A DNA stretch of 64,000 nucleotides from an uncultured bacterium. Lineage in GTDB: Bacteria > Fidelibacterota > Marinisomatia > Marinisomatales > UBA1611. The stretch spans positions 64,001 to 128,000 of the forward strand of contig CALSPG010000005.1 in assembly GCA_943788175.1 (NCBI GenBank). Direction: 5' to 3'. The position numbers and the translations under genes were made by a program. How positions within the stretch are numbered: position 1 is the stretch's first letter; each line of letters starts with the position of its first letter. Below the pieces are notes generated by a model. That model saw only the letters and a list, made by a program, of their open reading frames with translations. It ran no database searches and was not told the DNA's origin. Shown piece after piece: positions 1 through 64,000 of the stretch.

Positions 1-1
1 T

Positions 2-163
2 TTCCGGCCTGGCGATGTCAGTAGTTTGGCGTCTTCAATTATAGCGACTCTTAATAATATTGTCGAAGATGATATTCTATATAATCAGGCAAAAGTTCAG
101 AGCACCTATAACTGGGATAAGAATAAAAAAAAGATTAAAGAAACTTATTCTAAAGTTTATAAT
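2..163 (+). CDS. 3' end of a GT-B (GT4-like) glycosyltransferase running in from outside the window; no stop codon before the next GT
   Basis: Frame 2 is open from base 2: FRPGDVSSLASSIIATL...YNWDKNKKKIKETYSKV. This resembles the GT4 C-terminal pattern (PGD..LA..I ... Y.W ... Y). Confidence 0.6.
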
Positions 164-1252
164 ATGAAAATATTATATATATCGCCTGAAAACACTGTTG
201 GCACAATGAGTCTTTGGAAAAAAGCTCATGAGCTAAATGGTAATGAATGTGATATTATTACTATGTATAGGAACTCTAATCAACCAGACCCTGGGATTTG
301 TTTGAACCTTCCACTAATATCTACAAACTCAAAATATTTAAACCTGAGGCATAAATATTATCAAATTTACAGAGGAGAATTAGGAGACTACAAAGGTAGA
401 GAAGGGTTTCCGCCTATATGGAAAGAAAATTCTATGATTGAAAAAATATTTTTTAAAATTAGAGATTGGATTTGGGCTTTTTATATTGAATCTGCAATAA
501 AAAAACACAATCTCTATGATTATGATATTTATCATTTTGAATGGGGCTTAGATCTTTATCGGGATTGCCGATTTGCGAAAGAACTTTCAAAGCGTAAAAA
601 GCCTATTGTTTGCACATATCACGGGCAGGACATGCGCACAAGAGGAGTAATAAGAGAGTTGGATGATATTAGTAATTTAAACTTAACCAGTGAAGTTGAT
701 TTACTCTATAAGCATCCAAATATTGAATATTTATTTTTGCCATATGAAACTGAAAATTATAATTTAATAAAAAAGGTTTCGAACCAGGTTAGAGTATGCC
801 ATAGTCCTACAAATAGATATTATAAAGGAAGTGAAGACATTATTAAAATATGTCGTGAGTTAGAGCAAGAAAATATAATTGAATTTTTACTTATTGAAGG
901 GAAGCCTCAAGACGAAGTAGTTAAAATGAAAAAAGAATGTGATATTTATATCGATCAAATTCATAATCGTGGCGGCTGGGGTTATGGCATGAGCTCGGTT
1001 GAGTCTCTTTCAATGGGGCTGGTGTGTATGACAGAGTTAGTTGAAGAATATAGAAAATTCATCCCAGACCATCCTTTCATTGCTATCGATAAGGGCAATC
1101 TTAAACAAAAAATAATCCATTTAGCTCAAAATAAAGAAATGTTGTTACATAAAAAAAAGGAAGGGAAAAAGTGGGTTGCAAAATACCATGGCATCAAGAG
1201 TGTTGCTAAGTCGCTATACACTCATTACGAAAACTTTTTATGGATCAAGTAA
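164..1252 (+). CDS. GT-B fold glycosyltransferase (family 4-like)
   Basis: Probable start is ATG at 164 (MKILYISP). Contains HSPTNRYYKGS and DIYIDQ...GYGMSSVESLSMG, typical GT-B nucleotide-sugar binding motifs. Confidence 0.8.
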   Translation: MKILYISPENTVGTMSLWKKAHELNGNECDIITMYRNSNQPDPGICLNLPLISTNSKYLNLRHKYYQIYRGELGDYKGREGFPPIWKENSMIEKIFFKIRDWIWAFYIESAIKKHNLYDYDIYHFEWGLDLYRDCRFAKELSKRKKPIVCTYHGQDMRTRGVIRELDDISNLNLTSEVDLLYKHPNIEYLFLPYETENYNLIKKVSNQVRVCHSPTNRYYKGSEDIIKICRELEQENIIEFLLIEGKPQDEVVKMKKECDIYIDQIHNRGGWGYGMSSVESLSMGLVCMTELVEEYRKFIPDHPFIAIDKGNLKQKIIHLAQNKEMLLHKKKEGKKWVAKYHGIKSVAKSLYTHYENFLWIK

Positions 1253-2145
1253 CTAAAATTGATATTGTAGTTCCTTGTTATAATGTAGGGAATGTAATTG
1301 GAAGCTGTATCGAGAGCTTATTAGATCAGACAATTTCACTTAAAGAATACCATTGCTTCTTTATAAATGACTATTCCAGCGATAATACACAAAATGTTCT
1401 TCAAAAATATAAAACTACAAAAAATATAACAATTATTAATCAAAAGAAAAATTTAGGATTAGCAGCAACAAGGAATACCGGCATAAAAAAAGGAAATTCA
1501 AAAATGGTTGCTTTCCTGGACGGTGACATGACTGTAGAAAAAGATTGGTTAGAATCACTTTCTAGATACTTTAGTAAAAATATTATTGCTGTAATGGGTG
1601 ATAATATTCCACCAAAAAATTTATCATTAAATCCTGTGGAAAAATATTATTTTGGAAGGCTAAGAGGAGCTAGGCAGTATAATGATAATGAAAATATACC
1701 GTTGCAATACATGCTATTTGGCAACGCAATGATAAAGCGCGAGGCGCTAGAAAAAGGTGGGCTTTTTGATGAGAAAATTAATAGGTACGGGGGTGAAGAC
1801 ACAGATTTATCAGCAAAAATATGGAATATCTACCCGAATAGTTTTGTTTTTTCAAAAAAATCTAATTCCACTCATCATCATAGGCGCAATTTAGACGAAT
1901 TCTGCAAATCGATGGAAGTATACGGATCTCAAAATTTACATACTCTAATAAAGCGATATCCTGAGCATAAATCAAAGTTTGCAGCAGACTATATCTTTAC
2001 ATTAAAAGGCTATTTTTTATTCAACGCTTTGTCCAGGGTCATTATAAAAACTTTAAGTAAAGTTTTTCCTGCGCAATTAATTATTAGATATTTAGTTGCT
2101 GATGCCGTTATTAAAGGCGCTCGAAAAATCAGAAAGCCATTTTAA
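1240..2145 (+). CDS. Glycosyltransferase family 2
   Basis: IVVPCYN, NDYSSD, NLGLAATRNTG, FLDGD (DxD) and GGED motifs. Confidence 0.92.
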   Translation: MDQVTKIDIVVPCYNVGNVIGSCIESLLDQTISLKEYHCFFINDYSSDNTQNVLQKYKTTKNITIINQKKNLGLAATRNTGIKKGNSKMVAFLDGDMTVEKDWLESLSRYFSKNIIAVMGDNIPPKNLSLNPVEKYYFGRLRGARQYNDNENIPLQYMLFGNAMIKREALEKGGLFDEKINRYGGEDTDLSAKIWNIYPNSFVFSKKSNSTHHHRRNLDEFCKSMEVYGSQNLHTLIKRYPEHKSKFAADYIFTLKGYFLFNALSRVIIKTLSKVFPAQLIIRYLVADAVIKGARKIRKPF

Positions 2146-2173
2146 TAGAGGAAAGTATTTTGAAATATAAATA

Positions 2174-2201
2174 TTGGAAATGCTCCTATTATTTGTAAAT
2201 T
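2174..2201 (+). promoter_or_regulatory. Candidate sigma70-type promoter for the small-protein pair
   Basis: TTGGAA-16 nt-TAAATT. Same geometry as the candidate rho promoter, but weak evidence in AT-rich DNA. Confidence 0.3.
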
Positions 2202-2216
2202 CAGTTCTAGTAAACG

Positions 2217-2313
2217 GATTGCCCTTGGTAAAAAATAATTTTTACTAAGACAATCAATTAAAAATAAATAGAAAATTTTTCTATTTTAATCTTAAAAACC
2301 AAACCAAGGAGGT
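2217..2313 (+). promoter_or_regulatory. Structured 5' leader: two hairpins followed by a strong Shine-Dalgarno
   Basis: Hairpin 1: GATTG-cc-CTTGGTAAAAA / TTTTTACTAAG-a-CAATC (2217-2255, one G-U pair). Hairpin 2: AAATAGAAA / TTTCTATTT (2266-2286). SD AAGGAGGT at 2306-2313. Confidence 0.55.
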
Positions 2314-2319
2314 ATTGGC

Positions 2320-2529
2320 ATGGCTGATGTAAATGCAACCGTACAAAATGCTGCAGCTGGAATTGTTGGCGTTATTAAAGCGCTCATCGTGCTTTTTGTT
2401 TTCGTTAACATTATTTATTCTACTGGATTTGATCCAATAGGCGGAATAGTAGACTTAGTAAATACATTTCTAGATGGCGGTTTCGCTGGTCTGCTTGCTT
2501 TGCTGGTCTTTCTCTCGTTTCTAGGATAA
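2320..2529 (+). CDS. Small hydrophobic membrane protein A (69 aa), function unknown
   Basis: Perfect SD AAGGAGGT. Two hydrophobic segments separated by an amphipathic helix. Aligns without gaps to the downstream ORF. Confidence 0.88.
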   Translation: MADVNATVQNAAAGIVGVIKALIVLFVFVNIIYSTGFDPIGGIVDLVNTFLDGGFAGLLALLVFLSFLG

Positions 2530-2539
2530 ATAATCAATT

Positions 2540-2580
2540 AGGGCCAGGAGCTTTTTTTAATAAGCTCCTGCACGCCTTTT
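2540..2580 (+). promoter_or_regulatory. Intergenic hairpin (partial terminator, stabiliser or anti-SD switch)
   Basis: CAGGAGCTT (2545-2553) pairs with AAGCTCCTG (2562-2570); extendable by AGGGC/GCCTT; ends in TTTT. Confidence 0.65.
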
Positions 2581-2594
2581 AACAGGAGGAAAAT

Positions 2595-2813
2595 ATGCTT
2601 AAAGGTGGATTTGAAACCCTTAACGAGTGGCTTGGAATCGCAACTGATTTACTCAAGTCTCTAGTCGTTATTGGAATCGTTGTCGGTATCCTGTTTGATG
2701 ACTTTTTCGGTGTGATTGAAGGCCTAGGACGAGTGATGGCACAGTTTGGCGACGCGGGGCTAGCAGGATTACTAGCATTGATGATACTCGTTATGTGGTA
2801 CGAAAAAAAGTAA
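2595..2813 (+). CDS. Small hydrophobic membrane protein B (72 aa), paralog of protein A
   Basis: SD CAGGAGG at 2583-2589. Shares the F-x-D-x-G-(F/L)-AGLLAL motif with protein A. Confidence 0.88.
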   Translation: MLKGGFETLNEWLGIATDLLKSLVVIGIVVGILFDDFFGVIEGLGRVMAQFGDAGLAGLLALMILVMWYEKK

Positions 2814-2833
2814 TATGGCTTCAATGCCGTGAC

Positions 2834-2869
2834 ATTGCACCTCGGTCTATCGAGGTGCAATTACTTTTT
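2834..2869 (+). terminator. Intrinsic terminator of the small-protein unit
   Basis: 11-bp stem ATTGCACCTCG / CGAGGTGCAAT, 6-nt loop, then TACTTTTT. Confidence 0.8.
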
Positions 2870-3048
2870 AATAAATTTTTATATTATAGCTCAACAACTT
2901 GAATCATTTTTTATTAACAGAATAATACAATTTCTGATTTTACCCTCGCTTAGATATATAGTTACGAATTTAATTGAATAATCTGTTTTTATCAAAAACG
3001 GGAACCCCTATCATCTTTTATTAAGGTATTGATTTTTTATATTATGTA

Positions 3049-4527
3049 ATGACAATTATAAAAATAATTTCAATAATAACATTTATTACTTCGAGTCTCA
3101 TTTCGGATATAAAAGTAGTTAATAATTCAATTTCTAAGAGTTCTTTAATTAAAACATTAAAGGGTGAAAAAAAAATATATGTATCAACCAGAGATATTGT
3201 TTCTGCACTTTCGTGTCGGTTATATGAAAATTCAGAGCGTAAAAAACTAGTTCTTTACATATCAGGGAAAAAAATTAAAATTTCTGCTGGAACGAGTTTT
3301 TTAATTGTTGATGATGTTTCATATCAAATGATTGATCCTGTTCAAGAATATAATGGAGACTTATATGTTCCTGCTGAAGATTTTTTTGATATTTTACGTA
3401 AAGTTGCAATCCCGGGATTAACCTTTGATAAGCGTAAAGAATTAATCGAATTCGATGTTGTTAGATATAATGTTAGGTCTTTAAAAATTGAACAAAAATC
3501 CAACGGTACTATAATTCGTATAAATACACAAAAATCCTTTTCAGATCGTGATATTAGTTCTTTTATTAATAAGCATGGGTGGTTTTATTTAACTATTGTA
3601 GGTGGTATTGTCGACACCTCTACTTTAAATAAAACAATAGTAAGAGGAGTCATACGTAAAATTGAATCTGATCAGATTAATGAGACAGCACAGATTGCTC
3701 TTAAATTGAGGGAAGGTGTTATTAGTCAAGAATGGTATCAAAATCATGATCCAAATGAAATTGTCATAACCTTACGAACAGCTTTAGGTAATAATGTTAA
3801 GCGACTTAAAAATGTAAAAGAAAGGTGGCATCTTGATACAATTGTTTTGGATGCGGGTCATGGAGGAAAGGACCCAGGAACTAGCGGTAAATATGGTACA
3901 AAAGAAAAAGATATCGTTTTAGATATTACTAAAAGAGTTGGCCGGTTACTCGAGAAGAAAACTGGTATTAAAGTAGTTTATACTAGAACTGAAGATATTT
4001 TTGTACCATTATGGAAAAGAACTAAAATAGCAAATGAAGCTGGAGGGAAAGTTTTTGTGAGTATTCATATTAATTCAAACCCGAATAGGAAAGTTACCGG
4101 GTTTGAAACTTATTTACATTCACATGATAAAACCGCCACAGCAATAGATGTAGCTTCTAGGGAGAATGCTGTTATTGAACTGGAGGATAAAAAGATTAAT
4201 TATAAGAAACTTTCTATGGAAAGAAAAATAACTGCAACAATGGCAAGTAGTATGTTCTTAAAAGAGAGTGAGGTTTTGGCGTCTATTATCCAAGAAGAAC
4301 TTGACAAAAAATTAACTGTTCCAAACAGAGGAGTAAAACAAGCAGGTTTTTACGTTTTATCGGGAGCAAGCATGCCATGCGTTTTAATAGAGGGTGGTTT
4401 TGTTTCTAATTCGGGAGAAGAAAAAAACTTGAAATCTCCAAGTTATCGAAAAAAAATTGCAGACGGTATCTACAAAGCTATAATTAAGTTTAAAGCATCT
4501 AGAGAAAAAGTTCTCGCTGAGGAGTAG
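3049..4527 (+). CDS. N-acetylmuramoyl-L-alanine amidase (Amidase_3) with N-terminal accessory domains
   Basis: LDAGHGGKDPG, EKDI.L, SIHIN and LIEGGF zinc-amidase motifs; signal peptide. Confidence 0.92.
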   Translation: MTIIKIISIITFITSSLISDIKVVNNSISKSSLIKTLKGEKKIYVSTRDIVSALSCRLYENSERKKLVLYISGKKIKISAGTSFLIVDDVSYQMIDPVQEYNGDLYVPAEDFFDILRKVAIPGLTFDKRKELIEFDVVRYNVRSLKIEQKSNGTIIRINTQKSFSDRDISSFINKHGWFYLTIVGGIVDTSTLNKTIVRGVIRKIESDQINETAQIALKLREGVISQEWYQNHDPNEIVITLRTALGNNVKRLKNVKERWHLDTIVLDAGHGGKDPGTSGKYGTKEKDIVLDITKRVGRLLEKKTGIKVVYTRTEDIFVPLWKRTKIANEAGGKVFVSIHINSNPNRKVTGFETYLHSHDKTATAIDVASRENAVIELEDKKINYKKLSMERKITATMASSMFLKESEVLASIIQEELDKKLTVPNRGVKQAGFYVLSGASMPCVLIEGGFVSNSGEEKNLKSPSYRKKIADGIYKAIIKFKASREKVLAEE

Positions 4528-5327
4528 TGGTGGATAAAAGACCTATAGGCGTTTTCGATTCAGGTCTCGGGGGGTTGACCGTTGTAAAAGCATTAAAAAA
4601 TAATTTACCAAATGAGTCTGTTTTATACTTTGGAGATACTGCACGTCTTCCTTATGGTGTTAAAAGTAGAGAGTTAATAATCGAATATTCTGTTCAAATA
4701 ACAGAGTTTTTAATTCAAAAAGGAGCAAAGCTGATAGTAGTTGCTTGCAACACTGCAACAGCAATGGCTCTAGAAGAATTAAGGTCGCGATTCAAAGAAA
4801 CTAAAATTATTGGAGTTATTGAACCTGGTTCTAAGCAAGCTTATTTAGATACATCTACTAAAAGAATTGGCGTGATTGGAACAGATGCGACAATTAATTC
4901 TAGAGCATATCAGGACTCTTTATTAAAAATCGATGATAAAATTCATGTTATTTCAAAAGCTTGTCCTCTTTTTGTACCTTTTGTAGAAGAAGGGATGATA
5001 ACAGGGAGCGCTATAAATTATATTGTAGAACATTACTTATCAAGTTTTCAGAATGATATTGATACTATGATACTTGGCTGTACTCATTATCCTTTATTAA
5101 AAGAGGCTATAGGCAGATATACAAAAAATATAAAGTTAGTAGACTCTGCATCTGCGACAGCAAAAGAGGCTGGCATTATATTAAAAAAACATAATTTAAA
5201 AAATACTGCTGAAAAATCTTACAGCTTAGATTGTTTTGTTACAGATTTGCCGATGAAATTTGAAAGACTTGGTAAAAACTTTTTAGGTGAACCGATAGGG
5301 AGTCCTCAATTAGTTAATGAGATATAA
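4527..5327 (+). CDS. murI: Glutamate racemase
   Basis: IGVFDSGLGGLTV, ACNTA and LGCTHYP motifs. Confidence 0.97.
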   Translation: MVDKRPIGVFDSGLGGLTVVKALKNNLPNESVLYFGDTARLPYGVKSRELIIEYSVQITEFLIQKGAKLIVVACNTATAMALEELRSRFKETKIIGVIEPGSKQAYLDTSTKRIGVIGTDATINSRAYQDSLLKIDDKIHVISKACPLFVPFVEEGMITGSAINYIVEHYLSSFQNDIDTMILGCTHYPLLKEAIGRYTKNIKLVDSASATAKEAGIILKKHNLKNTAEKSYSLDCFVTDLPMKFERLGKNFLGEPIGSPQLVNEI

Positions 5328-6588
5328 TATAGATTTAATTCTTGAAGAGTTGTATGGTTTACAACGCCTAGGTATAAAAGTTGGTTTAAAACATACAGTT
5401 CAATTATTAGATAAAATTGGGAATCCACATAATAAATTAAAATTAATCCATATAGCTGGAACTAACGGGAAAGGTAGTACTTGTTCTATGCTAAGTAATA
5501 TTTTAATTGAACATGGTTTAAAAGTAGGTTTGTATACATCTCCTCATTTATTGAGGTTCAATGAAAGAATTCAAATCAATGGAAACCATATTCCAGATGA
5601 TTATATCGCTCAATTTTTCGATAAGAATAGAAAGCATATAAATTTTATAAAATCGACTTTTTTTGAAACAACTACTGCTTTAGCCTTTGATTATTTTTAT
5701 GATAAATCTGTTGATATCGCCATAATTGAAACAGGTCTTGGCGGCAGGCTAGACTCTACAAATGTGATATCTCCAATTGTCTGTGGAATTTCAGCGATTT
5801 CCTTTGACCATACTGAGATTCTAGGTGATACGATTGAAAAAATATCTAAAGAAAAAGCGGGGATTATAAAGGAAGGGATTCCTGTTGCCACTTTTGAACA
5901 AGAAAATAAAATTTTGCAAGTTATTGATCGTACTTGTAGAGAAAAAAACACTAGTTTAGAAATAATTCAAAATGATGATATAATTATTTCGAAAGTTGAT
6001 AAAAAAGGAACTTACTTTTATTATTCGAGCTTAGAGATTGAATTACCTTTATTTGGTGACCATCAAGTTCAAAACTGTTCATTGGCTATTTGTCTTTCAA
6101 AATATGCTTTAGGAGCTGCAGTAAGTCCTTCAAAAATAAAAACTGCAATTTCAAAATCCATTTGGAAAGGTCGATTAGAAAAAATATCAAATAATAATTT
6201 ATTTTATGATGTCGCACACAATTATGATGGTGTAAAAGCTATGTTAAATACTATTAATGTTCTTTATCCAGACAAAAAAAAAGTAGGGTTATTTTGTATC
6301 AAAAGTGATAAAAATATATTAGCAATATGTAAGTTGTTAAAAAATAATTTTAAAAAACTGATTGTTTGCAGCGACAAGAATGGGTATCTAGTAAAAGTTT
6401 CAAATTTGCTGGGTATAATGAATGAAAACAATATTGAATGTCTATCAGTTGACTCTGTAGAAGAAGGGGTTAGTCTTTTAAATGAATATAATAATCCCAA
6501 TTATCTAAATTTGATTTTTGGAAGTCATTACATCGCAAGTGAAGTTTATGGCTCAGTTGGAAAATACTTTGACAGAACATACAATTAG
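5317..6588 (+). CDS. folC: Folylpolyglutamate synthase / dihydrofolate synthase
   Basis: HIAGTNGKGS, YTSPHL, ETGLGGRLDSTN and DVAHN motifs. Confidence 0.96.
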   Translation: MRYNIDLILEELYGLQRLGIKVGLKHTVQLLDKIGNPHNKLKLIHIAGTNGKGSTCSMLSNILIEHGLKVGLYTSPHLLRFNERIQINGNHIPDDYIAQFFDKNRKHINFIKSTFFETTTALAFDYFYDKSVDIAIIETGLGGRLDSTNVISPIVCGISAISFDHTEILGDTIEKISKEKAGIIKEGIPVATFEQENKILQVIDRTCREKNTSLEIIQNDDIIISKVDKKGTYFYYSSLEIELPLFGDHQVQNCSLAICLSKYALGAAVSPSKIKTAISKSIWKGRLEKISNNNLFYDVAHNYDGVKAMLNTINVLYPDKKKVGLFCIKSDKNILAICKLLKNNFKKLIVCSDKNGYLVKVSNLLGIMNENNIECLSVDSVEEGVSLLNEYNNPNYLNLIFGSHYIASEVYGSVGKYFDRTYN

Positions 6589-6596
6589 TGTAATTT
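6569..6596 (+). promoter_or_regulatory. Candidate promoter of rho
   Basis: Perfect TTGACA at 6569-6574, 16-nt spacer, TAATTT at 6591-6596. Confidence 0.4.
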
Positions 6597-6665
6597 ATAT
6601 TATCTACCACAATCCCCGGTAGAGTTTTAATATATTATTTTAATGAATTATTAGGGAAACTATTT

Positions 6666-7916
6666 ATGGATTTAAGCGAATTACAAGCTTTACGTATTAA
6701 GGAGCTAGCAGAGCTAGCTAAAAAATTAAACATATCAGACAACATATCTGGTTTAAACAAGCAAGAGTTGACTGTTAAAATATTAGAAGCCCAAGCAGAA
6801 AAAGATGGCTCTGTTTCTGCAAAAGGAGTTTTAGAAGTAATGCATGATGGCTATGGGTTTCTCAGGTCTCCAAATTTTAATTATATGCCTGGGCCAGACG
6901 ATATTTATGTTAGCCCTTCGCAGATTAAAAGGTTTCGATTAAAGACTGGTCACAATGTTTCTGGGCAAATCAGACCACCAAAAGCAAAAGAAAGATTTTA
7001 TGCTTTACTTAGGGTGGAACTAGTGAACGACCAACCAGTTGAAAAATTAAAAGATTGTATTTTATTTGAAAATTTTACACCTCTTTACCCAGAAAAAAGA
7101 TTTACTCTTGAAACAGATGAAAAAAATATTTCTATGAGAATTATGGATTTAGTCTCTCCTATTGGTATGGGCCAGAGAGCTCTCCTTGTTGCTCAGCCTA
7201 AAACAGGGAAAACTGTATTATTGCAAAAGATTGCAAACGCTATTAGTAAAAATCACCCAGACACAAAAAGAATAGTACTATTAATTGATGAAAGACCTGA
7301 AGAAGTAACAGATATGAAACGTAATGTTGATGCTGAGGTTGTAAGCTCTACGTTTGATGAGCCACCTGAAAGACATGTTTCTGTCTCTGATATGGTATTA
7401 CAAAAAGCTAAGCGAATGGTAGAGTTTGGTGACGATGTTGTTATTTTACTTGATAGTATAACGAGGCTTGGAAGAGCGCATAATGCTGTCATTCCTCATA
7501 GCGGTAAAATTTTATCAGGTGGAGTAGACTTTAATGCATTAAAAAAGCCTAAACAATTTTTAGGTGCCGCTAGAAACACCGAAGAAGGTGGTAGTCTAAC
7601 AATCATCGCAACTGCTTTGGTAGACACTGGTAGTCGTGCGGATGAAGTAATTTATGAGGAATTCAAAGGGACCGGTAATATGGAGCTCGCTCTCGATAGA
7701 CACTTAAGTGATAGAAGAATCTATCCTGCCTTCGACATTATAAAGTCTGGTACTAGAAAAGAAGAACTACTGCTTAGTAGAAAAGAATTAGGCAGAATGT
7801 GGATTCTTAGAAAATTAGTAAATGGAATGAAGGTTGATGAGGCTATCCAATTTCTAATCGACAGAATAAAAAGAACTAAGTCTAATAATGAGTTTTTAGA
7901 TACGATGAGTCAGTAA
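6666..7916 (+). CDS. rho: Transcription termination factor Rho
   Basis: [42 protein letters not shown] and SGTRKEELL motifs. Confidence 0.98.
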
Positions 7917-7947
7917 GGACTCTAAATATCTTATATTAATTTGATTT

Positions 7948-8910
7948 ATGGAAACAATTGTATCTGAGTCTATAACCGCTCGCCTAATTACTGATAAGCC
8001 AATCAGGAAGACTCCTTATCAAGTTAAGGGCGTCTTTATGAAACAATTCCCTGACGAAAAAATTGTCCCTTTTCTTGATGGGCGATTGAGGAGTAAATAT
8101 TTATACCCTCGAGTCCAGGTTAAAATAATTAACGAACAAATTTATATTTTAGGTATAAATGAAGGTGTCCAATCTGTTATATCGCTTTTACAAAACTTAA
8201 AATCCTTTAGTTTTGGAGACCTTTTGATAAATATTGATAACGCAGAGGTGGAAAAAAATAAAGATTCGGTTTTATTAACAGATAATTTTCTAAGGTATAA
8301 ATTTATAACCCCATGGGTTGCCTTAAATGCGGGTGGGGATAGTAAATACAAGCGCTTAGAGGATAATGAAAAGCTTCTCTTTTTAAACAAGTTACTTGGT
8401 CAAAATTTATTATTTTTATCAAAGGAACTAGGTTTAAACATTTCCACAAAAATTTTCACAAAAGTAGAAGTTGAAAGTCTTGAACCTGAGAAAGTAGATG
8501 AAAATGGTTGGAAATCATTTAAAGGAGAATTCAAGACAAACTTTATACTTCCTAGTTTCATTGGTTTTGGTAATGGAATAACTAGAGGATTTGGTTCGAT
8601 TTTTAGTTTGAATAATATAAATAATTTAGAGTTTAAAGATTCAAAAGAAACATCTGAGGATTATGTCAAAGAAGAAATTGATGCTGCTGATGCTACAATA
8701 TCATATGTGACTGTAGATGATGCGCCAATTATGTCCAGACGAAAGAAAAAGAAAAAGTTTAAAACAAAGAAAAAAACTCCTTACGCTAAGAGTAATTCAA
8801 GAAAAACTAAGTACAAAGAAAAAAATAATTCTATTAAAAAAGAAACTGATAGTGATGATGAATCTAGATTTAACTCTGAAGAATATCACAAAAAGCAACA
8901 TGATTTCTAA
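7948..8910 (+). CDS. Stand-alone Cas6b-like RAMP protein with charged C-terminal extension
   Basis: YLYPRVQVK, YKFITPWVALN and FKTNFILPSFIGFGNGITRGFGSI match Cas6b-family motifs, including the Cas6 signature GhGxxxxxGhG (residues 206-216). Confidence 0.8.
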   Translation: METIVSESITARLITDKPIRKTPYQVKGVFMKQFPDEKIVPFLDGRLRSKYLYPRVQVKIINEQIYILGINEGVQSVISLLQNLKSFSFGDLLINIDNAEVEKNKDSVLLTDNFLRYKFITPWVALNAGGDSKYKRLEDNEKLLFLNKLLGQNLLFLSKELGLNISTKIFTKVEVESLEPEKVDENGWKSFKGEFKTNFILPSFIGFGNGITRGFGSIFSLNNINNLEFKDSKETSEDYVKEEIDAADATISYVTVDDAPIMSRRKKKKKFKTKKKTPYAKSNSRKTKYKEKNNSIKKETDSDDESRFNSEEYHKKQHDF

Positions 8911-8935
8911 GAAACTTGATAAAAAAATATAGCTT

Positions 8936-10129
8936 ATGAGTATAGCAGAGAGAGTAAATAAAATAAACCCTTCGTTTACTTTGCAAATGGCGACAAAGGC
9001 TGCAGAAATGAGGTCGAAGGGTCTCGACGTTATAAACTTTTCAGTTGGGGAGCCTGATTTTAATACTCCAAAACATATTCGTGATGCAGCGAAAAAAGCT
9101 TTAGATCAGGGTTACACAAAATATACTGCTGGGCCGGGAATGATTGAACTCAGAGAAGCAATTTGTGAAAAACTTAAGAGAGAAAATAAAATATCATATG
9201 ACCCTTCTGACATTCTCGTTTCAAATGGCGAGAAGCAAAGCTTGTATAATGCTTGTCAAGCTATCTTTAATCCTTCAGATAGTGTAATTGTATTTTCACC
9301 TTACTGGGTCTCTTTTCCTGAATTTGTAAAAATGGCAGATGCTGAACCAGTTTTAGTAAATACGCTTTCGGAAAGTAATTTTGAACCAGATTTTGAAGAC
9401 CTTGAAGCGAAGATAGATCCTTCTATTAAGGGAGTTATCATTAATTCGCCATCAAATCCTACCGGAGGAGTATGGAGAAATGAGGCTATCGTTAAATTAT
9501 TAAAATTGGCTAAAAAACATGGTTGGATTGTAATATCTGATGAGTGTTATGAAAGGTTGGTTTATGATGGTACTTTTACTAGTGCTGAAAAATTAAACCA
9601 AACTCATGATATTGGTGCTACGGTTCTAACGTGTATGAGTTTATCTAAAACATACGCAATGACTGGTTGGCGAATCGGTTATAGTGCTGGTCCTAAAGAT
9701 ATTATAAAAGCCATGTCAAAAATTCAAGGCCAAGCTACTTCTTGTGCTAATTCAATAGGGCAAAAAGCAAGTATAGAAGCATTAATTGGTAACCAAACTT
9801 GTGTTGAAGATATGAAGAGCTTGTTTCTAAAAAGAAGAGATTTAATTGTAGAGCTTTTGAATGATTTGCCTGGAGTGAAGTGTGCAACTCCAAAAGGAGC
9901 ATTCTATGTTTTTCCTGATTTTAGTTCTTATTTAAACCAAAAGGCCAATGGAAAATTATTAAAAGATACTTTTGATATTTCAGGGTATATTCTTGATTCT
10001 GTAAAGGTAGTTACAGTTCCAGGAGATGGTTTTGGTGCTCGGGGGCATATAAGGTTTTCATATGCAACAAACAGGAAAATAATTCAAGAGGGAATGACTC
10101 GTGTTAAAAAAGCCCTCGAAATGATTTAG
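8936..10129 (+). CDS. PLP-dependent class I/II aminotransferase (aspartate aminotransferase-like)
   Basis: GEPDF, NSPSNPTG, SDECY and SLSKTYAMTGWRIG (PLP lysine) motifs. Confidence 0.93.
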   Translation: MSIAERVNKINPSFTLQMATKAAEMRSKGLDVINFSVGEPDFNTPKHIRDAAKKALDQGYTKYTAGPGMIELREAICEKLKRENKISYDPSDILVSNGEKQSLYNACQAIFNPSDSVIVFSPYWVSFPEFVKMADAEPVLVNTLSESNFEPDFEDLEAKIDPSIKGVIINSPSNPTGGVWRNEAIVKLLKLAKKHGWIVISDECYERLVYDGTFTSAEKLNQTHDIGATVLTCMSLSKTYAMTGWRIGYSAGPKDIIKAMSKIQGQATSCANSIGQKASIEALIGNQTCVEDMKSLFLKRRDLIVELLNDLPGVKCATPKGAFYVFPDFSSYLNQKANGKLLKDTFDISGYILDSVKVVTVPGDGFGARGHIRFSYATNRKIIQEGMTRVKKALEMI

Positions 10130-10138
10130 GAGTAAAAA

Positions 10139-10387
10139 ATGAAAAAAAATATACATCCAGAAAATTACAGACTAGTAGTCTTTAAAGATACGTCATGTGA
10201 TTATTCGTTTTTGACAAAATCTACGATTGAAACGAAAGACACAGTAGTATGGGATGATGGGAATGAATATCCGCTATACAATATTGAAATTTCTAGCAAG
10301 TCACATCCTTTCTTCACAGGTAAACAAAATTTAGTGGATACTGCAGGAAGAATCGAAAAATTCCAAAAGAAATATAGTAAAAAGTAG
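10139..10387 (+). CDS. rpmE2: 50S ribosomal protein L31 type B (zinc-independent)
   Basis: MKKNIHP...[14 protein letters not shown]...GRIEKF; no CxxC pairs. Confidence 0.95.
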
Positions 10388-10401
10388 AAAAGCTAATTAT
10401 C

Positions 10402-10443
10402 AAAATAGCCCTACTAGACCTTGTGTCGAGTAGGGCTATTTTT
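10402..10443 (+). terminator. Intrinsic terminator after rpmE2 (potentially bidirectional)
   Basis: AAAATAGCCCTACT / AGTAGGGCTATTTT 14-bp inverted repeat plus an inner GAC/GTC stem and a T-run. Confidence 0.85.
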
Positions 10444-10448
10444 ATATA

Positions 10449-11417
10449 ATGAAAAGATTACTTTTACTTTTAACAATGAAGCCAAACATTCTCGTTGGTG
10501 GGCAAGCGGTTATCGAAGGTGTCATGATGAGAGTTCCAGGAGCATATTCAACCGCCGTTAGAGACCCAAAGGGCAATTTAAGATTAAAAAGAGAAAATTT
10601 TGCTTCAATAACCCAGAGTTCTACATTTTGGTCTAAGCCTATTATTAGAGGTATCGCTTCATTATATGAGGCTATGAAAATGGGGATGTCTACTTTGCAC
10701 TGGTCAGCAGATATTAGTTACCCTGAAGAAAGTAATAATGATAGTAATTTTTCTAAATTTTTAGATACTCTAACTACCTTTATTTCAATTTCCTTAGCAA
10801 TTTTATTATTCATGGTTTTGCCAATGTGGTTAACAACTCAATTGTTGAACATAGAAAAAGATGCAATCCTTTTCAACCTTTCTTCTGGTGCATTTCGAAT
10901 TTTATTTTTTATAATTTATTTATTTTTAATATCAAGAATAAAAGATGTTTCAAGATTATTTCAGTATCACGGTGCTGAACATAAGGTTGTATATAACTTC
11001 GAATCAGGAAAAGATATCTCAATAAAAAATGCACAATCATTCTCAACACTACACCCCCGGTGTGGAACTAGTTTTATGTTTATTGTTTTGCTATCAGCTA
11101 TTTTTGTTTTTGCTGCGGTTGATACAATAACTATTTATTTTTTTGGAAAAATTTCACTATCAATCAGATTACTATCGCATTTACCCTTAATTCCTCTTGT
11201 GTCTGGGGTTGGTTATGAATTAATAAAAATAACATCTAAAAGCGAAAGCATGATTTTTAGGATTTTAAAGAAGCCAGGTATTTTATTACAAAATATTACG
11301 ACAAGAGAACCTGATGATAAAATGGTCGAAGTTTCTATTGCTGCGATTAAAGATGCATTTGGCGATGAGTATGAAGAATATAGGGGTAAACAATTTACAG
11401 CAGAGGCTATAGAGTGA
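10449..11417 (+). CDS. DUF1385 (YqhQ-like) membrane protein
   Basis: [29 protein letters not shown] and TTREPD motifs; usual position between rpmE and prfA. Confidence 0.92.
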
Positions 11418-12481
11418 GAGATAAATTAGAATCAATTATTGAAAAATATAATTTTATCCAAGGACAAATGACCAATCAAGAGATTTTATCAAATCCTGAT
11501 AAATTAAAAGATCTAGCAAAAGAATATAAACAGCTCGAGCCAGTAGTTTTAATAGGAATTGAGTATATCAAGATTTTAGATCAAATAATTGATTGTGAAT
11601 CTTTAATTGACTCAGATGACCCTGAGTTAAAAGAAATGGCAATCGAAGACCTAGCTTCAAACAAGAAAATGAAAGCAGATATTGAAGAAGATTTAAAAAT
11701 CAAATTAATACCTAAGGACCCTTTAGATAATAAAAATATAATTTTAGAAATTAGAGCAGGGACAGGCGGTGATGAAGCTGCTTTATTTGCAGCAGATTTA
11801 TTTCGGATGTATTCTCATTTTTCTGAAAAATATAATTGGGAAAAAGAGCTAATAGCATCAAATGAAATTGGAATTGGTGGTTTCAAGGAAGTAATTATTG
11901 GTTTAAAAGGGAAGGGGGCATACGGTATGTTAAAGTATGAAAGTGGCGTCCATCGCGTTCAGCGCGTTCCAGAGACTGAAACTGGAGGAAGAGTCCACAC
12001 ATCTGCTGCTACTGTAGCAGTTTTACCTGAGGCTGAAGAGGTAGATGTTGAAATTAATGATATAGATTTAAAGATTGATACATATAGAGCTAGTGGTGCT
12101 GGAGGTCAGCATGTGAATAAAACAGAATCTGCTATACGGATTACCCATATTCCTACTGGGCTTGTTGTTACTTGTCAGGATGAGTCATCACAACATAAAA
12201 ATAGAGCTTCTGCCTTAAAAGTTTTAAGGTCGAGGTTATTGGCTGACCAAAAACAAAAAGTAGATGCTGAAAGAGCGGCTGAGAGAAAAAGTCTTGTTTC
12301 AACAGGAGACAGGTCTGCAAAAATAAGAACATATAATTTTCCACAAGGTAGGATTACAGACCACCGTATAAACTTTACATCTTATAGATTATCAGAAGCT
12401 ATGAATGGTGATCTTGAAGAAATTATTGAAAAGCTTAAAGTCGCGGAGCAGCAAGATATTTTATCTTCTGAAATAAGTTAA
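11414..12481 (+). CDS. prfA: Peptide chain release factor 1
   Basis: GGQ motif, PET anticodon-mimic (VPETE), [11 protein letters not shown]. Confidence 0.98.
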
Positions 12482-12511
12482 GAATAGATTTGCATATTTG
12501 ATTGTAAGATA

Positions 12512-13387
12512 TTGAATTCTCCTCAAAAAGTAACTAATAAAACGTGGCGAATAATCGATGTAATTAACTGGGGTGTAAAATACTTTCAAGAAAAGTCCTT
12601 TGAAAATCCAAGATTAGAGATAGAAATATTTTTACAGCACATTTTGGGGTATAAGAAAATAGATTTATATATAAATTTCGAAGAGGGAATTTCCAAAAAA
12701 AATCTTAAACAACTAAAGGAACTGGTAAAGAGGCGAGTTAAAAATGAGCCAATTCAATATATTACTGGTGTTTCAAATTTTTATGGTAGAAACTTTAATG
12801 TTAGTAAAAGTGTTTTAATCCCTCGTCCTGAAACAGAAATACTTATTAATGTATCTATAGATTATCTTTCATCAAAAAAAAACCCTTTAATAATTGATGT
12901 AGGTACTGGATCTGGCTGTATTGGTATTACTTTAGCAAAAGAATTGCCTTCATCTAATGTAATCGCGATAGATTCTTCGCAACAAGCACTTAATATTGCA
13001 AAAAAAAATTCTGAATTAATTGGTGTTGAAAATATAAAATTTATAAAACTAGATTTTTTATCTAAAAACCTTAGTTATGTAGCAGATGCTATAGTTTCTA
13101 ACCCGCCTTATATTCCTCAAAAAGATGTTCAATTTCTAATGAAGGACGTAAGAGAATTCGAGCCCCATAAAGCTCTCACTGACAATGCTGATGGATTAGA
13201 GTTTTATAGGGTTTTTGCAATTAAGCTTGATGTTATTCTCGAAAAAAGTGGCGCGTTAATTATCGAAGTAGGGCGAGGGCATCATCCAGAGGAGGTAAAA
13301 AAAATATTTAAAGGGTTTGGATACAATAATATTGAAATGATAGATGATTATAATAAAGATGTAAGGGTTTTAAAAATAATTAAATAA
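12512..13387 (+). CDS. prmC: Release factor glutamine methyltransferase
   Basis: LIPRPETE, DVGTGSGCI and SNPPY motifs; follows prfA. Confidence 0.95.
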   Translation: MNSPQKVTNKTWRIIDVINWGVKYFQEKSFENPRLEIEIFLQHILGYKKIDLYINFEEGISKKNLKQLKELVKRRVKNEPIQYITGVSNFYGRNFNVSKSVLIPRPETEILINVSIDYLSSKKNPLIIDVGTGSGCIGITLAKELPSSNVIAIDSSQQALNIAKKNSELIGVENIKFIKLDFLSKNLSYVADAIVSNPPYIPQKDVQFLMKDVREFEPHKALTDNADGLEFYRVFAIKLDVILEKSGALIIEVGRGHHPEEVKKIFKGFGYNNIEMIDDYNKDVRVLKIIK

Positions 13388-14226
13388 TGGGGAAAGTAGT
13401 TCCATATATAAAGATTGTTAGACCTTTGAATGTTATTTCAGGTGCCATAGCTATTGTGTTTTCAGCTCTCATTGTTGAATATCAAGGGCCAATTGAGTTA
13501 GTTCTATTGCCTGTGTTCGTTGTCGTTTTTTTTACAATAGGAGCAAACGTTCTGAACGATTATTATGATTTTGAAGTTGATAAAATTAATAGACCAGACA
13601 GAGCAATTATAACTGGAGAAGTGCCAAGAGTACATGCTTTATATATTTCAATTTTTTCGTTCATTATTGGAATATTAATAGCACTTCAATTGAACCAATT
13701 ATCTCAACTTATTTCGATTGGTATCTCTTTCCCGTTGTTAGTTCTTTATAACGCGAAGCTTAAAAATTATCCACTCATTGGGAATCTCGTTGTCGCTTTT
13801 ATTTTGGGTCTTTCTTTTATATACGCAGGGTCTGTATTTAATAACATTGAGCCTCTGATGGTCCCTGCCTTATTAGCCTTTGGACTAACTCTTATTAGAG
13901 AAATTGTAAAAGACATTGCAGATATAGAGGGTGATCAAGCTATTAACTCTAAAACTCTTCCTATTGTTCTGGGTAAGATCAAATCAATAAAACTATGCGC
14001 TTTTCTTTCACTAATCTTAGGCATTTGTGCTTTTATGTTGTTTGTAATTGGATATTATAATTTTTATTATGGTTTATTCCTTATCATGACTGTTGAGATT
14101 CCATTAGCAGTGGTTGTAATTTCTTTAATAAATAAACCGACTATAGAGACAGCTAAAAGAGGGGCAAAATTATTAAAAATTTGTACCCTTGGAGGTTTAT
14201 TTTCCATTTACATAGGGACAATATAA
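13387..14226 (+). CDS. UbiA-family prenyltransferase, DGGGP-synthase-like subfamily
   Basis: RPLN, NDYYDFEVDKINRPDR, YNAKLK, GNLVVA and REIVKDIADIEGD motifs; multiple TM helices. Confidence 0.8.
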   Translation: MGKVVPYIKIVRPLNVISGAIAIVFSALIVEYQGPIELVLLPVFVVVFFTIGANVLNDYYDFEVDKINRPDRAIITGEVPRVHALYISIFSFIIGILIALQLNQLSQLISIGISFPLLVLYNAKLKNYPLIGNLVVAFILGLSFIYAGSVFNNIEPLMVPALLAFGLTLIREIVKDIADIEGDQAINSKTLPIVLGKIKSIKLCAFLSLILGICAFMLFVIGYYNFYYGLFLIMTVEIPLAVVVISLINKPTIETAKRGAKLLKICTLGGLFSIYIGTI

Positions 14227-17200
14227 TGACTTCAGAGTTTGTACATCTTCATAATCATTCTGACTATAGCCTCCTTGATGGTGCTCAGCAAGTGCAGCAG
14301 CTAGTAAACACTATAGATGATTTAAACATGGATAGTTTGGCTCTTACTGAACATGGTAATATGTTTAGTGTTGTCCCTTTTTATCAAAAAGCAAAAAAGG
14401 CAGGAATCAGTCCAATTATTGGTTGCGAAACCTATGTGGCCGTTGGTAGTAGACACGATAAGAAACTACAACCAGGCGGTGGATGGGGTAATAACCATTT
14501 AATATTACTAGTTCAAAATCAAATAGGTTATGAAAACCTTATGAAATTGGTAACAGCTGGATATCTTGAGGGCTTTTATTATCGTCCTCGAATTGATATG
14601 GATCTCTTAGAAAAACATAGCGAAGGACTGGTCTGTCTATCTGGGTGTTTGAAAGGTGAAATTCCAGAAAAAATGTTAAATGGTGATTACAATGGTGCAA
14701 GAGATGCAGCCTTAAAATATTCAGAGATATTTTCTGATCGTTTTTATTTAGAGGTTCAAAATCATGGAATTCCAGAAGAAATAGCCAATATTGAAAATAT
14801 GAAAAAATTAGCTCATGATCTTTCTCTGCCACTTGTTTGTACTAACGATGCTCATTATTCTAAGAAAGAGCATTCAGAGGCGCATGACATTCATATATGT
14901 CTCGGTACTGGGAAAAATAGAGATGACCCTAACAGGTTAAGGTACGCAACACCAGAATTTTATTTTAAGACACAAGATGAAATGCATAAACTTTTCAAAG
15001 ATGTTCCAGGTGCAATCGAGAACACTAGAAAAATTGAAGAGAGCATAGATTTTAAAATCACTACAGGTGTTTACCACTTACCTAATTTCCCAATTCCTGA
15101 ACACGAAAGTGATCCTGACCCAGATATTTATTTGAAAAAATTAGTCGTCAGCGGCGTAGAAAAACTTTACGCAGATATTACACCAAAGATTAATGATTTG
15201 ATAGATCATGAACTAAACGTCATCAAAAACATGGGTTTTGCTGGTTATTTTTTAATTACGGCTGATTTTGTGCAGTATGCCAAGAATAAAAAAATCCCCG
15301 TTGGTCCAGGTAGAGGATCAGCAGCAGGGAGCTTAGTTTCCTACGCTCTAGGTATCACTGATATAGATCCAATCAAACATAATTTATTATTTGAGCGATT
15401 TCTAAATCCTGATAGGATTAGTATGCCTGATATTGATATTGATTTTTGCATTGAAAGAAGAGGAGAGGTAATTGATTATATTAAAAATCAATATGGTGAA
15501 AGATCTGTATCTCAAATAATTACTTTTGGTTCAATGAAAGCAAAACAAGTAATCAGAGATGTCGGAAGAGTAATGGGTTACACTTTCAGTGAAGTTGATC
15601 GTTTAGCTAAAGCAATTCCCGATGAATTAAATATAACATTAGAAAGTGCAATTAAAAAAAGTCCTGAATTCAGAAAAATGTCTGAAAATGAGTTTAAGGA
15701 ATTAATTGAACACTCGCTAATTCTTGAAGGAATGAATAGACATGCTTCAATTCATGCTGCTGGAGTCGTAATTGCACCAGGTGATTTGACAAATTATGTA
15801 CCGCTTTACAAGTCTTCCTCTGGTGATGTTACAACACAATATGATATGAAAGGATTAGAAGACTTAGGCCTCCTCAAATTAGATTTTTTAGGGCTTCGAA
15901 ATTTAACTGTAATTAATAAAGCGCTTGATTTGATTGAGTTAAAAGGTGATCGAATTGAAATCGAAAAAGTTTCTATGGAAGAGCCCGAAGTTTATAAATT
16001 ATTTGCAAATGGATTAACGATTGGTGTTTTTCAATTTGAATCATCTGGCATGCGTGAATTTTTAAAGAAGTTGAAACCCACCGCTATTGGTGATTTGATT
16101 GCGATGAATGCTCTTTACAGGCCTGGGCCAATGAATAACATTGACAATTTTATCTCTAGGAAACAGGGTAATAAAAAAATAGAGTACCCTCACCCCTCTT
16201 TGGTCCCAATATTAGAAGAAACTTATGGTATCATTGTTTATCAAGAACAGGTTATGCAGATAGCGCACGACATTGCTGGGTTTTCATTATCTGAGGCAGA
16301 TATTATGAGGCGTGCGATGGGTAAAAAAGATAAAAAATTAATGGATGAACTTTCATTAAAGTTTGTATCAGGAGCTCAGAAAAATGAAATTTCTAAAAAG
16401 AAAGCTGAGGAGATATATGCTTTAATAGAAAAATTTGCGCAATATGGTTTCAATAAAAGTCATTCAACTGCTTATGCTTATATAGCATATCAAACGGCAT
16501 GGTTAAAAACATATCATGCTCCAGAGTTTATGTCTGCTAACCTAACCAGTGAAATGTCTACCATAGATAGAATTGTTACGTTAATTAACGAATGTAAAAA
16601 GTTAAAAATTGAAGTTAAATCTCCAGATGTTAATGTATCTTATACACAATTTTTCCCAGTTGATGAGAATACTATCTCATATGGACTCAATGCAATCAAA
16701 AATGTTGGTGAAAAAGCATTACAAAGTATCATTGAAAATCGAGAAGAGGAGGGCTCTTTTAAATCTATATTTGATTTTTGTTCGAGGATTGATCAACAAA
16801 AAGTTAATAAACGAGTATTAGAAAGCTTGATTAAATCTGGGGCAATGGACTCATTGTCTGGAACTAGAGCACAGAATTTTGATGCAGTGGATACTGCAAT
16901 TAAATATGGTCAGCAGCTTCAAAACGCAGGCAACAAAAACCAAGTGGACCTTTTTTCTACGGGAGAGAATCAAAGCTCGCTCATTAAAGTTCCAGATTTA
17001 AAAGATATTGAGGATTGGAATGAAAAAAAATCACTAACTCATGAAAAAGAAGTATTGGGGATGTATGTATCAGGGCATCCTTTGTTAGAACATGCTGATG
17101 ATGTTGAAGAATTTACATCTGTAGACTTTTCAGATAGTCTCACGCTTAAAAAAAATGAAATTGTTACTGTAGGTGGTATGGTAACAAAAATAACAAAAAA

Positions 17201-17666
17201 ATATGATAGGCGAAATCGTGCCATGGCATTTTTTGAAATGGATTGTTTTGGTGGGAATGTAGAGGTAATTGCATTTTCAGATTGTTTCGAACAATATGAA
17301 GATTTAATTGAAGAAGATGCAGTTATATTTATTAATGGAAAAATGGCGGATGACACTAACTTTTCTGATTTAAAAGTAATGGCAGACACAATAGTCTCCG
17401 TTGAAAACGCCAGAGAATATTTCTCTAGAAAACTGGTAATTAATCTTAAATCTCAAAATATTTCGCCAGAAGATGTTGAAGACCTTTATGAGTTCTCTAA
17501 GAGGTTCCCAGGAGAATGCAATTTACTTTTTCATTTGTCAAATCCAAATCCTGCTATTAGTAAACCAGTAACTGTATTAGCCCATAATATTAAAGTGTCT
17601 ACAGATAAAAATTTTATTAGACAGTTACGTGATAAATACGGAAAAGAAAATATTCGAGTAGAATGA
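14226..17666 (+). CDS. dnaE: DNA polymerase III alpha subunit
   Basis: Start is ATG at 14226 (TAATG overlap). PHP domain HLHNHSDYSLLDG, GRGSAAGS, PDIDIDF, clamp-binding QVDLF. Confidence 0.98.
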   Translation: MTSEFVHLHNHSDYSLLDGAQQVQQLVNTIDDLNMDSLALTEHGNMFSVVPFYQKAKKAGISPIIGCETYVAVGSRHDKKLQPGGGWGNNHLILLVQNQIGYENLMKLVTAGYLEGFYYRPRIDMDLLEKHSEGLVCLSGCLKGEIPEKMLNGDYNGARDAALKYSEIFSDRFYLEVQNHGIPEEIANIENMKKLAHDLSLPLVCTNDAHYSKKEHSEAHDIHICLGTGKNRDDPNRLRYATPEFYFKTQDEMHKLFKDVPGAIENTRKIEESIDFKITTGVYHLPNFPIPEHESDPDPDIYLKKLVVSGVEKLYADITPKINDLIDHELNVIKNMGFAGYFLITADFVQYAKNKKIPVGPGRGSAAGSLVSYALGITDIDPIKHNLLFERFLNPDRISMPDIDIDFCIERRGEVIDYIKNQYGERSVSQIITFGSMKAKQVIRDVGRVMGYTFSEVDRLAKAIPDELNITLESAIKKSPEFRKMSENEFKELIEHSLILEGMNRHASIHAAGVVIAPGDLTNYVPLYKSSSGDVTTQYDMKGLEDLGLLKLDFLGLRNLTVINKALDLIELKGDRIEIEKVSMEEPEVYKLFANGLTIGVFQFESSGMREFLKKLKPTAIGDLIAMNALYRPGPMNNIDNFISRKQGNKKIEYPHPSLVPILEETYGIIVYQEQVMQIAHDIAGFSLSEADIMRRAMGKKDKKLMDELSLKFVSGAQKNEISKKKAEEIYALIEKFAQYGFNKSHSTAYAYIAYQTAWLKTYHAPEFMSANLTSEMSTIDRIVTLINECKKLKIEVKSPDVNVSYTQFFPVDENTISYGLNAIKNVGEKALQSIIENREEEGSFKSIFDFCSRIDQQKVNKRVLESLIKSGAMDSLSGTRAQNFDAVDTAIKYGQQLQNAGNKNQVDLFSTGENQSSLIKVPDLKDIEDWNEKKSLTHEKEVLGMYVSGHPLLEHADDVEEFTSVDFSDSLTLKKNEIVTVGGMVTKITKKYDRRNRAMAFFEMDCFGGNVEVIAFSDCFEQYEDLIEEDAVIFINGKMADDTNFSDLKVMADTIVSVENAREYFSRKLVINLKSQNISPEDVEDLYEFSKRFPGECNLLFHLSNPNPAISKPVTVLAHNIKVSTDKNFIRQLRDKYGKENIRVE

Positions 17667-18109
17667 TTATTGTCGCACAAAGATGCTCAAGTGCAAAAGT
17701 TTTGATAAATAAGAAGATTTTTTCAGAGATTCAATCCGGATTATTACTGCTCGTAGGGGTAGAAAAAGATGATGATCAAAAAGATATTTTTAAGGTAGTT
17801 GATAAGATAGTAAACCTTAGGGTCTTTGAAAATGATGAGGGTAAAATGAATTTATCAGTTTTAGATATAGCTGGTTCTATATTAGCTGTTAGTCAGTTTA
17901 CTCTTTGCGCAAATGTTAAAAAAGGGCGACGCCCTAGTTTTGCAAATGCAGAATCCCCTGATATAAGTCTTGATTTGTATAAAAAATTAACAAATGAATT
18001 TCGTTCAAAAGGGGTCAGAACATTGGAAGGCCTTTTTGGAGAGACAATGAATGTTGAATTAAACAATGATGGCCCAGCAACGTTTATTATTAATTCAAAT
18101 AAATTATAA
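17663..18109 (+). CDS. dtd: D-aminoacyl-tRNA deacylase
   Basis: QR, SQFTL, KGRRPSF and NDGP motifs. Confidence 0.96.
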   Translation: MIIVAQRCSSAKVLINKKIFSEIQSGLLLLVGVEKDDDQKDIFKVVDKIVNLRVFENDEGKMNLSVLDIAGSILAVSQFTLCANVKKGRRPSFANAESPDISLDLYKKLTNEFRSKGVRTLEGLFGETMNVELNNDGPATFIINSNKL

Positions 18110-18166
18110 ATTTTTAATTACTAATAATTATGAACTAATATCAAGGATAATTAATTTATTAGAAAT

Positions 18167-18571
18167 ATGAAAAGAAAAATAAGAATTGTGATGGCAAAGC
18201 CTGGCTTAGATGGCCATGATAGAGGTATTAAAGTATTAGCGGCTGCATATAGAGATGCAGGTATGGAAGTTATTTATTTGGGATTAAGACAGACTCCAGA
18301 AATGATAGTTTCTGCAGCTCTTCAAGAAGATGCAGATGTTATAGCATTGTCAAGTCTTAATAATGCACACAACACAATATTCCCTCGTATTATAGAATTA
18401 ATGGCAGTGAAGCAGTTGGATAGTGTTTTATTAATTGGGGGTGGAATAATACCTAAAAAAGATATTGAGGTCCTTGAAAGTTCGGGAGTGGGTAAATTGT
18501 ACGGGCCAGGGACCCCAGTAAAAGAAACAATTGAGTTTATAACAAATTGGGTAAAAAAAAATAGGCGATAA
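18167..18571 (+). CDS. Stand-alone cobalamin-binding domain (methylmalonyl-CoA mutase C-terminal subunit-like)
   Basis: [11 protein letters not shown] (DxHxxG), GLRQTPE and GGGIIP motifs. Confidence 0.92.
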
Positions 18572-18572
18572 A

Positions 18573-19265
18573 ATGGATCTAAAAAACCAGATAGAACTTG
18601 AATTATATTTTGCTGATCATTTTGATACAATATTATTTCCTGTTTTAGCTGATATCTATTTAAATCAAGAAGATTACAGAAGAGCTAGAAAAGTTTGCAA
18701 TATTGGCCTTGGTTATCATGAAAACGACTCTGCAGGCAGATTCGTTCTCGCTAAGATTGAAAAAGCTGAAGGGAATTTAAAAGACGCTGAAAAAGAATTG
18801 AAGCATGCTATCAAATATAGTCCAGACCACATAGATGCAGCCATTATGTATTGTGAAATCCAAACCGTATTAGGAAGGTCTCCTTCTCGCTTGCTCACTT
18901 CTTGGAAAAAAGTTTTTTTGTTAGACCCCTCAAATCAAACTGCAAGAGAATTCATTGAAAAAGTAGAATCATCGAACAAAGAAAACAGTAAAGCTAAACC
19001 TCAAGCAAAAAAGAAGATAAAAAAAACAAACGCGTCGAAGACAAAAAAGAAAGTAGAAGAGTCAACTGATTCTTTAAATGTTAGTGTTAGGCTGGCAACT
19101 TTTACGTTAGTAAATGTTTTAAAAAATCAGGCCTTGTTTTATCAGGCCCTTGAAGTTTTAGATCTTTTAGAACAAAAAGGAGAAGACCCTGATATGATTC
19201 GTTTAGAGAGAAACTCCGTAAAAGCATTAATTAAAACATCTGAAAAAGAGAATAAAAAATCATGA
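18573..19265 (+). CDS. TPR-repeat protein
   Basis: Helical TPR-like repeats, Lys-rich linker, C-terminal ATFTL...Q...QAL helix pair. Confidence 0.7.
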   Translation: MDLKNQIELELYFADHFDTILFPVLADIYLNQEDYRRARKVCNIGLGYHENDSAGRFVLAKIEKAEGNLKDAEKELKHAIKYSPDHIDAAIMYCEIQTVLGRSPSRLLTSWKKVFLLDPSNQTAREFIEKVESSNKENSKAKPQAKKKIKKTNASKTKKKVEESTDSLNVSVRLATFTLVNVLKNQALFYQALEVLDLLEQKGEDPDMIRLERNSVKALIKTSEKENKKS

Positions 19266-20344
19266 CTGAAAAAATATACTATAAAAGACAAGAAAAATTA
19301 AGAAGCGTTCTATCAGAACACAGCTTAGATGGATTATTAATAACTAATCTTACAAATATTAGATATATATGTGGATTTACTGGATCGGCGGGAACCTGTT
19401 TAGTGACAGATAAAGGGCAATATTTTATTACAGATGGCAGATACATAGAGCAATCAAAAGAGCAGGTGAAAGGTTTTGACCGTTATATTGATATGGACTC
19501 TCATTTTTCAATTATCAAAAAAAATAATTTATTAGATTCAAATTTGAAAATTGCTTTTGAAGCAGATCATGTAAACTTTACACTTTATGATTCTATGAAA
19601 AAAATATTTAATGGAGTTGACTGGGTTAGTACCCAAATGATTGTTGAAGAGCTTGCTTCTGTGAAAGACAAGACTGAAATAGATGCTTTTAGGGTAGCGG
19701 TTGAAATTACTGACAAAGTATATGAAGAAATTCTTCCAATGCTTCGTCCAGGTTTTACTGAAAAACAGGTCGCAAATACTTTAGTGTCAAAATATAGAGA
19801 GTACGGTGATGGTGAAGCTTATTCTCCTATTGTAGCCACCGGCCCAAATGGTGCATTGCCGCATGCAATCCCAACAGACAGGGAATTCAAAAAAGGTGAC
19901 TTCATTGTAATCGATGCGGCTGCAAAATATGCGGGATATCACGCAGATATGACTCGCACTCCTGTAGTTGGAGAGGCGACAGATAAGCACCGTGAAGTTT
20001 ATGCTATTGTAAAAGAAGCGCAAAAGAGGGGGTGTGAAATTGCAAAAGCAGGCGTTCCTTGCCAAGAGGTTGATGCAGCAACCAGAGATTACATACATGA
20101 AATGGGTTATGGAGAATATTATACACATGGAACTGGTCACGGCTTAGGACTGGAAATACATACTTCTCCGCGCTTTTCTCCGACAAGTAAAGAGGTACTT
20201 AAAGAGAATAATGTCATGACAATTGAGCCGGGTATATACATTGCTGGTTGGGGTGGCGTTAGAATTGAAGATGATGTTATTATTAATCAAAATGATTGCG
20301 AAATTCTTAATAAAACGACTAAAGATTTAGTTGTCTTGGACTAA
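19262..20344 (+). CDS. Xaa-Pro peptidase (M24B)
   Basis: ALPHA, YHADMTRT, HGTGHGLGLEIH and TIEPGIY...GVRIED motifs. Confidence 0.95.
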   Translation: MTEKIYYKRQEKLRSVLSEHSLDGLLITNLTNIRYICGFTGSAGTCLVTDKGQYFITDGRYIEQSKEQVKGFDRYIDMDSHFSIIKKNNLLDSNLKIAFEADHVNFTLYDSMKKIFNGVDWVSTQMIVEELASVKDKTEIDAFRVAVEITDKVYEEILPMLRPGFTEKQVANTLVSKYREYGDGEAYSPIVATGPNGALPHAIPTDREFKKGDFIVIDAAAKYAGYHADMTRTPVVGEATDKHREVYAIVKEAQKRGCEIAKAGVPCQEVDAATRDYIHEMGYGEYYTHGTGHGLGLEIHTSPRFSPTSKEVLKENNVMTIEPGIYIAGWGGVRIEDDVIINQNDCEILNKTTKDLVVLD

Positions 20345-20406
20345 CTATAGTTTGGGTTTTATATAAGGATGTTTTGATTATTATTGTATAATTAAAATAT
20401 AATATA

Positions 20407-21048
20407 ATGACAACTAATGTTACTCTTGGAAAAGAGGTTATGATTGATGGTATCAAAAAACTGTCATCCAATGATATAAGGTTAAAAACTTTTTTACAAA
20501 AATTTAGAGTACCTGTTTTACCAATCGAAAAAAATTACTTCTGGTCTCTTTGTAGGTCTGTCATCTATCAACAAATAAGTGGAAAGGCAGCGAAAAAAAT
20601 ATCTGATAGATATCTTTCTTTATTTGATCAAGATGTAAAAATGACACCTGCCGACGTATTGGATATTGATATTGAAAAAATAAATAATGTCGGTATATCA
20701 AGGCAAAAATCTAGTTACATAAAAAATATAGCAGATGCTTTTAGTAATAAGATTATTAATGAGAAAAATATTTCTGAATTAGATGATCAAGAAATCATTA
20801 AGCAATTGACCAGTATTAAAGGAGTGGGCAGATGGACAGCAGAAATGTTTCTAATTTTTACGCTCAGGAGAACAGATGTGTTCCCAGTAACTGATTTGGG
20901 AGTACAAAAAGGGTTTCAAATATTTTATTCTTTAGATGAATTGCCAACGATAGAAATGATGAATCAAAAATCTGAATCATGGAGACCATATAGGACGATA
21001 ATGTCCTTGTATCTTTGGTATGCTGTTGAGGGCCCTTTCGAGTGGTAG
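20407..21048 (+). CDS. DNA-3-methyladenine glycosylase II family (AlkA-like, HhH-GPD)
   Basis: IYQQIS, IKGVGRWTAEM, DLGV and WRPYRT motifs. Confidence 0.9.
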   Translation: MTTNVTLGKEVMIDGIKKLSSNDIRLKTFLQKFRVPVLPIEKNYFWSLCRSVIYQQISGKAAKKISDRYLSLFDQDVKMTPADVLDIDIEKINNVGISRQKSSYIKNIADAFSNKIINEKNISELDDQEIIKQLTSIKGVGRWTAEMFLIFTLRRTDVFPVTDLGVQKGFQIFYSLDELPTIEMMNQKSESWRPYRTIMSLYLWYAVEGPFEW

Positions 21049-21668
21049 TAGATAACAAAAATATTAAAGTAATTTTTTTCGATATAGGTGGAGTATTGCT
21101 TGAGATACACCCTGATAAAATGTTCCATTACATATCAAATATAACAGGTATTCATTTTGAAAAGGTCAAGTCTTCCTTTCCAGAAAAAAGTCACGATATC
21201 TATGAAAAAGGTCAAATGACCAATAAGGAATGGTTCCAGGTTTTCAAAATTGCCTTATCTAATAATTCATATTTAACAGAAAATAAGTTTTGGGATGCAT
21301 GGGCAATGATTCTTGGAAAAGAGACAAAAGTGATAGATGTGTTATTGGATTTAAAAAAATATTATAAAGTTTGGCTCCTCTCAAATACAAATCCAAAGCA
21401 TATAAGTGATGAGCTTGATAATAAATATGTATTCCCACATTTGGTTGATGGAACTATTTATTCATACAAAGTTGGGCTAAGAAAACCAGATAAAGAAATT
21501 TATTTAAAAGCGTGTGAACTCGCTGAAGTAGAACCAAAAGAAAGTATTTTTATTGACGATTTATCTGAAAATATTTATGGCGCAAAAAAAGTTGGATTGA
21601 AGGGTATTCATTACAAAAGTGTTTCGAATCTTAAAAGCGAATTAAAATTATTAGGGATAGTTGAATGA
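21042..21668 (+). CDS. HAD-family phosphatase (YihX-like)
   Basis: FDIGGVL, LSNTN, RKPD and FIDD motifs. Confidence 0.9.
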   Translation: MVVDNKNIKVIFFDIGGVLLEIHPDKMFHYISNITGIHFEKVKSSFPEKSHDIYEKGQMTNKEWFQVFKIALSNNSYLTENKFWDAWAMILGKETKVIDVLLDLKKYYKVWLLSNTNPKHISDELDNKYVFPHLVDGTIYSYKVGLRKPDKEIYLKACELAEVEPKESIFIDDLSENIYGAKKVGLKGIHYKSVSNLKSELKLLGIVE

Positions 21669-24577
21669 AAATTTTATTTACAGTAGTTATTATTACCTTA
21701 AACTTTTGTTTTTCTCAAGGCGCTTGGATGTTAAGTAATCGTACGCACCCAGAACTTGAATGGGCGACAATAAAGACAAAGAATTTTAATATACACTACC
21801 ATGATGATATTTACGATATTGCTTTAAAAGGAGCAAATATAGCAGAAAAAGTAAGACCAATTTTGATGAAGCAAGTTGGCTTAGATTCTCTAATAAGACT
21901 TGACATTGTTTTCACTTCAGAGGATGAAATAATGAATGGTTTTGCAGTCCCAGCTAATTATACTGTTATATGGGTAGATCAAAATGATGTTGCTGTTTGG
22001 AATGAGGGTGAAAAGTGGTTAAGAACAGTTCTTGCTCATGAGCTTCAACATCTTATTTATTTTAACGTTATTAAATCATGGCTACCGTTCCCAATGAATC
22101 AATTGTACGGAGGTGCACCAGCTTGGGTCGTTGAAGGTTTAGCTGAATATTTTACGGAGCAATGGAGACCATTAAGGTTTGATATTTCTCATAAGTACCA
22201 TACCCTTAAAAACTCATTACATAAAATACAAGATCCTCATAATGATGGTTTTTCGAAAGTTCTTTATTTTGCAGATAAATATGGTGATCAAAAACTTGTT
22301 CAAATCTTAAATCACAGAGATAGTTTAAAACTATTCAATTTTCCTCAAGCTTTTGAAATGCATACGGGAGTTACTATTAAGCAGTTTGAAGAAGATTGGC
22401 GTAGACAAATGAGTACATATTATTACGGATTGAGATCTCAAAAAGAAACGTATGGGGATGTGGGTAAAACGTATGCATTACCTATGAAAGATGTTTATGG
22501 TTTTGATTGGTTCAAGGGAGACTCTACAAAAATTTTAATGGTCGGTAAATTAAATAAAAATCAGAGAGATTTATCTTTAGTATTGGCAATTAGAGATACA
22601 AGTAAAGAAAGAGCTAGAAGAAAAAACCTTTTAGAAAAAGGAGAAAAAATAACAAAAAAGAACACTAGACCATTATGGAAACTTAAAGAGATTGATTATG
22701 GTAGAATTTCAAATTTTGTAAAAGTATCACCTGATGGCTCAAAAATCCTTTATTCAAAATATGGATTTGGTGAAAATCAATCACTCACCTGGGATGTTTA
22801 CTACCATAATATTGATTTAAAAAAGAACGAAAGAGTAACAAGATCTAAAAGAGCTAGTAACGCTTGCTGGTCACCGGATAGTAAAAGCATTGCCTTTGTT
22901 GCACATAAAAACAGCTCTTCAAATTTGTATATTACATCATTAAGTGATATCAGTAATGTTAGGAGAATAACTAATTATTCTGGGGATGTTCAAATCGTAA
23001 CCCCTGCGTGGAGTCCGGATGGTAAAAGCATAGCCTTTGCTTTATCAAAAGAGGATGGGAATATGGATATTGTTGTTTTTGATTTAGAAAGAAAAGAACC
23101 GATTAGGATAACGAAAGATAAGCAAGTGGACTACCTACCTGTCTGGCATCCTAGTGGTAACAAAATCACATATACATCCCACTCGAATATGACTCCTAAT
23201 TTTTATACTGTTGATATAAAAACGTCACAAATAATTCAAAATACGAATGTAGGTGGCTTTGTCTCTAGTGTTGGTTGGAAATTTGATAATTCAGCTATTA
23301 CAGGTATGACTTTAGGTGATGTTGATTCTTCAAGGGTAGTGGATATCTTCCCTAATAGATTAGCTAATATTGATGAAATTAAGATGAATCCTAAATTCTC
23401 AAGTTGGAAAAATAAGACTCCTGATATTTCCATACCAAACCTTGATTCTATTCCTGATATTATTGATAGCCTGGAATCAATAAAATATTCTTCACTTAGA
23501 AACATAAAGCACTTTGCAACGATTATAATTCCCGATATTACTGGATTAGTCTACAATGGTGCTTATGCTGATGCAACTGGACGAGAGATGTTCCAATCAT
23601 TTGTTTTTAGTGATTGGAAAAATATCGCTGGTGGGTTCGGTTATTTAAATGCAACCGGAAAACCAATAGGTGGTTTTTGGGGTTTTAATTATTACAAAGA
23701 TATATTTTTTAAAGAAAGAACATATAATAAAGATAAGGGCTCTTTAATTGAATTTTATAATGGTGTGGAATTGTTTGGTTATCAGAATTATAATTTTGGT
23801 AGAAGGATTTCGAGCAATCATAATTTAAAATATTCATTAACATTTTTTAATCGTGAAGTAACCTATCAGCCAGATAGTTTAGATGTTTTTCAAGAACTTG
23901 TTCCGCAAAGTGGAGAAGAAGGTGCTTTTTCTATTTCATATACATTCGTGAATAAAAGGCCGGAACTGAATGGTGTTTTAATGCCTCGGAATGGATATGG
24001 TCTAAGACTATCCACCAAGTTCATCGATGAAAAAATTTGGGGTGATTTCACCTATAATTATTACGAATTAGATTCTTATATAAATCAAAAAGTTGGTCCA
24101 TTTACTTTTTATTCTAGAGCAAGGTATGAGAATATTTCAGGATCACCTCCTAATCAAGAGACAACTGGCTTAGTTGATATTCCAACTAATTACTTTGCTG
24201 GGCAGATTATTCTTGGTAAAGAGCATATGAGTCCTCGAGGATATACTGGTTCTATTTTGGGAAGTAGTGCTTTTATTGGTACAGCAGAATTTAGAAGTCC
24301 TCTAATTAATTTAAATATTATCCAAATTTTAAAAATTATTAAAGCTGGTAAAATATCATTTTCTATGATATCTGATTATGGAAAAGTTTGGGGTTCTGAG
24401 AATGAAAACTGGGTAGTTACGGCAGGCATAGAAAGTAGGATTTCATTACTAATTGGCAATTTTCCGCTTTTAGTTTATAGTGCAGGAATTGCACAGACGA
24501 CTAATGATTGGTCAAAAAACCCAGATGCTAAAAATGTGGATCCTTACTTTAGATTAGCTTTAATCAATCCTTTTTAA
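21665..24577 (+). CDS. Outer-membrane protein: zincin-like peptidase domain + PD40/TolB-like beta-propeller + Omp85-like barrel
   Basis: Signal peptide; AHELQH...WVVEGLAEY; repeated WSPDG/SPDG; C-terminal PRGY, AEFRSPL, DYGKVW and terminal Phe. Confidence 0.72.
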   Translation: MKILFTVVIITLNFCFSQGAWMLSNRTHPELEWATIKTKNFNIHYHDDIYDIALKGANIAEKVRPILMKQVGLDSLIRLDIVFTSEDEIMNGFAVPANYTVIWVDQNDVAVWNEGEKWLRTVLAHELQHLIYFNVIKSWLPFPMNQLYGGAPAWVVEGLAEYFTEQWRPLRFDISHKYHTLKNSLHKIQDPHNDGFSKVLYFADKYGDQKLVQILNHRDSLKLFNFPQAFEMHTGVTIKQFEEDWRRQMSTYYYGLRSQKETYGDVGKTYALPMKDVYGFDWFKGDSTKILMVGKLNKNQRDLSLVLAIRDTSKERARRKNLLEKGEKITKKNTRPLWKLKEIDYGRISNFVKVSPDGSKILYSKYGFGENQSLTWDVYYHNIDLKKNERVTRSKRASNACWSPDSKSIAFVAHKNSSSNLYITSLSDISNVRRITNYSGDVQIVTPAWSPDGKSIAFALSKEDGNMDIVVFDLERKEPIRITKDKQVDYLPVWHPSGNKITYTSHSNMTPNFYTVDIKTSQIIQNTNVGGFVSSVGWKFDNSAITGMTLGDVDSSRVVDIFPNRLANIDEIKMNPKFSSWKNKTPDISIPNLDSIPDIIDSLESIKYSSLRNIKHFATIIIPDITGLVYNGAYADATGREMFQSFVFSDWKNIAGGFGYLNATGKPIGGFWGFNYYKDIFFKERTYNKDKGSLIEFYNGVELFGYQNYNFGRRISSNHNLKYSLTFFNREVTYQPDSLDVFQELVPQSGEEGAFSISYTFVNKRPELNGVLMPRNGYGLRLSTKFIDEKIWGDFTYNYYELDSYINQKVGPFTFYSRARYENISGSPPNQETTGLVDIPTNYFAGQIILGKEHMSPRGYTGSILGSSAFIGTAEFRSPLINLNIIQILKIIKAGKISFSMISDYGKVWGSENENWVVTAGIESRISLLIGNFPLLVYSAGIAQTTNDWSKNPDAKNVDPYFRLALINPF

Positions 24578-25281
24578 TTCAATAACCCTTTTCGGTTTAT
24601 CGAAATATATATGGTTATTGGATCGATTCTAAATCGATTACTGCTCTCTGTATATACTTCTCTATCAATACCGATTACAGAACTCCAGTTTTCATTTATT
24701 AGAAATTGAAATTCTACTATTGTTTGAAATCTAGATAAATTGAATAAAACAATTTCTGATATTTGATGGTAGTATTCAAGTTCCGCTTTCGTTTTGACTT
24801 TGTTAAAATCCCTATCGATTGTAATGGCGCTTTTTAAGTATGTCGTTTTTTCATCACTTTCTATGAAATCTGATTTATCATATGCCCAACCAATTTCTGA
24901 AGTAATATTACCCTGAAGTTCATCTTTAATAAGAGCGCCAAGGCCTTGATTAAAATGATATCTTAAATTTTCTCCAGACTTATGATAAACGTATGTAGTA
25001 AAATGATAAAGTCTTGAGTTAAAATCATATTTATTACTTGATTTTGACCTTATTCTAACATCTGAAACTGATTTGAAAAAGTGTGCATATATTCTCAAAT
25101 CTCTAAAAGTATTATCATTAACCCTTTTTATTCTATAAAAAGAGGATAAGCCGGTTTGATTTATTTCAGTATTACTAACTACTCCAAGCCGAACAAAATT
25201 ATTCCAAACAATATTTTTTTCTTCTGGGTTATGAGCGAAAAGGTATGATAATGCAAATAAAAAGACTCTCTTTTTAATCAT
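24574..25281 (-). CDS. Exported beta-strand-rich protein, probable small outer-membrane barrel (DUF481-like)
   Basis: Signal peptide; alternating aromatic/polar strands; LRYHFNQGLG. Confidence 0.5.
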   Translation of the reverse strand: MIKKRVFLFALSYLFAHNPEEKNIVWNNFVRLGVVSNTEINQTGLSSFYRIKRVNDNTFRDLRIYAHFFKSVSDVRIRSKSSNKYDFNSRLYHFTTYVYHKSGENLRYHFNQGLGALIKDELQGNITSEIGWAYDKSDFIESDEKTTYLKSAITIDRDFNKVKTKAELEYYHQISEIVLFNLSRFQTIVEFQFLINENWSSVIGIDREVYTESSNRFRIDPITIYISINRKGLLN

Positions 25282-26042
25282 TGTTTAATTCTTTTACCAG
25301 ACTGCATCATAATTAATGCTAGGCTAGTAAATAATATCGTTAACAATATTGCCATCCAAAGACTTGTGCTAACTGGAGAATCACTTTTTTCTAAAATTGT
25401 ATATCTAATACCATTTATCATATAATAAATAGGATTTAGAAAACTAAGGCTTTGAGCCCAGTTTGGGAGCATATTAATCGAGTAAAAAACTCCACCTAAA
25501 AAGCTTAAAGGCGTTAGAAAAAAGTTCTGGATCATTGCAAGTTGGTCCCAGCTTTCTGCAATCTGCCCCATTACTAATCCCATGCTAGAAAATGCCCATG
25601 ATACTAGAAATATAAAAAGTAAAGTTCCTGCAATATCATGTACTGGCAAATCAATTAGAACTATACCTACAATTAAGACTAAGATCCCATTAACCATGCC
25701 TCTCACAGTACCTCCAATAATATAAGCAAGTGCAATTTCAAAACCGGAAAGAGGAGCAGTCAAAAGATCAGGAAGCTGTTGTAAAAGTTTCATTTGTAAC
25801 ATTGAAGATGAGGTGTTAGATGAGGCATTTGTAAGGGTATTCATCATAATTAAACCAGGTAAAATAAACATGGTATATGATATACCTTGAATTTCAGATA
25901 TTCTTTGTTCTAAGGTGAATCCAAATATTAAAATATACAAAACAGAAGAGATCAGTCCTGGGATGACTGTTTGGCGATAAACAGAAAAAAACCTACCCAC
26001 TTCTCTACTTGTTAATGTGTATAGCCCAACCCAGTTAATCAT
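25278..26042 (-). CDS. ABC-2 type transporter permease (YadH-like)
   Basis: REVGRF, FILPGLIMM, LTPLSFLGGVFYSI and NPIYYMINGIRY motifs. Confidence 0.9.
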   Translation of the reverse strand: MINWVGLYTLTSREVGRFFSVYRQTVIPGLISSVLYILIFGFTLEQRISEIQGISYTMFILPGLIMMNTLTNASSNTSSSMLQMKLLQQLPDLLTAPLSGFEIALAYIIGGTVRGMVNGILVLIVGIVLIDLPVHDIAGTLLFIFLVSWAFSSMGLVMGQIAESWDQLAMIQNFFLTPLSFLGGVFYSINMLPNWAQSLSFLNPIYYMINGIRYTILEKSDSPVSTSLWMAILLTILFTSLALIMMQSGKRIKQ

Positions 26043-26056
26043 AACTAACTTTGATT

Positions 26057-26998
26057 TTATTCATTGATACTCTTACCTGTCAAATTCAAAAAAACATCTT
26101 CTAATGAAGAAGTTTCAGTTTTGATACTGTGGATAGCAATATTTTTTGAAGACAGTTCGTGAATTATTTTTGGTATAGCTAATTCTGGATTTTTAACACT
26201 GAAATGAACTCTTGAATCTTCAACAGTATATTCTTGATCTAAAGTAGGAATTTTTAAATCATTAATATTAGTATTTTTTGATAATTGAACTGTAACACCC
26301 GATTTACCTAATTCTTCTGTAAGTGCCTTTGGAGACCCTTCTTTTAAAATTTTCCCTTCATCTATGATTGATACATTTTCGCAAAGTAATTCAGCTTCCT
26401 CAATGTAATGAGTTGTTAGGAGTATAGTTTTTCCTTTGCTATGAAGTTCTCTAAGGTAGTTCCATAGCTCATGACGGAGTTCGACATCCACACCAGCAGT
26501 AGGCTCATCAAGGATTAAGATATCTGGATCATGCACTAATGCCTTTGCAATTTGAAACCGTCTTTTCATACCTCCTGATAATTGGCGAAGTTTAGAATTT
26601 CTCTTTTTTTCTAAACCAAGTTTATTTAGAAGTTCATGAATTTTTGATTTAGCATCAATTCGATTAATTCCATAATAACCAGCTTGGAAGTATAATAGTT
26701 TTTCAATACTGAAAAACCAGTCCAGAGATAGTTCCTGTGCTGCAATACCTATTTTAGATCTTGTCTCACGATAATCAACGACTGTATCTTTTCCAAAAAC
26801 GAGACAATTGCCACTATCCTTAAAAACTAAGCCAGTAAGAATATTGATTGTTGTAGTTTTCCCTGCCCCATTTGGCCCCAGTAATCCAAAAAATTCCCCA
26901 TTAGAAATGTTTACGTTTACGCCATTTAGTGCATGAACATTTTTGTAGGATTTTTTAAGATTACTAATTTGTATGGCAAAATTGTTCATAAAGGACAA
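26057..26998 (-). CDS. ABC transporter ATP-binding protein (YadG-like)
   Basis: GPNGAGKT, LSGGMKRR, ILDEPTAGVD and TTHY motifs. Confidence 0.93.
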   Translation of the reverse strand: MSFMNNFAIQISNLKKSYKNVHALNGVNVNISNGEFFGLLGPNGAGKTTTINILTGLVFKDSGNCLVFGKDTVVDYRETRSKIGIAAQELSLDWFFSIEKLLYFQAGYYGINRIDAKSKIHELLNKLGLEKKRNSKLRQLSGGMKRRFQIAKALVHDPDILILDEPTAGVDVELRHELWNYLRELHSKGKTILLTTHYIEEAELLCENVSIIDEGKILKEGSPKALTEELGKSGVTVQLSKNTNINDLKIPTLDQEYTVEDSRVHFSVKNPELAIPKIIHELSSKNIAIHSIKTETSSLEDVFLNLTGKSINE

Positions 26999-27313
26999 TT
27001 AAAATCCAATTTCTGAATCAAAGGGACTTGGAAAATCAAAACCTTCTGATCCGGGGAAGTGAGCGATAGAAACAATAAACCCCCATGGAATCAATATAGA
27101 TGCTTCCACTTTTTGAGTAGTATTTTTTGTTGTTGAGTTCGATTTTGGTATCTTAAACTGAGGTTGATAAATCCAGATTCCGTGCCCATCATAACCTTTT
27201 ACGCGAGCAAAAATTTTGTCACTTTCAATCCCAATTTTTTTAAGTGGCTCATGCCCTTCCAATATTATGAGTATTATATCGCCAACTACTTCTTCAATGT
27301 TCATCATATTCAT
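26999..27313 (-). CDS. Small hypothetical protein, possible Sm/SH3-like beta-barrel
   Basis: Fits tightly between ligA and the ABC ATPase. ARVKGYDGHGIWI and ILIPWGFIVSI resemble Sm1/Sm2-type strands. Confidence 0.6.
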   Translation of the reverse strand: MNMMNIEEVVGDIILIILEGHEPLKKIGIESDKIFARVKGYDGHGIWIYQPQFKIPKSNSTTKNTTQKVEASILIPWGFIVSIAHFPGSEGFDFPSPFDSEIGF

Positions 27314-27363
27314 TGCATAAATTAATGTATTATAGCTTAATAGTAATTATACAAAATTAGTAT

Positions 27364-29818
<2,455 letters not shown>

Positions 29819-29825
<7 letters not shown>

Positions 29826-30337
29826 AATTTCCCATCAATACTGTGGTAATTCATTTTCAGTTTGTCAATTTGTTTTTCTTTTAAATTGTACACTGTACAT
29901 GTGTCATAAGGGTTTGCATAAATGTGAAGGGTTATGACAGGTTTATTGCTACAGTTTTCTATTGAATGAATATCTGCTGGTCCATCTAGATAGCCTTCTG
30001 ATGCAGTAATTTTTTCTTCAAGACTGAGTTTTAAGGGAGCTAAAGATTTAATTGAGTAGTTACTAATTTTTAAGCTCCCGTTAATCACTTTAAACCAGCA
30101 TTTTTCTCCCTCGTGCCCATGTATAGGCGCCATTTGATTCGGTAGCCAGCATAATAAGATTATTTCAAAATCATCATTTCTAAATATTCTATTTCTTGTA
30201 TACATAGATTTACTAAAGTGAGAATATTTTTTTATGATATTTTCTTGAATATCACTATTCAAAATAGTTGATGAAACGTCTTTTACTGGGAAGTCATAAA
30301 GACTATGTTTTTTTAGTTGGCTAATTAATGATTTCAT
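29819..30337 (-). CDS. Cysteine dioxygenase family protein (cupin, 3-His)
   Basis: YTRN, LLCW, IHGH, IHSIEN and TLHIY motifs. Confidence 0.88.
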
Positions 30338-30803
30338 TACTCTTTTCCATATTAAAAGTAGACCAATTTTCTATTTTTCTTTGCGTAATGCTATTACTTA
30401 AACAATCTTTCATCCAAGCACTTTTAGTTATTTCACTTTTGATAAAATATTTGATGGCACAACTAGCATCGCTTTCATAACTAGAAGGCACATCTAGTTC
30501 GTTGTTATGAGCAAGTATGATGAATTTAGAAATTGTCTTCTTTGAATATTGTCCAACTTCGGATAGTGCATTCATTGCTTCAAAAATATAGTTTATATTG
30601 TTAGAGTTCAATTCAATTTCTAGTTGAAGAACGATTCCTTCTTTATTTTCATAAAAATGTATTCCAAGTACCTCTAAAGTAGATGTATTTGAGTTATACT
30701 TATAATCGAGAATCGTTTTAATCTGTTTTTCACTATATATGGGCTTTATATCTGCTGCATATGGAGAACAGAGTAGTATTAATATTGTTAAAATAACGTT
30801 CAT
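30321..30803 (-). CDS. Exported hypothetical protein
   Basis: 160-aa ORF with signal peptide; overlaps both neighbours in an operon-like way. Confidence 0.65.
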   Translation of the reverse strand: MNVILTILILLCSPYAADIKPIYSEKQIKTILDYKYNSNTSTLEVLGIHFYENKEGIVLQLEIELNSNNINYIFEAMNALSEVGQYSKKTISKFIILAHNNELDVPSSYESDASCAIKYFIKSEITKSAWMKDCLSNSITQRKIENWSTFNMEKSNEIIN

Positions 30804-31748
30804 TTTTTTTGTTTACTTATTAATATTATACCAAACAATAAAAGTAAACATACGAAAAGAACGGATGTTTTCTGAATTTTTTTCTTTGAGGTTACCACAG
30901 AACTAGCATGTAAATCATAGTTATCAGCCAATAATGAATCTAATCCGAATTTCCAAATTAAGGTGTCTGCATTCATTGACATCGCATTGCCGGAGATTGC
31001 TTCACCCGGTAATAATAATTTTATTATAAAGTTATCATCTTTTAATCCCAGAGAAGATTTTAAGCGATCTTCATGCGCTTTCATTTTTTTCGATAAAGAT
31101 GTTCGAAAACTTTTGACTTACTTTGAATGGTCTCAATGTATTGTGAATGAAAACAGTTCTATTATCTTGAATATTTTTCAATTCATCAAAAGTTGAAACT
31201 CTAGAGAATGAATTTTTAAAGTGATTAACCAATCTAGGTCTATTTATTTTTTCTTCTTTGTAAATGTCATTTGCTTCTAAATCAGTAAGCGCTTTATCTA
31301 TAATTACCGTTAATGCTTCTGGTAGCCATAAAAGACTATCTAATTTATTATTCATTATTGCGTTGTAAAGAATTGGGTACTCATTTTGTATATTTCTGCC
31401 AATAAACCTCATTTTAAAACTATTTATTTTTGAAATAGATTTAATTTTTTGTTGAAAATTAAAATCAAAGCCTAAACTATGTTTGGGATTGAAATTAAAC
31501 ATTGAATCTTTTATAACTAGATGAGATATAGTTTTCCAAACTGAGTCAGTTTTAATTAATTCATATGAGCTATTTTTATCATTAAAAGGTGGGTGCTCAA
31601 AATCATTATCGAGTATATCTGTAGAATCTCCAATACTTGTAATCCTCAAGTATGTTTTGCCATCCGGTAGTATTTGAATAAAAATTTCGTTCTCGACACA
31701 AGACATGCTTATAAAAATAATTAATAATATGGAGAATTTTATTTTCAC
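30800..31748 (-). CDS. Lipoprotein with C-terminal TM anchor, split by a 1-nt frameshift in an A7 run near 31084-31090
   Basis: GTG start at 31748 gives the lipobox ISMSC. Removing one A joins ...IFIEK to MKAHEDRLK..., merging the two listed ORFs. Confidence 0.65.
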
Positions 31749-31809
31749 GTTACAATATGAATTTACGAAGTAATTATTTATTAGGGGAGTTGCGCAAATC
31801 ATATAATTA

Positions 31810-32682
31810 ATGTTATTTTTATATATGCTTATAAACTTATTGAGAAGCACTACCCTTGCCATTTTATTATTTGTTCCTCAATTATTTTCTCAAAAAACAG
31901 ATCAACATACTTTCATTGTTAATACTGATCATGGTTTTATTGACTATGCTAATAGAATAATTGTTTGTAGGGGGACATCTGAAATTGAAGAAAAAACTCC
32001 AGTAGATAACTCATTAAAACTTGTAGCAAAAAATTTAAAAATAGCAAAAGCTGAGGCTAGAACAATAGCCCGGTCAAACTTAATAGAATTAATGAAGCAG
32101 GTCAACTTTGATGGGCGTTCAGTTGGTGAATTGATGGATGATGAACCTCTTATTGAAAGCAGATTAGAAGGCCTAATTGGAAGTGCTTACCAGCAAGGTG
32201 AAATAGAATATTTAGAAGGTGACAAAGTTGCTATAGCGTTAGCGGTCAGGATGTCTGGATTATCAGAAATACTTACAGATATAGAAGGATACAAATCAGA
32301 CAACATGAATCCTGCTTACTTAATGACCAGTGCTGCTATTCCTAAAAGTCAGCGAATATCTGGAATTGTAATTGACGCTCGAGAGCATGCAGTAGATCCA
32401 TCCATGAGCCCAGAGGTAATTGATATGCAGGGCAACTTAGTTTATGGAACTATAAGTTATTCTCGTTCAAAAGCCGTTAACCGTGGCCCGGTTGGATACG
32501 CTTACTCAATGGATGATAGGAATGTTAGTCAGCGTGTAGGTAGTAACCCGCTTTTCATTGAAGCCGTTGGATCATTAGACGATGATATTTACATAACGAG
32601 CATGGATGCAAATAAAGTAAGAACGGCAGAAAAGAGTTTTGGCGTATTATCGAACTGTCGAGTTATGCTCTTGCTGCAATAG
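31810..32682 (+). CDS. LPP20-family-like exported protein
   Basis: ARTIARSNLIE, SGIVIDAR, PSMSP, RVGSNPL and CRVMLL pattern recognised from this family; signal peptide. Confidence 0.6.
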   Translation: MLFLYMLINLLRSTTLAILLFVPQLFSQKTDQHTFIVNTDHGFIDYANRIIVCRGTSEIEEKTPVDNSLKLVAKNLKIAKAEARTIARSNLIELMKQVNFDGRSVGELMDDEPLIESRLEGLIGSAYQQGEIEYLEGDKVAIALAVRMSGLSEILTDIEGYKSDNMNPAYLMTSAAIPKSQRISGIVIDAREHAVDPSMSPEVIDMQGNLVYGTISYSRSKAVNRGPVGYAYSMDDRNVSQRVGSNPLFIEAVGSLDDDIYITSMDANKVRTAEKSFGVLSNCRVMLLLQ

Positions 32683-32692
32683 ATGAAAGAGT

Positions 32693-32721
32693 TTTACTTT
32701 TATAAATCGAAAAAATATAAT
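32693..32721 (+). promoter_or_regulatory. Candidate sigma70 promoter upstream of carAB
   Basis: TTTACT (32693-32698), 17-nt spacer, TATAAT (32716-32721). Confidence 0.5.
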
Positions 32722-32736
32722 ATTAGTTCATAATTG

Positions 32737-32772
32737 AACGGTCATTCATTTTTTGAGTGGCCGTTTTTTTTT
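32737..32772 (+). terminator. Intrinsic terminator / possible attenuator immediately upstream of carA
   Basis: AACGGTCATTCA / TGAGTGGCCGTT stem with two G-U pairs, ending in a 9-T run. Confidence 0.8.
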
Positions 32773-32804
32773 AGCTATTTTAGAAGAATAATTTAGATTA
32801 AGTC

Positions 32805-33884
32805 ATGACAAACAGATCCGCAGTTTTAGTTCTTCAAGACGGGACAATATTTGAAGGATCTTCTTTTGGTGCAATCGGTAAAACGATTGGTGAAGTTTGT
32901 TTTAATACAAGCATTACAGGTTACCAAGAAGTCCTAACTGATCCATCATATTCAAAGCAAATAGTCACAATGACGGCACCTCATATAGGTAATTATGGTA
33001 TCAACTCTGATGATGTGGAATCAAGTAAGGTCCAAGTATCTGGATTTATTATTAAAGAGGAATCTATTTTGGCTTCAAGTTGGAGATCCCAGATAACGAT
33101 CAATGATTATCTTAAAAACGAAAAAATTGTTGGAATAAAAGATATTGATACAAGGTCATTGACTATTCACATTAGAAATAACGGAGCTATGAATGGTGTT
33201 ATATGCTCTGAAGGCAATGATATAAATTCATTAAAACAGGAAGTAAATAAATATCCTTCGATGAAAGGAATGGATTTGGCAAAAGTTGTCTCGACTAAGC
33301 ATATATATCAATTTTCAAAAGAGGGTAAAAATAAAGTTGCTGTGCTTGATTTTGGAATTAAAAATAACATTCTAAATATTTTAAAAAGTCTAGACTGCCG
33401 TATTAATGTCTTTCCAGCAGAAACAAAAGCAAAAGATATTTTAGAAACCAATCCTGATGGTATATTTTTGTCTAATGGTCCAGGAGACCCAACAGCTGTA
33501 AGGTATGCGATAAAGACTATTAAAGAAATATTAGGACAGAAACCAATATTTGGTATTTGCCTTGGTCATCAGCTATTAGCTTTAGCATTAGGAGCAAAAA
33601 CATTTAAACTTAAATTTGGTCATCGAGGGGTAAACCATCCTGTGAAAAATCTTATAACGAAAAAAATCGAGATTACTAGTCAAAACCATGGGTTTGCTGT
33701 AGATAGTAAAAGTCTTAAGAGATGATATTGAAGAAACACATATAAACTTAAATGACTACACTAATGCTGGAATTGAATGTAAAAGAAAGCTGCATTTTCA
33801 GTCCAATATCATCCAGAGTCTAGCCCTGGGCCTCACGATAGTAGATATTTATTTAATAAGTTTATTGAGTTAATGAATGCCTAG
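32805..33884 (+). CDS. carA: Carbamoyl-phosphate synthase small subunit, with two compensating frameshifts near the 3' end
   Basis: [21 protein letters not shown] and SQNHGFAV motifs. THINLND continues in the +1 frame (33721-~33785). AFSVQYHPE...GPHD returns to the original frame and ends at TAG 33882-33884. Confidence 0.92.
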
Positions 33885-36800
33885 AAGAAGTGATATTAAT
33901 TCTATTCTAATTATTGGCGCTGGTCCAATAATAATAGGACAAGCTTGTGAATTTGATTATTCAGGAACACAAGCAGCAAAAGCTTTAAAAGAAGAAGGTT
34001 ATAAAATAATATTGGTTAATTCTAATCCTGCGACAATCATGACAGACCCTGATATAGCAGATAGAACTTATATTGAACCAATTACTTTAGAATATGTAAC
34101 TGAAATAATAAAAAAAGAAAATCCAGATGCCATTTTACCAACTGTTGGAGGTCAAACAGCATTAAACCTAGCAATTGAGCTTCACGAACAGGGTGTTTTA
34201 AAAAAGCATAAAGTAGAACTTTTAGGCGCTCAAATAGATTCTATACAAAAAGCCGAAGATAGAGAAAAATTTAAAGAAGCTATGGATGAGGTTTCTATTG
34301 AAACCGCACGTGGCAATTTTGTCTACTCTTGGGAAGAAGCAAAGGATTTAGTTGGTAAAATTCAATTTCCAATAATTATTAGACCATCGTTTACAATGGG
34401 AGGAACTGGTGGCTCTGTTGCTTACAATTTTGAAGAATTTCAAGATTTAGTGAATAACGGTCTTTCTTCAAGTCCCATTAATGAGATTTTGATGGAAGAA
34501 TCTCTAATCGGCTGGAAAGAGTATGAGCTAGAAGTTGTTAGAGATAAATCTGATAATGTTATCATTATATGTTCTATCGAAAATATTGATCCCATGGGTG
34601 TCCATACTGGTGATTCAATAACCGTTGCACCTGCCATGACATTGTCAGATAAAGAATATCAAAAAATGCGAAATTGGGCGATTAAATGTCTTCGCACTAT
34701 TGGTGTAGAAACTGGCGGATCGAATGTTCAATTTGCCGTAAACCCTGATAATGGTAGAATGATTATCATTGAAATGAATCCTCGAGTAAGTAGGTCTTCT
34801 GCATTAGCTTCAAAAGCAACAGGCTTCCCAATAGCAAAAGTTGCTGCCAAATTGGCTATTGGCTATACACTTGATGAAATCCCAAATGATATAACAGGTG
34901 AAACGTTAGCAGCTTTTGAGCCTACAATCGATTATGTAATTACGAAAATACCACGGTTTGATTTTGAAAAGTTTCCTTCTGCTACCGGTCACCTTGGTGT
35001 TCAGATGCAAAGCGTTGGAGAAGCCATGGCAATTGGACGAACCTTTAGAGAATCAATCCAAAAAGCTTTTCGATCACTAGAAGTTGGTCTTGATGGTCTT
35101 GAGCCAAGGTGGGCTTTTGAAAATGATCCGGATTTGATTAGGGCAAGGTCTTTTGACCTAACTAGTTTGCGATTTGCAACAGCATTTAGGTTATTAAAAA
35201 TTAGAGAAGCCTTCTTAACAGGAAAAACAATTGAAGAAATTCATGAAATAACACGAATAGATCGTTGGTTTCTTCATCAAATAAAAATGTTATGTGATCA
35301 ACAATATGATGTCCCAATTTTAGAATTGAAAGAAAAAGGTTTTTCAGATGCGCAAATTGCAAGACAAACCCAATCAACAACTGATATAATCAGGAAAAAA
35401 AGAAAGAATAATCATATTATACCTTCCTTTAAGTTAGTTGATACTTGTTCGGCAGAGTTCAAAGCTAAAACACCATATTGTTACTCAACCTACGATAAGG
35501 GAAATGAAATTCAGCCTATTAAAGGGGAAAAAATTATTATTCTTGGTGGGGGGCCCAATAGAATTGGTCAAGGAATAGAATTTGATTATTGTTGTGTTCA
35601 AGCGGTTTTTGGATTAAAAGAACTCGGATTTAAAACTATAATGATTAATTGTAATCCCGAAACAGTAAGCACAGATTTTGATTTAGTAGATAGATTATAT
35701 TTTGAGCCTGTCACATTTGAAGACGTAATGAATATTATTGAATTCGAAAAACCTGACGGGGTGTTAGTCCAGTTTGGAGGTCAGACACCATTAAAAATTT
35801 CAAATCAATTGGCCGATGCCGGCGCACCAATTATTGGAACTTCTCCCATTAATATTGATGTAGCTGAAGATCGAGAAAAGTTTGGTAAAATTTTAAATAA
35901 ATTAAATATTTCTTGCCCGACATATGGTACAGGTAAAAGCCTTGAAGAAGTGGTTAAAGTAGCTGATAATATTGGTTACCCTGTTCTAGCTAGACCAAGC
36001 TATGTTTTAGGCGGAAGAGCTATGGAAATTGTATATTCTCAAGATCAACTAATTGATTACATTTCACGTTCTGCAGATGTCACCAGAGGACACCCTATAT
36101 TAATTGATCAATTTCTTGAGAATGCTTATGAATTTGATGTTGATGCGCTTTGTGATGGTGAAGAAGTCTACATTGGTGCAATTATGCAACATATTGAAGA
36201 AGCTGGAATACATTCAGGAGATTCTGCTTGCGTACTTCCCCCTTATCAAATAAAATCTCAAACAATTACAGAGATTGAAGAAATAACATCAATTCTTGCG
36301 ATTGAATTGAATGTGATAGGTCTAATAAATATTCAATTTGCATATAAAAATAACAATCTATACGTGTTGGAGGTTAATCCTCGAGCTAGCAGAACAACCC
36401 CTTTTGTAAGCAAGTCTACAAATATTCCATTAGCTAAAATTGCCGCACAATTATCTGTTGGTCAGAAGTTGAAAGATTTAAGCCTTCCTAGGTGGGATAG
36501 TATAAAACATGTTTGCATAAAAGAGGCCGTTCTGCCATTTAATAAATTTCCTGCAGAATCAATATTTTTAAGTCCCGAAATGAAATCTACCGGAGAGGTT
36601 ATGGGGATATCTGAAAACTTTGGTTTATCTTTTTATAAGGCAACATTAAGTGCGGGAGTTCAGTTGCCAGATTCTGGATTAGTTTTTATTTCGGTGAATG
36701 ATGAAGATAAGTTTAAAATTATTCCAATTGTCAGAGGCTTTATAGAGCTTGGATTCAATATTATAGCCACTTCGGGTACGGCACATGAAATAGTCAAAAA

Positions 36801-37065
36801 TGGAATGATTACGAGTACAATTTTTAAAGCTGGAGAAGGTCGGCCAAATATTGTTGATCGCATCAAAAATGACGAGGTAACTCTTGTAATAAATACCCCC
36901 CTAGGCCCACAATCAAGGTACGATGAAGAAGCTATTGGGAAAGCATGTATTCAAAAAAGTATTATGGCTATTACAACTATATCAGCAGCAGATGCAGTTT
37001 TACGTGCTATCAGAACAAAGAATAAAATTAAAGTAAAATCTATACAAGAGTATCATTCTAGCTAG
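33877..37065 (+). CDS. carB: Carbamoyl-phosphate synthase large subunit
   Basis: [17 protein letters not shown], two ATP-grasp halves ([19 protein letters not shown]), MGS domain. Confidence 0.98.
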
Positions 37066-37069
37066 AATA

Positions 37070-39442
37070 TTATTTTTTTATAGATTTTTCCTCATTTTTT
37101 GATCTGTTATTTCGTTGCATTTTATTTTCTTTATAGGTTTTCCACCTGCCGTGTTTTTTAGTTTTATATAACTCAAATCTTGATTTTATTACTTTCTTAG
37201 GCCAGTTATTATTTACCAAGTTAATATCTGCTGTTTCAAGCTGTGGGTCTAAGTTAAAAGATTTAACAAGCTTTTTTGTTGCAAAGACTTTTGTTATTTG
37301 TTTTCTATTTTTTCTCCATATTTCTGCAGGTATTCTAATAATGTAATTAGTAGAGTCTTCGTATTCTAGTTCTAATATAATCGGCATAACAAGGCCTCCA
37401 ACATTAGAAAACTTTATTTCGTAGTAGTTTAAATTTGAATTATAAATCTTTTTTTCTTGATTTTCAACTACTGAACTATCTCGATACTTGATGAAATCTT
37501 CCTTGTCTAGAATTGATACTTCATATGGGTCATATTTATCATAAAAGTCGTTTGCTTCTTCATCTATTTCAACAATTGTTTCTTGTATCTCAATACTGTT
37601 CTTTTTCTGCCACGATTGAATGGGCTCATTTTCTTCTTCTATTTTTTTTAGAGGTAATTCTATTTCGGGGTTTTTAGTGTCTAAGGTATACCACGTCACT
37701 TCATCAATTGAAATATCAACGGGGTCTGTTGAATAAAACCATCCTCGCCAAAACCAATCTAAATCTATAGCGCTAGCATTTTCAAGAATTCTGAAAAAAT
37801 CGCTTGGTGTTGGGTGTTTAAACATCCATGTTTTGGAATATTCCTTAAATGCAAAATCAAACAACTCTCTACCTACAATAGTTTCTCTTAATATATTTAA
37901 TGCTGTAGCTGGTTTACCATAGGCATTATTCCCAAATTGATAGATTGATTCAGAATTGGTCATGATTGGCATCAAATTATTTTTATCGCCTTTCATATAA
38001 TTTACAATATTCTTTGCCGGGCCACGTCTACTTGGATAGTCTTTATCCCACTCTTGTTCTGTTAGGAACTGTAAATATGTGTTCAGTCCTTCATCCATCC
38101 AAGTCCATTGTCTTTCATCTGAGTTGACAATCATAGGGAAATAATTGTGTCCAACTTCATGGATAATAACGCTTATCATACCATATTTAATTCTTTCAGA
38201 ATAAGTCCCGTCTTCTTGTGGCCTACCATAATTAAAACAAATCATAGGATATTCCATTCCATTAGCTGCCTCTACCGAGATTGCAACCGGGTAGGGGTAA
38301 TTAAATGTATATTTTGAATAGACATTTAATGTATGAGCAACGGCCCGAGTAGAGTATTTCTCATACAAAGGATTCGCTTCCTTAGGATAGTAAGACATTG
38401 CCATTACAGTACGATTTCCTACTTTCACACCCATAGCATCCCATATAAATTTTCTAGAACTAGTAAATGCGAAATCTCTTACATTTTTTGCTTTATATCT
38501 CCATGTTTTTACTTTTTTGCTTCTTGATTTTTCATTTTTAATCGCTTCACCCTGTGATATTATTATCATCGGACTCTTTGCAGTTTTAGATGTTTTGTAT
38601 CTATTAATTTGTTCTTTTGTAAGCACTTCCATCATATTTTGTAGTTCGCCTGTAGAGGCAACTATATGATCAGCTGGTACTGTTATTCGTACATCATAAT
38701 CACCAAAGTCTAATGTGAATTCTCCTCTTCCTAAAAATTGTTTATTTTGCCAACCGTATACATCATTATACATGGCCATTCTTGGGAACCATTGGCAAAT
38801 CGTATATAAATAATTGCTATCAGTTTCAAAAAATTCATATCCAGATCTTCCGCCCATGAACATTCTATCTTGAACTTTATAATTCCAACGTATGGAAATT
38901 GAAGTTTTTGATTTTGACCTTAGTGGTTTTTCAAGGTCTATTCTCATCATTGTTTTGTTTATTACATAATTAAGTTTTCTTCCATCTATCGCAACCACTT
39001 CTTCTATGTTAAATCCACCATCAAAATCATTTAGAATATCAAAAGCGTCTTTATCTCCATATATAAAACCTGGTTTCATTGATGAAAAATTTAATTTACT
39101 TCTCATTTTCCCTGTAGAGATCTTGTAAGCGTCTGAATCTTTTGCTCTAACATTTTGGTCGAGTTGGACCCATAAATAATTAAGGTCATCTGGGGAATTA
39201 TTTGTGTATGTTATTGTTTCAAATCCTGATATAGTTTGATTTTCATCATTTAATTTTACATCAATTGTATAGTCAGCTTTATTTTGCCAATATTCGTGGC
39301 CAGGATAACCAGCTGCAGTTCTGTATGAGTTTGGGGTTGCTATTTCTTGGTCTAATTGTTTGAACTTATCTTCAATTTGTGCAAATAATGTAGACGTTAT
39401 GAATAGTAAAAATATTTTTTGTTTAAAATTATTTAGTAACAA
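37070..39442 (-). CDS. Secreted M1-family zinc aminopeptidase
   Basis: GMEYP, HEVGH-x18-E (WMDEG); signal peptide. Confidence 0.93.
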   Translation of the reverse strand: MLLNNFKQKIFLLFITSTLFAQIEDKFKQLDQEIATPNSYRTAAGYPGHEYWQNKADYTIDVKLNDENQTISGFETITYTNNSPDDLNYLWVQLDQNVRAKDSDAYKISTGKMRSKLNFSSMKPGFIYGDKDAFDILNDFDGGFNIEEVVAIDGRKLNYVINKTMMRIDLEKPLRSKSKTSISIRWNYKVQDRMFMGGRSGYEFFETDSNYLYTICQWFPRMAMYNDVYGWQNKQFLGRGEFTLDFGDYDVRITVPADHIVASTGELQNMMEVLTKEQINRYKTSKTAKSPMIIISQGEAIKNEKSRSKKVKTWRYKAKNVRDFAFTSSRKFIWDAMGVKVGNRTVMAMSYYPKEANPLYEKYSTRAVAHTLNVYSKYTFNYPYPVAISVEAANGMEYPMICFNYGRPQEDGTYSERIKYGMISVIIHEVGHNYFPMIVNSDERQWTWMDEGLNTYLQFLTEQEWDKDYPSRRGPAKNIVNYMKGDKNNLMPIMTNSESIYQFGNNAYGKPATALNILRETIVGRELFDFAFKEYSKTWMFKHPTPSDFFRILENASAIDLDWFWRGWFYSTDPVDISIDEVTWYTLDTKNPEIELPLKKIEEENEPIQSWQKKNSIEIQETIVEIDEEANDFYDKYDPYEVSILDKEDFIKYRDSSVVENQEKKIYNSNLNYYEIKFSNVGGLVMPIILELEYEDSTNYIIRIPAEIWRKNRKQITKVFATKKLVKSFNLDPQLETADINLVNNNWPKKVIKSRFELYKTKKHGRWKTYKENKMQRNNRSKNEEKSIKK

Positions 39443-39506
39443 TCCTGGCCTTTCTGTTTTTGAAAATATTGAGTATTTTATTTCTATATTTAGATTAACA
39501 TCTACT

Positions 39507-40010
39507 ATGAAACATAAAATTAAACATTCACTAATATATTTTCTACTTTTATATAACTCTATATTTCCACACTCTTTTCATTCATCGATATTTTCATTTC
39601 AGTATGATAGTACTTCGAAGGCTATTGAAGTGTCGATGAAGGTTTTTGCAAATGATTTAGAAAAAGCTATAAATCAAATTAATGAATCAAATTTTTTCAT
39701 TGATAGTAAAAAAGATGAAAATAAAATAGATAGTCTGATTTTTGATTACATTGGCAAGACTATTCATTTAAGAATAAATGGGAAAGAATATAATGCAAAC
39801 TGGGTAGGTAAGGAGTTTGAGGGTGATATTGTTTGGTGTTATTTTGAAATTACTGATATAGTGGGAAACATAATGAATATTAGTATTGAAAATAAATTTT
39901 TGTTCTCTTCCTTCGAAGATCAGTTAAATGTTTTACATTTTTTTATCGATAGTGAAAAGAAGACTACAATGACCCACAAAGACAAAACTTTTGATAGTAT
40001 TTCATTTTAA
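39507..40010 (+). CDS. DUF6702-like exported protein
   Basis: Probable start is ATG at 39507. HSFHSS...KVFANDLEKA...WVGKE...N..LF..F.DQ.N pattern; adjacent to an M1 peptidase, as I recall for Bacteroidota. Confidence 0.7.
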   Translation: MKHKIKHSLIYFLLLYNSIFPHSFHSSIFSFQYDSTSKAIEVSMKVFANDLEKAINQINESNFFIDSKKDENKIDSLIFDYIGKTIHLRINGKEYNANWVGKEFEGDIVWCYFEITDIVGNIMNISIENKFLFSSFEDQLNVLHFFIDSEKKTTMTHKDKTFDSISF

Positions 40011-40055
40011 ATTTGATTCTTAGGTTTTCAAAATCTTGAATAATAATTATTTATA

Positions 40056-40751
40056 ATGCCACCCTATATATTTAAACTTTTCAGTTTTGACCATATTATT
40101 TCTTTAATAGCAATTATTTTTTTATTCATTACCTTCCTAAGGTATAATGAAAAAATTGGGATAATGAATGATAGCAAAACTTTTTTAATTACTTTATCTG
40201 TTTTGATGATATTCCTTGATCTTTCCGAGGATATAGTAAGAGTTTTTACTGGGCATTATTCTATTATTAAAGATCTTCCTTTACAACTCTGTAGTATAGG
40301 TGTTTACTTAGCAGCATACAATTTGATATATCGGAATCAAGCAATTTTCAATCTGATTTTTTATTGGGGCTTTGTGGGTGCTACAAATGCTATTTTGACA
40401 CCTGATGGTGATTTATTTGAACTGAGGATTTTCTTTTTTTACAGCCAAGCTTACCATGCTGCTTTAATATTTGCTGTTCTATGGATGATGATCAAATATG
40501 ATATGAGAATGGAATATAAATCGATTTTTCAAGTAGTTTTGTACACAAATGCTATAGTTGGGATAATAACCTTTATAAATATTGTGTTGGATAGTAATTA
40601 TATGTTTTTGCGTCAAATACCAAACTCAGTTAGTCCCTTTCTGATGGGAGAGTGGCCTGTATATATATTAATGGTTCAAGTTTTTTCTGTAATCCTTGTA
40701 GTTTTATTTATTAGGCTTCAAGATTTTTTTATGAAGCCTATCAAATATTAA
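40056..40751 (+). CDS. TIGR02206 / YwaF-family integral membrane protein
   Basis: FSFDH, LPLQLCS, AILTPD, NYMFL and WPVY motifs. Confidence 0.85.
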   Translation: MPPYIFKLFSFDHIISLIAIIFLFITFLRYNEKIGIMNDSKTFLITLSVLMIFLDLSEDIVRVFTGHYSIIKDLPLQLCSIGVYLAAYNLIYRNQAIFNLIFYWGFVGATNAILTPDGDLFELRIFFFYSQAYHAALIFAVLWMMIKYDMRMEYKSIFQVVLYTNAIVGIITFINIVLDSNYMFLRQIPNSVSPFLMGEWPVYILMVQVFSVILVVLFIRLQDFFMKPIKY

Positions 40752-40772
40752 TGTAATAAAAATATAATATGA

Positions 40773-42365
40773 TTAGTCTGAAACTAAAAACTCCGGCTTT
40801 TTTCTGTGCATTGTTTTTTGTTCATAAGCGTATGCCATCTCTATCAATTTTGGTTCACTCCATTCTTTACCGTAAAAAGAGATTCCAACTGGTACATTAT
40901 CGATAAAGCCCATAGGGACATTAATATTCGGGTAGCCAGATAAGGCTGCAAAAACAGTTGTTGATATATAGTATTTATCTCCATTTACTAAATCTGTTTT
41001 CCAAGCAGGACTACCTGTCGGGGAAATAAACGCATCTAAATTATATTTTTTCATCACTCTATCAATCCCCATTTCTCTTGTAGCCGTTTTCATTTCTTGA
41101 ATAGCTTCTTTGTAGGCTTTTGAATTTAAGTCTCCTTTGGTCTCTGCGTTTTCTAATCTCTCGATATTAAAGTAAAGCATTTCAACACTGTCTAATAAAG
41201 TTTGATTTATGAGGTCTTTAAGGTCTTTTACTATAGCGTTTGGTCCTAAGCTATCAAAATATTTTTTTAATCCATCTTTAAATTCATATGCCATGACTTC
41301 TAATGAATGCTTTTCTGGGCTGTTTTTATTATCATTATTTTGGAAAATATTATCAATATGAATTATCTCTGCTCCACTTTCCGTTAAATCTTTGATCGCC
41401 CCTTGCATGAGAAAATCTACCCTGTGATTCTTGCCTTCCATAGTCTTGACATACCCGATTCTTTTATTCTGTAGGCCATTAACATTCAAAAATTTAGTAT
41501 AGTCATTATAGTAATTATTTTTGCTCTTTTTTGTTTTTTTATCGTTGTTATCAACGCCAGTTACCGCTCCAAGAATAATTGCGGCATCTCTAACTGTGCG
41601 AGACATTGGCCCGGCTGTATCTTGAGTGTAACTAATAGGGACTATTCCAGACCTACTCCAAAGTCCAACAGTTGGCTTGATTCCAACTATTCCGTTTGCA
41701 TTTGAAGGACACATAATAGAGCCCCAGGTTTCAGTACCAATAGAGACAACACATAAATTGGCAGAAACGGAGACAGCTGATCCTGAGCTAGAGCCACAAG
41801 GGTTTCTATCTAAAACATAAGGGTTTTTTGTTTGTCCAGAAATTCCGCTCCATCCACTCGAAGAATAAGATGATCTATAATTAGCCCATTCACTTAAGTT
41901 CGTTTTACCAAGAATAATTGCGCCTGAAGCTTTTAATTTTTTTGCTACCCAGCTATCTCTCAACGGGAACGACTCTTTTAAAATTCTAGATCCTGCAGTA
42001 GTTGGCATTTTTCCTCTCACATCAATATTATCTTTTAGAAGTACTGGAATCCCAAAAAGAGGTCCTTTTTTCTTTCCGAGCTTATGCCTTTCATCAAGTG
42101 AGTCAGCAATAGAAAGAGCATCTGGATTAATCACGATTATTGAATTAAGTCGTGGCCCTGACTGATCAATACTTTTTATACGATCAATATAGTTGCTAAC
42201 CAGTTCTTTAACGGTAAAGTGATTATTATCGTACCCAGAATGAATATCAGCAATCGTAATTTCATCAAGTTGAGAATTAAGAATTTGATATGCATTTTTA
42301 GCTTTATTGCACGAAAAAGATAATAGACTAATTAAACAGAAATAAAGAAGAGTATACATTTTCAT
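40773..42365 (-). CDS. Amidase-signature family amidase (lipoprotein)
   Basis: LLKDNID, GKTNLSEWAN, CGSSSGS and GTETWGSI motifs; lipobox LSFSC. Confidence 0.93.
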   Translation of the reverse strand: MKMYTLLYFCLISLLSFSCNKAKNAYQILNSQLDEITIADIHSGYDNNHFTVKELVSNYIDRIKSIDQSGPRLNSIIVINPDALSIADSLDERHKLGKKKGPLFGIPVLLKDNIDVRGKMPTTAGSRILKESFPLRDSWVAKKLKASGAIILGKTNLSEWANYRSSYSSSGWSGISGQTKNPYVLDRNPCGSSSGSAVSVSANLCVVSIGTETWGSIMCPSNANGIVGIKPTVGLWSRSGIVPISYTQDTAGPMSRTVRDAAIILGAVTGVDNNDKKTKKSKNNYYNDYTKFLNVNGLQNKRIGYVKTMEGKNHRVDFLMQGAIKDLTESGAEIIHIDNIFQNNDNKNSPEKHSLEVMAYEFKDGLKKYFDSLGPNAIVKDLKDLINQTLLDSVEMLYFNIERLENAETKGDLNSKAYKEAIQEMKTATREMGIDRVMKKYNLDAFISPTGSPAWKTDLVNGDKYYISTTVFAALSGYPNINVPMGFIDNVPVGISFYGKEWSEPKLIEMAYAYEQKTMHRKKPEFLVSD

Positions 42366-42488
42366 AATAATAAAATCCTCGATAGTTATTTATTGCTAGA
42401 AGATATGTTTAATTTAACTTTATATCATGTCGAATAAAAAAAGAGCGTATGAAGCTTTCAGCTGATATCAATAAAAAATATAATCTAT

Positions 42489-43484
42489 ATGTTAAATAAG
42501 AAAGGCAATAGCATTTCATTTGGAGTTTGGTTCCAATATGTAAACAGATCAGAAAAAAAATGGAGAACCTATTTTCAAAAATATAAAAATTCAGGTATTA
42601 TTAATTATTTCATTCAGGGTACCCCGAGCCAATTAAAAAAAATAATTATTATAACTAAAAGTATGGAAATAAATATTCATGCTTGGGTTTGGGCGTTAAA
42701 CCGGCCAAAAGATGAAGTAGCTATGAATAATTTAGACTGGTATTCTGTTAATAGAGAGGGACGAAATAGTTATGACTCCCGACCATATGTTGATTACTAT
42801 CAATGGCTTAGTCCTTTCAGTCCTGGAGCTAGAAAACATATAAAAAAAAATATAAAAGAATTTTCCGAGTTAGATGGACTGGCTTCTGTGCATTTAGATT
42901 ACGTAAGATATTGTGATGTGATACTCCCGATAGCTCTTCAGCCAAAATATAACCTAGTTCAAAAAGATGAAATGCCTCAATATGATTTTGGGTACCATAA
43001 AGAAGCAAGACGGGAGTATAAAGAAATTTATAATGTTGATCCGATTAAAATTGAAGATCCACAACGTGATAATAACTGGTTAAAATTTAGATTAGATGCA
43101 TTAACAAGCTTAGTAAACCAATTAGTTGAGATTGCTCATAAAAATGGAACCAAGCTTTCTGCAGCTGTATTCCCTTTCCCAGAAATGTCTCGTAGAATGG
43201 TTAGACAAGACTGGTCATCTTGGAACCTAGACATTGTTTGTCCCATGAATTACCATCATTTTTATAATAAAGATTTAGACTGGATAAAGTTTAGCGTTGA
43301 ACAAGGTATTAAAGAAATTGGAACCCAGGTTGAATATTATTCAGGCTTATTTGTAGGCTCTTTACCACCGGTTGAATTAAAAGAAGCTATAATAAAGTCA
43401 ATAAATGGGGGAGCTACGGGTGTAAATTTTTTTAGTATTAAAAATTTAACTGAAAAACATTTAAAAATTATTAAATCTGTCTAA
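42489..43484 (+). CDS. Glycoside-hydrolase-like TIM barrel (GHL10/DUF187 family)
   Basis: IHAW, VHLDYVRY, LSAAVFP, VRQDW and PMNY motifs. Confidence 0.75.
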   Translation: MLNKKGNSISFGVWFQYVNRSEKKWRTYFQKYKNSGIINYFIQGTPSQLKKIIIITKSMEINIHAWVWALNRPKDEVAMNNLDWYSVNREGRNSYDSRPYVDYYQWLSPFSPGARKHIKKNIKEFSELDGLASVHLDYVRYCDVILPIALQPKYNLVQKDEMPQYDFGYHKEARREYKEIYNVDPIKIEDPQRDNNWLKFRLDALTSLVNQLVEIAHKNGTKLSAAVFPFPEMSRRMVRQDWSSWNLDIVCPMNYHHFYNKDLDWIKFSVEQGIKEIGTQVEYYSGLFVGSLPPVELKEAIIKSINGGATGVNFFSIKNLTEKHLKIIKSV

Positions 43485-43557
43485 TATGTATCAAAAACTA
43501 TATAACTTGGAACAACGTTTTAAAATTAACGTATGAAATGTTATCGGGGTAAGTCAG

Positions 43558-43881
43558 TTGAAGGTTGATAAAAAGAGTCTATTTCTAGGTATAAGCTTAC
43601 GTGCGATATTTACAGTAGTAATTTTTCTATCATTCGGGGATGCTAACACTGACTTTTCTTTTCAAATAGGCGATAATATTCGTGGCGACTTAAAAAAAGA
43701 TATAAATGTAAGTATTGAAAAAACTATCGAAAATGGGATTGAAAAAGTTATGGTTCTTGTTAATGCGAGTGGGGATGTTTTGAAGGAAGATGTTGAAGAA
43801 GAGTTAAATAGAGTATTTAAAGAAAATAATATTAACAAGGACGATCCAAGTATAAATATTGACATTAATATAAACAGTTAG
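43558..43881 (+). CDS. Small hypothetical protein with N-terminal TM segment
   Basis: 107-aa ORF with TTG start filling the intergenic space; hydrophobic N-terminus. Confidence 0.5.
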   Translation: MKVDKKSLFLGISLRAIFTVVIFLSFGDANTDFSFQIGDNIRGDLKKDINVSIEKTIENGIEKVMVLVNASGDVLKEDVEEELNRVFKENNINKDDPSINIDININS

Positions 43882-43911
43882 ATACGTTGTTTTAATAATA
43901 TAAAATCAGAC

Positions 43912-43934
43912 CCTGCATTATTCGCAGGATTTTT
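43912..43934 (+). terminator. Weak intrinsic terminator candidate
   Basis: CCTGC-7 nt-GCAGG followed by ATTTTT. Confidence 0.35.
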
Positions 43935-43960
43935 ATTCTTGAATAAAACTTTAAAAAACT

Positions 43961-45307
43961 TTGAAATTTAAAAGACATATATATTTATTAATAATCTTTG
44001 TATCTACCACCATAGCTCAAGATTATGATGTTTCTGAGTGTATTAAAATAGCAATCGACAGAAAAGGTACCTTGGTTTCGGCAGGCTTAGATGTGGAATC
44101 TGCCAGTCAAGGGCTTCTAGGATCTTATAGTGGGTTGCTCCCTTCTTTAAATTTCTCCACTGCAAGTGGTAAGACAAAATATCCTGATCAAGAAATAATC
44201 ATCCCAGATTTAGTGAACCTTGAAATTGATACTGTTAGTTCAGGAGAATCGAGTTATATGTCAGCAGGCTTATCGATAAATCAAACAATTTACAATGGCG
44301 GCAAATCATTAAATACAGTAAAGCAGGCCAAAGTAAACTTAAAAATAGCAAAGTTAAGAAAAAGGAACACAAAAATACAGGTTATTCAAAATGTGACATC
44401 TTCATATTATGGGTTATTAAAAGCGCAACAATTGCTGGAAGTTGCTTTAAAAAATCTTAGTTTGTCAGAAAAGCAAGTTAACCTCGTGCAAAAACAATTT
44501 GAACTAGGAGCTGTAAGAAAAACTGATTTACTTAAAGCAAACGTTTCTATGGGGCAAGCCAAAGTGGAGCTTTTAAATAGGAAAACATCTTTGGAAAATT
44601 CTAGAAGACAATTATTTAATGATATGGGTATGATAGATTTTGGACAATCAATCCAAGCTAAAAGTAGTGATTGGATACCGGTTTCAGTCCCATCTAGTGC
44701 AGAAGCGTTAGGGTTATTAAAAGAAAAAAACCCCAATGTATTGATTCAAAAAGCTGCGATAGAAATTGGCAATATCCAATTTAAAATAGCTAAAGGTATG
44801 AGGTCTCCATCTGCTTTTGCATCAATTGATTATTCTGCAAGTGGTGATAACAGCGAACAATTAAAAGAATCTTTAAAAGATGATTGGAGATTAGGCGTAA
44901 GTATGGCTATAAACTTCCCAATATTTTCGGGGAATTCATTATCTACTGCTCAACAGCAGGCAAAACTATCTCAGAGAAAATATGAGAATGACTATCTAAC
45001 ATTTTTAAATGATTTACGTGTTCAAGTTGAACTAATTAGAAAGTCTATAATGAATTATTCTGAAATAATTCCAATTAACCAGGATGTTGTTTCTGCTGCA
45101 GAAGAAGACCTTAAACTTGCACAGAAAAGATATAGCATTGGTTCAGCAACGATCTTAGAAGTACTAGATGCTCAGGTCTCATTAATTCGGTCTAATTCAA
45201 CTCTTATAAATACAGTTCATGATGCAAGAATACAAGAAATGAGACTTAAGGCTTTGTTAGGAATGTTAGATTTAGAATATCAAACTAAAGAAGAAGAAAT
45301 AAAATAA
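43961..45307 (+). CDS. TolC-family outer membrane efflux protein
   Basis: Two OEP repeats (LLPSL, FELGAVRKTDLL, RYSIGSATILEVLDAQ). Confidence 0.92.
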   Translation: MKFKRHIYLLIIFVSTTIAQDYDVSECIKIAIDRKGTLVSAGLDVESASQGLLGSYSGLLPSLNFSTASGKTKYPDQEIIIPDLVNLEIDTVSSGESSYMSAGLSINQTIYNGGKSLNTVKQAKVNLKIAKLRKRNTKIQVIQNVTSSYYGLLKAQQLLEVALKNLSLSEKQVNLVQKQFELGAVRKTDLLKANVSMGQAKVELLNRKTSLENSRRQLFNDMGMIDFGQSIQAKSSDWIPVSVPSSAEALGLLKEKNPNVLIQKAAIEIGNIQFKIAKGMRSPSAFASIDYSASGDNSEQLKESLKDDWRLGVSMAINFPIFSGNSLSTAQQQAKLSQRKYENDYLTFLNDLRVQVELIRKSIMNYSEIIPINQDVVSAAEEDLKLAQKRYSIGSATILEVLDAQVSLIRSNSTLINTVHDARIQEMRLKALLGMLDLEYQTKEEEIK

Positions 45308-46554
45308 TGTTAGAAGTAATAAAGAAAAAAACTGTTTGGGTGTCATTAGTGGCAACTTGCCTCCTAAGCATTGGCTTTTATTTAAAATATTATAAATCCG
45401 ATGACTTGCCTACTGTTACAGCAGAATTAGTTGAAAAACGAGATATCGTTCATAAGGTGAATGCGAGTGGAACCATTCAGCCAGAAGAAGAAGTTCAAAT
45501 TACTTCAATGGTTTCAGGATGGATCACAAATATTACAGTACTCGAGGGAGATACTGTAAAACCAGGACAACATCTTATTAGTATTGATAAAAAACAATAT
45601 CAAGCTGCTTATGACCAAGCTTTATCTCAGGTTAGATCTGCAAAAGCAAATTTAAAAAATATTAAATCACAACTAGATAGAACTAAAACTTTATTTAGCC
45701 AAAAACTGATTTCAAAGCAGGAACTCGAGCAAATTGAAGCATCATATGAGTTGGCTTCTAGCCAAGTAGAGCAGGCTAGAGCAGCTTTGCTTTCGAGAGA
45801 AGACGAACTTTCTAAGACAAAATTAGTAGCACCTAAATATGGTATAGTTACAAGTCTCTCAAAAGAAGAAGGTGAAATGGCCCTAGGTGGTATGTTTAAC
45901 CCTGGAGTCTTAATGACAATAGCAGACCTTAGTTATATGGAGGTGCTGGTTGATGTAAATGAAAATGATGTTGTTACGATAGATGTAGGCGATACAACTG
46001 AAATTGAAATTGATGCTTTTCCAGATACTCTTTTTTATGGACTGGTAAGTGAAATTGCTCATACAGCGCAAAATTTAAATATGGGTGGTCAGCAACAAGT
46101 AACAAACTTTAAAGTAAAGGTCAAAATTTTAAATCCACCTGAAAAAATTAGGCCAGGGATGAGCAGTACGGTAAACATTATTTCTCAAACAATTAAAAAT
46201 ACGATTTCTGTTCCTATTCAATCTCTCGTTTCAAGACCTAAAAATTTTGAAGATCTTAAACACGGTAATCAGGAGGAAAGAGACTGGGATGATGAAGAGT
46301 ACTCTAGCATTGAAGAAAGCATCGATGTTGTATTTATTCTAGTAGATGTATTTGATGGGGAAAAAGTATCTAATGGTGAAAAGTATGCAGTAGTAAAACC
46401 TGTTGACGTCGGTCTTTCTAGTGAAGATTATTATTCTGTTCAGTCTGGTGTAGCAAGTGGGAATTTAATTGTTACGGGTAGGTATAGGGTATTGAGCAAA
46501 GAGCTACAACATGGTATGAAAGTATCATTTAAACAAGATTTACCATCAAATTAA
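45307..46554 (+). CDS. Periplasmic adaptor (MacA-like membrane fusion protein)
   Basis: [16 protein letters not shown], coiled-coil hairpin, IRPGMS. Confidence 0.92.
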
Positions 46555-46592
46555 TTGACAAGTTTAGAGTTCCTATAAAAAGTTTATACGTA

Positions 46593-47282
46593 ATGAAATT
46601 AATCGGGTTAAAAGATATTTACAAGATTTACAATGTAGGGGGTGAAGAAGTTCGAGCACTCGATGGTGTTGATCTAAAAATTAACAATAATGAATACATG
46701 GCAATAATGGGTCCGTCTGGGTCTGGAAAATCTACAATGATGAATATGATTGGCTGTCTGGATTCTCCTAGTTCGGGGTTATATGAGTTTGAAGGTGAAA
46801 AAGTACACATTATGGATGATGGCCAGTTAGCTTCAATAAGAAATCGTAAAATTGGATTTGTATTTCAGACTTTTAACCTCCTACCAAAAGCCAGTGCTTT
46901 ACACAATGTCGAGATTCCGCTTGTTTACGCAAATATAAAAAAAGAAAAAAGATTAAAAATGGCTTCTGATGCCTTAATCAGCGTTGGTCTTGAAGACAGA
47001 ATGCACCATCGCCCGAATGAATTATCTGGAGGGCAGAGACAACGGGTGGCAATTGCTAGGGCACTTGTCAATAATCCTTCCATCATTCTTGCTGATGAGC
47101 CAACTGGTAACCTTGATTCGAAAAGTGGACATGAAATAATGAAAATTTTTGATGAATTGCATAGGAACGGGAATACAATAATCTTAGTAACGCATGAAGA
47201 TGATATTGCGAAATACTCTAATCGCATAGTGCGTTTATTAGATGGAAAAATTGTCAAAGATGAAATAGTTGTAAAAAATTGA
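46593..47282 (+). CDS. MacB/LolD-type ABC ATP-binding protein
   Basis: [17 protein letters not shown] and ADEPTGNLD motifs. Confidence 0.95.
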
Positions 47283-48490
47283 TTTCTTTATTCTATGAAA
47301 ACTTAAAGATTTCATTGGTTGCTGTTTTTGCAAATAAAACGAAATCGTTACTAACGGCACTAGGCATAATAATTGGCGTTCTATCTGTAACTTTAATGGG
47401 CACACTTATTTCTGGGTTAGACCGTTCATTTGAGAGCAGCATGTCGTGGCTTGGTAAAGATGTTTTATACGTCAGTCGCTATGAGTGGTTTAGTGATATG
47501 GAATGGTGGGAAGTAAAGAACAGGCCAAGGATGAGGTCAGAATATGTAGATAAAATTAAAAATTTATCGAAGTACGCTCTAGCGGTGTCGCCGGTAATGC
47601 AGCGAACAGCATCTTTATCATATGCAGATAAAGAGACGCGAACGGAAATATTTGGGACCAATGAAGAGTACATGGAAACAATTAGTACTGATTTGGATTT
47701 AGGGCGATTTTTTTCTTTAAGCGAGGACAGAAATGGTTCTAGGGTTACAATTATTGGATATGGTTTAAAAGAAGCTTTTTTTGGCTCTGATAACCCGATA
47801 GGTAAATATATAAAAATTGATAATATAAAATTCAGAGTTATTGGTGTACTAGAAAAACAAGGAAAGTTCTTGGGTTTATTTAGTGTTGATAATCAAGCCA
47901 TCCTTCCTTTGGGGGCTTATAATAGGATTTTTTCGAAACGCGGTTGGATGCGTCTAAGTGTAAAAGTTCCTGAACAAAAAATTGAGGATGGTCATGATGA
48001 AATTACTGGTATCATGAGGCAAATACGCGGACTTAAACCAAGTGAAAAAAGTGACTTTGCCATCAATAAAACAAAAGCATTCGAGGCGCAGTACAACAAA
48101 TTAAAACTTGCCATAGGGGGCACGGGATATTTTATCACATTATTGTCTCTTATAGTTGGGGGCATTGGAATAATGAATATTATGTTTGTTACGGTAAAAG
48201 AAAGGACACGAGAGATTGGAGTTCGAAAAGCAATTGGAGCAACAAATGGCATGATTTTAAGTCAGTTTCTTATGGAGGCAGTTACAATATGTTTTTTTGC
48301 AGGGCTAATTGGACTGTTATTAGCTTACATAATTAGTTTATTTATTAATCAAGTTTTTCCATCGACTTTGCCCTTAGGACTTTCACTGTTTTCAATTTTT
48401 ATTAGTATGTTGGTTGGAATACTCTCTGGAATAATCCCCGCATATAAAGCTTCAAAACTTGACCCAATAGATGCTTTGAGGTATGAATAA
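47279..48490 (+). CDS. MacB/FtsX-type ABC permease
   Basis: [32 protein letters not shown] and DPIDALRYE motifs. Confidence 0.93.
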
Positions 48491-49739
48491 AGTGCTTTCA
48501 AGAAGCTTAAAAAATATCCTCCGTGAAAGTTTTTATATGGCTATTGATGCAATTAGACAAAACAAGCTTAGATCGTCCCTGACTTTGATAGGAATAAGTA
48601 TTGGTGTCTTTTCAGTAATTGGAGTGATGACTGCAATAAGGACATTAGAATCATCAGTTGCTTCTGGTCTTAATGTTTTTGCAGCAAATACATTTGTAAT
48701 TCAAAAATTCCCGGCAATACAAATTGGGAGGCGAACAAAAAACTATAGAAACAGAAAAAATATAGACTTTAGCCAATACAAAAAATTAAAACAAAAAGCT
48801 AAGCTTCCTGTTCTTATCAGTGTTAATGAGGGTCAGTCAATAAGGAATGTCAAATACAAGGATAAAATAGTTAAAAATTATATAGAATTATTTGGTGGCG
48901 ATGAAGGCAGTATAAGGATGGTTAATACTTTTATTTCTGAGGGAAGAAACATTGCCCCAGACGATGTGAGATATGCAAGGAACGTATGCATCTTAGGAAT
49001 GGATGTTGTAGATAGACTTTTTCCTTTTGAAAATCCGCTTTCAAAAAAAATACAACTAAATGGATTGGATTATCATGTTATTGGTATTGCTGAAAGGAAA
49101 GGAGAAGCATTCGGTCAAAGTCAAGATAACTATATTGCTATTCCAATTACAAATTTTTTACAAAAGTTTTCAAATAAGTGGACATCCTTAAGTATAAATG
49201 TAGAGGCTCGTTCTGAATTAGAATATGAAAAAACAAGACAAGAAGTGATTGGAATTATGCGATCAATACGGAAAGTAAGCCCGGGAGATGAAAATGATTT
49301 TGAGATTGTGACAAGTGATGAAATGATTGAAACTCTTTCAGGGTTTACTAACGGAATAAAGCTTTTTGCGCTAATGGTAAGTGTAATTGCACTGATTGTG
49401 GCTGGAATTGGAATCATGAATATAATGCTGGTTTCTGTTACGGAGAGAATTAAAGAAATTGGGATAAGAAAAGCGATTGGAGCAACAAAGCAAGATATCT
49501 TGACGCAGTTTTTAATGGAGGCTGTTTTTTTGAGTGAATTTGGTGGAATTGCTGGTATTATATTTGGCATAGGCGCAGGGAATATTGTTTCTTTTGTTTT
49601 TAATATACCTGCTGTAATACCGATGGATTGGGCTGTTATTGGACTTTTAGTTTGTTCAATTATTGGGATTGGTTTTGGTATATACCCAGCCTGGAAAGCG
49701 GCCCAGCTTGATCCAATTGAATCACTCCGCTTCGAATAA
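48483..49739 (+). CDS. MacB/FtsX-type ABC permease (second paralog)
   Basis: [31 protein letters not shown] and DPIESLRFE motifs. Confidence 0.93.
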   Translation: MNKVLSRSLKNILRESFYMAIDAIRQNKLRSSLTLIGISIGVFSVIGVMTAIRTLESSVASGLNVFAANTFVIQKFPAIQIGRRTKNYRNRKNIDFSQYKKLKQKAKLPVLISVNEGQSIRNVKYKDKIVKNYIELFGGDEGSIRMVNTFISEGRNIAPDDVRYARNVCILGMDVVDRLFPFENPLSKKIQLNGLDYHVIGIAERKGEAFGQSQDNYIAIPITNFLQKFSNKWTSLSINVEARSELEYEKTRQEVIGIMRSIRKVSPGDENDFEIVTSDEMIETLSGFTNGIKLFALMVSVIALIVAGIGIMNIMLVSVTERIKEIGIRKAIGATKQDILTQFLMEAVFLSEFGGIAGIIFGIGAGNIVSFVFNIPAVIPMDWAVIGLLVCSIIGIGFGIYPAWKAAQLDPIESLRFE

Positions 49740-49869
49740 ATTTTCTTTTACAAAAAGGAAGGCTAAGTTTCACAACAAAAACTATGCCTAATTCATTACA
49801 TATAAACGCAGTCACCTACTATACGAGAGCAATAATGATGATTTATAAATTTAATTTTATTATGAAATA

Positions 49870-50589
49870 ATGGTAGTAGGCGTTATCCCAGCAAGAATTG
49901 GTTCGAAGAGGTTTCCTAAAAAAATATTAGTGGATATTAATGGTAAACCTATGATTGCGCATGTTGCAGAAAGAGCTAAGCAATCAAAGCTTTTAGATAA
50001 GGTTATCGTGGCAATAGATTCTGAAGAAACGAAGCAAGTTTTGTCTGATTTTGATTTTGAACTAGTCATGACTAGTGAGAAGCATTCAAGTGGAACAGAT
50101 CGGGTTTCTCAAGTTATAAAAGAGATAGATGAGGCTGAAGTAGTTATCAATATTCAGGGTGATGAACCATTGTTGAATCCCGGCTTAATTGATGGGCTTA
50201 TAAAACTATTTGATGACCCTACAGTAACAATGGCTACGGTAGTAAGTCGCAATATAGGTATTAGAGATTATCTAGATAGAAACATAGTGAAAGCCTTTTT
50301 AGATGAACATCAAAATGCATATGATTTTAAGCGCGATATTTATGACTCAGATATTGGTGGCGTTTTTAGGCACATAGGCTTTTATGGTTTTCAAAGAGAA
50401 ACTCTTTTTGAATTTGCTTCAATGCCGGTCTCAAAAAATGAAATTAAATATTCACTTGAACAGTTCCGAGCGTTAGATAATGATATAGAAATTAAGGCAC
50501 TAATAACAAATTCAGAGCAACATGCAGTTGATACCCCTCAAGATCTAGATTATGTGATTGCTAAGTTGAATAAAGAAAAAATTAATTAA
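49870..50589 (+). CDS. kdsB: 3-deoxy-manno-octulosonate cytidylyltransferase
   Basis: IPARIGSKRFPKK, SGTDR, NIQGDEP and LEQFRAL motifs. Confidence 0.93.
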   Translation: MVVGVIPARIGSKRFPKKILVDINGKPMIAHVAERAKQSKLLDKVIVAIDSEETKQVLSDFDFELVMTSEKHSSGTDRVSQVIKEIDEAEVVINIQGDEPLLNPGLIDGLIKLFDDPTVTMATVVSRNIGIRDYLDRNIVKAFLDEHQNAYDFKRDIYDSDIGGVFRHIGFYGFQRETLFEFASMPVSKNEIKYSLEQFRALDNDIEIKALITNSEQHAVDTPQDLDYVIAKLNKEKIN

Positions 50590-50602
50590 TAGGATATTTA
50601 TA

Positions 50603-52228
50603 ATGTCTTCAAAAAATCCCACTAAATATATATTTGTACTTGGCGGAGTTATGTCTGGCTTGGGCAAGGGTATTGCGGCCTCATCTATTGGCTACATATT
50701 AAAAAACTCAGGTCTAAGAGTTACAATTTTGAAATTGGATCCATATTTAAATGTTGATCCCGGGACAATGAATCCTTATCAGCATGGCGAAGTATTTGTT
50801 TTAGATGATGGTTCTGAAACAGATCTTGATTTAGGTCACTATGAACGTTTCATAGATATAAGCATGACAAAAAACAATAATGCAACAGCAGGCCAGATAT
50901 ACAGCACAGTGCTAGACAAAGAACGAAAAGGCGAGTATCTCGGTCAGACTGTTCAAGTAATTCCTCATGTAACCGATGAAATCATAAAAAGAATAAAGAG
51001 TGTAAATAAACCAAAGAAATACGATGTCGTAATTTGTGAAGTCGGGGGTACTGTTGGAGACATAGAAAGCTTGCCTTTTATGGAAGCAATTCGACAGTTG
51101 TCCTTAAATGTTGGACGTGAAAATCATTTGATAATGCACGTGACTTTATTACCATATGTTAAAGCTAGTGGTGAACTTAAATCAAAGCCAACTCAACACT
51201 CAGTTATGAAGTTAAGAGAAATTGGACTTACGCCAGATATGATTTTGTGCCGTTCAGATCATAAAATAGATAAATCGGTTAGAGAAAAAATCGCTCTATT
51301 TTGTAATGTGAGGGCAGACCATGTTTTTGAAGGTAGAGATGTTAGTAGTATTTATGAGGTTCCATTATTATTGCATAAACAAAACATGGGTCATTTAGTT
51401 AATGAGCGTTTACAATTAGATAAAGAGCCTGAATTAACTAAGTTAAAAAATTTCGTACACAATTACAAAAATCCTGAGGTAGAGGTTTTAATTGCGATGT
51501 GTGGTAAATACACTGAACTCATTGATTCCTATAAAAGTGTTTTAGAATCTTTTGTCCATGCAGGAGTTGAGAACAATACAAGAGTAAATATTAAATGGGT
51601 CAAAACAGATAAAATCACAAATGATACGACTGCAAAAAAAGAGTTTAAAAATGTTGATGGTATTTTAATATTACCTGGTTTTGGGGCAAGGGGAAGCGAA
51701 GGAAAAATTTTATCTTCCAAATATGCTAGGGAAAATAATGTGCCTTTTTTTGGAATATGTTTAGGTATGCAATGTGCTATTATTGACTTTGCTAGGAACG
51801 TGTGTGGATTAAAAGGAGCCAATTCAACAGAGTTTAACAAACGTACAAAACACCCAGTAATTGATTTGATGGAATCACAAAAAGCGATAAAAATCAAGGG
51901 CGGTACTATGAGACTTGGAGCGTATGACTGCACTATTAAACCTGGGACAAAAGCATTCTCAGCATATAGATCGAAAAAGGTTTCTGAGAGACATAGGCAT
52001 CGTTTCGAAGTAAACAATAGGTACAAAAAAAAGCTTGAAAAAGCTGGAATGATCATCTCTGGAGTTAATGAAGAGTTAGGGGTTGTAGAAACAATTGAGA
52101 TAAGTGAACACCCGTGGTTTGTTGCTGGTCAGTTTCACCCAGAATTAAAGAGTCGTGTAAATAAAGCTCATCCCCTTTTCAGAGAATTTATAAAATCGTC
52201 AAAAAAATATAATGCGAAGAGGAAATAA
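50603..52228 (+). CDS. pyrG: CTP synthase
   Basis: GLGKG, DPYLNVDPGTM, GICLGMQ, ERHRHRFE and QFHPE motifs. Confidence 0.98.
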   Translation: MSSKNPTKYIFVLGGVMSGLGKGIAASSIGYILKNSGLRVTILKLDPYLNVDPGTMNPYQHGEVFVLDDGSETDLDLGHYERFIDISMTKNNNATAGQIYSTVLDKERKGEYLGQTVQVIPHVTDEIIKRIKSVNKPKKYDVVICEVGGTVGDIESLPFMEAIRQLSLNVGRENHLIMHVTLLPYVKASGELKSKPTQHSVMKLREIGLTPDMILCRSDHKIDKSVREKIALFCNVRADHVFEGRDVSSIYEVPLLLHKQNMGHLVNERLQLDKEPELTKLKNFVHNYKNPEVEVLIAMCGKYTELIDSYKSVLESFVHAGVENNTRVNIKWVKTDKITNDTTAKKEFKNVDGILILPGFGARGSEGKILSSKYARENNVPFFGICLGMQCAIIDFARNVCGLKGANSTEFNKRTKHPVIDLMESQKAIKIKGGTMRLGAYDCTIKPGTKAFSAYRSKKVSERHRHRFEVNNRYKKKLEKAGMIISGVNEELGVVETIEISEHPWFVAGQFHPELKSRVNKAHPLFREFIKSSKKYNAKRK

Positions 52229-53044
52229 ATGTTAAAAGAAATTAAAGTTGGTGAAGTCGTCTTTGGGGATAACAATCTCGGAATCATCGCTGGTCCTTGT
52301 GTTATTGAAAACCGAGATCACTCGTTAAAAATGTCTTCAGCAATAAATGAAATTTCAAGAAAAGTACATCTTCCTATTATTTTTAAAAGCTCTTTTGACA
52401 AAGCAAACAGGACTTCTATTGAATCATTTAGAGGTCCTGGTATTGAAGAAGGATTGAAAATTTTAAGCGACGTAAAATCAGAAACCGGAATGAAAGTGCT
52501 TACAGATATTCACACTGCCGAGCAGGCTAAAATAGTAGCAGAGGTTGTAGATATAATTCAAATTCCTGCTTTCTTGAGTAGACAGACAGATATTCTCTTA
52601 GCTGCTGCAAAAACTGGGAAGATCGTTAATATTAAAAAGGGGCAGTTTTTAGCACCTTGGGATGTTGAGCATATTGTTAAAAAAGTTGAGGAATCGGGCT
52701 CAGAAAATATATTGCTGACTGATAGAGGTACTCAGTTTGGGTATAATAATTTAGTTGCTGATATGCGAGCAATTCCCCTTATGCAGAACTATGGATATCC
52801 AGTTGTTTTTGACGCGACTCACAGTGCACAATTGCCTGGAGGAAGCGGTGGGCATTCATCTGGCATGAGAGATATGATTCCAACGCTAGCTAAATCTGCA
52901 GTGGCTGCTGGGTGTAATGGTGTCTTTATGGAAGTTCATGATAATGTTGATTTGGCTAAATCAGATGCAGCAACACAATGGCCTTTAGATCAATTAACTT
53001 CTCTTCTAGTAGATTTAAAAAAAGTTCATAACTCACTTAGGTAA
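52229..53044 (+). CDS. kdsA: KDO 8-phosphate synthase
   Basis: IAGPCVIE, FDKANRTS, NIKKGQF and FDATHS motifs. Confidence 0.97.
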   Translation: MLKEIKVGEVVFGDNNLGIIAGPCVIENRDHSLKMSSAINEISRKVHLPIIFKSSFDKANRTSIESFRGPGIEEGLKILSDVKSETGMKVLTDIHTAEQAKIVAEVVDIIQIPAFLSRQTDILLAAAKTGKIVNIKKGQFLAPWDVEHIVKKVEESGSENILLTDRGTQFGYNNLVADMRAIPLMQNYGYPVVFDATHSAQLPGGSGGHSSGMRDMIPTLAKSAVAAGCNGVFMEVHDNVDLAKSDAATQWPLDQLTSLLVDLKKVHNSLR

Positions 53045-53048
53045 ATAT

Positions 53049-53576
53049 ATGATTGACTATAAAAAAATTGAAATGATCATTTCTGATATTGATGGCGTTT
53101 GGACTGACGGCTCTATTTATAGAGGAACTGATAATATGGAATTTAAAAAATTTTCTGTTTTTGATGGGGTTGGAGTTGCCTATGCTAGGGCAGCAGATTT
53201 AAAAATTGCAATTATTTCTGCTCGTTATTCTCCAGCCACAGAGTTTCGAGCAAAAGAATTAAAAATTGATGACTGTTACAATGGGGGATTAAACAAGTTG
53301 CATGCTTACAACGATTTAAAGAAGAAGTATTCATTATATGACGATCAAATCTCCTATTTAGGAGATGATATGGTTGATCTACCGGTTATGGAATTAGTTG
53401 GTTTACCAATTGCTGTAGCTAACGCCACCCCAGATATTATTCAAGTAGCGAAGCACACAACTGAGACTAAAGGTGGTGAAGGTGCTTTTAGAGAAGCGGT
53501 TGAATGGATTATTAAAAAGCAGAATAGAACAGAAGAAGTAAAAGAAGCAATGATAAGAAGAGTACTGAAAAGCTGA
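53049..53576 (+). CDS. kdsC: KDO 8-phosphate phosphatase (HAD C0)
   Basis: DIDGVWTDG, GDDMVD and GGEGAFRE motifs; position in kds cluster. Confidence 0.88.
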   Translation: MIDYKKIEMIISDIDGVWTDGSIYRGTDNMEFKKFSVFDGVGVAYARAADLKIAIISARYSPATEFRAKELKIDDCYNGGLNKLHAYNDLKKKYSLYDDQISYLGDDMVDLPVMELVGLPIAVANATPDIIQVAKHTTETKGGEGAFREAVEWIIKKQNRTEEVKEAMIRRVLKS

Positions 53577-53579
53577 TTA

Positions 53580-54107
53580 ATGAAAAAGCTAATTTGGTTA
53601 AATGTTTCATTGTTAATTTTGTTTGGATGCTCATCTGAACCGCCTGATTTATTTTTAGAAAAAGGAACTGATTTTCCAGATCAAGAAAGTTGGGGTGTTA
53701 CAATAATTTTAACAGACTCTTCAATTGAAAGAGCCAGAGTAAACTCGGGCCATTTAGAAAAATATAATCAGAAAAAGCATATTTTACTTGATGACAAAGT
53801 TCAAGTAGACTTTTTTGATAAAAAACAGACGCATGTTGCGGTATTAAATAGTTATAAAGCTGAGGTAGATCAAAAGACAAATAATATGAAAGCAATCGGT
53901 AACGTGGTTGCAATTTCTGATAGTGGGATTACGTTGTTTACAGACACGCTTTATTGGGACGCAAAAAATGAAAAAATGAGTACTTTGGATTCTGTTATGA
54001 TTACGACATTGAATGAAGACACACTCTATGGTATTGGCTTTGAATCTGACTCAGATTTAGAGAATTGGAAAATATTGAAGCCCTCTGGCGTAACTGGAAG
54101 AAATTGA
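53580..54107 (+). CDS. lptC: LPS export ABC transporter periplasmic protein LptC (lipoprotein form)
   Basis: Lipobox LFGC; beta-jellyroll pattern (A.GNVV, L.TDTLYWD, G.GFESD); position before lptB. Confidence 0.85.
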   Translation: MKKLIWLNVSLLILFGCSSEPPDLFLEKGTDFPDQESWGVTIILTDSSIERARVNSGHLEKYNQKKHILLDDKVQVDFFDKKQTHVAVLNSYKAEVDQKTNNMKAIGNVVAISDSGITLFTDTLYWDAKNEKMSTLDSVMITTLNEDTLYGIGFESDSDLENWKILKPSGVTGRN

Positions 54108-54108
54108 T

Positions 54109-54852
54109 ATGAGCGAAAAAAAGATAACTTGTCTCTCAGCGAAAGGCTTGCATAAGCAATATGGCTCAAGGATGGTTGTCAATGATGTTGATATCTCGGT
54201 GAATCGAAATGAAGTTGTGGGTTTGTTAGGGCCTAATGGAGCTGGAAAGACGACAACATTTTACATGATTACTGGCATGGTTAAGCCAACTAAAGGCGAT
54301 ATCTTTTTAGATGATCATAAAATCACAAACGACCCAATGTATCGAAGAGCTAGGAAAGGCGTTGGATATCTTGCACAGGAACCTTCTATTTTTTCAAAAT
54401 TAACTGTAGAAAATAATTTAAAGCTAGTGCTTGAGATGAGAAAAGATCTTACAAAAGATGAGCAAGAAGAAAAGCTAAACTCTTTATTAGACGATTTTTC
54501 TGTTACTAAATTAAGAAGTAGTAAAGGAGGAACACTTTCAGGGGGGGAAAGAAGGCGCGTAGAAATTGCTAGATCTCTTTGCATGGACCCTGACTTTGTC
54601 CTACTAGACGAGCCTTTTGCAGGGGTTGATCCAATTGCAGTAGAAGAGATTCAGTCTATTGTTAACTCTTTAAAAGAAAGAAATATAGGTGTTTTAATTA
54701 CTGATCACAATGTAAGAGAAACTCTTTCAATAACAGACCGTTCATATCTTCTTTTTAATGGTCAAATTTTAAAATCAGGGACTTCTGAAGATTTAGCGAA
54801 TGATAAAGAAGCAAAAAGGCTTTATCTCGGAGAAAAATTTAGGTTAGACTAG
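54109..54852 (+). CDS. lptB: LPS export ABC transporter ATP-binding protein
   Basis: GPNGAGKTTTFYM, LSGGERRRVEIAR, DEPFAGVDPIAV and ITDHNVRETL motifs. Confidence 0.97.
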   Translation: MSEKKITCLSAKGLHKQYGSRMVVNDVDISVNRNEVVGLLGPNGAGKTTTFYMITGMVKPTKGDIFLDDHKITNDPMYRRARKGVGYLAQEPSIFSKLTVENNLKLVLEMRKDLTKDEQEEKLNSLLDDFSVTKLRSSKGGTLSGGERRRVEIARSLCMDPDFVLLDEPFAGVDPIAVEEIQSIVNSLKERNIGVLITDHNVRETLSITDRSYLLFNGQILKSGTSEDLANDKEAKRLYLGEKFRLD

Positions 54853-54855
54853 TAT

Positions 54856-56196
54856 ATGCCTCGTTTATCACAAAGACTTGAGCAAAAACAAAAGCTTGCT
54901 CCTAGGCAAGTATTGCAAGCTAGACTTCTTCAATTAAACACGATAAACCTTGAGCAAACAATTTTAAAGGAGCTTGAGCTTAATCCTATCTTAGAACAAG
55001 TAGAGCCGGAAGAATTCGAAGAGAAATCAATGGCCGAAGAGGTGTTGGAAGAACTTGATGCACCAATAGAAGATGTATATACGGATGAAAGTTCATACTA
55101 CCTTGATCAAGAAAAAGCAGACTTACCAGTACCAGATAGGAATACTTTTATTGAAAAAATTATTGATCAATTAAAAGACTTAGGCCTCACAGACTTGGAA
55201 AAGGATATTGCAGAAGAAATACTTTGGAATATAAATGAAAGAGGCTATCTGGATACAGACCTAATACTAATTGCTGATAATTTTGGGTTGGAAGAGGAAG
55301 ATCTTGAACCAATTCTTTTAGTCATACAGCGTATGAATCCAAAAGGTCTAGCATCTAGAAATCTTAAAGAGTGTTTAGCTATACAACTTGAAGATGACAA
55401 AGATTCTCTATCCTACAGGATAGTATCAAAATATTTTGATGATTTTATGCATAAAAGATATGATAAAATTAAAATCAAACTAAAATGTTCAAGCTCAGAA
55501 CTTCATGACGCTGTTAAAAAAATATCCAAATTAAACCCCCGCCCAGGAGAAGGGTATGCTGATAGCTTTCAAGTCATAATTCCTGATTTAGTCGTAAGAG
55601 AAGATGGGGACGATTGGTTAATTACTACTAATGATGGTGGCGTTCCAGAACTTAGAATTAGTAAAACTTATGAAAATGGTATAGAAAATGGAGAGTTTGT
55701 TGGTAAGGCAAAAACGTTTGTGCGAGAAAAAATAGATTCAGCAAACTGGTTTATTGAAGCAGTCAAGCAAAGAAGAGTTACTATGGTTAATGTGATGAGG
55801 GCAATTATAAAAAATCAGCCTGAATGGTTTGCCGGGGATATGAATCACCTTAGTCCTCTTAAGTTGCAAGATATAGCGGAAGAAATTGGCATGGACATTT
55901 CTACAATTAGTAGGTCAACTCGTGGTAAGTTTGTAGATACTCCTCATGGAGTATTTGAACTAAAACATTACTTTACAGACGCAATAGAGCTTGAGAATGG
56001 AAAAATTCTAGGGACATTTGTAATCAAAAAAGAGTTGCAAAATATAATTAATTTAGAAAATAAAAAGATTCCATTTAATGATGACACTTTAGTTCAACTA
56101 TTAAAGGATAAAGGTTATAAGCTTGCAAGAAGAACGGTGGCAAAGTATCGAGACCAGCTAGGTGTTCCCGTAGCAAGACTTAGAAAAGAAATATAA
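54856..56196 (+). CDS. rpoN: RNA polymerase sigma-54 factor
   Basis: Gln/Leu-rich region I, HTH (STISR), RpoN box ARRTVAKYR. Confidence 0.97.
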   Translation: MPRLSQRLEQKQKLAPRQVLQARLLQLNTINLEQTILKELELNPILEQVEPEEFEEKSMAEEVLEELDAPIEDVYTDESSYYLDQEKADLPVPDRNTFIEKIIDQLKDLGLTDLEKDIAEEILWNINERGYLDTDLILIADNFGLEEEDLEPILLVIQRMNPKGLASRNLKECLAIQLEDDKDSLSYRIVSKYFDDFMHKRYDKIKIKLKCSSSELHDAVKKISKLNPRPGEGYADSFQVIIPDLVVREDGDDWLITTNDGGVPELRISKTYENGIENGEFVGKAKTFVREKIDSANWFIEAVKQRRVTMVNVMRAIIKNQPEWFAGDMNHLSPLKLQDIAEEIGMDISTISRSTRGKFVDTPHGVFELKHYFTDAIELENGKILGTFVIKKELQNIINLENKKIPFNDDTLVQLLKDKGYKLARRTVAKYRDQLGVPVARLRKEI

Positions 56197-56213
56197 ACAG
56201 AGGAGATGTTAAC

Positions 56214-57188
56214 ATGGCAAGAAAAATAATCGTTGGTGATCAAGAGTTTACTATTCCTGATAAATTCCCAAAAAGTGGATTATCAATTGGGATACTTTTA
56301 GCCGCATTATTCGCGGTTTGGAGTTCAGTATATCGGGTTGAATTAGAAGAGGAAGGCGTCTTGATGACGTTGGGAGAATATTCAGGGTTAGTACAATCGG
56401 GTATTCATTTAAAATGGCCTGCTCCAATTCAAACAGTTATAAAAATTCCTACAAAAAGAGAGCTAGAGATGGAATTTGGGCAACGTGGGACGACAGGATC
56501 TGACAGAAGAGTTAATCGCTCTGAAATTGAAGAGGAGTCTCTTATGCTAACGGGTGACTTGAATGTAGCTGTTGTTCCATGGAAAACGCAATATAGGATA
56601 GTTGAGCCAAGCAAGTTTTTATTTAAAGTGAAAGACCCAATTGGAACATTTCGCGATATGAATGAAGCTGTTATGCGTGAAGTTATTGGCGATAGGAGTG
56701 TTAACGAAGTTCTTACCGCTGGTCGCCAAGAGATTGCGGCAAAAATGGAAGTAAAGCTTCAAGAGATGTGTGACCAATATGAAAACGGAATAAAAATTAA
56801 TAGAATTCTGCTTCAGAAAGTACTGCCTCCAAAACAGGTGCAGGATGCTTTCAATGAGGTAAATACTGCAGAGCAAGAAAAAGAGAAAATGATAAATCAA
56901 GCTCTGGGAGATTATAATCGTATTATCCCTAGAGCTAGAGGTGAAGCAGAGCAAACTGTTCAACAAGCTGAAGGTTACTCAATGGACCGTATAAATAGAG
57001 CAAAGGGTGATGCTTCGCTGTATAGTAATCTTTTAAAAGCATATAAAAAGTCACCAGAGGTGACAAAGGATAGGATTTATCTTGAAACAATGGCAAAGGT
57101 ATATCCAAATGTAAAACAAAAAATAATCTTAGATAAGGAATTAGAAGGTGTCTTGCCTCTTCTTCCACTTGGTCAGGAGAGCAAATAA
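56214..57188 (+). CDS. hflK: FtsH protease modulator HflK
   Basis: SPFH domain; MLTGDLN, VQDAF, IIPRARGEA and PEVTKDRIYLETM motifs. Confidence 0.95.
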   Translation: MARKIIVGDQEFTIPDKFPKSGLSIGILLAALFAVWSSVYRVELEEEGVLMTLGEYSGLVQSGIHLKWPAPIQTVIKIPTKRELEMEFGQRGTTGSDRRVNRSEIEEESLMLTGDLNVAVVPWKTQYRIVEPSKFLFKVKDPIGTFRDMNEAVMREVIGDRSVNEVLTAGRQEIAAKMEVKLQEMCDQYENGIKINRILLQKVLPPKQVQDAFNEVNTAEQEKEKMINQALGDYNRIIPRARGEAEQTVQQAEGYSMDRINRAKGDASLYSNLLKAYKKSPEVTKDRIYLETMAKVYPNVKQKIILDKELEGVLPLLPLGQESK

Positions 57189-58126
57189 TGGGAAAGTTAA
57201 TTAGTATAATTGTTACAGTTGGTATTTTTGCTGCAGTACTCATTTTCGGAGGAGCTTTTTATATTGTAAATGAAAGCGAGCAGGTCGTAATTACTCAGTT
57301 TGGTAAACCAGTTGGAGATCCAATAACAACACCTGGTTTGAAAATAAAAACTCCATTTTTAGAGACTGCAAATTATTTTGATAAAAGGTTCTTAGCTTGG
57401 GATGGAGAACCGAAACAGGTTTCCACTAGAGATAAGCGTTTTATTAATATTAATACTTATGCTCGTTGGAGGATTTCAGACCCATTGCAGTATGCAAAAA
57501 GTTTATCTGATGAGTCTAGAGCTAAGAATCGGATTGGTTCTGTACTCGAAGGCGCTACTCAAAATGCAATTGCAAAACACGATTTGATTGAGCTAGTCAG
57601 GACTACAAACAGAGATTATATAGTAAATAATGAAGATACTAATGATCAGTCGAGTAAAGAAAAAACTGTAATAAAAAGTGGAAGAGATGAGTTGACTAGA
57701 GAAATACTAGAGATCGCCAAATCTAGTACAAGCGAGCTAGGTATAGAAATTCTAGATTTCCAGTTTAAGCGAATTAATTATGTACCCGAAGTGCGGAAAA
57801 AAGTATACGAACGTATGGTTTCAGAGCGTAAGCGGATTGCAGAAGAGTTCCGTTCTCAAGGTGCAGGAGAGTCAGCTAGAATTAGCGGTCAAAAAGATAG
57901 AGACCTCAAAGAAATTACTTCAGATGCCTACAGGCGTTCTCAAGAAATCAAAGGTAAGGCAGACGCAAAGGCTGCTAATATATACGCAGCCGCCTACAAT
58001 AAAGACCCGGCATTTTATCGTTTTATGAGAACTATGGAGATATATGGAGAGACTTTAGATAAAGAAACTATTTTGGTTTTAAGCACTGAAGGAGATTTCT
58101 TAAAGTATCTTGGATCTGTAAAATGA
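57188..58126 (+). CDS. hflC: FtsH protease modulator HflC
   Basis: TQFGKP, TRDK, RMVSERKRIA..FRSQG and FYRFMR motifs. Confidence 0.95.
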   Translation: MGKLISIIVTVGIFAAVLIFGGAFYIVNESEQVVITQFGKPVGDPITTPGLKIKTPFLETANYFDKRFLAWDGEPKQVSTRDKRFININTYARWRISDPLQYAKSLSDESRAKNRIGSVLEGATQNAIAKHDLIELVRTTNRDYIVNNEDTNDQSSKEKTVIKSGRDELTREILEIAKSSTSELGIEILDFQFKRINYVPEVRKKVYERMVSERKRIAEEFRSQGAGESARISGQKDRDLKEITSDAYRRSQEIKGKADAKAANIYAAAYNKDPAFYRFMRTMEIYGETLDKETILVLSTEGDFLKYLGSVK

Positions 58127-58668
58127 AAAACCAAAAAATAAGGTCAACTACCATTCTAGGTGTGCGCTCACAAAGAAAAGTTGCTATTGCAGGAGATGGG
58201 CAGGTTACTTTTGGAGATATGGCAATGAAACAGAAAGCTGTTAAAGTTAGAAAGTTTGATAGTCCAAAAGGCGGAGTCGTTGGTGGTTTTGCTGGCGCAG
58301 CTGCAGATGCTCTTACACTTTTTGAAAAATTTGAACAAAAGCTTGAGGAGTATGAAGGTGATTTAAAAAGGTCTGTGGTCGAAATGGCAAAGGATTGGAG
58401 AATGGATAAAATGCTTCGTCATCTAGAAGCCTTATTATTAGTAATGGACAAAAAAGATAGTTTTATCATTGCTGGGGATGGAAATGTAATTGAGCCAGAT
58501 GGACCTGTTGTTTCGATTGGTTCAGGAGGAGGTTTTGCGCAAGCAGCAGCTATTGCCTTTCATCAATCTGGAAAATACTCTGCAAAAAAAATTGCAGAAG
58601 AATCTTTAAAAATTGCTGCTGGATTATGTATTTATACAAATGATTCAATTACCGTATTGGAGCTTTAA
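58123..58668 (+). CDS. hslV: ATP-dependent protease peptidase subunit HslV
   Basis: S|TTIL catalytic Thr, GDGQVT, GFAG and IGSGG motifs. Confidence 0.97.
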   Translation: MKNQKIRSTTILGVRSQRKVAIAGDGQVTFGDMAMKQKAVKVRKFDSPKGGVVGGFAGAAADALTLFEKFEQKLEEYEGDLKRSVVEMAKDWRMDKMLRHLEALLLVMDKKDSFIIAGDGNVIEPDGPVVSIGSGGGFAQAAAIAFHQSGKYSAKKIAEESLKIAAGLCIYTNDSITVLEL

Positions 58669-60008
58669 TGAAAGAACTTACCCCTAAACAGATTGTCCGC
58701 GAGCTTGATAAATACATAATTGGTCAATCAAAAGCTAAAAAAGCGGTTGCAATAGCTATGAGAAATAGATGGAGACGGCAACAAGTTGATGGTTATATGC
58801 GAAACGAAATTATGCCAAATAACATAATAATGATAGGCTCTACAGGTGTTGGTAAAACTGAAATATCTAGGAGATTAGCTGCTTTGACTAGTGCTCCATT
58901 TGTAAAAGTGGAAGCTAGTAAATTTACTGAGGTTGGTTATGTAGGTAGAGACGTTGAATCCATGGTAAGAGATTTAATGGATACTTCTTTTAATATGGTA
59001 CAGAGAGAAAAAGAAGAAGAGGTTGTCGAGTTAGCTGAAAGCATGGCAAACGAAAGAATCATAGATATCCTTTTTACAGAAAAGGACTCAAAAAAGTCTA
59101 CATCGACTGATGAAGCCAATGAGAGGCATGCAAAGACCCGAGCGAGACTTAGGAAAAAATTAGAAAACGGAGATTTTGAAGAAACTATAATTGAAATTGA
59201 AATTGAGCAAGAATCTATAGCTGGGATGCAAGTTTTAGGGCCGATTGGGATGGATGATTTTGGAATGAACATTAAAGATATGCTAAGTAATGCAATTCCT
59301 AAATCTAAAAAGCCTAGAAAAATGCCAGTAACTGAAGCGAGAGAAGTCCTTATTGATTCTGAAGCTCAGAAACTAATAGATAATGATGAAGTCATTCGCA
59401 TAGCTAAGGATAAAGTAGAGAATAATGGTATTATTTTTATAGATGAGATTGACAAAGTTGTTAATGGGAATGGCGGACAAGGGCCTGATGTGAGTAGGGA
59501 AGGAGTGCAAAGAGATTTATTACCAATTGTTGAAGGAAGTAACGTAAATACAAAATATGGGGTTGTCTCAACTGACCATATCTTATTTATTGCTGCTGGT
59601 GCTTTCCATATAAGTACTCCTTCTGAGATGATTCCTGAACTGCAAGGTAGGTTCCCAATTAGAGTTGAATTAGATAAACTAAAAACAAAAGATTTTATAA
59701 AAATATTAACCCACCCTAAATCAGCCTTGATTAAACAGTATGTTGCTCTTTTAGAAGCAGAGGGAGTTGTTCTCGAATTTGAGCCTTCCTCTATTAAAGC
59801 AATTTCAGAGCTTGCGACTGAAGTGAATACAAAAACTGAAAACATTGGGGCTAGGAGACTTCATACGATTATGACGACCTTGCTTGAGGAGCCGCTATAT
59901 GAACATCCAAAAAAGGGCCAAACAAAATTAAAAATCACGGCAAAGTATGTAAAAGAAGCTTTGGGCGATATTGTTTTTGATGAAGATTTAAGTAGATACA
60001 TTTTATAA
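58668..60008 (+). CDS. hslU: ATP-dependent protease ATPase subunit HslU
   Basis: GVGKTE, GYVG pore loop, DEIDK, ENIGARRL, C-terminal DLSRYIL. Confidence 0.98.
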   Translation: MKELTPKQIVRELDKYIIGQSKAKKAVAIAMRNRWRRQQVDGYMRNEIMPNNIIMIGSTGVGKTEISRRLAALTSAPFVKVEASKFTEVGYVGRDVESMVRDLMDTSFNMVQREKEEEVVELAESMANERIIDILFTEKDSKKSTSTDEANERHAKTRARLRKKLENGDFEETIIEIEIEQESIAGMQVLGPIGMDDFGMNIKDMLSNAIPKSKKPRKMPVTEAREVLIDSEAQKLIDNDEVIRIAKDKVENNGIIFIDEIDKVVNGNGGQGPDVSREGVQRDLLPIVEGSNVNTKYGVVSTDHILFIAAGAFHISTPSEMIPELQGRFPIRVELDKLKTKDFIKILTHPKSALIKQYVALLEAEGVVLEFEPSSIKAISELATEVNTKTENIGARRLHTIMTTLLEEPLYEHPKKGQTKLKITAKYVKEALGDIVFDEDLSRYIL

Positions 60009-60017
60009 GGAATAAAA

Positions 60018-60935
60018 ATGAAACACTTTTTACATATATCAGACTATAGTAATTCAGAATTATGGGAGATATTAAAATTAGCGAAAGATTTAAAATCTAA
60101 ATTCCATTTAAGAGGTGATTATAAACTGTTTAAAAATAGATCTCTTGCAATGATATTTGCTAAACCTTCTGCGCGCACGAGAGTCTCATTTGAAACTGGT
60201 TTTGAATGGATGGGTGGGCACGCACTTTTTCTTGGGCCTAATGATATTGGGATTGGTAAAAGAGAGGCCATCAAAGATATTTCAAGATTGTTTAGTAGAT
60301 ATAATGATGTAATAATGGCCCGCCTCTTTGACCACGATCATATCCTTGAATTAGCAGAGTATTCTACAATCCCTGTAATTAATGGATTAACAGACTATAA
60401 TCATCCTTGTCAAATTATGACTGATATATTTACTGTCTGGGAACATCTTGAAGTCATTGATAATCCAAAAATTGTTTACATGGGAGATGGAAATAATATT
60501 GTTCATTCTTGGTTGCAATTGGCAATGAAAATCCCAATAGACTTTGTGTGTTGTTGTCCAGAAGGTTTTAAACCAGATGAAGCTACTTTACAAAAAGCTA
60601 TTGATTCTGGAATTTCAAAAATAAATATATCGCATAACCCGAACATAGCTATCCTTAATGCTGATATTGTATATACAGATGTTTGGGCTTCAATGGGTCA
60701 AAAAGATGAAGCAGCTGAACGAGAAAAGTTATTTAATAGTTTCCAAGTCAATGAAGATTTAATAGAAAAGTCTGGTAAAAAGACACTTTTTATGCATTGT
60801 TTACCTGCAGAGAGAGGAAAGGAAGTCACGGATGGTGTTATGGAAGCTGATTACTCCATTGTGTTTGATCAAGCAGAAAATAGAATGCATGTGCAAAATG
60901 CAATTATGGCTTATTTATTTGAAAAAAATAGATAA
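60018..60935 (+). CDS. argF: Ornithine carbamoyltransferase
   Basis: PSARTR (STRT-equivalent), HPCQ, DVWASMG, HCLP and QAENR motifs. Confidence 0.93.
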   Translation: MKHFLHISDYSNSELWEILKLAKDLKSKFHLRGDYKLFKNRSLAMIFAKPSARTRVSFETGFEWMGGHALFLGPNDIGIGKREAIKDISRLFSRYNDVIMARLFDHDHILELAEYSTIPVINGLTDYNHPCQIMTDIFTVWEHLEVIDNPKIVYMGDGNNIVHSWLQLAMKIPIDFVCCCPEGFKPDEATLQKAIDSGISKINISHNPNIAILNADIVYTDVWASMGQKDEAAEREKLFNSFQVNEDLIEKSGKKTLFMHCLPAERGKEVTDGVMEADYSIVFDQAENRMHVQNAIMAYLFEKNR

Positions 60936-60956
60936 GAATAGTTTTTACCTCAATTA

Positions 60957-63506
60957 CTAGTAATCCATATCCATTCCACCACCATTACCGCGGCCGCCAA
61001 AATTACGCCTGTTCCACTTCTTCTTTTGTTGCTTTCCAAAGTTATAATTTAGGTTAATGCTCATGTGTTTTTGTTGGCGTCTTCGTTCAGCATTCATTAA
61101 TTGTGTGTAGGTTTCTTCAGAAATTGGGTTGGTTATTTGATTATCGGTATTAATAACAAATTTCTTTGTGTCGAAAATGTCATCAATTTTCACTGTTACA
61201 CTTAATTTATTATTTAAAAAAGATTTTTGAATACCCAAGTCAGCACTAAAGTTTCCAGGACTACTTCCAGTTGTAAACTTCATCTCACCTCTTCCTCCCA
61301 TTGATAACTCTACCCTAGCAACTCTAGGAAGGTTAAGTGTTAACATGCTTCTGTAGTATGCACCTTCTGAATTACCATTAAGGTCAGATTCTCCATTTCC
61401 AGAGGTTTTACTATTCCAAGACCAGCGAGATAACATGATATTAATTAAAGGCATTGGGCGATAATTTAATATCAGGCTGCTTCCAATATTTTCTGAATTT
61501 TCTGAATTATCTGCAGTCATTATTTCATAAACTTTTCCTTCGTATTCAAACATGTCTCTATCCCACCACATGATATTATCTTTTACAAGCTTATATGAAA
61601 TACCAGCATTTACATTCAGTTTTCTTGAATTACTTGAAAATTTCATTTCTGCTACATCCGCATATTCAGGATCAAGGTAGGGATTTCCATTACGTATTCT
61701 TGAAATATCAAAAGTGTTTCTTGGAAAAGGGCTTATGGTACGGCGCCCAGGCCTGTTTACTTTTTTTGAATATCCAAGCTGTATTGTTTGCATTGATGAA
61801 AGCTTATAAATAAAAAATACACTGGGGTATACTTTTGAGTATGGATTAATGTAAGGAGATTCTTCCACAGCATTATTTATAATTGCAGATATAATGTTAC
61901 TACTATCTGGATTTAAATCATTCTCTGGGTCCGAATCAAGAGATGCTTTTGTCTCAACTTTTTCAAAACGAGCGCCTGCTTTTATACCAAAGCGATCTGA
62001 GATGTCGTAGGTAAAACTCGTATAAGCAGCATAAATATCTTCATTGTATTTATTATTGTACAATTGTTGCAAATAATTATAATCTGTTGAAAATGATTTT
62101 AAATTAGTTTTAAAACCTGTTTCAATTGATATTTTTTCATTTATTTGATCTTCATAATCCATACTAAAAGTAACACTATTGATTTTTTCTTTAAAATCTG
62201 TATCCTGATTTGTATTTAAATCATCATTCAACGAACTATTTTCAAAGTTAGACTGTGTTACATCATCTTCTTCAAGGTTAAGATCAAGGCTTGCTGTTAG
62301 TTTGCGATCAGTCGTTCCAAATTTGTTTTCGTAACTAATTGAATGGTCATGATGTTTCCCTTTATTTACTGACTCTGATTCAATAACTCTTGAAGGGGGG
62401 CTAGTGATTTCTAGATTTTCTTTCGTTGTTTCTTCATGGTCTCCAAATGCATAGGTGTAAGAAACTGAACTGTTACTACTTGGGTAATAATCTCCTCCAA
62501 GCCTGATTCCAATATTCGCTGGATTTTTAATTCTCAATGTGTTTTGGGATATAGAAGAATCTCTATCGGCATATTGGTAGGTGAAATTTCTATACCCTTT
62601 ACCAATATTGTTTCCAGACCTTGTACTTGCACCTCCAAACAGATTCCATTTTTCACTACGATAGTTAATATTGCTGTTTAAATTTCTTTTTTCGTATTCT
62701 CCAGCCATTCCAGATATCGTGCCATTAAAACCATCTAAAGCGCCTCTTTTCATAACGATATTGATTATACCGCCCACTCCATCAGGGTCATACTTTGCAG
62801 ATGGGTTTGTGATGACTTCTACTTTTTCTACCATTCCTACATTAATATTATCTACGACTCCTCGCCTGTTTGAACCAGTGATTCCAGAACGCTTTCCATC
62901 AATTAAAATAGTAACATTTGCATCACCCGCTATTGAGACTTCTCCATCAATATTTACATCAAGAGTAGGAACTTTTCGAAGGAGGTCAAATCCTGTGCCA
63001 CCAGCAGCTGTAAGGTTTTTTCCCACCTTAAAAATTTGTTTATCAACTGTTTGAATAAACTGGCTTTCATCTCCAACTACTTCTACTGCGCCTAGGTTTA
63101 CACTCGAGATTTTTAAGGAAATCTCACCCATATAATGTTTAATACTTCCGCTTTGACCAGTTGCTTTCCCAGGGAATATATTTAATGGGCCGATTTCTTT
63201 TTTTGCATAGCCTATAAACTCAACCATAACTATGTATTGCCCCAGAGGTATTTCTCGAACAATAAAGCTACCATCTTTTTTTGATAGCCCACCTGTAACT
63301 ACACTTCCGTCACGATTATCAATTAAAGAAATTGATGCATATTCAATTGGCATTCCAGAACTTGAGTCATTTACAGTTCCTTGAATCATTCCTATTGCCG
63401 GCATTTTTGGTTTTTTGCTATGACCTCCATGAGCTATTAGATGGTCAATTGATAAATAAAATAAAGAGATTAATGTTAACATTAATCTTGTAGAGTTTTT
63501 TGACAT
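60957..63506 (-). CDS. TonB-dependent receptor with N-terminal carboxypeptidase-regulatory-like domain
   Basis: PIEYASI N-domain, plug (LRKVP, EVITNPSAKYD..G.GGIINI), barrel motifs (GNPYLDPE, LNYNFG). Confidence 0.9.
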   Translation of the reverse strand: MSKNSTRLMLTLISLFYLSIDHLIAHGGHSKKPKMPAIGMIQGTVNDSSSGMPIEYASISLIDNRDGSVVTGGLSKKDGSFIVREIPLGQYIVMVEFIGYAKKEIGPLNIFPGKATGQSGSIKHYMGEISLKISSVNLGAVEVVGDESQFIQTVDKQIFKVGKNLTAAGGTGFDLLRKVPTLDVNIDGEVSIAGDANVTILIDGKRSGITGSNRRGVVDNINVGMVEKVEVITNPSAKYDPDGVGGIINIVMKRGALDGFNGTISGMAGEYEKRNLNSNINYRSEKWNLFGGASTRSGNNIGKGYRNFTYQYADRDSSISQNTLRIKNPANIGIRLGGDYYPSSNSSVSYTYAFGDHEETTKENLEITSPPSRVIESESVNKGKHHDHSISYENKFGTTDRKLTASLDLNLEEDDVTQSNFENSSLNDDLNTNQDTDFKEKINSVTFSMDYEDQINEKISIETGFKTNLKSFSTDYNYLQQLYNNKYNEDIYAAYTSFTYDISDRFGIKAGARFEKVETKASLDSDPENDLNPDSSNIISAIINNAVEESPYINPYSKVYPSVFFIYKLSSMQTIQLGYSKKVNRPGRRTISPFPRNTFDISRIRNGNPYLDPEYADVAEMKFSSNSRKLNVNAGISYKLVKDNIMWWDRDMFEYEGKVYEIMTADNSENSENIGSSLILNYRPMPLINIMLSRWSWNSKTSGNGESDLNGNSEGAYYRSMLTLNLPRVARVELSMGGRGEMKFTTGSSPGNFSADLGIQKSFLNNKLSVTVKIDDIFDTKKFVINTDNQITNPISEETYTQLMNAERRRQQKHMSINLNYNFGKQQKKKWNRRNFGGRGNGGGMDMDY

Positions 63507-63562
63507 TTGAATCCTTGAGTTATATGATATTAGACTGTGGGTATACTAAAAAGTTAAATATT

Positions 63563-64000
63563 TTAATCAGTACTATTCCAATGAATATCCATGGTATGAT
63601 ATTGTGCTTTTCTACGGTTTTTTATTTTGACAGGAAAGTTGTAGGTTGCTGTCTCTCCTGGCTCCAAAGCCGTATCTGCAATAACACCGGAATTATAAAT
63701 TATTCTTGAACCTTTAACAAAGGCAGAATCTTGTCCTGCTAGTTTAGTTGTCTGTGTGAATAAATTTGAAACAACTCTAACAAAGTCAGCTCTTCTTTTT
63801 CCAACATTTTTTATTTTACCAGAAAATTCGTGTCTGTCTGGATATATATTAACAAAAGGGTCACCTAAAAATATAACTTTTGGTTCTGGTGGTTCATGTT
63901 TATTTCGTCTAATCACCATCTCTTTTTTTAATACTAATTGACCTATTTGTGTTTTTAATACCATTGATGAATCTGTTTCGCTTAAGATATCACCCATGAC
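63563..64000 (-). CDS. Hypothetical protein with FxLYD-like Ig domain (5' end outside the window)
   Basis: Frame is open to the window edge; G.IKN.G...ADFVRV...LF and LEPGETATY pattern. Confidence 0.55.
   Translation of the reverse strand, partial: VMGDILSETDSSMVLKTQIGQLVLKKEMVIRRNKHEPPEPKVIFLGDPFVNIYPDRHEFSGKIKNVGKRRADFVRVVSNLFTQTTKLAGQDSAFVKGSRIIYNSGVIADTALEPGETATYNFPVKIKNRRKAQYHTMDIHWNSTD

Follow-up and report, generated by a model that had tools for sequence, protein, structure and literature searches.

A Cas6b homologue directly behind rho

The window, the whole stretch of DNA that was analysed (64,000 nucleotides), carries a folC-rho-...-prmC block on the + strand, in which the gene directly behind rho encodes a protein that public records label solely "hypothetical protein". 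The following features were identified in and around this gene:

6666..7916, + strand: rho (416 aa), the upstream gene (Pfam Rho_N, Rho_RNA_bind and ATP-synt_ab)
7917..7947, + strand: spacer of 31 nt between rho and the Cas6b-like gene, with no terminator-like site
7948..8910, + strand: the ORF under study in the folC-rho-...-prmC block, Cas6b-like (320 aa, ATG start)
7981..8259, + strand: Cas6b_N domain, residues 12-104 (Pfam PF17955, E 1.7e-11; model pLDDT >90)
8068..8076, + strand: codons for P41-F42-L43, in the place of the Cas6b catalytic H38-N39-H40 (HMMER alignment to 4z7k)
8278..8601, + strand: Cas6b_C domain, residues 111-218 (Pfam PF17262, E 1.1e-25; found in the same place in the genome search)
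8563..8595, + strand: glycine-rich loop GFGNGITRGFG, residues 206-216 (G208, G214 and G216 invariant in 32/32 aligned orthologues)
8614..8907, + strand: C-terminal tail, residues 223-320, basic and largely disordered, particular to the window's order (alignment, pLDDT, pI 9.26)
8869..8901, + strand: conserved C-terminal peptide FNSEEYHKKQH, residues 308-318 (pattern counts in relatives)
8936..10129, + strand: class I/II aminotransferase, the usual downstream neighbour (Pfam Aminotran_1_2, synteny)
10139..13387, + strand: rpmE, DUF1385, prfA and prmC (Pfam Ribosomal_L31, DUF1385, PCRF/RF-1 and PrmC; synteny)

As the initial annotation had it, the ORF starts 31 nt past the end of rho (7916) and ends 25 nt before the start of the aminotransferase (8936), and the identities it had given to the neighbours (rho, the aminotransferase, rpmE, DUF1385, prfA and prmC) were confirmed by Pfam matches. 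The absence of a terminator that it described also held, with no terminator-like site found on the + strand from 2861 to 11049, and none directly after rpmE either.

We identified both Cas6b domains in the ORF at scores above the Pfam cut-offs, with 90.5 bits for Cas6b_C (cut-off 39.4) and 44.5 bits for Cas6b_N (cut-off 25), which bears out the family to which the protein had been assigned. The motifs quoted for that assignment are all present, namely YLYPRVQVK (residues 51-59), YKFITPWVALN (117-127), and FKTNFILP..GFGNGITRGFG (195-216), the last of which holds the Cas6 glycine-rich signature at nt 8563-8595. Further, PADLOC profiles for Cas6 (1.8e-43) and Cas6b (8.7e-40) matched the ORF, no NCBIfam family matched the protein, and the PDB chain 4z7k_B was matched by sequence across residues 25-219 (E 8e-28). 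In the AF2 model, with core pLDDT >90, two ferredoxin-like (RRM-type) domains can be superposed on the solved Cas6b structure (Foldseek against 4z7k_A: E 1.3e-17, target TM 0.81, rmsd 3.2 Å), and the double ferredoxin/RAMP fold that had been expected is thus seen. The ORF at 7948-8910 is a true Cas6b homologue.

Active site, C-terminal tail, and selection

The catalytic histidine pair of Cas6b is absent across the whole rho-linked clade. In a MAFFT alignment, none of the 61 rho-linked sequences has histidine in the H38 or H40 column, as against 80 and 81, respectively, of 92 other Cas6b sequences. The K209 of other Cas6b is replaced by N in 57 of the 61 rho-linked sequences, and K184 is replaced by D/E. 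At least 90% of these sequences keep R48, Y53, R55, Q57, and K59, with R48, Y53, R55, and K59 lying close to the former active site, and 13 alignment columns are invariant among 32 orthologues.

Since the fold and the glycine-rich loop were kept and the catalytic histidines lost, RNA binding without cutting, or with very slow cutting, is the most likely activity. In the published mutant data for Methanococcus maripaludis Cas6b, the H38A/H40A double mutant suffers a drastic loss of activity, and single His mutants retain considerable activity (PMC3479195). Loss of the histidines is not proof that cleavage was lost, because the Sulfolobus Cas6 Sso1437 is reported to be active without a canonical His (PMC3652601).

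The protein may still be an endoribonuclease, using other residues (Arg, Tyr, Lys) to process a housekeeping RNA, for instance a stable RNA precursor or the polycistronic transcript running from rho to prmC. The plasticity of Cas6 active sites illustrated by Sso1437, the activity of the single mutants, the retention of R48, Y53, R55, Q57, and K59, and the strong purifying selection described below all speak for such an enzyme. We consider it unlikely but a serious contender, as both histidines are absent in 61/61 sequences, the M. maripaludis protein, the nearest enzyme to have been studied, is reported to be almost inactive as a double mutant, Y47, which supports activity in M. maripaludis Cas6b, is Phe in 31/61, the charge at K184 is reversed, and the searches of Rfam, of the spacer, and of dispersed repeats returned no candidate substrate.

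In the window's order, the protein continues into a tail of ~100 aa that has pLDDT <50 at residues 281-309 and ends with the conserved NSEEYHKKQH peptide. The peptide pattern was identified at the C-terminus of 28/28 locus proteins of at least 290 aa and of 116/118 metagenome relatives of 290-400 aa, and it occurs nowhere else in the genome when all six frames are translated. Values of dN/dS for the tail ranged from 0.07 to 0.36. The tail is lysine-rich and disordered, and its C-terminal peptide may dock onto a conserved partner. The clade-wide loss of both catalytic histidines, the constancy of rho as neighbour, and the conserved C-terminal tail motif go beyond the initial annotation.

Core dN/dS was 0.007-0.18 in 18 usable pairs, denoting strong purifying selection, and of 62 rho-linked copies, with identities as low as 26%, 61 have an unbroken reading frame. 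The dN/dS comparison across the clade that had been proposed thus revealed constraint, and pseudogenisation, which had been named as an argument against co-option, is limited to one probable frameshifted copy (L048). The loss of the catalytic residues, the frameshift in L048, and the deletion of the gene in some lineages would fit a functionless gene decaying after the loss of a CRISPR-Cas system. This reading is contradicted by the core dN/dS, however, and the intact frames, the 13 invariant columns, and the gain of a tail with conserved motifs leave it barely credible.

Distribution, rho linkage, and absence of CRISPR-Cas

The genome search covered the window's own phylum, and in Marinimicrobia/Fidelibacterota we identified 61 further loci, down to 26% identity, in which the gene lies 0-74 nt behind rho. 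The His-less gene is found behind rho in all 61 of these other loci, so the distribution is not the patchy one that had been named as an argument against co-option, and the rho linkage holds across the clade when synteny is compared. Rho was directly upstream in 49/51 loci, one exception being a short contig and the other a copy truncated where its contig ends, and in 15/19 deeper loci (26-43% identity). The four deeper loci without rho carry the H-N-H motif, and one of them shares its contig with Cas1. The folC-rho-...-prmC block as a whole is conserved in most loci. Five deeper loci keep rho upstream despite different downstream genes (ubiA-dnaE in L053-L055 and other genes in L056 and L057); the constant neighbour of the gene is rho, not the translation genes.

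In a quick tree with SH-aLRT support, from which two rows with <170 core residues were left out, a branch with support of 87-90 separates the 61 rho-linked rows from the others. The nearest outgroup sequence (P0198) keeps the histidines, and a metagenome scan with it placed its gene behind those for Cas7d and Cas5d. A second metagenome scan, with a divergent clade member (P0267), gave no match, and no relative of the gene was found on viral contigs. An Atlas look-up returned Cas6b clusters that are mostly from Bacteroidota. A Cas6b would have been captured once, near the base of Marinimicrobia/Fidelibacterota, and since then probably passed on by vertical descent, keeping its chromosomal place directly behind rho.

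The gene is dispensable. A relative was identified in 114/144 sampled genomes of the window's order, and all 30 misses fall in one family with genomes of ~1 Mb, in which the gene is cleanly deleted in 5/5 checked genomes, with rho directly abutting the aminotransferase. In other families of the phylum, the gene is missing behind rho in 5/5 checked genomes, where Rho is 62-71% identical.

The initial annotation had found no cas gene or CRISPR array in the window, and we extended this search to the whole assembly (2.27 Mb, 92.2% complete, 12 contigs). Cas1, Cas2, Cas5d, DevR/Cas7, and RAMPs gave zero matches across the 2.27-Mb, 92.2%-complete assembly, and the only Cas6b_C match in the genome is this gene. 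A k-mer scan of the whole assembly for spaced repeats yielded six candidates, of which the two strongest were read and neither is a CRISPR array; the other four are weaker, with 1 to 4 supporting k-mers. Both of the candidates that were read, at 8.6 kb on C9 and 29.6 kb on C1, proved to be tandem repeats within coding sequence, a protein repeat of 72 nt and leucine-rich repeats.

These searches of the assembly returned neither a type I-B/III locus nor an array for the gene to serve; such a locus had been named as a finding that would overturn the co-option proposal. CRISPR arrays often break or drop out of assemblies, and this one is 92.2% complete on 12 contigs; an ordinary Cas6 could act in trans for a CRISPR-Cas locus that escaped assembly. 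Type III systems are described as able to take a Cas6 supplied in trans (PMC12669027). Such a role for the gene is nevertheless very improbable. Searches of its own genome found neither the five cas families nor an array, its catalytic histidines are lost, and Cas1 was identified in just 14/144 genomes of the order and 0/4 of the genus, compared with 114/144 and 4/4 for the gene. Further, the genomes of the phylum that do have CRISPR-Cas encode separate His-bearing Cas6b genes away from rho. No CRISPR arrays were found in the fetched loci of these CRISPR-linked Cas6b. The Cas6b-like gene is not a working CRISPR part.

Link to Rho, proposed role, and known systems

The initial annotation had proposed that the gene is cotranscribed with rho. 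Contigs from the RNA libraries of two studies, which may contain DNA, bridge the rho/gene and gene/aminotransferase junctions, with one contig spanning 7281-9023. Together with the short spacers and the lack of a terminator-like site, these metatranscriptome contigs are consistent with cotranscription and with a single rho-gene transcription unit. The co-location is conserved, and the spacer measures 0-74 nt at every depth of the clade.

We searched for an RNA partner at several levels. No conserved RNA element was found in the rho-gene spacer of relatives, Rfam gave 0 matches in the window both at the gathering score and with the threshold relaxed to E 1, and no family of dispersed repeats was found in the genome that could serve as a candidate RNA target. 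The only 18-mers present in abundance come from a 111-nt tandem repeat, located at two contig ends, and from a coding repeat.

Complex prediction for the Cas6b-like protein with Rho gave a score of 0.41 (median of 0.01, 0.41, and 0.43), against 0.01 for the best of 3 controls. The mark set for this score was reached by 58/80 solved complexes and 2/110 mismatched pairs, with passes at scores of 0.60 or less coming from just 7 of the 80 solved complexes and from both passing mismatches, and these benchmark counts apply only roughly, as our own alignments were used. The runs showed contact agreement of at least 21% and partner pLDDT of at least 70, and gave no interface. The prediction lends weak support to a putative binding of Rho by the Cas6b-like protein. 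We also took the 181 columns with at least 95% conservation among the 55 Rho proteins of gene-bearing loci and compared them with the Rho of 6 gene-less lineages: 151 columns change in none of these lineages, 25 in one, and 4 in two, and Q7, a hint only, is the sole column that changes in four.

The protein could be an RNA-binding or RNA-chaperone protein without any functional tie to Rho, placed behind rho merely by having landed in a conserved operon. Because the folC-rho-...-prmC block is itself conserved in most loci, the linkage could be passive, and adjacency to rho might be operon inertia alone. Gene-less lineages keep a very similar Rho, in which only Q7 of the 181 conserved columns changes in 4/6, and the complex prediction is weak (0.41). 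We see this as an unlikely explanation that still carries real weight. Rho stays the neighbour in the five loci with replaced downstream genes (L053-L057), the spacers remain at 0-74 nt over the full depth of the clade, and the complex score lies 0.40 above every control.

Our preferred reading, held tentatively and short of being probable, is that the gene encodes an exapted, probably nuclease-dead RNA-binding descendant of Cas6b that is expressed along with Rho and may cooperate with it. Co-option of a Cas6 for a non-CRISPR role, as the initial annotation proposed, is supported by the Cas6b fold, by the lack of a detected CRISPR-Cas locus in the genome, and by the conserved, intact gene in relatives; its actual role may lie in RNA processing or regulation. 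The double ferredoxin-like (RRM-type) fold and glycine-rich RNA-binding loop would have been retained as both catalytic histidines were lost, and the protein's most likely activity is to bind a specific cellular RNA with no cleavage or only very slow cleavage. It would be made with Rho from the same transcription unit and may act on transcripts together with Rho, for instance by tagging RNAs for Rho-dependent termination or protecting them from it. What the data show is the homology, the fold, the histidine loss, the lack of CRISPR-Cas, the rho linkage, and the purifying selection; RNA binding without cleavage and a functional link to Rho are what we infer. More speculative, and quite unlikely, is a sequence-specific Rho adaptor, in which the old repeat-binding surface would read a short transcript tag, perhaps derived from a CRISPR repeat, and the core, joined in the window's order by the NSEEYHKKQH peptide, would recruit Rho to those RNAs or block it on them.

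Marinimicrobia (SAR406-type bacteria) are abundant in the ocean and without genetic tools. If the protein were such an adaptor, an abundant ocean phylum would have targeted Rho-dependent termination built from a former immune protein. A former immune protein conserved directly behind rho points to a new cellular job, and the gene opens a testable route to understanding how Rho may be guided in Marinimicrobia. It would be a clear example of core RNA metabolism taking over a single Cas protein, here kept for the whole depth of a phylum, and it puts on offer a natural, probably nuclease-dead, and presumably sequence-specific RNA-binding module. To our knowledge, Cas6 enzymes are known only within CRISPR-Cas or mobile derivatives of CRISPR-Cas, and in the literature we found no description of a Cas6 kept as a vertically inherited gene of a housekeeping operon. 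Profile-building pipelines are described as scoring hits outside cas islands as false positives (PMC12669027).

Among known systems, the closest is the Cas6b of M. maripaludis (type I-B crRNA endoribonuclease, PDB 4Z7K/4Z7L), to whose PDB chains the window protein is ~28-30% identical. The two have in common the motifs YP.Q.K, Y.F.TPW.ALN, and F.G.F..N..P and the glycine-rich loop. A crRNA-processing Cas6b binds CRISPR repeat RNA and cuts it 8 nt upstream of the spacer. In contrast, the window protein has P41/L43 in place of H38/H40, D/E for K184, N for K209, and, in its relatives, often Phe for Y47; its gene is fixed behind rho without a cas operon or array, and in the window's order it carries the ~100-aa tail. 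Sso1437 of Sulfolobus solfataricus (PDB 3ZFV) is likewise reported as a Cas6-fold protein without the canonical His (PMC3652601), and its structure was matched by the AF2 model in Foldseek (3zfv_B, E 2.5e-05). Sso1437, however, processes crRNA as an active enzyme of a CRISPR system and belongs to a different Cas6 subfamily (TM 0.30-0.35 to the window model).

The accessory factors of Rho include NusG, Rof/YaeO, the phage P4 protein Psu, and Hfq. The window protein, whose gene is co-located with rho, may share with them the role of a small modulator of where Rho acts, but it has no sequence or fold relation to any of them, and its binding of Rho is only predicted. Solo-Cas4, a Cas protein found outside CRISPR loci (PMC5704561), and exapted Cas12f homologues, described as acting in transcription (bioRxiv 10.1101/2025.06.10.658865), are likewise single Cas proteins that are reported out of the CRISPR context with another role, although they belong to other protein families.

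The Cas6b-like gene and its neighborhood

The initial annotation had described an orphan Cas6b-like gene in a rho-rpmE-prfA-prmC cluster and proposed that it had been co-opted for a role outside CRISPR. We confirmed the position and spacings of this ORF, and the motifs quoted for it were found at residues 51-59, 117-127, and 195-216.

7948-8910, + strand: Cas6b-like ORF of 320 aa, 31 nt past the stop of the preceding gene (rho) and 25 nt ahead of the next gene

Both Pfam domains of the family matched the ORF above their cut-offs, with Cas6b_N at E 1.7e-11 (44.5 bits vs 25) and Cas6b_C at E 1.1e-25 (90.5 bits vs 39.4), and the PADLOC profiles Cas6 and Cas6b matched at 1.8e-43 and 8.7e-40, respectively; no NCBIfam model matched the protein. 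One solved relative, the M. maripaludis Cas6b 4z7k, aligned over residues 25-219 (E 8e-28). The AlphaFold2 model, built on an alignment of 32 orthologues, had block-mean pLDDT of 86 to 97 across residues 11-220, with at least 90 in 17 of the 21 ten-residue blocks, and Foldseek with this model ranked Cas6b chains on top (best 4z7k_A, E 1.3e-17, target TM 0.81) and other Cas6 families lower, at far smaller TM. The ORF is a member of the Cas6b family, and this assignment is secure. Pfam also bore out the housekeeping neighbors rho, aminotransferase, rpmE, prfA, and prmC, with matches to amidase, racemase, Mur-ligase/FolC-type, Rho, class I/II aminotransferase, L31, DUF1385, RF-1, PrmC, and UbiA. 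The dnaE ORF as listed (14181-17666) starts at TTG, its first 46 nt being shared with the end of the UbiA-family gene (13387-14226); the true dnaE start probably lies further downstream.

No terminator-like hairpin was found on the + strand from 2861 to 11049. RNA-library contigs from two studies span the region at 95-100% identity, with one contig of run X2 (7281-9023) covering the 3' half of rho, the entire gene, and the aminotransferase start. The rho-to-gene junction was bridged by contigs of runs X3 (7290-7996) and X4 (7541-8094), and the gene-to-aminotransferase junction by others from the same runs (8854-9130 and 8859-9058, respectively). These contigs are compatible with co-transcription of rho and the gene and go no further, since an assembled contig is no proof of one transcript and DNA can be present in RNA libraries.

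CRISPR-Cas context and linkage to rho in the phylum

Searches for Cas1, RAMPs, DevR/Cas7, Cas5d, and Cas2 across the whole own assembly (2.27 Mb, 12 contigs, 33% G+C, 92.2% complete, with the window on a 583-kb contig) returned none, with control genomes positive in each search, and the sole Cas6b_C match was the window gene. A spaced-repeat k-mer scan gave six array candidates, of which the two with the most supporting k-mers (contig C9 at 8.6 kb and contig C1 at 29.6 kb) proved on reading to be coding tandem repeats, and the remaining four, with 1 to 4 supporting k-mers, were left unread. The claim that the stretch holds no cas gene or array was thus tested on the whole assembly, for the cas families searched and the two array candidates read. 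The coding repeats (C1:29,600-30,500 and C9:8,630-8,990, outside the window) have a 72-nt unit and encode one leucine-rich-repeat and one Ser/Asn/Lys-rich repeat protein.

Because draft assemblies can miss arrays, relatives were examined too. In 301 sampled genomes of the phylum (300 plus the own genome), the core (residues 1-225) found matches in 161 and Cas1 was found in 59; per-family denominators were identical in both searches, so the genome set was the same. The gene was present in 114 of the 144 genomes of the window's order vs 14 with Cas1, and in 4/4 genomes of its own genus vs 0/4, and its distribution is therefore uncoupled from CRISPR-Cas. All 30 misses in the order fell in one family with genomes of 0.7-1.1 Mb, where the aminotransferase gene directly follows rho in 5/5 checked genomes (G024, G071, G187, G211, and G230; loci L073-L077), a clean deletion. 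Cas1 is likewise absent from all 30 genomes sampled in this family. In five further families that gave no match, 5/5 checked genomes had no Cas6b-like ORF after rho, with rho abutting the aminotransferase gene in one.

Scanning a single genome for each species yielded 51 loci, every one of them from Marinimicrobia/Neomarinimicrobiota/Fidelibacterota MAGs and SAGs (NCBI taxonomy places Neomarinimicrobiota within the phylum Fidelibacterota, FCB group) or unnamed marine MAGs. The adjacency was upheld, with rho immediately upstream in 49/51 loci and the order folC-rho-gene-aminotransferase-rpmE-(DUF1385)-prfA-prmC maintained as far as flanks extend; the exceptions were L051, a 2-kb contig whose protein has one of the histidines and clusters among ordinary Cas6b, and L052, a copy truncated by the contig start. 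Among a further 19 loci of weaker matches from deeper families (L069-L071 coincide with L032, L040, and L047), rho was immediately upstream in 15, at 26-43% identity, and was retained there though the downstream genes differ in L053-L055 (ubiA-dnaE) and in L056 and L057 (other genes). The other four (L064, L066-L068) lie away from rho with an H-N-H motif present, and the L064 contig also bears a Cas1 gene. The rho-gene spacer measured 0-74 nt across all loci, and comparison of all of them revealed no conserved element in it. Since rho stays this close upstream even where downstream genes differ, the constant partner is rho and not the translation genes. One rho-linked copy (L048:6001-6700) has an internal deletion and a frame change, and the other 61 are intact. 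The rho of L041 (L041:4691-5935) has a single internal stop codon; either defect could be a MAG assembly error.

Active site, C-terminal tail, and Rho

In the HMMER alignment to 4z7k, window residues P41 and L43 face H38 and H40, and Y51 faces Y47. According to Richter et al. 2012 (PMC3479195), the H38A/H40A double mutant of M. maripaludis Cas6b is drastically less active, and single H38 or H40 mutants and Y47A are merely reduced. We compared 61 distinct rho-linked sequences (64 rows minus identical ones, with L048 and the fragment L052 excluded) with 92 others, namely, five Cas6b from rho-less loci plus 87 full-length representatives obtained by searching 1.84 billion proteins.

Table. Residues at selected positions in rho-linked vs other Cas6b sequences
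H38 column (window P41): His in 0/61 rho-linked vs 80/92 other Cas6b
H40 column (window L43): His in 0/61 rho-linked vs 81/92 other Cas6b
Y47 column (window Y51): Phe in 31/61 and Tyr in 14/61 rho-linked vs Tyr in 79/92 other Cas6b
Window position 184: Asp/Glu in 45/61 rho-linked vs Lys in 78/92 other Cas6b
Window position 209 (G-loop): Asn in 57/61 rho-linked vs Lys in 76/92 other Cas6b

No variation is seen in the fold-defining motifs or in loop glycines G208, G214, and G216, and G45, R48, R55, N147, and F156 are newly conserved in the clade. As judged from the alignment, the pattern is that of a kept shape and putative RNA-binding surface with the Cas6b catalytic pair given up. A nuclease still active on cellular RNA would have a precedent in a Sulfolobus Cas6 that, according to PMC3652601, cleaves without the canonical His, so residual or alternative catalysis is possible in rho-linked proteins; set beside the lost pair, we consider this reading rather unlikely.

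The search for an RNA target found none. The window has no Rfam match, whether at gathering score or with E relaxed to 1, and the own genome held no dispersed repeat family, its abundant 18-mers coming from one coding repeat and from a tandem repeat of 111 nt. No array for use as a probe was found in the CRISPR-linked loci retrieved from the phylum. The 111-nt repeat, with ~10 copies each at C6:316,400-318,200 and C8:121,300-122,900 (both beyond the window), has no spacers and so does not form a CRISPR array; it sits near one end of each contig in opposite orientations, and probably the assembly broke there at a single repetitive gene.

The protein measures 290-390 aa in the window's order vs about 220-260 aa in other classes. 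The ~100 extra residues are basic (pI 9.26) and lysine-rich, and they bear conserved short motifs despite mostly low model confidence, the clearest being the C-terminal peptide [FY]N[ST]x[EK][YH]H[KQ][KR]QH (FNSEEYHKKQH in the window). This peptide closes 28/28 locus proteins that reach 290 aa and, among metagenome relatives of 290-400 aa, 116/118 (the other two look like fused or truncated calls), and it is unique in the six-frame translation of the own genome. A peptide conserved at the tip of a variable linker is usually a docking site for a conserved partner. Other motifs of the tail (window 8614-8907; tails of L002-L025, L043, L046, and L050) include (E/Q)EI(D/E)VxKVPRPKK and RSKK(V/I)LSEEF(D/E)IE, the latter found in many genera, and residues 241-260 (pLDDT 82-85) are modeled with a short strand, as if packed onto the core.

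Complex prediction for Rho and the Cas6b-like protein, with 29 cognate pairs aligned, scored 0.41 (median of 0.01, 0.41, and 0.43) and gives weak support, with the best of 3 controls at 0.01, contact agreement between runs of at least 21%, partner pLDDT of at least 70, and no interface in the output. In calibration, whose counts are approximate here since custom alignments were used, the mark was reached by 58/80 solved complexes and 2/110 mismatched pairs, and with a score of 0.60 or less it was reached by just 7/80 solved complexes and by both passing mismatches. Comparing Rho with and without the gene over 181 well-conserved columns, Q7 alone changed in 4/6 gene-less lineages, a hint and not a test; this residue (window 6684-6686, Rho_N domain) is kept in 54/55 distinct Rho from gene-bearing loci. 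We tentatively prefer the reading of an RNA-binding protein that is exapted and nuclease-dead and acts with Rho.

Origin and comparison with CRISPR Cas6

In an IQ-TREE quick search only, with 151 rows (two rows with <170 core residues omitted), the 61 rho-linked rows all fell to one side of a branch whose SH-aLRT support was 87-90. Nested in this clade were three unlabelled, His-less representatives of the protein search (P0161, P0240, and P0267), with the members of the P0161 cluster recorded publicly as 'hypothetical protein' of Marinimicrobia. The nearest outgroup, P0198, retains His-His and the lysines, and its gene lies on a metagenome contig directly after genes with matches to Cas7d (E 2.2e-26) and Cas5d (E 2.9e-06); the CRISPR-linked Cas6b of the phylum are placed elsewhere in the tree. 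At this locus (L084:71-2800), P0198, which of the His-bearing relatives stands closest to the rho-linked clade, comes behind a 395-aa protein without PADLOC match, then a Cas7d-like gene and a Cas5d-like gene, a compact effector module of type I-D-like kind joined to a Cas6b-type nuclease. The viral contig collection held no relative of the gene.

The simplest history, read from these sequences, would be that a CRISPR Cas6b was captured once, behind rho, after which the histidines would have been lost and descent would have been vertical with a few deletions. An RNA binder whose location behind rho is only historical is a reading that we also consider rather unlikely, with rho as the constant partner. 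Pairwise Nei-Gojobori dN/dS was 0.007-0.18 for the core across the 18 pairs that could be used (dS was saturated in another one) and 0.07-0.36 for the tail in 14 pairs. Beside these values and the scarcity of Cas1 in the order, a decaying remnant and a trans-acting CRISPR service are, even taken together, very hard to credit.

Full-text literature searches, apart from subscription-only papers and supplements, turned up no Cas6 described as a non-CRISPR housekeeping gene or beside rho, and the accessible parts of PMC8730458, PMC12669027, and preprint 10.1101/270033 do not mention such a Cas6; according to the 2025 classification (PMC12669027), matches outside cas islands were counted as false positives during profile building. 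The reading of the initial annotation, a Cas6 co-opted outside CRISPR, is supported. Compared with the known enzymes, the window protein is Cas6b by descent and fold and not by function, since it lacks the two defining features tested, namely, the pair of catalytic histidines and a CRISPR-cas setting.
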